Positions 1 to 31,321 of a stretch of DNA of 31,321 nucleotides are shown here, in pieces. The notes under the pieces were generated by a model. That model was not told the origin of the DNA and did not search any database. It saw only the letters and a list, made by a program, of their open reading frames with translations. Each line of letters begins with the position of its first letter. The first letter of the stretch is position 1. A program made the position numbers and the translations under genes. Source of the DNA: a virus (taxonomy: Duplodnaviria > Caudoviricetes); IMG/VR virus record IMGVR_UViG_3300046786_000073, positions 1 to 31,321 of that record. One strand, written 5' to 3'.

Positions 1-86
1 AGAAGACTCAGATTCTGGCTGAGTTGACCTTGGAAGTCCGTAACGAGGCTGCCCACGGTATCGCTGCTGATTTGGCTGTTGCCTAA
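1..86 (+). CDS. Major capsid protein, C-terminal fragment (DUF5309/SU10-MCP-like)
   Basis: Frame from nt 3 reads KTQILAELTLEVRNEAAHGIAADLAVA-stop, a typical C-terminus for this capsid family; followed by a terminator and head-completion genes. Confidence 0.8.
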   Translation, partial: KTQILAELTLEVRNEAAHGIAADLAVA

Positions 87-93
87 TCTAAAT

Positions 94-119
94 GGGGGGC
101 TAATCACCCCCCTTTTTTT
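94..119 (+). terminator. Rho-independent terminator after capsid gene
   Basis: GGGGGG(94-99)/CCCCCC(107-112) stem followed by T7 (113-119). Confidence 0.85.
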
Positions 120-428
120 ATGAAACTAGTCGCAGATAACGCTGGTAAACAAACACTCTTTCACTCGATTGACGGTCAGGACGTTTTAGAAGTCAGACAA
201 GACGTTTCACAGATCATCGAGCAGAATAAAGCCCAATACAACGCCATTGACGAACGAGCGAAGTGGGGCGAACTGACAAAAATTGCTTCTCTCCCCATGG
301 TAGTCATTGATGACCTTAACAAAAAGGGCATAATGCGAGGGTTTGCGGTTATGGACCAACGAGGCTTTAAGGCTTTCTTGAATGATCCAGATAACCGTTT
401 CTTCAGAACCCGACCAGGAGAAGTATGA
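120..428 (+). CDS. Conserved hypothetical protein downstream of capsid gene
   Basis: 102 aa ORF, ATGA-coupled to the next gene; ends FLNDPDNRFFRT. Confidence 0.75.
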   Translation: MKLVADNAGKQTLFHSIDGQDVLEVRQDVSQIIEQNKAQYNAIDERAKWGELTKIASLPMVVIDDLNKKGIMRGFAVMDQRGFKAFLNDPDNRFFRTRPGEV

Positions 429-1042
429 ATATTGCAATCTGTGTTCCCTGCCGTGATACCGTCATGGCTGGCTTTGCTTTTGACTTAGCCAAACTCTGTG
501 CCTTTGATGGTGTCACTCGATGCTCTAAAGGCGGTTCCCTGCGGATTTATCAAATGCCTGGGACACTAATATTCAACCAACGACAAAAACTCGCTGAGAC
601 TGCTTTAGCTGACGGTGCTGACGCGATTCTCTGGATTGATTCGGACATGAGATTCCCGAAAGATTCACTCCAGATCATGTTAAGCCGCGAAGTCCCGATT
701 GTTGGTGTGAACGCAACGACTCGAAGAAAGCCTGTTGAGCCGACAGCACTTGATGCTGATGAGAAGACGAATCAACTTGTAAAGGTTTTCTCGAAGGGTA
801 AAGAGGGTCTAGAGCAGATTGTTGGTGTTGGATTTGGAATGGTGTTAACCAGAAAAGAGGCTTTCAATTTACCCAAGCCTTGGTTTTGGTTTGAGACAAC
901 GGCAAAAGGTGGTTTAGTTGGTGAAGACATTTATTTTTGCGCGAAGGCGTGGGATAATGGGATACCAACATACGTTGACCATGAATTGTCGATGCACATC
1001 CGGCACATAGGAACGTATGAGTATGGATGGGATGATCTATGA
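425..1042 (+). CDS. GT-A fold (family 2-like) glycosyltransferase
   Basis: N-terminal IAICVP strand, WIDSD (DxD), GFGMVL, GED..FC and C-terminal HIG motifs. Confidence 0.8.
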   Translation: MNIAICVPCRDTVMAGFAFDLAKLCAFDGVTRCSKGGSLRIYQMPGTLIFNQRQKLAETALADGADAILWIDSDMRFPKDSLQIMLSREVPIVGVNATTRRKPVEPTALDADEKTNQLVKVFSKGKEGLEQIVGVGFGMVLTRKEAFNLPKPWFWFETTAKGGLVGEDIYFCAKAWDNGIPTYVDHELSMHIRHIGTYEYGWDDL

Positions 1043-1656
1043 TTTCAACATATTCAGATTTGAAGACAGCGATTGCTAATTACTTGGCAAGGACTGACCT
1101 CACAGATCAAATTCCCGACTTCATTCGTTTCGCAGAGATTCGCCTGCGCCGTGAGTTGCGAATCCGTCAGATGTTGAAGACTGTGACCACTTCCACGACT
1201 GGAGGGGATTCGACTGTTGAACTGCCGACAGACTTCCTTGAGGTGCGGGATTTTGTTGTCGACACGAATCCGATTCAGCCTTTGACCTACTCCAGTCCTT
1301 CGACATTCTCTCGGAACTCACGCCGTACAGAGAGTGGCAAGCCGATTGATTACACAATCATGGCTCTGGAGTTTGAACTCGCTCCGACTCCAGATAGCAA
1401 TTACACGCTTGAACTGCTGTATTTTGCTGCACCGACTTATCTGAGTGACTCCAATACGAGTAACGTTTTCATGGCAAACGCGCCTGACGCTTTGCTGTAC
1501 GCATCTCTTTTGGAGGCAGAGCCTTACATCATGAACGATGCAAGGATTCAGACTTGGGGGTCTATGTACAACCGAGCAATCGAAACGCTGAATATCTCCG
1601 ACCAACAAGGTCAATATTCTGGCGTCCCTCTCGCAATGAAAGTTTCACTGAGGTAA
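1039..1656 (+). CDS. Head-tail adaptor / tail tubular protein A-like
   Basis: 205 aa; TYSDLK..IANYL.R.DL start, LPTDFL and PD.LLY.SL.EA motifs; position in the structural operon. Confidence 0.7.
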   Translation: MISTYSDLKTAIANYLARTDLTDQIPDFIRFAEIRLRRELRIRQMLKTVTTSTTGGDSTVELPTDFLEVRDFVVDTNPIQPLTYSSPSTFSRNSRRTESGKPIDYTIMALEFELAPTPDSNYTLELLYFAAPTYLSDSNTSNVFMANAPDALLYASLLEAEPYIMNDARIQTWGSMYNRAIETLNISDQQGQYSGVPLAMKVSLR

Positions 1657-1659
1657 ATC

Positions 1660-2046
1660 ATGGCAGAAATGAGCAATTATTTAGAGACTGCGCTGATTAA
1701 CGCAACTCTGAGAAATACATCCTACACAAGCCCGTCAACGGTTTATGTCGCACTTTATACGAGTGACCCGACTGATGCGGATACCGGAACTGAAGTTTCT
1801 GGTACTTCATATGCTCGTCAATCGGTGACGTTTGGTTCTCCTTCCAATGGAGTCACGACCAACTCTGCCGCTGTTGAGTTCCCGCAAGCTGGTGGCTCTT
1901 GGGGTACTGTGACGCACATCGGAATCCGTGATGCTTCTACATCTGGAAACCTGCTGTATCACACTGCCTTGGATGCTTCTAAGGCGATTGCAACTGGTGA
2001 TGTGTTTCGCATCGCTTCTGGCTCACTAAGCGTAACACTCGCGTGA
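1660..2046 (+). CDS. Small virion structural protein (tail/decoration, beta-rich)
   Basis: 128 aa; VYVALYTSDP, YARQ and WGTVTHIGIRDA.T.GNLL motifs; GAGG RBS. Confidence 0.7.
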   Translation: MAEMSNYLETALINATLRNTSYTSPSTVYVALYTSDPTDADTGTEVSGTSYARQSVTFGSPSNGVTTNSAAVEFPQAGGSWGTVTHIGIRDASTSGNLLYHTALDASKAIATGDVFRIASGSLSVTLA

Positions 2047-2047
2047 G

Positions 2048-2878
2048 ATGGCTGACCTTCTCCCACCGTGGACACTTGACTCTCTTGATAACTTAAAAGC
2101 GAGTCTTGATGACCTGACGCTTTCGTTAGACAGTGCTCTTTACGAAACGTCTGTCACGCTGTGGGATGCTTACGGATCGGTCAATGCGACTGCATCCGTA
2201 AGTTCTGGTTCTAGTGTTATTTTCGCCGGATCAGGGTCTATATCCTGTTCGGCATCGGTTTCATGTGCTGCTCAGATTGTTAAAGACGCATCTGCAAGCA
2301 TCACTTGTCAAGCCACCGTAATCGCAGATGCAACCAGGGTTCTTTCTGGTTCTGCCTCAATTACGGCTCAAGCTGATGTAAGCGCATCGGCTCAGATCGT
2401 CAAAGACGCTGCTGCCGCAATATCCTGTTCTGCAACCTTTACTGGAAATGGTGGGTTGCTTCTCGCAGGAGATGCCTCGATTACCGCAAGCGCAACTGTC
2501 ACTGCCCAGGCAATCCGAGTCAGGGAAGCAGTCGCAGATATTTCAGCATCTGCAAGCGTTTCTTGTGAGGCGATAAGGGTAAGAGATGCGTTGGCAGAAA
2601 TAAACGCTCTGGCGACTGTTGAAGCCTACGCAATCGCCACTTGGAATGGTGTTGGGTCTGTGGTTTGTCTGTCTACCGTAGTTTGCGATGGCAAACGGAT
2701 GGGGGATAATTGGTCAGACGTTCCAGAGAGCGATGACACATGGGTTACTGCGACAATTTCCGACAATGATTGGACTGAAATATCTGTGAGCGTAAACACA
2801 TGGACGCCTAATGGAACTGGGTCGAATACATGGACAAGCCAAGCTCAAAACAGCAATGTTTGGCTTTTGCAGGGGTAA
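2048..2878 (+). CDS. Ala/Ser-rich repetitive virion protein
   Basis: 276 aa with ~20-aa ASI.A.A.V repeats and a C-terminal Trp every 10 residues. Confidence 0.65.
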   Translation: MADLLPPWTLDSLDNLKASLDDLTLSLDSALYETSVTLWDAYGSVNATASVSSGSSVIFAGSGSISCSASVSCAAQIVKDASASITCQATVIADATRVLSGSASITAQADVSASAQIVKDAAAAISCSATFTGNGGLLLAGDASITASATVTAQAIRVREAVADISASASVSCEAIRVRDALAEINALATVEAYAIATWNGVGSVVCLSTVVCDGKRMGDNWSDVPESDDTWVTATISDNDWTEISVSVNTWTPNGTGSNTWTSQAQNSNVWLLQG

Positions 2879-4537
2879 ATGATGGCAACACAACGAATCC
2901 AACTGACTGAATGGCTACCTGACCAGCCTGGTATCTCTGGTGCTTTGACAGACGCTAAGAATGTCGTTTCTCAAGCGATTGGTTATGGTCCTTTTCCTTC
3001 TGCCACGACCTTCTCTCAAAACGCTGCTGAGAATCTGGTCGCTTTGTATGGTGCTCGTCAACCAGACGGAGACACGAAACTCTTTGTTGCTGGAACGACC
3101 AAACTCTACACTTGCTCTGGTGTCGGTGTGATGACTGATGTTTCCAACTTCACTGGGACTTATTCTCAGTCTGGTACGACAACTCTGACCGTTACATCTA
3201 CCGGACACAAACTGAAAACCGGAGATTCTGTCTACCTGGATTTCACAAGTGGAACCGCTACGGACGGGACTTTCTCCGTCACTTATGTGGATGCAAACAC
3301 TTTCACGGTAACGACCACTTCAGCGACAACGTCAGGAAACGTCACGATCAAGGTTTCTGCAACTGACTACACCACGCCGGATGGGTCGCGGTTTCGCTTC
3401 ACTCAATTTGGTTTGTCGATCATCGCAACGAACAACTCTCAGCGTCTTCAACGATGGACCCTTGGGAGTTCTACAAAGTTTCATAATCTGTCTGATTCCG
3501 CACCGATTGCAAAGTTCATTACGGTTGTCCGTGACTTCGTGGTGGTGGCGAATACGAAGGAAAGTGGAGAACAGAAACAGTATCGAGTTCGCTGGAGTGC
3601 TCTGAATGACGAGAACGACTGGGTTGAGAACGTAAACACTCAGTCAGACTACCAGGACATTCCTGACGGCGGACAGATTGTGGGCATCCGAGGCGGTGAG
3701 TTTGGTCTAATCCTTTTGGAGAGGGCTATTCACCGGATGAGTTATGTTGGGACTCCGTTTATCTTCCAATTCGACAACATCTCTCGTAATAAGGGATGTA
3801 TCGCCTCGGGGTCTATCGCTCAATACCAGGGGATTACGTTCTTCTTGTCGGATGACGGTTTCTATATGTGCGATGGCCAACAAGTCACGCCCATTGGTGC
3901 TGAGAAGATTGATCGATTTTTCTTTAATGACGCATCTGAGTTTGATTTTGGCTCAATGTCTGCTGCCGTTGATCCTATTCGCAAGTTGGTGATTTGGAAC
4001 TACAAAGGGATTGATGGCAATCGGCATTTGATTATCTATAACTTCGCCACGAAGAAATGGACATATGCTGATTCTGGAACTGATTTCTTGTCTGAGGCGT
4101 CTACTTCTTCTGTGACTTTGGAAGAACTGGATACTCTGAGTGGTTCTATTGATGCTTTGAAGATTTCGCTTGATTCTGTGATGTTTATGGGTGGTAAATA
4201 CTTCCTTGGTGGGACTAAGGGAGTCAATGTTTATACCTTCACAGGATCGAATCTGACGGGTCGGATTGCCACTGGAGACTTGGGTGGACAAGGGCGCTCT
4301 GTGATGACTTTGGTTCGTCCTCAAGTGGACAACGGATCGGCTGATGTGGCTGTGTCTTCTCGGACTCTTTTGAGTGAGCAGGTCTTGTTTGGAGACGCTG
4401 TTGCTGCGAGTTCTGAGAATCGGGTTTCTCTGAGAAGTTCAGGAAACTACCATCGAGTCCAATTAAACCCTACGGGTGACAACTGGAAAAACGCATCAGC
4501 GATTGATGTGGACATTGTCCCGCAGGGAGTTCGATAA
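2879..4537 (+). CDS. Tail hub/nozzle protein (P22 gp10 / tubular B-like)
   Basis: 552 aa beta-propeller-like; EWLPDQP, VRWS, GCIA..SI, FFLSDDGFY and IGAEKIDRFF motifs. Confidence 0.75.
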   Translation: MMATQRIQLTEWLPDQPGISGALTDAKNVVSQAIGYGPFPSATTFSQNAAENLVALYGARQPDGDTKLFVAGTTKLYTCSGVGVMTDVSNFTGTYSQSGTTTLTVTSTGHKLKTGDSVYLDFTSGTATDGTFSVTYVDANTFTVTTTSATTSGNVTIKVSATDYTTPDGSRFRFTQFGLSIIATNNSQRLQRWTLGSSTKFHNLSDSAPIAKFITVVRDFVVVANTKESGEQKQYRVRWSALNDENDWVENVNTQSDYQDIPDGGQIVGIRGGEFGLILLERAIHRMSYVGTPFIFQFDNISRNKGCIASGSIAQYQGITFFLSDDGFYMCDGQQVTPIGAEKIDRFFFNDASEFDFGSMSAAVDPIRKLVIWNYKGIDGNRHLIIYNFATKKWTYADSGTDFLSEASTSSVTLEELDTLSGSIDALKISLDSVMFMGGKYFLGGTKGVNVYTFTGSNLTGRIATGDLGGQGRSVMTLVRPQVDNGSADVAVSSRTLLSEQVLFGDAVAASSENRVSLRSSGNYHRVQLNPTGDNWKNASAIDVDIVPQGVR

Positions 4538-5319
4538 TGGCTTTTCGGACACTTCCAGTCTTTGGTGCTGACCTTAGAGGTATCTCTGAGGTTGTCCGAG
4601 GCATCATGGATGGAAAGACGAACAACACCGGACGGATAACTCTTTCTACGGGTAACGCCACGACAACAACGATTGATGACTATCGTATTGGCGCGGATAG
4701 CGTGATTATTCTCGTACCGGACTCTGAGGCGGCTTATGAGGATTCAGCTCCTTACGGGGCTTTTCAAGACTCCACCAACCAGACTGCGGCAAACACAACA
4801 ACTGTTTATCCAATGACGTTTAACACGACTGATTACTCCAATGGAGTATCGGTGGTAAGTAACTCTCGACTGACTGTTAAGAACTACGGGATTTATAACC
4901 TTCAGTTTAGTGCTCAACTGGTAAACACAAACTCCTCAATTCACGACATGGATATTTGGTTCAGGAAAAACGGAACCAATGTACCTGCGTCTAATAGTCG
5001 GTATTCTGTCCCCAATTCCCACGGTGGAGTGGATGGGCACACGATTGCTGCTCTGAATTACTATATTGAACTTAACGCCAATGATTATGTAGAGATCATG
5101 TGGGCAACGGATAACACGGCTGTGAGTATTCAACAGTTACCGACTAGAACAAGCCCAGACACTCCGTCAACCCCGTCTGTGATTGCAACAATGCAGTATG
5201 TGGCTCCGGCTGCGTCAACGAATGTATATGTAACCGCAAAGGGTAAGGGTACTGCTACCTTAACACATTATGCAAACAACACAGCAGATAAAACCTATGC
5301 TTACATCATTGTTGGCTAG
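4537..5319 (+). CDS. Tail needle/spike-like protein with internal C1q/TNF-like domain
   Basis: 260 aa; YGAF...GIYNLQFSAQ...IWFRKNG...LNANDYVEIMW jelly-roll signature. Confidence 0.65.
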   Translation: MAFRTLPVFGADLRGISEVVRGIMDGKTNNTGRITLSTGNATTTTIDDYRIGADSVIILVPDSEAAYEDSAPYGAFQDSTNQTAANTTTVYPMTFNTTDYSNGVSVVSNSRLTVKNYGIYNLQFSAQLVNTNSSIHDMDIWFRKNGTNVPASNSRYSVPNSHGGVDGHTIAALNYYIELNANDYVEIMWATDNTAVSIQQLPTRTSPDTPSTPSVIATMQYVAPAASTNVYVTAKGKGTATLTHYANNTADKTYAYIIVG

Positions 5320-5373
5320 TATAATTGGCTCCGTGGATGACCCGTCACGGAGTCCTTTCTGAAAGGAAAAGAA
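5320..5373 (+). promoter_or_regulatory. Putative -10 (TATAAT) and structured leader of the ejection-protein genes
   Basis: TATAAT 5320-25; stem GGCTCCGTG/CACGGAGTC (5327-5354); CCTTT/AAAGG hairpin over the RBS. Confidence 0.5.
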
Positions 5374-6294
5374 ATGGCTACCGAAACCGCAACATCTACA
5401 CAAACAACCGCGATTGATCCGGCGATCCAACCTTACTTGGGTTTTGGTCTTGAGGAAGCTCGCCGTTTATACGAAACTGGCGGTCCGAAGTATTACGAAG
5501 GTCAGACTTATGTCGGTCCTTCTCAAGCGACCCAGACTGCTCTGCAACAACTTCAGCAACGCGCTGCCGCTGGTAGTCCTCTCGTTTCTGCTGCCCAACA
5601 ACAAACCTTGGGAACTGTCCAGGGTGATTATCTTGGTGGCAATCCTTTCTTTCAGGGTGCGTTTCAACCTGCTGCACAAGCGGCTCGTCAGACATTTGAG
5701 AGTACTCTAGGGGACATTGGTTCTAAAGCCTCTCTAGCGGGTCGGTATGGCTCTGGTGCGATGGGTAATCTGCAACAACAGGCCGCAGGGCAATTCGCTC
5801 AGAAACTGACGGATACTGCTGGACAACTCGCTTATCAGAACTACGCCCAAGAACGCGCCCGACAGCAAACGGCTACGGCAATGGCTCCCGAGATGGCTCA
5901 AGCTGACTACGCTGACATTCAAAGGATGTTGGCTGCTGGTCAACTTGGTGAGGGCTATCAAGGTCAAGCGCTCCAGGCTGACATAAATCGTTTCAACTAT
6001 GGTCAGCAACTTCCCCAACAACAGCTAAACACATATCTGAATCAGGTATATGGTTTCCCTGCTAGCAAGACCACAACAAGTCAGACTCCGTACTACACGA
6101 ATCCTCTGGCGACAACGCTTGGAACTGGTTTGCTCGGTGTGAATCTGTTGACTCAAGCAAACAAGTTGACAAATGGTGGCGTAAGTAACGCAATTCAGTC
6201 TGGCTTGAATTGGCTTACTAATCCTGGTTTTAATACTAGCGGTTTGCAAAATGCTGCTGGCGTTAATTTCCTGACTGGTGACAATTACGGTTAA
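5374..6294 (+). CDS. DNA ejection/pilot protein (gp7-like position)
   Basis: 306 aa, Gln/Ala/Gly-rich; IQPYL, NPFF and AGRYGSG motifs; hydrophobic Gly-rich C-terminus. Confidence 0.65.
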   Translation: MATETATSTQTTAIDPAIQPYLGFGLEEARRLYETGGPKYYEGQTYVGPSQATQTALQQLQQRAAAGSPLVSAAQQQTLGTVQGDYLGGNPFFQGAFQPAAQAARQTFESTLGDIGSKASLAGRYGSGAMGNLQQQAAGQFAQKLTDTAGQLAYQNYAQERARQQTATAMAPEMAQADYADIQRMLAAGQLGEGYQGQALQADINRFNYGQQLPQQQLNTYLNQVYGFPASKTTTSQTPYYTNPLATTLGTGLLGVNLLTQANKLTNGGVSNAIQSGLNWLTNPGFNTSGLQNAAGVNFLTGDNYG

Positions 6295-6302
6295 GGACTA
6301 AC

Positions 6303-7640
6303 ATGGCACTACTAGACATTTTTGGCGACACGCCTTCTTACTATGGTGGTCTTTTAGGCGAGGAAGAACTCCAACGCGCCAAAGACTACGCTCAACAGCA
6401 AGCATTGCAAAACTCAGCAATGGCACTCCTTCAGGCTGGCGCGCCGAGTCGCACTCCTGGCGGTGGTGCATTGGCTATCGCGCAGGGTCTTCAGATGGGT
6501 CAGCAGGCTTATAAACAAGCCATGAACGAATCTCTAAAAGATCGTATGACTCAATTCCAGATTCAAGACATGATGCAAAAACGTGCTGAAGAACAAGCAG
6601 CGCGTCAGCAACAAGCCCAAGCACAGCGAATCTTGCAGTCTGCCTATCGTCCTGAACAGGGCATGATTGGTCAAACTCCTTCTGAGGTTTTGCGCGATGA
6701 GGAAGGCAATCTAATGCCTGATGCTAACGTGCGTCCGGCAGGGTTGGATTTGCAAGCCGCATTGCCTGCTCTGAGGGCTTTGGGTCCGGCAGGAACTAAG
6801 ACTCTGACTGAACAACTTGGCATTGAGAAGACTCTGGCTGATTTGGCTAAGTCTCAACGTCCTGAAGGATTTACTTTGGGCGAGGGTCAGGTTCGATATG
6901 AGGTCAATCCTCAAGGTCAACTGGTTCAGGTTGCAACTGGTTCTCCGAAACAAGAACAAGTCGCTGGTGACGTTCGTGAAGCCATGCAAGTTCTTGGGAT
7001 TATGAAGCCTATTGGTGACTTGAACGCAATGGATCGCAAGCAGATTCAGGGATACATTGATCGCAAAGATGCACTCAAGGCTCCTAAAGTTGCTGTGGAT
7101 TTGAAAGACCCGACTGCTGTTGCCAAGGCATCTCTGGATGTGATGAACAAGTGGGAAAACGTCCTGAAAGACAGTGGCGCGGTTGAGGTTGCAAACCGTT
7201 ATCGTGCATTGCAGTCTGCGGTTAGCCAAGCCCAACAAGGCAACGCAAACGCTGATGGTGCAATCATTTACAACGTGGGCAAGATTTACGATCCTTCTGG
7301 CGCTGTGCAAGAGGGTGACAAGGCAACGATTTTGGGTAATCGTTCAATCCCAGAGCAAGTTAAGGCTTATGCACAGCGTGTGTTCAAGGGTGGTTCATTG
7401 ACAACTGCCGAACGAGAAAATCTCTTGACGATTGCTGAAAACATTGCAAAAGAGCGTCAATCTCAACTTGCTCCACAACGTCAAAACTATCAAAGACTGA
7501 CAACCCAACTGGGCGGTGATGTTGCAAATATTACCGACCCGTTTGCGGCTGCTTTGTCTAAAATACCCGAAGTGAAAGCACAACCTACTGATGTACGTTC
7601 TTTGGCTCTCGAAGAACTAAAACGCCGTAGAGGTCAATAA
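6303..7640 (+). CDS. DNA ejection protein (gp20-like position)
   Basis: 445 aa helical, Gln-rich; GLLG start, FTLGEGQVRY and YDPSGAVQEGD motifs; AAGGA RBS. Confidence 0.65.
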   Translation: MALLDIFGDTPSYYGGLLGEEELQRAKDYAQQQALQNSAMALLQAGAPSRTPGGGALAIAQGLQMGQQAYKQAMNESLKDRMTQFQIQDMMQKRAEEQAARQQQAQAQRILQSAYRPEQGMIGQTPSEVLRDEEGNLMPDANVRPAGLDLQAALPALRALGPAGTKTLTEQLGIEKTLADLAKSQRPEGFTLGEGQVRYEVNPQGQLVQVATGSPKQEQVAGDVREAMQVLGIMKPIGDLNAMDRKQIQGYIDRKDALKAPKVAVDLKDPTAVAKASLDVMNKWENVLKDSGAVEVANRYRALQSAVSQAQQGNANADGAIIYNVGKIYDPSGAVQEGDKATILGNRSIPEQVKAYAQRVFKGGSLTTAERENLLTIAENIAKERQSQLAPQRQNYQRLTTQLGGDVANITDPFAAALSKIPEVKAQPTDVRSLALEELKRRRGQ

Positions 7641-9502
7641 TGGATTTCTCAAAACTTACAGATAAAGAGTTAGAGGCAATCTCCTCTGGTGATCTATCTT
7701 CTTTGTCTGACAAGACGTTGAGAATGCTTGCTGGAGAGACTGAGAAACTCACCGTGTCTGATAAAGAACAGATGCGTAAAGAGTTGTTCACGCCTCCTAA
7801 AGACATTGGCATGGTTCCTGGTAACTTGTCAGACCTTCCTCGTCAACTGGGTTTGACTGCTCGCGCTGCGATTACTGGTGCGACTGCACTTCCGGCGATT
7901 GGTGCTGATGCTCTTACCGGACTGATTAACCTGATTGCTGGTAAACAAGTCATGCAACCAAGTTCTCAGGCTTTGCAAAGTCTGATGACGCAAGCTGGAG
8001 TTCCTGAACCCAAGACTGCACAAGAGCGCGTGGTTCAAGACATTGGTGGTGCAATGTCTGGTGTTGCTGGTCCTGGTCTGTTGGCTGGAAAAATGGGTCC
8101 AATGGCTAAAGAGTTCTTCATGGGAAGTCCTCAAGCCCAAGCCGCTGCTGCGATTGGTGGTGCTGCCGCTGGTGGTACTGCAAGAGAATCTGATCTCGGA
8201 CCCGTTGCACAGACATTAGCCGCGATTACAGGCTCTATCGCCCCAGGTGGTGTTACGGCTACACAAGCACTCGGACGAGGCGCCAAAGAGGCTGTAAGAC
8301 CCTTCACTGAGGCTGGCAGAGAGGTTATCACTGGTAACGTGCTTCGCTCTCTTGCGCGTGATCCTGAAGCGGCTATTAAAGCGGCTGAGTCTTATCAAGC
8401 AAGGGTTCCAGGTTATCAACCTACCACCTCTCAAGCGACCCGTGATCTTGGGTTGATTTCTGCTGAGACTCCGATTCGCTCAATGGCGTCTATGGGTCAG
8501 TTTGAAGCTCAAGCGTCTGCTGCGAACCAGGCTCGATTGAAAATCCTTGACCAGATGGCAAAGGACAAAACTGCTCTGGAAGGCGCGATTAAGAAGCGTG
8601 ACGAGGTTACTGCTCCGTTGCGTGAACAAGCGTTTGCCAATCCTGTTGACGAAACTGCATTTAACACTGCGGTTTATGAGAATGTCCTCGGAAAGATTGA
8701 CGCGATCTCTGCCTCTGATGTTGGGGCAAGAAAGACCGTTCAAAAGGCGATGGACTTTGCTCGTCAGACCGTGGAAGGTGGGTTGGGTTCACCGACTCGT
8801 CTGTATGAGGCTCGAAAGGATTTGAGGGACGCTGCACAGGGTCTTTTGGATAAAGAAGGGTCAGCATACAGTCTTGCCAAAAAACAGCTTGAAGAAGTGA
8901 TTAGGGCTGTTGATGACGCGATTGAATCTGGTGCGCCTGGATACAAAGACTATCTTCAGAAATACGCCACTTCTAGCCGTGGAATTGAGCGTTTGGAAGC
9001 CGCACAAGAGTTCAGGGGCAAGGTTCTCTCAACGACTCCCGATCCTTCTAGCGTTGGGGATTTCTTGATCTCTCAGCCTGCGTTTACTCGCGCAATTCGT
9101 GCTGCTGAAAAAGACACCGACCTGTCCAAAACTCAGCTCGCCGTGTTGAAGCGAGTGGCTGAAGACTTGGACTCTGGTGTGTTGAATCGTGCTGGTAAGG
9201 TTCCTGGCTCGGATACTTTCAAGAATCTGAGTACAGCGAATATCATTGGTGGGGTGATTGGTAAACAGATGTTTGGCGAAGTCCCTGCCGCTGTGAACAA
9301 GACTGTTGCGCCTCTTAATTGGTTGTATAACGGCACAGACGATCAGATTCGAGAGTTGCTTGTGAGTGCAATGCTTGATCCTAAGTTGGCTGCTGATTTG
9401 ATGAAAAAGGCAAACGTGATGACTGTTGAGCCTTTGAGTCAAGCATTGAAAAAGAAAGCAATCGCCGCTGGTTATGGCGCATCCTTTGGTTTAACGGAGT
9501 AA
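7640..9502 (+). CDS. Large DNA ejection protein (gp16-like position)
   Basis: 620 aa, Ala/Gly-rich hydrophobic N-terminal half; GSDT..NL and AMLDP motifs; TAATG coupling. Confidence 0.65.
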   Translation: MDFSKLTDKELEAISSGDLSSLSDKTLRMLAGETEKLTVSDKEQMRKELFTPPKDIGMVPGNLSDLPRQLGLTARAAITGATALPAIGADALTGLINLIAGKQVMQPSSQALQSLMTQAGVPEPKTAQERVVQDIGGAMSGVAGPGLLAGKMGPMAKEFFMGSPQAQAAAAIGGAAAGGTARESDLGPVAQTLAAITGSIAPGGVTATQALGRGAKEAVRPFTEAGREVITGNVLRSLARDPEAAIKAAESYQARVPGYQPTTSQATRDLGLISAETPIRSMASMGQFEAQASAANQARLKILDQMAKDKTALEGAIKKRDEVTAPLREQAFANPVDETAFNTAVYENVLGKIDAISASDVGARKTVQKAMDFARQTVEGGLGSPTRLYEARKDLRDAAQGLLDKEGSAYSLAKKQLEEVIRAVDDAIESGAPGYKDYLQKYATSSRGIERLEAAQEFRGKVLSTTPDPSSVGDFLISQPAFTRAIRAAEKDTDLSKTQLAVLKRVAEDLDSGVLNRAGKVPGSDTFKNLSTANIIGGVIGKQMFGEVPAAVNKTVAPLNWLYNGTDDQIRELLVSAMLDPKLAADLMKKANVMTVEPLSQALKKKAIAAGYGASFGLTE

Positions 9503-9516
9503 GACAATAAACAAGC

Positions 9517-10005
9517 CTAGTTAAATTTTGCGAAATCACCGTGAAGTTTTAATGCGGCTTGTTTGTAAACATCATGTGCTTCTTCGGGAGTTTTAAAGCA
9601 TCCAAGGTGAATTGATTGGTAGTTAACCGTAATTTTTGCAATGTATCTATTTGCAGACTTATAGAAAGAAACTCCCTTGAAGCCGCTGGTGTTTGTTGAT
9701 CTTAACTTTGTGTTTCTGTTGTTTTGTGCATTGTTCGCTTCTCTCAAATTTGAAAGCAAATTGTTAGACCTGTCGCCATCAATATGATCTATCTGCTCAG
9801 GCCATCTACCGTGAATCATCATGAAAATGACTCGATGAGCGTAGTAGCCTTTGCTGTGAATCTTTACCTCTTGATAGCCATTGCTTTTTTTAGGTTTGTT
9901 TGCTTGCTTGCCTTTAACTTTATTGTTGCCGCGATCAACTTTCCAAAACAAGTTTCCATCTTTGTATTCAAAGATTTCATTCAAAAATTCTTGTGTGATT
10001 TCCAT
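9517..10005 (-). CDS. HNH-AP2 free-standing homing-type endonuclease #1
   Basis: Start re-called at MEITQEFL (10005); YAHRVIF, IDHIDGDRSNN..SNLRE and NTSGFKGV AP2 domain; antisense to the late operon. Confidence 0.9.
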   Translation of the reverse strand: MEITQEFLNEIFEYKDGNLFWKVDRGNNKVKGKQANKPKKSNGYQEVKIHSKGYYAHRVIFMMIHGRWPEQIDHIDGDRSNNLLSNLREANNAQNNRNTKLRSTNTSGFKGVSFYKSANRYIAKITVNYQSIHLGCFKTPEEAHDVYKQAALKLHGDFAKFN

Positions 10006-10120
10006 GATTGCACCAAAGAAAAAACCCTTGAACATTTGCAGTACCAGTGCAAACATTCAAGGGTCAGCCCATGGCTTAGAACTGTTAAGGTCTGGTACAC
10101 CCAAGGTCTAAGCCTTTTTT
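10006..10120 (-). ncRNA. Two-hairpin kissing-loop leader/terminator of HNH #1
   Basis: Minus strand: hairpin with loop GUACCAG, then a 17-bp hairpin with loop CUGGUAC and a U-tract; the loops are perfectly complementary; G.U pairs favour the minus strand. Confidence 0.7.
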
Positions 10121-10138
10121 CATTTTTACACAAACAGA

Positions 10139-10167
10139 TTGCCCCGTCAATACGTAAGACGTAAAAT
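10139..10167 (+). promoter_or_regulatory. Sigma70-like promoter for the tail fibre/lysis genes
   Basis: TTGCCC-17 bp-TAAAAT; downstream AGGAG RBS and ATG at 10194. Confidence 0.6.
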
Positions 10168-10193
10168 AAGGGAAACCCTTTTAGGAGTTGGAA

Positions 10194-12146
10194 ATGGCCA
10201 AGACAAAAATCTCAGAATTTAGCACGACAGCTAATAACAATTCTGATATTAACAGCATCAACATAAGTGAGGGCTGTGCCCCCAGTGGTATCAACGATGC
10301 CATTCGTGAGTTAATGCGCCAGCTCAAAGAGTTCCAAACCGGAGGTGCTGGCGACTCTGTGAACTCTGGTGGTGACTTCTCTGTTGCTACTAATAAATTC
10401 ACGGTGGCGTCTGCTTCTGGAAATACCGCTGTCGCTGGTACTTTGGGAGTGACTGGTGCAACGACATTGTCTGCCGCATTGACCTACGGTGGAGTGACCT
10501 TGTCAAATGCTGTTACTGGCACTGGCAACATGGTCCTATCCTCAAGCCCTACGCTTGTGACGCCTGCTCTTGGAACTCCGTCTAGTGCAACATTGACTAA
10601 CGCGACAGGACTGCCTATTTCCACTGGCGTGTCTGGTTTGGGTACTGGTATCGCTACGGCTCTGGCAGTCAATACTGGATCGGCTGGCGCTCCTGTTCTA
10701 TTCAACGGAGCATTGGGTACGCCTTCAAGCGGTACTGTTACTAACCTGACTGGTACTGCATCTATCAACATTAACGGAACTGTTGGTGCTACCACGGCAT
10801 CGACTGGCGCGTTTACGACCCTTTCAGCATCTTCTGACGTCACGCTCTCCGGCGGTACGGCTAATGGAGTGTTGTACCTTAACGGCTCTAAAGTTGCTAC
10901 AAGTGGTTCTGCTCTTACGTTTGATGGAAATATTCTGACCAACAGCACTGGCGCAATACGCGCAAGTGGCGCAACAGTACCAAGTTCTGGTGCTGGTTTG
11001 GAATTGCTTTATGGTGCAAGTGGTACTGGAATCAGTACCCTTCTAAGTTACGACAGAGCAACTTCTGCTTACAAACCGTTGTGGATTGATGGTTCTTATC
11101 AAGCCTATTTTATTAGTGGCTCTGAAGGTATGCGCCTCACCAGCACAGGGCTAGGTATTGGTACTAGTTCTCTTGATTCGGCGTTTAGATTTGGAGTTTA
11201 TGGGACAAATTCTTCGGCTGTATTTCAAAACTCTGCAACTGGCGTAACATCTTCTGACGGTTTTGCTGTTGGAAATTTTGGAACAACCACTGCATACGTT
11301 TATAACTACGAAGCTACACCTTTAGTTTTTGGCACAAGCGGTGCTGAAAAGATGCGCCTCGACTCCTCCGGCAACCTAGGATTAGGAGTTACTCCTAGTG
11401 CTTGGGGCGCTTTAGGATATACAAAGCCAATCCAGCTTGGAAACACAGGCGCATTTATTGCTGGATTTACTTCTTCTTATACAGCGCAACCAAGGATAGT
11501 AGTAGGAGCAAACAGCTATTTTGACGATAGCGCAGATGCTTGGAAATACATTCAAACAAACGTTGCTACTCAGTACCGTCAATATAACGGACAACACCAA
11601 TGGCACTATGCAGCCTCCGGCACAGCAGGTAACGCTATCACGTTCACCCAAGCAATGACACTGGACTCCTCTGGTAACTTGTTAGTGGGTTCAACATCTC
11701 TTATTTCAAATTCAAGAATCTGGTCGCAAGGTAATTTTACTGCAATTAATGGTCTTGGAATGAATTCCACGGCAGCAAGCGGAACAGCTACGTTTGCGTA
11801 TTTTCTATATAACGGATCTGGTGTTGGAACAATTACTTCTACAGGTTCTGCAACGTCTTACAACACTTCTTCTGATTACCGACTTAAAGACAATCCTCAG
11901 CCTTTGACGGGTAGCGGTGCATTCATTGACGCACTCAAGCCTAAGACTTGGAACTGGAAAGCAGACGGTTCTGTTGGCGTTGGTTTCATTGCTCACGAAG
12001 TGCAGGAAGTTTCTCCTGGCTCCGTGGTTGGTGAAAAAGATGGTGAACAAATGCAAGCAATGGAATACGGCTCTGCTGAGTTCATCGCTAACATCATTGC
12101 TGAACTGCAATCCCTCCGTGCCCGTGTGGCAGCTCTTGAATCTTAA
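10194..12146 (+). CDS. Tail fibre with C-terminal Peptidase S74 intramolecular chaperone
   Basis: Gly/Ser/Thr-rich; recurring MRL.SSGNL.(I/V)G junctions; TSSDYRLK...GFIAHEVQEV.P plus terminal coiled coil; start re-called at MAKTKIS. Confidence 0.9.
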   Translation: MAKTKISEFSTTANNNSDINSINISEGCAPSGINDAIRELMRQLKEFQTGGAGDSVNSGGDFSVATNKFTVASASGNTAVAGTLGVTGATTLSAALTYGGVTLSNAVTGTGNMVLSSSPTLVTPALGTPSSATLTNATGLPISTGVSGLGTGIATALAVNTGSAGAPVLFNGALGTPSSGTVTNLTGTASININGTVGATTASTGAFTTLSASSDVTLSGGTANGVLYLNGSKVATSGSALTFDGNILTNSTGAIRASGATVPSSGAGLELLYGASGTGISTLLSYDRATSAYKPLWIDGSYQAYFISGSEGMRLTSTGLGIGTSSLDSAFRFGVYGTNSSAVFQNSATGVTSSDGFAVGNFGTTTAYVYNYEATPLVFGTSGAEKMRLDSSGNLGLGVTPSAWGALGYTKPIQLGNTGAFIAGFTSSYTAQPRIVVGANSYFDDSADAWKYIQTNVATQYRQYNGQHQWHYAASGTAGNAITFTQAMTLDSSGNLLVGSTSLISNSRIWSQGNFTAINGLGMNSTAASGTATFAYFLYNGSGVGTITSTGSATSYNTSSDYRLKDNPQPLTGSGAFIDALKPKTWNWKADGSVGVGFIAHEVQEVSPGSVVGEKDGEQMQAMEYGSAEFIANIIAELQSLRARVAALES

Positions 12147-12157
12147 AAGGAAAAACC

Positions 12158-12442
12158 ATGACTATCTCTTGGAAAATCTCTCAACTTGATCGTCAAACCT
12201 CTAATGGGTTTGTAACCACTGCTCACTGGCAATGCGTTGGTATAGACGGTGACGTTTCTGACTCGGTGTATGCCACCTGCTCTTGGACTGGTGAGCCTAC
12301 CGTGGCTTATGCAGATCTCACCGAGGCTCAAGTGCTGGCATGGATTTGGGAGACTGTTGACAAAGACGCCACTGAGGCTACTGTGCAAGCCAAGATTGAT
12401 GCTCAGAAGAATCCTGTCACTGCTCAAGGTGTGCCATGGTAA
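12158..12442 (+). CDS. Small tail-fibre-associated protein
   Basis: 94 aa; WKI..L, V.TAHW, YADLTE.QVL.W and GVPW end; AAGG RBS. Confidence 0.7.
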   Translation: MTISWKISQLDRQTSNGFVTTAHWQCVGIDGDVSDSVYATCSWTGEPTVAYADLTEAQVLAWIWETVDKDATEATVQAKIDAQKNPVTAQGVPW

Positions 12443-12606
12443 GTAACGTGGAAGCTCGACTTGATACACATGAGGCTGTTTGCGCGCATCGGTACGAACA
12501 GATCAACGCTCGCCTGAAACGTCTTGAGGGCATCATGATTAAGGTCGCTGGCGTGATGCTTTGCGGCATGGCTGGCGTTATCTGGGCGTCTATCTCTAGG
12601 GTGTAA
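12436..12606 (+). CDS. Small coiled-coil plus TM protein (XhlA/holin-accessory-like)
   Basis: Not in the ORF track (56 aa): MVSNVEARLDTHEAVCAHRYEQINARLKRLEGIMIKVAGVMLCGMAGVIWASISRV. Confidence 0.7.
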   Translation: MVSNVEARLDTHEAVCAHRYEQINARLKRLEGIMIKVAGVMLCGMAGVIWASISRV

Positions 12607-12608
12607 CC

Positions 12609-13298
12609 ATTGATCCATTGACTTTGTTAGCGTTGGCAAACGGAGCCGTCCAAGCGGTTAAAAAAGGATGCCAACTCTACAAAGACATAAAGAGCGCGGC
12701 AGGAGATGTTTCTGCTGTTCTCAAGGACATTGATAAACAATTCGCCGGAAAGAAAGTCTCTAAAGAGCAAGCTGTAAAAATCGCAGAGAAGAAGGCAGAG
12801 TTCAAGGAAGCGGCTACAACCGATCCAAATGATGTGATCTCTCGGATTGGAAATCAGTTAGGTGACTTTTTTGATGCCTTTGACAAGATTGAGCAACTGT
12901 TTTACGAAGAAGAAAAACAAGCTCATCAGGTCTATGAAGGAGAGGATTCTGTCAGTAAGAGAGCACTTCAAAGAGTTTTGATTCGTTCTCGATTACAAAT
13001 GATGGAGACTGAAATGCGCGAGATCATGATTTATCAATCTCCACCTGAGTTGAAAGACTTGTGGTCAAGGTTTGAGGTGATGAGAGCGCAGATCGGTCAG
13101 GAACAAAAAAGAGCCTGGGAGAAACTAAGGATAGAAAGACAGCAAGAGGCTGCCGAACAAAAGAAAGAACGCGAGTTTTACTGGGGAATCGGAGCATGGC
13201 TGGTGTCCGTGACGGTAATATGGCTGTATCTAATCCTCCTCCTGTGGGCAATCGCTCGACACAGAGAAAACTCGTTCTCTCTATGGTGGGTAACGTGA
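12609..13298 (+). CDS. Coiled-coil protein with C-terminal TM helix (lysis region); possible ATT start
   Basis: Reads IDPLTLLALANG...; alternative TTG start at 12618; C-terminal hydrophobic helix. Confidence 0.7.
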   Translation: MDPLTLLALANGAVQAVKKGCQLYKDIKSAAGDVSAVLKDIDKQFAGKKVSKEQAVKIAEKKAEFKEAATTDPNDVISRIGNQLGDFFDAFDKIEQLFYEEEKQAHQVYEGEDSVSKRALQRVLIRSRLQMMETEMREIMIYQSPPELKDLWSRFEVMRAQIGQEQKRAWEKLRIERQQEAAEQKKEREFYWGIGAWLVSVTVIWLYLILLLWAIARHRENSFSLWWVT

Positions 13299-13441
13299 TT
13301 CTCATGCTTATCCTGGTTTTCTGTTTAACCTTTGGAGGGTTTCTTTTCATGGACTACAAAACAGAAGAAGCCAGGGCAAAGAAGATGGACAGACGAGTTG
13401 TTGAGTTGAGAAAACAGTTTGAGCAAGGTTGCGAAAAATGA
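13283..13441 (+). CDS. Small N-terminal TM plus coiled-coil protein (i-spanin-like topology)
   Basis: MVGNVILMLILVFCLTFGGFLFMDY...; ATGA-coupled to the lipoprotein gene. Confidence 0.55.
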   Translation: MVGNVILMLILVFCLTFGGFLFMDYKTEEARAKKMDRRVVELRKQFEQGCEK

Positions 13442-13617
13442 GAATCCTTATATTGTGTCTATTGCTAACAGGATGCCTTCAGGAATCTTTTAGGTATCCT
13501 TGCCAAGACCCAAAGAACTGGGAATCTCCTCGATGCCAACGTCCTCAGTGCGCGATCACTCAGGAATGTCCTGACCAACTTATCAAACCTGAAGACATGA
13601 AAGGTGATGTGCGATGA
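13438..13617 (+). CDS. Cys-rich lipoprotein (o-spanin-like position)
   Basis: MRILILCLLLTG-C lipobox; RYPCQDP.NW...C..P.C....CP. Confidence 0.7.
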   Translation: MRILILCLLLTGCLQESFRYPCQDPKNWESPRCQRPQCAITQECPDQLIKPEDMKGDVR

Positions 13618-13898
13618 ATCCTGACAAGATAGATTCTGTAATCAAGTTGCTGATTACGATCACTTTCTGTTTGACAATAACCTGTATGGTCTTTTTGTCT
13701 ATGTACAGCTTGGTCTTTGTGCCGCAACCGATGAACGCTATTGCACCGGCTGACAAACAGTTTTTCTTTTTGCTGTCTGACATGAGCAAATACATCTTGG
13801 GTTCGCTTGGCACATTGCTGGCTATCAAGGGTAAAGACGCTTTGATGGATGCGATCAAGAAAGACCCAGAACCGCCCAAAGATGAGGAGAAAAAATAA
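13614..13898 (+). CDS. Two-TM membrane protein (holin-like)
   Basis: Two hydrophobic segments and a charged C-terminal tail; AAGGTG RBS. Confidence 0.6.
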   Translation: MNPDKIDSVIKLLITITFCLTITCMVFLSMYSLVFVPQPMNAIAPADKQFFFLLSDMSKYILGSLGTLLAIKGKDALMDAIKKDPEPPKDEEKK

Positions 13899-14374
13899 TG
13901 TTGCCAGTCATTGCATCAATCGTTTCTGGTCTGATTTCTAACGGACTTCCAAAAGTTGCCGATGCCGTTATGGAAAAGGGCGTGGACTATGTCCAGCAAA
14001 AAATGGGCATTGAGTTAAAGCCTGAGCATGAAGCAACAAAAGATGACTATGCCAAATTGCAAGCTGAAGCAATGAAGCATGAGGAATTCATGGCTGAACT
14101 TGACGAGAAGTCAAGACAGAGAGCCACGGATATGCAACTGAAAGCGATGGAGTCTGATGATCCTTTGGTTCGTAGGTTTATTTATTTCTTTATTGGGTTT
14201 TGGTCTATTTTTGCTGCCGCATTTATCCCTTCACTTATTTGGGTTCCCATTGGTGAAAGCAACATGCGATTTGCCGACACTGTGCTCGGTTATGTGATGG
14301 GAACAATGGTTACTTCTATGTTTGCTTTCTTGTTGGGTTCTTCTCAAGGCAGTAGAAACAAGGATAAGAAATGA
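13898..14374 (+). CDS. Holin-like protein (3TM-holin type)
   Basis: N-terminal amphipathic helix, coiled coil, two C-terminal TMs ending FLLGSSQGS..KD; directly before the endolysin. Confidence 0.7.
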   Translation: MLPVIASIVSGLISNGLPKVADAVMEKGVDYVQQKMGIELKPEHEATKDDYAKLQAEAMKHEEFMAELDEKSRQRATDMQLKAMESDDPLVRRFIYFFIGFWSIFAAAFIPSLIWVPIGESNMRFADTVLGYVMGTMVTSMFAFLLGSSQGSRNKDKK

Positions 14375-15024
14375 CGCCAGAGATTAAACATCTTGTCGCA
14401 GCAAGGGTAGCTGAACCTCAAAAGTGGATAGAGGCTATCCTTGAGGTTTGCGAGCATTACGAAATCAACACTGATAAACGGATTGCCGCATTCATTGCAC
14501 AGACAGCGCATGAATCTGGTGGGTATAAAACACTCATTGAGAATCTTAACTATTCTGCTGACACGATGGCTGCTGTATGGCCCAATCGCTTTGCTGAAAA
14601 AGGACCAGACGGAAAATATATCAAAGAGAACGGCAAGAACAAACCAAACAAGTTTGCCTTGGCTCTCCATCGCAAGCCTGAGTCAATCGCTAATGTCGTT
14701 TACTCGAATCGTATGGGAAACGGAACGATTGAATCTGGTGAGGGGTGGCTGTACAGGGGCAGAGGTCTGAAGCAATTAACCGGAAAAGACAATATGACTC
14801 GATGCGGCAAGGCATTGAGGATTGATCTTGTCAACAATCCAGACCTTTTGCTTGAGCCTAGATTTGCTGCTCTCAGTGCAGGTTGGTTCTATTCAACAAA
14901 CAATCTGTCATCTTTCGCTGATGCTGGAGACATCAAAGGTATGACGCTCAAAATTAATGGCGGTGTAATAGGGTTGTCAGATCGTCAGAAAAGATATGAT
15001 GACATCATGGAATCAATGAAATAG
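14371..15024 (+). CDS. Endolysin, glycoside hydrolase family 19 (chitinase-like)
   Basis: RIAAFIAQTAHESG, ENLNYS, YRGRGLKQLTGKDN, SAGWF and INGG..GL.DR motifs. Confidence 0.92.
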   Translation: MTPEIKHLVAARVAEPQKWIEAILEVCEHYEINTDKRIAAFIAQTAHESGGYKTLIENLNYSADTMAAVWPNRFAEKGPDGKYIKENGKNKPNKFALALHRKPESIANVVYSNRMGNGTIESGEGWLYRGRGLKQLTGKDNMTRCGKALRIDLVNNPDLLLEPRFAALSAGWFYSTNNLSSFADAGDIKGMTLKINGGVIGLSDRQKRYDDIMESMK

Positions 15025-15481
15025 ACTTTTCATAATTTTTTCTAGCTTGTATTGCCATTTCTTTGTCTTTGAAAGTTCCAAGATAAATTCTTTTATTGTC
15101 TATGTGTATTTGAGATACCCAATGCTTTCTTTTTTGTGAAAACATTACCCCTGTTGTCCCACTTGTATTGTGTGATCTTAATGTATTATTATGTTGATTT
15201 ATAGAATTGCTTACATCTCTTAAATTTACTATCCTATTATCTTTTTTATTTCTATTTATGTGATCTATCTGATACTTTGGAAAACATCCATAAACATAAA
15301 GCCAAGCCAATCTATGTGCAAGATAGTTTTTCCCATCAACATACATTTGTATGTATCCTTTATTTTGTGATGCTCCTGATATTGATCCAGCTTTGTGACC
15401 TGCAATAGAAGTCTTTCTTGTGAAAATTCCAGTTTCAGAATCGTAATTTAACAACTCTTTAAGTCTTTCTTGAGTCAACAT
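15005..15481 (-). CDS. HNH-AP2 free-standing homing-type endonuclease #2
   Basis: LTQERLKELL.YD.ETG.F, AHRLAWLYVYG, IDHINR...DNRI.NLR and NTSG..GV AP2; AT-rich; 3' end overlaps the endolysin 3' end. Confidence 0.92.
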   Translation of the reverse strand: MLTQERLKELLNYDSETGIFTRKTSIAGHKAGSISGASQNKGYIQMYVDGKNYLAHRLAWLYVYGCFPKYQIDHINRNKKDNRIVNLRDVSNSINQHNNTLRSHNTSGTTGVMFSQKRKHWVSQIHIDNKRIYLGTFKDKEMAIQARKNYEKSISLIP

Positions 15482-15482
15482 A

Positions 15483-15599
15483 TTTGCTCCCCAGCAAAAA
15501 AGCCCACAGGGACAGTCTCGGCGTTAGCCGTGGGGAGACACTGCTAGTACAGTGCAGACTGCCCTTGTGGGCTTACTAGAATATTGCTCCCCAGCAATA
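15483..15599 (-). ncRNA. C4/CI-type antisense RNA with upstream and downstream targets
   Basis: Three-way junction (15500-15574) exposing UACUAG and UCUCCCCA; complementary targets CUAGUA and UGGGGAG upstream, and UGGGGAG at the HNH RBS. Confidence 0.75.
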
Positions 15600-15604
15600 A
15601 ATCA

Positions 15605-15633
15605 AGTGTAGCAAATTTTTTCTCAAGCGTAAA
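15605..15633 (-). promoter_or_regulatory. Promoter for the C4-like RNA and HNH #2
   Basis: TTTACG-17 bp-TACACT with TGn extension; predicted +1 near the first target hairpin. Confidence 0.55.
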
Positions 15634-15802
15634 CGTCAATCCTGGAACCAAGGCTTTTCCAGTACTTGTATTCTTCAGTCTGGTTGCTCTTATCCAGTAT
15701 CTCAGTAACCTTATTTTCTAAGATTTGCTGATACTCCATGCGTTTCTCTTTCATTTCGACTTGAGTAGGCATTGGCATTGATACTGGATAAGTGATTTTC
15801 AC
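15623..15802 (-). CDS. Hypothetical protein (59 aa)
   Basis: Not in the ORF track; GTG start overlaps the stop of the upstream gene (GTGA); MKITYPVSMPM...SLGSRIDVYA. Confidence 0.55.
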   Translation of the reverse strand: MKITYPVSMPMPTQVEMKEKRMEYQQILENKVTEILDKSNQTEEYKYWKSLGSRIDVYA

Positions 15803-16290
15803 ATCAGTCCTGCGAACGGGTTAGATAGATTGACCCAGGCTTTCCCTTGTCTGATTCTACACACCACGGACTTGTTAACTCCATATTTCTCAGCGATGAT
15901 TCTTGACGGACCTTCTGAGCAACGGATTTCGTCAGCCATTTCCTGCGTTAATTTGGCGTTTGTGGCTCTCTTATAGATTTGAATTTTTAAACGCCTTGTA
16001 GGGCTTTTTAAAGCCTTCCTGTTGCCTTTTTTCATGTGCTGTTTGGCATCGTTGTATGTCGTGTGATCTGGATTCACACAAAGCCCATTCCCACATTTGG
16101 CGACATAGTAACCTTCCCTTAACTTTCCTCCAAGAAGCTCAGTAAACAGCCTGCGAACAGCGATCATCTTTCCTGCGTGAAACACTGATGGAGTGCCGTT
16201 TGCACAATACCCAGTCCACTCCCAACAGTCTCCGTCCTCAATGGTCCTCTCTTTTAGAGTTGTAATCGTGTGAGTCTTTTGTTGTTTCAT
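15799..16290 (-). CDS. HNH/His-Cys-type nuclease-fold protein with C-terminal HTH (possibly degenerate)
   Basis: DCWEWTG, CGNGLCVNPDH and AKLT...IAEKYGV.KS.V..IR.G..W motifs. Confidence 0.75.
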   Translation of the reverse strand: MKQQKTHTITTLKERTIEDGDCWEWTGYCANGTPSVFHAGKMIAVRRLFTELLGGKLREGYYVAKCGNGLCVNPDHTTYNDAKQHMKKGNRKALKSPTRRLKIQIYKRATNAKLTQEMADEIRCSEGPSRIIAEKYGVNKSVVCRIRQGKAWVNLSNPFAGLM

Positions 16291-16291
16291 G

Positions 16292-16366
16292 CTAAGCTAA
16301 TATGTAAAGAATGACGGACAGGGCAATGATTAGCCCTATCACTAAAATGCCGATGATGAGTGCCAA
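16292..16366 (-). CDS. Possible 24-aa single-TM peptide
   Basis: TTG-start LALIIGILVIGLIIALSVILYILA exactly fills the gap between two genes; no clear RBS. Confidence 0.35.
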   Translation of the reverse strand: MALIIGILVIGLIIALSVILYILA

Positions 16367-16367
16367 G

Positions 16368-16616
16368 TTAATCTTGTAAGTCCTGAATCATTTTTTGATG
16401 ATGATCTGGGACTAACCTTTTAACCTTTAGGTAAAGATTGTGGTCAGAATCGAAAGTTATATCGTCCTGACCATCGAAGATGTTTATGTCGTAATCATCA
16501 GCTAATCCAACATCTGGATCGCCTGGCTCAAACGTATAGAAAACTTCAACAGGACCGTCATCGGTTTCGTACTCAAAACTTCCGGTCGAATACTTTAATG
16601 CGTCAATGCGTTTCAT
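16368..16616 (-). CDS. Acidic hypothetical protein
   Basis: MKRIDA start ATGA-coupled to the upstream gene; EPGDPDVG motif. Confidence 0.65.
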   Translation of the reverse strand: MKRIDALKYSTGSFEYETDDGPVEVFYTFEPGDPDVGLADDYDINIFDGQDDITFDSDHNLYLKVKRLVPDHHQKMIQDLQD

Positions 16617-16894
16617 ACTGTCCACTCCCTTTCATTACGATTTTTGGAAGATTTGACAATGTTTCCTGTGAGTTTGACAAGACCCATCTTCTGAAGCTCT
16701 GGAAGGCGTCTAGAAACCGCAGAACTCTCCAGACCAAGGCGAGAGGCAATCCCGTCCTTCCCCATTGGTCCATGAGTTGATAGGCAATCCACAATCATTG
16801 CGAAATGCTTTTCTGGTTGGAATTGTTCAGCAGCCTCAAAAGAGGTGATCGGATCGGTGGAACGTGCTCGTTTAAAAAGATCAAAAAGTTTCAT
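16613..16894 (-). CDS. Winged-helix DNA-binding protein
   Basis: ARSTDPITS..AA N-terminus, IA..LGL...AVSRRLPEL...GLV and EREW; AGGAG RBS. Confidence 0.8.
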   Translation of the reverse strand: MKLFDLFKRARSTDPITSFEAAEQFQPEKHFAMIVDCLSTHGPMGKDGIASRLGLESSAVSRRLPELQKMGLVKLTGNIVKSSKNRNEREWTV

Positions 16895-16911
16895 TGCTAC
16901 TCCTAAAAGTT

Positions 16912-16944
16912 TGAGGTACTCGCTACACCTTTCGCTTTCCCTCA
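16912..16944 (-). ncRNA. Intergenic hairpin with GAAA/AGUA (loop E-like) internal loop
   Basis: UGAGG-GAAA-GCG-AAAGG-UGU-AGCGAGUA-CCUCA. Confidence 0.45.
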
Positions 16945-16951
16945 GTTAAGT

Positions 16952-17089
16952 TTACTCTGTTTTTTGCTCTTGTTCTGCTTTTTGTTGCCCAATTTTTTGA
17001 AGCAACACAAAAGCTCCAGACTTCGTGGGAAGCTCTCCCAAGACGTTCATTAAAAACACGATTTCGTTTTCTTCAAGTTCAAGTTTCAT
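16952..17089 (-). CDS. Hypothetical protein (45 aa)
   Basis: Not in the ORF track; AAGGAG RBS; MKLELEENEIVFLMNVLGELPTKSGA... Confidence 0.7.
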   Translation of the reverse strand: MKLELEENEIVFLMNVLGELPTKSGAFVLLQKIGQQKAEQEQKTE

Positions 17090-17098
17090 TTTCACTCC

Positions 17099-17506
17099 TT
17101 AAAATGGCACGTCCGATGTGTCATCATCCTCAAGCTGTGGCAAACCTTCATACTTTATAGGTTTGTCTTTACTCTCTGGACGCTTCAGGATTGTCATCTC
17201 GTTACAGATGATTGTGGTAGCGTTGACTTCCACTCCACTTTTGTTGACGTATTTCTCGTATTTTATTGTTCCCTCCACATAGATCAAAGAGCCTTTCTTA
17301 ACGTACTCTCCAACAATCTCAGCGAGTTTGTCAAAGAACGTGAGTCGATGCCATTCGGTGGTTTCAATCATCTCGCCAGACTTGTCTTTACGGCGTGATG
17401 AGGTTGCCAGTGTTGCGTTGGCTACTGGCTTACCTGCCGCGCTGAATCGCACTTCAGGGTCTTTTCCTACGTTACCAACTAGATGAACTTTACAGACGCT
17501 TGCCAT
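17099..17506 (-). CDS. ssb: Single-stranded DNA-binding protein
   Basis: KVHLVGNVGKDPEVR, TEWHR and YVKKGSLIYVEG motifs; acidic DVPF tail. Confidence 0.96.
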   Translation of the reverse strand: MASVCKVHLVGNVGKDPEVRFSAAGKPVANATLATSSRRKDKSGEMIETTEWHRLTFFDKLAEIVGEYVKKGSLIYVEGTIKYEKYVNKSGVEVNATTIICNEMTILKRPESKDKPIKYEGLPQLEDDDTSDVPF

Positions 17507-18137
17507 TTTTTTCCTTAATTTCGTTCAGTTTTTGAATCATACTTTCCAAGTCTTTTAAGAATGTCCTAACCTCATCCTCCATCTTTTGAATAAGCTCATC
17601 ATTTCTTTCTAACCTCTTGACGAACAGTTGTAGTCCTTCTGGAGCGCGATCATCGAAGCAAACGTAATCACACCACTGGCGTCCGGTACAAGCCATTTGC
17701 CACATCATCTGAGCCTGATGGTCTGGGTCTATCTTGTCGTTCAGAATCGAATCCAGGTGATTGTGAATCTCTTTACACTTGATCTCAATGAGTCCGTGTT
17801 CTCCCACGAAACCATCAGGTGAGCATCCCGCCATCGGAATAGTCGGATGCTCGACCCAAGCGACTTGTTCGACTGAGGTGAGGTTTTCTGCTTCGTAGAC
17901 TGCTCTGGCGACTGGTTCAATTTCTGTACCTCTTTGCATTGCGGCTGTGGTGAAAAACTCTGTGGGTTGTCCAGTCATTCGTTCGCAAAGAAGTTGAGCC
18001 ATGTACTTAGCCCGACTTGCTGATGCGCCTGATTTTGTTTTAGCCAACAGGTCTGCCATGCGAGAAGCTGAGACTTTGCCCAGACGCAATTCTTTCCATG
18101 CTTCCGAACCTTGTGAAATTTCATGCAAATTCTCCAT
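17490..18137 (-). CDS. YqaJ-like (lambda exonuclease family) recombination exonuclease
   Basis: QGSEAW..LRLG..SAS, MQRG.E.EP.AR, CSPDG, IEIKC and Q..WQM.CTGR.WCD motifs. Confidence 0.92.
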   Translation of the reverse strand: MENLHEISQGSEAWKELRLGKVSASRMADLLAKTKSGASASRAKYMAQLLCERMTGQPTEFFTTAAMQRGTEIEPVARAVYEAENLTSVEQVAWVEHPTIPMAGCSPDGFVGEHGLIEIKCKEIHNHLDSILNDKIDPDHQAQMMWQMACTGRQWCDYVCFDDRAPEGLQLFVKRLERNDELIQKMEDEVRTFLKDLESMIQKLNEIKEKNGKRL

Positions 18138-18612
18138 AAAGCTCCTTCCTTTTGATTTGATAAATACTTTGTGCTTGTTCTACTGTTTTAAAAATTCCAA
18201 GATGCAATAGTTTTCCTTTAAAAGAAATTCTTGCTTGATATTTTCCATATTTTGTATTTCTAACTCCCATTGGCAAATTTGTTTTTCTTTTTCTTTTTTT
18301 ATGATTCCATGCGTTTTCAATTACAGTCGCTTCTCTAAGATTTTCAATTCTGTCATCTAGAGAATCTCCATTTATATGGTCAACGCATGGGCTTGGAAAT
18401 TTTCCATAAACATAAAGAAACATCAATCGACCACGCTTATATCTTTTATTGTTTATTTTTATATTCCAATAATTTTTTCCATTTGCAGGTGATGCACAAC
18501 CAGCCTCCATTCCATTGATCTGGTTGTGATATTTTGATACGTTTTTCCAAAAGAATTTTCCTTCGTTTGGATACACATCAAACAGGTTGATAAGATCATT
18601 TTTTGTAATCAT
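18121..18612 (-). CDS. HNH-AP2 free-standing homing-type endonuclease #3
   Basis: VDHINGDSLDDRIENLRE and LPMGV...YQARI...LG.F AP2; AT-rich; inserted between erf and yqaJ. Confidence 0.88.
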   Translation of the reverse strand: MITKNDLINLFDVYPNEGKFFWKNVSKYHNQINGMEAGCASPANGKNYWNIKINNKRYKRGRLMFLYVYGKFPSPCVDHINGDSLDDRIENLREATVIENAWNHKKRKRKTNLPMGVRNTKYGKYQARISFKGKLLHLGIFKTVEQAQSIYQIKRKELYGEFA

Positions 18613-18618
18613 GATCTT

Positions 18619-18647
18619 ATCGTATCACACAAATAGCCCTTGTTCAA
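18619..18647 (-). promoter_or_regulatory. Putative promoter giving a leaderless HNH #3 mRNA
   Basis: TTGAAC-17 bp-TACGAT with TGn; ATG 7 nt after the -10; no SD. Confidence 0.5.
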
Positions 18648-19225
18648 TCATTTGCAAGTGCTCCTACCAAAACCTTCTCTTGTTCTGCTGTCAGCGCAAA
18701 GGTGTCTCTCAACTTGTCTGTGGTGTACGCGCCTTCTTTGATCTTCTGGATTGCTTGAGTTAGGCGACTGTTTTCGATTGAAGGTTTCTTTCTGGCGACT
18801 TCATGCGTATGTGCGTCTGCATCGTTATCACCTTCTGTGGGGATTGCAAACGTCTGAAACGCCATGTATTTATAGGCTGCTGACATGGCTTTGTTGGTTG
18901 CCTTGTCTCCGCTATCCATCGCTTCGCCAAACGTCCTAGCGGTGTGTTTAGAGCCATCCTCTGCGGATACCAGATCAAACTCTGCCTCTACTGTGACATA
19001 GAACAAAGCTCCACCGGATTTCGAGGTACGTTCTTCACAAGTCCTGCCCAACATTCTTGGAACGATCACTAGACCATTCTGAGCCATGATTGATGACAGG
19101 ACGTTGTAGACAGCGTCAATGCCTCGGAACTTGTATCCAGCGCCTTGTGTGTTTGTTGAGGATTTTGCGATGCCAATTTTGCAGAGTTCTGCTTGGACTG
19201 CATTGATTGCTTGATAGACTTTCAT
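18644..19225 (-). CDS. erf: ERF-family single-strand annealing protein
   Basis: GYKFRGID.V, GEAMDSGDKATNKAMSAAYKY and IPTEGD.DAD motifs. Confidence 0.88.
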   Translation of the reverse strand: MKVYQAINAVQAELCKIGIAKSSTNTQGAGYKFRGIDAVYNVLSSIMAQNGLVIVPRMLGRTCEERTSKSGGALFYVTVEAEFDLVSAEDGSKHTARTFGEAMDSGDKATNKAMSAAYKYMAFQTFAIPTEGDNDADAHTHEVARKKPSIENSRLTQAIQKIKEGAYTTDKLRDTFALTAEQEKVLVGALAND

Positions 19226-19234
19226 TACTACTCC

Positions 19235-19438
19235 TTAGGTTAAATTATCAATCTGTTTCTTCAATGCTGTTACTTCAGCTTTGTGATCTTCAGATTGATA
19301 TTGCATGATATTACAAATTTCACGGATTTTTGACTCCAACATTCCTACGCGATAGGCAAGACGATCTACCGCCTCACCATCTCGAAAATGAATGTCTGAA
19401 ATTTGTTTGATTGAGTTAATAAGATATTCTGGATTCAT
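19235..19438 (-). CDS. Hypothetical coiled-coil protein
   Basis: Start re-called at MNPEYL (ATGA coupling, GGAG RBS); RLAYRVGMLESKIRE. Confidence 0.7.
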   Translation of the reverse strand: MNPEYLINSIKQISDIHFRDGEAVDRLAYRVGMLESKIREICNIMQYQSEDHKAEVTALKKQIDNLT

Positions 19439-19587
19439 TTTGTTCTCCACATATTTAGCCAAAGCCATTTGTTACCCAAGAGACGCACAGAACGAACCCA
19501 AGCGCGTTGATTGTGTCTGTTCTGCTCCTTGGGTATGTAGTCAACATTAAAGAGCCTACGGACTGTTTTAAGGGCTTGTGTGTTCAT
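19435..19587 (-). CDS. Hypothetical early protein (50 aa)
   Basis: Not in the ORF track; MNTQALKTVRRLFNVDYIPKEQNRHNQRAWVRSVRLLGNKWL...; GGAGG RBS. Confidence 0.7.
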   Translation of the reverse strand: MNTQALKTVRRLFNVDYIPKEQNRHNQRAWVRSVRLLGNKWLWLNMWRTK

Positions 19588-19664
19588 TAGCCCCTCCATG
19601 CCAACATCACGCCAATGGCGATCATGGTCAAGATGGTTACGATTGCTGAGATTGTTTCTTTCAT
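19587..19664 (-). CDS. 25-aa single-TM early peptide
   Basis: MKETISAIVTILTMIAIGVMLAWRG; AAGGAG RBS; TAATG coupling to the next gene. Confidence 0.7.
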   Translation of the reverse strand: MKETISAIVTILTMIAIGVMLAWRG

Positions 19665-19676
19665 TTGCTACTCCTT

Positions 19677-19775
19677 GTTAACCTGTTAAGGTGAGAGAAT
19701 CTTAACGCACAACTTAACAGATTGTCTAGGGGTTTATACTAATCCTTAGCAAATTGTTAAGGTTACAATGTTAAG
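19677..19775. promoter_or_regulatory. Divergent early promoters with operator-like GTTAAG/CTTAAC repeats
   Basis: Leftward TAGACA-18-TAAGAT (19699-19728); rightward -10 TACAAT (19764-69); about 7 half-sites including the near-palindrome CCTTAGCAAATTGTTAAGG (19744-62). Confidence 0.7.
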
Positions 19776-19858
19776 GCTGGTCAGAAACAGGGTTAGCGCC
19801 TGGTGGATCAATGTATCGAGTGCAACGCCCACAACTCTGCTTTATGAGGCTGACCAGC
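19776..19858 (+). ncRNA. Cloverleaf-like structured leader upstream of cro
   Basis: 9-bp closing stem GCTGGTCAG/CTGACCAGC enclosing three short hairpins; begins at the predicted +1. Confidence 0.5.
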
Positions 19859-19872
19859 ATTTAAGGAAAACC

Positions 19873-20091
19873 ATGAATTTACAAAAAGCCATTGAAATCG
19901 CTGGATCAAAGAGTAAACTTGCGACCCTTCTCGGAGTGTCTCGCGCTGCTGTTACTCAGTGGGACGAACTTCCTGAGAAGCGTATTAACCAGCTCAAAGG
20001 TATCAACGAATGGCAAACGCATTTCAGTGGCGAACAGGACAAAGCTCAATCGCAGTCGATCTCCAGCGTCAGCGAGACAAGTCCACAATGA
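19873..20091 (+). CDS. cro: Cro-like (YdaS-type) HTH repressor
   Basis: Start re-called at MNLQKAIEIAGSKSKLATLLGVSRAAVTQW..LP..R; TAAGGA RBS. Confidence 0.88.
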   Translation: MNLQKAIEIAGSKSKLATLLGVSRAAVTQWDELPEKRINQLKGINEWQTHFSGEQDKAQSQSISSVSETSPQ

Positions 20092-20201
20092 CGAGTGTTC
20101 GCAAGGACGATCCGAACAAAGAAGAAACAGTCACCAAGTTCAGAAAGTCAATCGTAATTCTCCCCAGTGTTCACCGTTTACCAAGCAAGGCAAAGATATG
20201 A
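20010..20201 (+). CDS. Hypothetical protein overlapping the cro 3' end
   Basis: AAAGGT RBS; ATGA-coupled to the next gene. Confidence 0.5.
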   Translation: MANAFQWRTGQSSIAVDLQRQRDKSTMTSVRKDDPNKEETVTKFRKSIVILPSVHRLPSKAKI

Positions 20202-20344
20202 AAAAACTCATCGCGGTTTACTTAGCAGTCCTGGCGTCAACAGCATGGGCTTGCACCACTCACACGGTTGTCTCCGGTGGTCGGATCGTCACTTGCACGA
20301 CCTGCTGTTTTGCCGTAGGAAATTGCACAACAACTTGTTTTTGA
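20198..20344 (+). CDS. Secreted six-cysteine peptide (48 aa)
   Basis: MKKLIAVYLAVLASTAWA signal peptide followed by CTTHTVVSGGRIVTCTTCCFAVGNCTTTCF. Confidence 0.75.
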   Translation: MKKLIAVYLAVLASTAWACTTHTVVSGGRIVTCTTCCFAVGNCTTTCF

Positions 20345-20455
20345 TATAGAATGTTTTGAAACACGGCTAGGTCTGAAGTCATGAGCAGACCGAAAAGGGT
20401 TACACCTTCCCCTGCCGATTGTTTCTTCTAAAGGTGGTAAAAAAGGTGAAAGTCA
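20323..20455 (+). promoter_or_regulatory. Promoter and structured, pseudoknot-capable 5' leader of the replication initiator
   Basis: TTGCAC-18-TAGAAT; three-way junction 20358-20425; loop CACCTT complementary to AAGGTG at 20431 and 20443. Confidence 0.65.
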
Positions 20456-21250
20456 ATGCACTACTACAAGAGAAATCTTGGTGACTATGCCAAGAAAGCA
20501 GGCCGTCTGACAATGCTCCAGCACGGAGCGTACACGCTTCTTATAGATTCGTGTTATGACAGAGAAGTATTCCCAACACTAGAACAAGCACTTGAATGGA
20601 CTTGGGCCTCAACTGAGGCTGAAGTTGATGCTGTCAAATTTGTTCTCAATAGATTCTTTGTGTTAGATAAAGATGGCTGTTATGTGCAAGATAGGATTCT
20701 TGAAGAACTTTTGCACTATCACAAAAATGCAGACACAAACAAACGAATCGCTGAAGAAAGAGAAGCGAAGCGTAGAGAAAAACGCACGAACCGTGCACAA
20801 GACGTAAACGAAGCTCCACCTAACCATAAACCACTAACCACTAACCAAGAACCACTAACCAAGAACCATATTAAGAAAGCAACTGTCGTTGCAACGCCTG
20901 ACGGCGTTTCTGAAATAGTTTGGAAAGAGTTTGTTAACCACAGGAAATCTAAGAAAGCACAGATCACTCAAACCGTGATTAACGAAATTGCCAAACAAGC
21001 AAACATGGCAGGATGGACACTTGAGGACGCATTGAAGGAAACGATTGTCAGAAACTGGCAATCATTCAAAGCTGATTGGGTTGCATCCAAAACAACATTT
21101 GCCCAACAAGCTGCCGACATAGCAAGAACAACAGTCCCTGGAAAACAAGAGCGTGATCCTGCCTTGGTTAAGTTAGATCAAGATAAGTTGATAACGAAAC
21201 CGCCATCGCTTGAGACTTTGCAGAAGATAGCTATGCTGAGGACAAAATGA
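20456..21250 (+). CDS. Replication initiator, DUF1376/YdaU N-terminal domain (lambda O position)
   Basis: MHYY...GDY......L...QHGAY.LL.D..Y start; internal iterons; W.EF..HRK.KKA..T and NWQSFKADW C-terminal domain. Confidence 0.85.
   Translation: MHYYKRNLGDYAKKAGRLTMLQHGAYTLLIDSCYDREVFPTLEQALEWTWASTEAEVDAVKFVLNRFFVLDKDGCYVQDRILEELLHYHKNADTNKRIAEEREAKRREKRTNRAQDVNEAPPNHKPLTTNQEPLTKNHIKKATVVATPDGVSEIVWKEFVNHRKSKKAQITQTVINEIAKQANMAGWTLEDALKETIVRNWQSFKADWVASKTTFAQQAADIARTTVPGKQERDPALVKLDQDKLITKPPSLETLQKIAMLRTK
20822..20870 (+). repeat. Seven tandem AACCANN heptamers: putative origin iterons
   Basis: AACCATA AACCACT AACCACT AACCAAG AACCACT AACCAAG AACCATA in the initiator linker. Confidence 0.75.
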
Positions 21251-21465
21251 CCAAGACTGAAGCCCATAATCTTTTAGACATGGTGAAAAATGGAATCCTC
21301 ATCGAAGCCCACCGGATCAGAAAAGCCCTCATCCTCACCGGAGACATTCCCAACGTACTTGGAAGACCTAGAAAACAGGTTGGTGGAGCACTACGCTCAG
21401 ATGGCAATCAATCACATCGAGCACTCTCGGTACATGGTGAAGATTTTTCAGAAAGACTTTCCTGA
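21247..21465 (+). CDS. Hypothetical protein
   Basis: ATGA coupling, GAGGA RBS; EAHNLLD...RKALILTGDI. Confidence 0.6.
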   Translation: MTKTEAHNLLDMVKNGILIEAHRIRKALILTGDIPNVLGRPRKQVGGALRSDGNQSHRALSVHGEDFSERLS

Positions 21466-21517
21466 CTTGGGAAAGAAAGTAGCGGAGAGATTAGATGAGA
21501 TACGCAGCAAGGGTTGA
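21290..21517 (+). CDS. Hypothetical protein (overlapping frame)
   Basis: Helical-looking C-terminal two-thirds; bridges to the next gene. Confidence 0.45.
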   Translation: MESSSKPTGSEKPSSSPETFPTYLEDLENRLVEHYAQMAINHIEHSRYMVKIFQKDFPDLGKKVAERLDEIRSKG

Positions 21518-21779
21518 TGCAAATCAGGATCAGATCGTGTCAGCACTCAGAGCCGCTGGCGCTTATGTCTGGATCATTGGTCTACCTGTTGACCTTTTGG
21601 TAGGGTACAAAGGACACACATTCTTGGTTGAAGTAAAGAATGGCTCTAAAAAGCGTTTAACGAAGCTACAAGCCGATTTCTTTGAGAATTGGTCTGGAGG
21701 TACATTGGTGAGAATTGATGGCGCAGAAGCCGCATTACGAATGATCGGAGTATTAAATGGCAGTTTACAAACTTCATAA
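21495..21779 (+). CDS. VRR-NUC / PD-(D/E)XK nuclease
   Basis: RVDANQ..IV.ALR, PVDLLVG, LVEVK and LT..Q..F...W motifs. Confidence 0.85.
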   Translation: MRYAARVDANQDQIVSALRAAGAYVWIIGLPVDLLVGYKGHTFLVEVKNGSKKRLTKLQADFFENWSGGTLVRIDGAEAALRMIGVLNGSLQTS

Positions 21780-22167
21780 CTACCCACAGGCTCACCAGAT
21801 GATCCTGGACTTGATGCCAAGAATAAAAGCTAGATTGCAGTCTGGAAATGTGTTAACCTTAACAATCACAGAGGACAACAGAAGCCTTGACCAGAACGCA
21901 ATGTTTCACGCTCTCATTGGGCAGATCGCTAAACAAGCGCAGCACATGGGGGCACATTGGGACACGGAAACCTGGAAACGATTGCTCTGCCATGAGTGGG
22001 CAAAAGAGACAGGAAGGCAAGCTGGAAAACTGGTAGCAAGTCTTGACGGAAAAGACATTGTTCAGTTGGGCATCCAGACAAGGAAGTTTAGTAAGCAAGA
22101 AGCAAGCGAATTCACAGAGTGGGTTTTAGCTTGGGGATCACAAAACGGAATCACTTTTAAGGAGTAG
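21757..22167 (+). CDS. ninB: NinB/Orf-family recombination protein
   Basis: RSLDQNA.FHA....IA.Q, WK.L and T..FSK.E.SEF.E...A.G...GI.F motifs. Confidence 0.88.
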   Translation: MAVYKLHNYPQAHQMILDLMPRIKARLQSGNVLTLTITEDNRSLDQNAMFHALIGQIAKQAQHMGAHWDTETWKRLLCHEWAKETGRQAGKLVASLDGKDIVQLGIQTRKFSKQEASEFTEWVLAWGSQNGITFKE

Positions 22168-22170
22168 TAA

Positions 22171-22605
22171 ATGAGCATAGAAGCAATGAAACAGGCGCTG
22201 GATTGTTTGCAGGCGGCTTACAACCTCCAGCAAATTGACGACCTGATCCCAGCACACGCGCCAGTGAAACAAGCTGTCGCAGATCTGCGGCAAGCCATAG
22301 AGCAGGCTGAGAAGCAAGTATGCGTGGGTTGCGAAGGAAATCCACAAGGCGAAAACATCCCTTGTGCTGTTTGTGGAGCCACCCTACAACCAAATGTAAC
22401 CGCCAACGACACGAAGCAAGAATGTGTCGCAAAACCGCAAGAAAAACGACATGAATGGGCGTGGATGCCAGCCCCGATCAAAACCCAATGGGGACACGAT
22501 ATGGTTGTGGCTGACCTTGCCATCGACAAAGACCACACTGTGTCCGTTTACTGCGAGAGAGATCAAACCGCAAGGGTTGAAGCAATGTTCAATCGAGGTT
22601 GCTAA
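22171..22605 (+). CDS. Mosaic hypothetical protein with CxxC...CxxC
   Basis: MSIEAMKQAL...LRQAIEQAE N-terminal module; CVGC...CAVC. Confidence 0.7.
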   Translation: MSIEAMKQALDCLQAAYNLQQIDDLIPAHAPVKQAVADLRQAIEQAEKQVCVGCEGNPQGENIPCAVCGATLQPNVTANDTKQECVAKPQEKRHEWAWMPAPIKTQWGHDMVVADLAIDKDHTVSVYCERDQTARVEAMFNRGC

Positions 22606-22859
22606 TGAGACACGGCATCGACTACAAGAAAGTTCACTACAAGGTTGGCGATAAGGTTCCGGTCTACCCGTTCTCTTGGCTTGGCGAGCCTTTTGTGGGT
22701 GTTGTTGAGAAGGTCAAGATGAATAAATTTGGCAGGGTGAGCTACGTCATCGGCAACAGAGAGGTTTTTGCTGAGGAGTTGTTGCCTGCGGTCGGTCAAC
22801 CAAAGTTAAAAATGAGAATCTCCAATGAGTGCTCACAAAATCTTATCCAACAAGGCTGA
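22605..22859 (+). CDS. Hypothetical protein (SH3/KOW-like)
   Basis: TAATG coupling, GAGG RBS; YKVGDKV....GVVEKV. Confidence 0.6.
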   Translation: MRHGIDYKKVHYKVGDKVPVYPFSWLGEPFVGVVEKVKMNKFGRVSYVIGNREVFAEELLPAVGQPKLKMRISNECSQNLIQQG

Positions 22860-23283
22860 AAGACGCCTGCAATGGTGGAAGCCAGAGGACGGTGCTTGGA
22901 TTGATATTGTGTCGCTAATTAACGCTTTTCCTGACATTTCAAGAAATATCTGGTTGGCATCTTTGATTGGGTCTAAGGTCGGTTGGGAGCAAAGCCAAGT
23001 TAAGAGATTGCCTCTTGAGGGTAGAAAATACCGAACCCGCACAGTGGTTTTGGTAAGAAGTCTCAGGGATTGGTTGCATCACTACAACCCAGGCAAAGAG
23101 GCAACCGTTAACAAACTGGTGGATGATCTTTTGACAGACTCAATGAGTTACCAGACCTACCTTAAAGACCTGAGAACTCAGACCAGACTTAAGAGTGGTG
23201 TTAAGCGAGAGAAAAAAGAAAAAGAAAAAACAGAGAAAATCGGAAAGATAACAAGCCGAGAGGTTTTTAACGTATGGGGTTGA
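22825..23283 (+). CDS. Hypothetical basic protein
   Basis: 152 aa ORF filling the gap; TGATG-coupled to the next gene. Confidence 0.6.
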   Translation: MSAHKILSNKAERRLQWWKPEDGAWIDIVSLINAFPDISRNIWLASLIGSKVGWEQSQVKRLPLEGRKYRTRTVVLVRSLRDWLHHYNPGKEATVNKLVDDLLTDSMSYQTYLKDLRTQTRLKSGVKREKKEKEKTEKIGKITSREVFNVWG

Positions 23284-23603
23284 TGTTTCCAAAAACTGAG
23301 TACATAAGAAGTCAAAAGCTACTCAAAGCAGTTGCATCGTTAAGGTGTATGCACTGCGGAACCAGTGAAGGCGTCCAGGCAAGTCACTCAAACTGGGCAG
23401 AACATGGAAAAGGACGCTCCCTGAAGGCAAGCGACATTTACACTGCTGCACTCTGCCTGAGGTGTCACTTTGAAATAGACCAAGGCAGAGACTTAACAAA
23501 AGACCAAAGGAAAGAAATGTGGGTTAACGCACATAAAAAGACCGTGGAGACTCTTGTTTTAAATCGGGAATGGCCCACTAGTATTCCCGTACCAAAGGTG
23601 TAA
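23283..23603 (+). CDS. DUF968/DUF1364-like Zn-binding putative nuclease
   Basis: IRS..LL..V..L.C..CG, QASHSN....GKG...KASD and LC..CH..ID motifs. Confidence 0.8.
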   Translation: MFPKTEYIRSQKLLKAVASLRCMHCGTSEGVQASHSNWAEHGKGRSLKASDIYTAALCLRCHFEIDQGRDLTKDQRKEMWVNAHKKTVETLVLNREWPTSIPVPKV

Positions 23604-23683
23604 AATCGACATGACTGGGACGCCCGAGTTCTCCTCTCACGCAGTTGCCTTCCCCAGTTGGGGGATGCGTCCCCCTTCTTTTT
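23601..23683 (+). terminator. Putative late promoter -10 with short leader and terminator (pR'-tR'-like)
   Basis: TAAAAT 23601-06; GGGGGA-TGCG-TCCCCC-TTCTTTTT 23660-83. Confidence 0.7.
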
Positions 23684-23694
23684 GAAAGGTTTAT

Positions 23695-24117
23695 ATGAGC
23701 GGACTTTTAGCGCCAGCAGAAGAAATTGTGATTGAAATCCAAGAGGCTGAGAAACCAGTCATCGAGGGATTGACCAAAGAATCCAACGAGAAAATCCGTG
23801 ACACTCTGATGGAAACTCAGATGCTCGGTCCGGAGAACACTCAGGAAGCAAACACAGAATATTGGCGTGGTTTGGCAAATGTCTGGCGTATCTCTCCAGA
23901 TCAAGCAAAACGCCGTTTGTGCGCGAACTGTGAATATTTTGATGACGCTCCTGAGACTTTGGAAGCAATGGAAGTTGTCCCGCAAGACGAGTTTGATAAG
24001 GACGGTGGTGGTCGGGGTTACTGTAATAAGTATACTTTCGTTTGCCACTCCCTCCGAGTCTGTCGCCAATGGGAAAAGGCTCCCGTAATGAAAGAGGATG
24101 AAAATGAAGCTGAGTAA
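23695..24117 (+). CDS. Hypothetical Cys-containing (metal-binding) protein
   Basis: LCANCEYF...GYC....FVC...RVC..W; AAAGG RBS. Confidence 0.75.
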   Translation: MSGLLAPAEEIVIEIQEAEKPVIEGLTKESNEKIRDTLMETQMLGPENTQEANTEYWRGLANVWRISPDQAKRRLCANCEYFDDAPETLEAMEVVPQDEFDKDGGGRGYCNKYTFVCHSLRVCRQWEKAPVMKEDENEAE

Positions 24118-24250
24118 ACCTCAAAAAGAAAAAATGGAAAAAATCGTTAAAGGCATGAAAAAATCCATGCCTGAAATGAAAAAATCATACGGAAAAGACG
24201 CTAAATCAGTAATGTACGCAACGGCAACGAAGTTAGCAAAGAAAAAGTGA
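24104..24250 (+). CDS. Small Lys-rich protein (48 aa)
   Basis: Not in the ORF track; MKLSKPQKEKMEKIVKGMKK...YGKDAKSVMYATATKLAKKK; GAGGA RBS; GTGA coupling. Confidence 0.75.
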   Translation: MKLSKPQKEKMEKIVKGMKKSMPEMKKSYGKDAKSVMYATATKLAKKK

Positions 24251-24864
24251 TTCCAAAAAAACTGCACTTTGTTTGGATCGGAGACGAGTCCAAACGCCCT
24301 GATAAATGTATCGGGACATGGAGAGAATTGAACCCAGACTATGAGATAAAAATCTGGGGCAATGAAGAACTAAAACAACCTTGGTTCAATGCCAAGCATA
24401 TGCAGTCGATGTTAGCCCATGAACTCTGTGGGGTCGCTGACATGATGAGATATGAAATCCTCTACAACGAGGGTGGGATTACGTTAGACGCTGATTCTGT
24501 CTGTCTCAGTCCCTTAGAAGATTGGTTGCTCAAACCCGCAGCATTTGCCCATTGGGAACAGGAAATCATGCGTCCTGGGTTGATTAACGTATCTGTAATG
24601 GGATCGGAAAAAGGAAACCCGTTCTTTGGAGAGTGTATTAACCGACTCCAAAAGAAAGCATCGGTGATTGACAAGCGAGCCTGGGAGACAACCGGACCTG
24701 CTCACATCACGGAGGTTTTCAGGGAAACGGGTTACGACTTAACTGTTTATCCGACACATTACTTTACAAAACATCACTTCTCAGGAAAGATTTACAAAGG
24801 CAATGGACACTGTTTCGCAACTCAATTCTGGGGATCAACTCGTGGATATGACGGAATTGATTGA
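24247..24864 (+). CDS. Glycosyltransferase, GT32/OCH1-like (DxD)
   Basis: IPKKLHFVWIG, W..LNPDY, AD..RYEILY..GGI.LDAD and TGP motifs. Confidence 0.9.
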   Translation: MIPKKLHFVWIGDESKRPDKCIGTWRELNPDYEIKIWGNEELKQPWFNAKHMQSMLAHELCGVADMMRYEILYNEGGITLDADSVCLSPLEDWLLKPAAFAHWEQEIMRPGLINVSVMGSEKGNPFFGECINRLQKKASVIDKRAWETTGPAHITEVFRETGYDLTVYPTHYFTKHHFSGKIYKGNGHCFATQFWGSTRGYDGID

Positions 24865-25465
24865 ACTCAGAGATGGGTGGTGGTGGCCGAAACACGACAA
24901 AGAGGCTTGGAAGTGGATTCCCAGGGAGATTCAAGCCCTTCCAGAACTGCTTAAATGGGTTCCAGAGCGCGGAACAATCATCCAGGCAGGTGCTAACTGT
25001 GGGGTCTGGATTAAAGCGTACTCAAGCCTTTTTAACAAGGTTTATACGTTCGAGCCAAACGACCTGAATTGGGAATGTTTACTGAGAAACGTAAACGAGC
25101 CAAACGTCAACATGACGAAAGCCGGACTGAGCGACAGGATGGGTTACTGTAAGTCTGTGGACGGAGAAGCTGAGAACTGGGGCGCGATGCAGATCGAGGA
25201 ATCTGATTCCGGTATCCCGATGGTGACGATTGACTCGCTTAACATTGACTGCGACCTCATCCAATTAGACGTTGAAGGATTTGAGGAAAACGCTTTGAAA
25301 GGTGCTTTTCAGACGATCCAAAGGTGTAAACCTGTCATCATCATCGAGCAAAAGCGACTCGGAAAAAACGGCATGACAGACGCTGAAATTGCTATAATGA
25401 TCCAAGACTGGGGTTATTATTTCGCTGAAAGAGTGATCTCAGATAATGTCTTTATCCCGAGGTGA
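24848..25465 (+). CDS. FkbM-family SAM-dependent methyltransferase
   Basis: IQAGANCG, VYTFEP, TIDSL and LIQLDVEGFE..ALKGA..TI..CKP.I..E motifs; start re-called at MTELIEL. Confidence 0.9.
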   Translation: MTELIELRDGWWWPKHDKEAWKWIPREIQALPELLKWVPERGTIIQAGANCGVWIKAYSSLFNKVYTFEPNDLNWECLLRNVNEPNVNMTKAGLSDRMGYCKSVDGEAENWGAMQIEESDSGIPMVTIDSLNIDCDLIQLDVEGFEENALKGAFQTIQRCKPVIIIEQKRLGKNGMTDAEIAIMIQDWGYYFAERVISDNVFIPR

Positions 25466-25740
25466 GCATGATAAAACGAGGCTCAGAGGAGTTTTCAGGT
25501 TATAACAAACCTAAGAGGACTCCGAATCACCCAACGAAAAGCCATGCTGTTTTAGCCAAGTCTAATGACCAAGTTAAGTTAATCAGATTTGGTCAGCAGG
25601 GAGTTAAGGGTTCTCCAGAGCGTAAAGGCGAGTCTGAAGCAGATCGTAAACGTAGGGAAAGTTTCAAGGCTCGCCATGCTGAAAACATCGCCAAAGGCAA
25701 AATGAGTGCGGCATGGTGGTCGGCGCGCGAGAAGTGGTGA
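25462..25740 (+). CDS. Basic hypothetical protein (DUF6321-like)
   Basis: YNKPKRTP.HP.KSH, IRFGQQG, R.SFKARH and SAAWWS...KW motifs. Confidence 0.75.
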   Translation: MSMIKRGSEEFSGYNKPKRTPNHPTKSHAVLAKSNDQVKLIRFGQQGVKGSPERKGESEADRKRRESFKARHAENIAKGKMSAAWWSAREKW

Positions 25741-25805
25741 CGAAAGTAAAATGGTAAAATAAATTAACTTAACCACGCCAACGAGCCGTAAGGAATTGGT
25801 AAGAA

Positions 25806-26138
25806 ATGAATAAAGTAGAGAGCGGAAATTCTGCTAACCTGACCAACCGAGGCAGAGGAAGACCCAAGGGAGTGCCTAATCGGTCCACCATTGAGTTTCG
25901 AGAGACTATTAGTGCTCTGCTATCGGATAACTCTGAAAACGTCCAGAAGTGGCTTACAGACGTTGCAAACGGAAACGAAGATCGCAAGCCTGATCCTTAC
26001 AGGGCTTTGGACTTACTGGCTAAACTTGCAGAGTATGCAGCTCCTAAACTGTCACGGACTGAGATGACCGGACCAGAGGGTGGAGCGATACAGATCAGCG
26101 GCATTTCAATCAATCTGAAACGTCCGAATGAATCTTGA
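25806..26138 (+). CDS. terS: Terminase small subunit
   Basis: GRPKG.PN..T, Y..PKL.R.E.TG..GG.I motifs; immediately upstream of terL. Confidence 0.75.
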   Translation: MNKVESGNSANLTNRGRGRPKGVPNRSTIEFRETISALLSDNSENVQKWLTDVANGNEDRKPDPYRALDLLAKLAEYAAPKLSRTEMTGPEGGAIQISGISINLKRPNES

Positions 26139-27375
26139 ACTAGACTTCCCTGAGAAGCTAGATTTCTTATTTGAGCCTCACCGATTCAAAATCCTTTACG
26201 GAGGAAGGGGATCGGGTAAGTCTTGGTCTGCTGCCAGGGCACTTATTGCCATTTCGCTTCAAAAGCCAACTCGTATCCTCTGTGCGCGTGAACTTCAGAA
26301 TTCGATCTCTGACTCCGTTCTTGCCTTATTAGCTGACCAGATTAAGGCGATGGGGCTTGAGTCATTGTTTGACATTCAGAGAACAGCAATCTACGGAGCG
26401 AATGGCTCTGAGTTCTCTTTCGTTGGATTGAAGCACAACGTCACCTCCATAAAATCATATGAGGGTGTAGACATCTGTTGGTGTGAGGAAGCACAAGCGA
26501 TCTCAAAGGTATCATGGGAGACTCTAATCCCAACCATCCGAAAGCCAGGCAGTGAAATCTGGGCAACATTCAACCCCGACTTGGACACTGATGAGACTTT
26601 TAAAAGGTTTGTACTTAATCCTCCTCCTAACGCAGTTGTCAGGAAAGTTAACTGGTCGGACAATCCGTGGTTTCCGCAGGTTCTTAAAGAAGAACTAACC
26701 CACCTAAAAGAAAAAGACCCTGATGCCTATCTAAACGTTTGGGAAGGGCACACCAGACAAATGCTGGATGGGGCTGTCTACGCTCAAGAGTTAAGACAAG
26801 CCCAAGAGCAGAACAGAATCATTGATCTCATTATTGACAAGACCATTCCGGTTCAAACCTTCTGGGACTTGGGATGGGCTGACATGACGTCTATCTGGTT
26901 TGTTCAGGTGATCGCCGGAGGTGAGGTTCGAGTCATTGATTTCTACCAAAACTGCCAAAAGCCGATTGACCACTACGCCCAGGTTCTTCAGGACAAGGGA
27001 TATATCTACAAAGACTGGTGGCTCCCTCACGATGCCGAGCATAAGAACATGACCGGAAAGAGTGTTAAGGACATTCTGGAGGGAATGGGAAAGCCTATCC
27101 GAATCACGCCTAAACTGTCTGTGGCTGACGGGATTAACGCTGCTCGAATGTTGCTTAACAGGGTATTCTTTGACGTTAACCGCTGTGCTGATGGTCTTCA
27201 GAACTTGAGACATTATCGGTATGACGTTGATCCTAATACTAAGATGTTCTCGAACAAACCTTTGCACGACCAGCACTCACACGCTGCCGATGCTTTCCGC
27301 TACCTTGCGGTTGGACTTGATGAGAGTCCGAAGTGGGGTTCTTCTATTAACAAACCTCCGAAATGGATCGTCTGA
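26128..27375 (+). CDS. terL: Terminase large subunit (PBSX/P22-like)
   Basis: YGGRGSGKS Walker A, WCEEA Walker B, TFNP, WDLG..D nuclease and SH.ADAFRY motifs. Confidence 0.95.
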   Translation: MNLELDFPEKLDFLFEPHRFKILYGGRGSGKSWSAARALIAISLQKPTRILCARELQNSISDSVLALLADQIKAMGLESLFDIQRTAIYGANGSEFSFVGLKHNVTSIKSYEGVDICWCEEAQAISKVSWETLIPTIRKPGSEIWATFNPDLDTDETFKRFVLNPPPNAVVRKVNWSDNPWFPQVLKEELTHLKEKDPDAYLNVWEGHTRQMLDGAVYAQELRQAQEQNRIIDLIIDKTIPVQTFWDLGWADMTSIWFVQVIAGGEVRVIDFYQNCQKPIDHYAQVLQDKGYIYKDWWLPHDAEHKNMTGKSVKDILEGMGKPIRITPKLSVADGINAARMLLNRVFFDVNRCADGLQNLRHYRYDVDPNTKMFSNKPLHDQHSHAADAFRYLAVGLDESPKWGSSINKPPKWIV

Positions 27376-27545
27376 TGTATTTACTAAAACAAGGGGATAT
27401 GGTTCCCTCCAAGCGTGTTGACGCACTCGAACAACGCATTGAAATGCTTGAAAATTTAATTAAGGTATTACAATCGGAACAAAAGCCCAAGATGGGCAGG
27501 CCACCGAAAGGCACAAATGAGCCAAGAACTGAAAGCGATCATTGA
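27375..27545 (+). CDS. Small coiled-coil protein with GRPPK motif
   Basis: TGATG coupling to terL; LEQRIEMLE...KMGRPPK. Confidence 0.65.
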   Translation: MYLLKQGDMVPSKRVDALEQRIEMLENLIKVLQSEQKPKMGRPPKGTNEPRTESDH

Positions 27546-29550
27546 ATCCGAGATTGACAATGCACTCGGATATTTAGAAACCGAAACAACGATCCAGCGT
27601 GAGGATGCTCTAAGGGCTTACCTCCGTCAGCCTTATGGAAATGAGGTTGAGGGAAAGAGCCAGATCGTTACCGGAGAGGTCGCTGAAGCTGTTGATGGTG
27701 CTTTACCCTCTCTTGTTCGCATCTTCACAGGCTCTGATGAGGTCGTAAGGTTTGACCCTCGCGGTCCTCAAGATGAGCAAGCCGCAAAGCAAGCAACGGA
27801 TTACTGTAACTGGGTTCTTCAACGTGACAACGATGGAACCTTGATTCTTCACGACTGGTTTAAAGACGCACTGCTTCAAAAGGTCGGAGTGGTAAAAGCG
27901 TATTGGGACGAGTCTGAAGATATTACGCGAGAGAAGTATCAGAACCTCACAGAAGACGAATTGGCTATGCTGATGGCTGATGAGTCAATGGAGATTGTCG
28001 AACAAGACACCCAGACATTCCCTGTTGTTGGACCGGATGGACTTCAACCCATCGGACCGGATGGGATGCCTGCGACCTATTCAATCTACGCTGTTACCGT
28101 TCAAAAGAAATCCAAGACAGGCAAGGTTGTTATCGAGAACATTCCCCCCGAGGAGTTCTTGATCTCGAAACGCGCCAGGAACATTCAAGACTCTCCGTTT
28201 GTCGCGCATCGCCGACTGATGACTCGCTCTGATTTAGTGGCGATGGGATTCTCCAAGAAGATCGTAGAGAGTCTGCCTGCTTCTGATTCTTTGACATACA
28301 CACCGGAGCGTCTGGCTCGATTCGACAACGGTGAGATTCCTGATGACATGGCATCCTTGGATACCTGGATGCAGACTGTCGAGGTTTTTGAGTGCTACAT
28401 CCGCAAGGGAACGAAGCGCGGCATTGCCCAACTCAAACAAGTTTTCTACGCCGGAAGCGAGATTCTGAGCGAAGAAGACAGCGACTATATCCCGTTTCAT
28501 TCTCTGTGCCCGATTCCGATTCCGCACAAGTTCTTTGGTAACTCACTCGCGGATAGGACTGTTGATCTTCAGCTCATCAAGACAACGATCACCCGTCAGA
28601 TGCTGGACAATATGTATCTGACCAACAACAACCGAGTGGTTGCAGTGGATGGTCAGGTCAACCTTGATGATCTCTTGACATCTACCGCAGGTGGCGTGAT
28701 TCGAGTCAAGTCTCCTGGTGCTGTCCAACAGTTGGCAGTCCAGAACATGGCTGCTGGCTCGTTCCCCATGTTGCAATACTTGGATCAAGTCCAACAGAAA
28801 CGCACCGGAGTGACGGATGCCTCTCAAGGTCTTGACCCTTCAATCCTTCAAAACGTGACTGCCGCTGCGGTTGCCTCGATGCAACAATCTGCCGCAGGTA
28901 AGATTGAGATGATCGCTCGAATCTTCGCAGAAACGGGCGTTAAATCGCTTTTCAAGGGAATCCTGCATCTGCTATGTAAGTACCAAGATAAACCCCGTGT
29001 GATCCGTTTGCGTGGCAATTATGTGGCGTTTGACCCTCGGGAATGGTCGAATCAGTACGACATTGACGTCAATGTGGGATTGGGCGCAGGAAATCGCCAG
29101 GAACAGATGGCAATGCTCTCGATGGTTCTCCAGAAACAAGAGCAGATGCTGGCGCAGTATGGTCTGAACAATCCTCTGGTGAGTTTGGGTCAGTACCGGA
29201 ACACTCTGGGTCGGATGGTTGAAGCCGCAGGGTTTAAGGATTCTGCTGAGTTCTATAAGCCGATCACGCCTGAAGTTGAGCAACAGATTGCCCAACCGCA
29301 ACAACCTCAGCCTGATCCGGCTTTGCAAGCGATGATGGCTAAATCTCAAGCTGACATTCAAGTCCAGCAAGCCAAGGCTCAAGCAGACATTCAGTTGGCA
29401 AGGGAGAAGGCGGCTGCTGAGTTGCAACTCCAACAACAGAAGTTCATGGCTGAGATGGAGATGAAGCGTCAAGAATTTGAGGCTGAAGCACAACTCAAGG
29501 CGATGAAGGTTGGCGCAGGCATTACCTCCAACATTGAAATTCCTGGGTGA
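27517..29550 (+). CDS. Portal protein (P22-like, with C-terminal helical barrel)
   Basis: 677 aa; GNEVEGKSQIV, DALLQKVGVVK, IPPEEFLI and PIPHKFFG motifs; Gln-rich coiled-coil tail. Confidence 0.93.
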   Translation: MSQELKAIIESEIDNALGYLETETTIQREDALRAYLRQPYGNEVEGKSQIVTGEVAEAVDGALPSLVRIFTGSDEVVRFDPRGPQDEQAAKQATDYCNWVLQRDNDGTLILHDWFKDALLQKVGVVKAYWDESEDITREKYQNLTEDELAMLMADESMEIVEQDTQTFPVVGPDGLQPIGPDGMPATYSIYAVTVQKKSKTGKVVIENIPPEEFLISKRARNIQDSPFVAHRRLMTRSDLVAMGFSKKIVESLPASDSLTYTPERLARFDNGEIPDDMASLDTWMQTVEVFECYIRKGTKRGIAQLKQVFYAGSEILSEEDSDYIPFHSLCPIPIPHKFFGNSLADRTVDLQLIKTTITRQMLDNMYLTNNNRVVAVDGQVNLDDLLTSTAGGVIRVKSPGAVQQLAVQNMAAGSFPMLQYLDQVQQKRTGVTDASQGLDPSILQNVTAAAVASMQQSAAGKIEMIARIFAETGVKSLFKGILHLLCKYQDKPRVIRLRGNYVAFDPREWSNQYDIDVNVGLGAGNRQEQMAMLSMVLQKQEQMLAQYGLNNPLVSLGQYRNTLGRMVEAAGFKDSAEFYKPITPEVEQQIAQPQQPQPDPALQAMMAKSQADIQVQQAKAQADIQLAREKAAAELQLQQQKFMAEMEMKRQEFEAEAQLKAMKVGAGITSNIEIPG

Positions 29551-29553
29551 TTT

Positions 29554-31140
29554 ATGGCTACACTTCAAGAATTATCTGACTTTGAAAAAAGCATCCCTCA
29601 AAGCGTTATTGATGCAATTATGGGTGCTCCAGTCGGACGCCCATTGACATATGTTGCTTCAATAAACGGATTAAGTCCATCACTTGTTTATCAATTTAAA
29701 ACTTCAAAATCTGAAATTGACAAATTCAATGCTTTGGCTCCTGAACAAAAGTCTAAGATAGAAGCTGTTAATAAAATTTTATCGGCTGGAAACAATGGGA
29801 ATTCAGGTCTTCAAGTTTCAATGTCTGATGTATTGAATAATCCAAATTCAACTCCGCAACAACTTGCAAACAAAAAAGTTATTGATTATTGGAGCAATGA
29901 GTCAGAAGCATTTAGCAGGGTAATTAACGCTGCCAACACAAGTCCTGAAAAGCTCAAAGTTATAAACACTGAAAACGGACTAGCTCTTACGACTGGTGAG
30001 AATCCTGGGTACGATACTTTGTATCTTAATCCTACTGGTCAACCAAATGTTTATAACTTTACAACTTATAACCAAAAAGCTGGTGGAAACATTCATGGTG
30101 TAATTGGAGTAAATGCAGATACTGGTCAGGTTTCTCCAGTAGTTGATGCTGCTAAACAGTTTGCATACACACCAGGATCAAGTGGTAGTTTTTTTGGTGG
30201 GCTAATTGGTTCGTTGGGAGATATTTTCAAAGACCTTGGACCTATCGGTGTTGTTCTTGGAAACATTGTGACGCCTGGTCTTGGAACTGCATTAGGTGTT
30301 ATCACTGCAATTGATGAAGGCGCAGATATTGAAGACATTGCAAAAAACATTGCAATCGGTGAAATAGTTAATCAAGTTGGAGTCGGTACTGAATTAACAG
30401 ACTCTACCGTTGCCGCTGATTTGGTGGATAACACACTAAAAGGATTGCTTACTGGGCAAGACTTAGATCAAGCATTGACAAACTCTGTTGTCAGTTCTGT
30501 TGCTGGTGAGGTTACAAATCAAACTAGAGATGACTTCCAGGCTGACGTTGAAGACGTTTTAGATTCTCCTGCAAGCACTCCTGTTTCTGACTTTTTGTCA
30601 GATGTGAATGACGTCCTTGATTTACCAATAATGCCAGAGCCTGTTTCTGGTCAAGACTTGGCGGCAGATGCAATTCCTGGCAATACGATTGATGATATTA
30701 TCAATGTTTTGCCTCCTCTTACTGAGCCTCAATTACCTCCGGCTCCTCCTGCTCCGACAGAGCCAGGACTCACCAAGGCTCAAGTTGAGACATTGATTAA
30801 AACTGCATTGGCTGCGACTGCTGCCGATCAAGTAATCAATCAGCCAGAAACCAAGCCTCCAGGCTTTGACATTGTTCCTGTCCCAACTGACTGGAAGTCT
30901 CCGGTTTATGACCAGAGTTTCACTCCAATTGATTTGGACAGCATCTTCCAGAACTTGCAAGGCGCGCAGACACAATGGAAGCCTCGTCCTAGTATCACTG
31001 GTGGTGCTTTCATGGGCAGTCCTGTTAACATTAGTGACATTGTTAACCAGATCATGGGGTCAGAATTGACGCCTCAAGCCATGCCAACGAATATCACAAA
31101 CGCAGTGGGGGGTGTCCTTGGATCGACCACAGCTCGCTAA
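29554..31140 (+). CDS. Large acidic hypothetical protein with Gly-rich hydrophobic segment
   Basis: 528 aa ORF between the portal and the conserved pre-scaffold gene. Confidence 0.75.
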   Translation: MATLQELSDFEKSIPQSVIDAIMGAPVGRPLTYVASINGLSPSLVYQFKTSKSEIDKFNALAPEQKSKIEAVNKILSAGNNGNSGLQVSMSDVLNNPNSTPQQLANKKVIDYWSNESEAFSRVINAANTSPEKLKVINTENGLALTTGENPGYDTLYLNPTGQPNVYNFTTYNQKAGGNIHGVIGVNADTGQVSPVVDAAKQFAYTPGSSGSFFGGLIGSLGDIFKDLGPIGVVLGNIVTPGLGTALGVITAIDEGADIEDIAKNIAIGEIVNQVGVGTELTDSTVAADLVDNTLKGLLTGQDLDQALTNSVVSSVAGEVTNQTRDDFQADVEDVLDSPASTPVSDFLSDVNDVLDLPIMPEPVSGQDLAADAIPGNTIDDIINVLPPLTEPQLPPAPPAPTEPGLTKAQVETLIKTALAATAADQVINQPETKPPGFDIVPVPTDWKSPVYDQSFTPIDLDSIFQNLQGAQTQWKPRPSITGGAFMGSPVNISDIVNQIMGSELTPQAMPTNITNAVGGVLGSTTAR

Positions 31141-31321
31141 GAATCTAATAAACGATGATTTCTTCAAAGAGGAAATGGATCGTTTGCGTCAAGCTGAGAT
31201 TAACAATATCTTGAATTCTCAGCCTGACGAACAAGACAAAAGAGAGATTGCATACGTTAAGATAAATGCAATACAATCAGTATTAACACATTTTGAGTCG
31301 ATTGCTAACACAAAGTTAATC
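31118..31321 (+). CDS. Small conserved pre-scaffold protein (partial)
   Basis: TTG start; MDRPQLAKNLINDDFFKEEM...REIAY.KINAI...; open to the window end. Confidence 0.6.
   Translation, partial: MDRPQLAKNLINDDFFKEEMDRLRQAEINNILNSQPDEQDKREIAYVKINAIQSVLTHFESIANTKLI

Follow-up and report, generated by a model that had tools for sequence, protein, structure and literature searches.

Three putative RNA leader families with covarying loop-target pairs precede two HNH endonuclease genes and a replication initiator gene in a tailed-phage genome

Introduction

How might a phage with no visible CI repressor hold back its replication initiator and the selfish nucleases that it carries? The question arises from the window, by which we mean the whole 31,321-nucleotide stretch of IMG/VR record IMGVR_UViG_3300046786_000073 (Caudoviricetes). 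A first-pass annotation had proposed that three leaders lacking sequence similarity share one RNA design, an exposed anti-SD loop that can pair with either of two target copies, one of them being the real RBS. All of the named motifs were found where they had been placed, and the leaders (here a, b, and c) indeed show no clear similarity to one another (local alignment, shuffle P of 0.03 to 0.19). The absence of a visible CI was likewise borne out: among the 44 + 11 ORFs scanned, in a record that is about 90% complete, neither CI nor an integrase was found, and a Cro-like gene was the only repressor-type find.

Results

At the gathering threshold, Rfam gave no match anywhere in the window, and a BLAST comparison of the leaders with annotated phages gave no real match. 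Folding z-scores were −4.15 for leader a, −5.63 for leader b, and +0.42 for leader c. The probability that a shuffled leader would contain the complementary run, computed post hoc and for a single leader each time, was 0.005 for a, 0.007 (upstream) and 0.008 (downstream) for b, and 0.04 for c. Segments a′ and b′ of leader b pair within their own leader only. Between leaders, 6 nt of the c loop match leader a and 5 nt of loop A (leader a) match leader c, which we take to be chance matches. The promoter scan, taken alone, is at chance level (16 sites found versus 18.2 expected), and the RNA runs that were found are contigs of relatives (shares of ≤0.18).

HNH#1, an HNH_3+AP2 endonuclease of 162 aa (Pfam/PHROG), occupies positions 9517 to 10005 on the minus strand, and its homologues share the ATG at 10005. 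Together with leader a and two promoter-like sites, it forms insertion cassette 1 (9509 to 10204, minus strand, borders approximate). The cassette site is empty in L178 and L196, and a contig joint from 9508 to 10205 in run X1 corresponds to its absence. One of the two sites is a candidate sigma70-like promoter for leader a (10122 to 10150, minus strand), found by the promoter scan and present at the same place in 20 of 21 homologues; the other, a divergent candidate (10139 to 10167, plus strand) also picked by the scan, points towards the tail-fibre gene and recurs in 21 of 21.

Leader a, on the minus strand, comprises two hairpins. Loop A of hairpin A (10073 to 10114), GUACCAG at 10092 to 10098, is predicted to kiss loop B, CUGGUAC at 10041 to 10047, of hairpin B (10017 to 10065), a terminator-like 18-bp stem with a U tract. 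Hairpin B is the longest stem in the terminator scan, and 7 of 17 of its pairs show compensatory changes. Between the two loops, both sides have changed in three of seven pairs, 91 of 91 cells are paired, and three loop codes occur, this covariation depending on two sequences. The second target proposed for loop A, the RBS-proximal UUGGUGC (10010 to 10016, 5 to 11 nt before the ATG), is a probable SD; we rejected it as a target, the match being partial and weak, devoid of compensatory change, and collapsing in the two distant homologues. Leader a is better read as a kissing-loop terminator leader, probably a transcription attenuator. A stem-only search of metagenomes returned 24 hits, of which 18 were true members, all with the loops of the window, and 6 were unrelated. 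Linker-pattern searches for distant members yielded none; in one of them the pattern allowed a gap too short to recover even its own positives. The 19 genome hits and 6 unrelated others scored nothing with model R2. The same model found no new member among 50 viral records, and neither R1 nor R2, each run on 151 bacterial genomes without a positive control, gave a hit.

HNH#2 (HNH_3+AP2, 158 aa; 15005 to 15481, minus strand, ATG at 15481; Pfam/PHROG) has no close homologue, the best reaching 44%. With leader b it makes up insertion cassette 2 (14947 to 15622, minus strand, left border approximate), which is missing from 15 of 15 relatives holding the flanking ORF and, as seen from a contig joint from 14946 to 15623, from three of four runs. 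Read along the minus strand, leader b begins with a candidate extended −10-like box (15605 to 15613), recognized by eye and absent from the promoter-scan picks, and continues with a 5′ hairpin (15582 to 15599) containing a1, UGGGGAG at 15587 to 15593, and with the b1 target CUAGUA (15574 to 15579), which is complementary to the b′ loop. A three-way junction (15495 to 15574), drawn from folding and comparison, has a long closing stem, P1, followed by a U tract, and holds the b′ hairpin (loop UACUAG, 15544 to 15549), the single-stranded a′ UCUCCCCA (15531 to 15538), and a tetraloop hairpin (15519 to 15530). A second copy of the a target, a2 (UGGGGAG, 15487 to 15493), overlaps the SD.

The leader b family was reached via initiator homologues, and the exact leader b pattern was absent from the viral contigs searched. 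A leave-window-out HMM, the valid test given that the R1 score of the window is circular, detects leader b at an E value of 1.4e-6. In 121 of 121 members a1 matches its own a′ over 7 nt; there are four classes, and matches between classes extend over at most 4 nt. The b′/b1 pair comprises 20 loop classes, with 159 of 162 cells paired and a cognate value of 0.93 versus 0.58 (P = 1e-5), a permutation P value that, like those given below for leader c, is too optimistic on independence because the loop classes are mutually related. The first-pass annotation had listed the pairing of a′ with both UGGGGAG copies correctly, while missing the covarying b′/b1 pair. Its RBS copy is no shared trait of the family: a2 is full length in the window and degenerate in family copies; just 2 of the 121 members, counting the window, have a copy of at least 7 nt. 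When b-type transcripts are folded in truncated form, with the terminator strand not yet made, a1:a′ is predicted in 76 of 77 cases and b1:b′ in 60 of 77. The full terminator fold is far more stable than the alternative, at −52.0 against −26.5 kcal/mol in the truncated form, so that a kinetic trap would be required for read-through. As the earlier comparison with P1 C4 and P4 CI suggested, leader b is better read as a C4-like RNA, with reordered arms and an added terminator, that probably works as an attenuator.

Loops and targets of this kind are also short inverted repeats less than 100 nt apart, and leader a scores on both strands within the window, so that one could regard the matches as DNA repeats kept by template switching or DNA recognition, with no RNA role. 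We find this hardly credible. On the transcribed strand, G.U pairs outnumber A.C pairs by 55 to 3 in the stems of leader a and by 7 to 1 in b′/b1, which points to selection on the RNA strand. The matching is moreover limited to loop letters, flanks excluded. A two-strand symmetry of leader a was rejected, its plus-strand U tract being lost in homologues.

The DUF1376/primosomal-type replication initiator (20456 to 21250, plus strand; Pfam/PHROG) follows leader c, whose elements all lie on the plus strand. A candidate sigma70-like promoter site (20324 to 20352, promoter scan) is followed by a three-way junction with a short U-rich tail (20358 to 20426); a −10-like box also precedes leader c in the homologues listed. 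The P3 loop, UUACACCUU (20400 to 20408), has two targets defined by covariation, namely, the proximal copy T1 (20431 to 20440, AAGGUG at 20431), a putative decoy, and T2 (20443 to 20450, AAGGUG at 20443), which overlaps the SD. Over 15 loop classes, cognate pairing averaged −9.06 versus −4.93 kcal/mol with T1 and −7.58 versus −4.53 kcal/mol with T2 (P = 1e-5 for each), and in the window itself the loop forms an unbroken run of six pairs with each of the two copies, at −7.9 and −7.4 kcal/mol. Because the loop covaries with both downstream copies, the decoy-plus-RBS reading holds for leader c; of the single design once proposed, this is the part that stands, leaders a and b falling outside it. 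The term anti-SD is inexact even here, as in one c subtype T2 follows the change of the loop while the adjacent SD stays unchanged. Leader c is no more stable than its shuffles and hence stands on comparative evidence; the terminator scan of the window found no canonical terminator in it, which makes the release of a short copy uncertain. The U tracts of the leaders lie at 10017 to 10023 in a, 15495 to 15500 in b, and 20420 to 20428 in c.

Case c had gone unrecognized in the first-pass annotation. By cmscan, it aligns with the int-alpA model (RF02996) over the full model length (alignment 1 to 71) with 34.1 bits (E = 5e-4; gathering cutoff, 35.8), and it has the conserved junction letters and the U-rich tail. 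As is typical of int-alpA, it lies in phage or mobile DNA, a short distance upstream of a gene. Two relatives pass the cutoff (L106, 38.2; L186, 38.4), and eight others listed score 29.0 to 34.0. On this comparison, leader c appears to be a divergent int-alpA RNA. In bacterial int-alpA members above the cutoff, the loop also covaries with both targets (P = 0.001 and 0.009), as judged from the 16 of 25 loci that could be parsed, 9 remaining unparsed and two of the parsed rows (L364 and L378) looking mis-cut. The covariation check thus came out positive for all three leaders in relatives, indicating that the pairings are under selection, and the leaders are three RNA families, each with its own covarying loop-target pair, rather than one design.

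What is new in this window is the swapping of leader types at one slot. Exactly one leader type lies within 1 kb upstream, at the operon head, in 79 of 80 initiator homologues, none having two; these are 66 c, 12 b, and 1 a, assigned by script in 64 cases and by eye in 15. The leader type differs between sibling phages whose flanks are near-identical, and two distinct initiator genes, in L122 and L383, have a-type leaders ahead of them. Since they are exchanged at one slot, the leader types would do the same job. Both HNH leaders came with insertion cassettes; a leader is present on the HNH cassettes that depend on a promoter of their own, and the third HNH gene, inside an operon, has none.

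That one and the same leader stands ahead of many unrelated genes bears on whether these RNAs are switches responding to a protein or small ligand, be it the downstream protein, Cro, a host factor, or a metabolite, in the style of guanidine-IV. The invariant junction letters of int-alpA and a two-hairpin topology identical to that of guanidine-IV would fit such a response, but the paired letters are free to vary and no Rfam riboswitch matched at E ≤ 10, and we consider it quite improbable.

Discussion

The leaders probably restrain expression of the genes that follow them, with no need for a repressor protein. With moderate confidence, we favor protein-free limiters in which a nascent leader that pairs with itself would permit expression; short copies set free at the U tract would likely compete in trans for the same sites and shut off later transcripts. 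Transcription, termination, the direction of control, and trans action are what we infer here; the alternative folds are predictions of folding. In leader a, the kiss between loops A and B would hinder closing of terminator B; in leader b, pairing of a1 with a′ and of b1 with b′ would sequester the strand that forms the 5′ side of the terminator stem; in leader c, the loop would sit on decoy T1 and leave T2 and the SD free, and a released copy bound to T1 or T2 would block translation. There are precedents: P4 CI RNA terminates through pairing with seqA and seqC (PMC4825925), and for the guanidine-IV riboswitch, kissing of the terminator loop causes antitermination and becomes harder after completion of the stem (PMC11611296).

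Covariation reads the same for action in cis or in trans and for switching on or off. Every pairing is possible inside one transcript, leader c is without a clear terminator, and a simple leaky terminator is known from T4 mobE (PMC2988022); the leaders could thus act in cis only, pairing and folding kinetics setting a constant low level of read-through or translation with no feedback from released RNA. This seems to us somewhat unlikely, since a weak promoter or RBS would suffice for a fixed level. The many loop codes (15 or more in c, 20 in b′, and 3 in a) also speak for trans action, in view of P1/P7 C4, where the code sets immunity (PMC5320573), although codes of such number could also come from drift.

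The opposite sign of control, with cis pairing as the off state and released short RNAs turning the gene on in trans as a delay timer, has a model in IsrK, a related design whose short form acts in trans, giving about 140-fold activation of its own read-through mRNA (PMC4825925), and the c loop is able to pair with T2 and the SD in cis. In leaders a and b, however, cis pairing competes with the terminator and hence should favor read-through, and in leader c T1 lies closer to the loop and has the better mean pairing of the two targets; we hold such a timer to be improbable.

Going beyond the limiters that we favor, we tentatively entertain RNA-only timing and immunity in a clade of small CI-less phages with three exchangeable leaders. 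Short RNAs might silence later or superinfecting copies of the same code, the dozens of orthogonal codes would form exclusion groups, and homing cassettes would have captured the modules for self-limitation. If true, this would also supply the function of int-alpA, an orphan motif that already gains a directly testable mechanism, one loop with two covarying targets. Two apparently uncatalogued families are added, a rearranged C4 with a terminator and a ligand-free kissing-loop attenuator. If the leaders act in trans, they would explain both the rationing of the replication initiator in repressor-less phages and the way in which selfish nucleases driven by promoters of their own curb their toxicity, and they would offer a naturally occurring collection of compact, orthogonal RNA regulators.

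Among known systems, the hairpins and terminators of T4-family homing endonucleases likewise limit endonuclease expression through RNA structure, but these are plain hairpins that hide the RBS; a late promoter opens them, and they lack loop-target pairing (PMC2988022). IsrK/SeqA of Gifsy-1 (RF01394; PMC4825925) is a short terminated leader acting in trans on its own read-through transcript; no leader of the window matches RF01394, and IsrK activates via a long helix and an upstream ORF. Leader a resembles the guanidine-IV (mepA) riboswitch and Gd4v (PMC9788692, PMC11611296) in its two hairpins, loop-loop pairing, and 3′ terminator. It differs in that its loop letters vary with full compensation, without sign of a ligand, and in that it precedes HNH and initiator genes rather than guanidine-related ones; neither the window's leader a nor those of L001 and L122 matched Rfam.

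Nearest to leader b are C4 of P1/P7 (RF01695; c4-a1b1, RF03163; c4-2, RF02944; clan CL00128) and P4 CI RNA with seqA and seqC. For C4, RNase P processing and repression in trans are known (PMC5320573). Leader b shares with C4 the three-way junction, the tetraloop arm, and two antisense segments, the b′ loop and single-stranded a′, with upstream targets ordered a1-b1 as in the P1 record, and its b′/a′ core suggestively resembles that of P1 c4 (HMM E = 0.16). In contrast to C4, its arms run b′-a′-tetraloop instead of tetraloop-b′-a′, the U tract comes after P1, b1 abuts P1, there is no b2 before the ATG, and a2 is mostly degenerate. At E ≤ 10, neither RF01695 nor RF02944 matched leader b, and family members were missed as well, while the control P4 region scored 74.9 bits.

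For leader c the counterpart is int-alpA, a motif that we take to originate from Weinberg et al. 2017 and that Rfam types as "Gene; sRNA." The two have in common the three-way junction, its conserved letters, the pyrimidine loop, and the U-rich tail, whereas leader c has a longer P2 and stands at the head of a lytic-type replication operon. The Rfam model carries no loop-target pairs and stops before T2; to it, the present analysis adds two covarying targets.

Covariation of loops and targets in the three leaders

The first-pass annotation had proposed that one RNA design is used three times in this phage, each leader having an anti-SD loop, a decoy copy of its target and a copy at the RBS. 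All the motifs that it named were found in place. In shuffled leaders, the chance of a complementary run, calculated post hoc, was 0.005 for the leader of HNH#1 (leader a), 0.007 and 0.008 for that of HNH#2 (leader b), and 0.04 for that of the DUF1376 replication initiator (leader c), and the folding z-scores were -4.15, -5.63, and +0.42, respectively. On these values the single sequence is only suggestive, and the argument therefore depends on relatives, in which loops and targets covaried in all three cases. The observation is real, and the three leaders are variants related to known RNA kinds.

Leader a (minus strand, before the ATG at 10005) was present in all 21 close homologues of HNH#1 for which the upstream region was available, at the same site and head-to-head with the tail-fibre gene. 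In these leaders the stems vary and the loops are fixed, as they are in 26 viral matches and 18 of 24 metagenome matches. Two distant members, L122 and L383 (MW202710.1), head initiator genes and have loops that differ from those of the window but are still complementary, with 3 of 7 pairs changed on both sides; loop A (GUACCAG) of the 5' hairpin and loop B (CUGGUAC) of the terminator hairpin were paired in 91/91 cells, compared to 1 to 52% in slid controls, a covariation that depends on two sequences. Duplex energies were -9.1, -6.9, and -8.9 for own loops and -1.6 to -3.5 for crossed ones. The RBS, proposed as a second target, showed no two-sided change, and in L122 and L383 its pairing weakened to -0.8 and -5.1, respectively. 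Leader a therefore appears to be a kiss between the 5' hairpin and the terminator loop. Its stems contain 55 G.U versus 3 A.C, which fits the expectation for an RNA on the transcribed strand.

YUNR-type tetramers are typical of antisense recognition loops, and one starts both loop B (10041-10047; all three codes, including L122 and L383) and the a1 loop of leader b (15587-15594). A metagenome contig, L161, has a leader a identical to that of the window and may be the same phage, hence not independent support. Distant HNH homologues (L024-L026 and L028) have a lone promoter-proximal hairpin about 60 to 90 nt upstream, without a terminator partner, whose 7-nt loop resembles loop A.

Relatives of leader b (minus strand, before the ATG at 15481) were first met upstream of initiator homologues. 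A pattern scan gave 120 viral loci, 96 of them distinct, and a profile made without the window recovered leader b (E 1.4e-6). In this family, a 5' hairpin with target a1 is followed by target b1, a long stem P1, a U tract, and the RBS, and P1 encloses a hairpin with antisense segment b', single-stranded antisense segment a', and a tetraloop hairpin. A 7-nt match between a' and its own a1 was present in 121/121 members; there were 4 classes, with at most 4 nt across classes, the scan pattern having fixed most of a' so that just these few were observable. The b' loop, free in the pattern, matched b1 across 20 classes (0.93 versus 0.58; p 1e-5), with 159/162 cells paired, and this second pair is also present in the window. 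The RBS copy a2 attained 7 nt in only 2/121 members, the window included; in the window's copy, blocking of the RBS would add little more than a supplement. In transcripts ending just after a', a1:a' pairing was predicted in 76 and b1:b' pairing in 60 of 77 distinct members, and would sequester the 5' strand of P1; the completed terminator fold is predicted to be far more stable than this pairing. As modeled, leader b is an attenuator design.

Leader c (plus strand, before the ATG at 20456) matched Rfam int-alpA (RF02996) over the full model length with 34.1 bits, slightly short of the cut-off of 35.8, which two homologues, L106 and L186, exceed. A descriptor applied to all collected loci parsed 62 int-alpA-type leaders in 15 loop classes. 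The duplex energy at the proximal target T1 was -9.06 kcal/mol for own-class versus -4.93 for other-class loops (own best in 10/15), and over the 17 nt immediately preceding the start codon it was -7.58 versus -4.53 (8/15); both permutation p values were 1e-5, which exaggerates independence since the classes are kin, and an earlier pass had used 10 classes. In a subtype of 20 loci with 4 loop codes, T1 and the second target, T2, both tracked the loop, while the SD directly after T2 was nearly constant. T2 is therefore a target independently of the SD, and to call the loop simply anti-SD is inexact here. Int-alpA was above cut-off in 26/151 bacterial genomes from the same order as genome G001, and in the 16/25 bacterial loci parsed both downstream segments preferred their own loop (p 0.001 and 0.009). 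The decoy-plus-RBS reading thus holds for leader c and, judging from these sequences, probably extends to the whole int-alpA family.

A short-P2 int-alpA subtype (L058, L064, L066-L069, L072, L073, L087, L095, L115, L193, and L196; four loop codes) precedes a small conserved ORF whose start codon is GTG or ATG and which overlaps the beginning of the initiator gene.

Exchange of leaders and their genomic setting

Among 80 initiator homologues, an int-alpA leader was found in 51 by script and in 15 by eye, a b-type leader in 12, and an a-type leader in 1; the remaining homologue is cut short. No homologue carried more than one type within 1 kb. Leader type or code differs between sibling phages whose upstream DNA is closely similar, and R1, the RNA search model that scored leader b, found one copy in 19/38 viral records and never two. 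The shared logic thus stands, as modules exchangeable at the initiator slot, but a single design does not. The b-type leaders (L213-L332) lie ahead of a wide range of first genes that are unrelated to one another, among them several initiator N-termini, HNH-like genes, and small ORFs, so the leader travels separately from the gene that follows. At the L184 locus, the slot, after a 48-aa ORF, is occupied by a fourth kind of structured leader, which is longer, contains several boxes complementary to one another, ends in a terminator-like element, and has no match in Rfam.

The HNH#1 and HNH#2 leaders arrived together with their genes: the insertions carrying them are absent from relatives (cassette 1 from all 4 informative ones, cassette 2 from 15/15 possessing the flanking ORF) and contigs from public runs join across both sites. 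Such contigs also join across a third HNH gene (18088->18638). This gene (18121-18612, minus strand), between ERF and YqaJ, lies inside the operon, overlaps its neighbors, and has no promoter or structured leader of this kind; it is an internal control for the two leader-bearing cassettes. Cassette 1 also has an outward promoter-like site (10139-10167, plus strand) in 21/21 homologues, gives the tail-fibre gene a new RBS, and breaks its coupling to the upstream gene.

The record of 31,321 bases, estimated to be about 90% complete, encodes a terminase, SU10-type portal, tail fibre, and GH19 endolysin, with ERF/YqaJ/SSB in the left operon and Cro/DUF1376/NinB in the right. As the annotation had it, there is no visible CI: neither CI nor integrase families matched among the 44 + 11 ORFs scanned. 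Besides Cro, the sole regulator candidate is a small gene of the left operon (16613-16894, minus strand) that encodes a winged-HTH (MarR-like) protein. The leader of the Cro-like gene (19774-19860, plus strand) has a predicted long stem (-37.6 kcal/mol over 19761-19876), partly retained in L183, and adjacent DXD glycosyltransferase and FkbM methyltransferase genes (24247-25465, plus strand) lie ahead of the terminase.

Proposed mechanism and comparison with known RNAs

Starting from the established sequences, covariation, exchange, and cassettes, we lean modestly toward a burst permitted in cis and then shut off in trans by short leader copies, a model in which we infer the direction and the trans action. 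Each leader would begin a few bases downstream of a promoter-like site (the promoter scan by itself was at chance level). Before any leader RNA accumulates, cis pairing would promote read-through in leaders a and b and keep T2/SD free in leader c. That the leaders work through such cis pairing only seems rather unlikely, and we rank it below burst and shut-off. In the latter model, short copies terminated at the U tracts would carry free antisense loops and occupy loop A, a1/b1, or T1/T2 on later transcripts, and the outcome would be an expression burst followed by shut-off specific to the loop code.

A literature search covering few subscription papers returned no account of loop targets for int-alpA, a rearranged C4, or a kissing leader like leader a. 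In the text available, int-alpA occurs only among gene names in PMC13612085, and the term also appears in PMC12370729; the supplement of Weinberg 2017 (PMC5737381) could depict an int-alpA pseudoknot. Fremin 2023 (PMC10690425) describes DNAVirus_187, a 49-nt, mainly freshwater motif upstream of DUF1376 genes; judged by this description, it could be a portion of one of the leaders described here.

Precedents include P4 CI RNA with seqA/seqC and IsrK, which activates (PMC4825925); processing and code specificity of C4 RNA (PMC5320573; PMC8198154); kissing-loop antitermination, hampered after the terminator completes (PMC11611296; PMC9788692); and hairpins and terminators at T4 endonuclease genes (PMC2988022). 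The likening of leader b to the C4/CI system agrees with the a1-b1...b'-a' order, the same as in the P1 c4 record. The Rfam C4 and c4-2 covariance models leave leader b unmatched, while the P4 control region does match, and the resemblance of its core to P1 c4 (E 0.16, second-best match in 16 kb) is suggestive only. Compared with the standard C4 layout (Weinberg 2010; PMC2864571), the tetraloop arm, which precedes b' in C4 and c4-2, follows a' in leader b.
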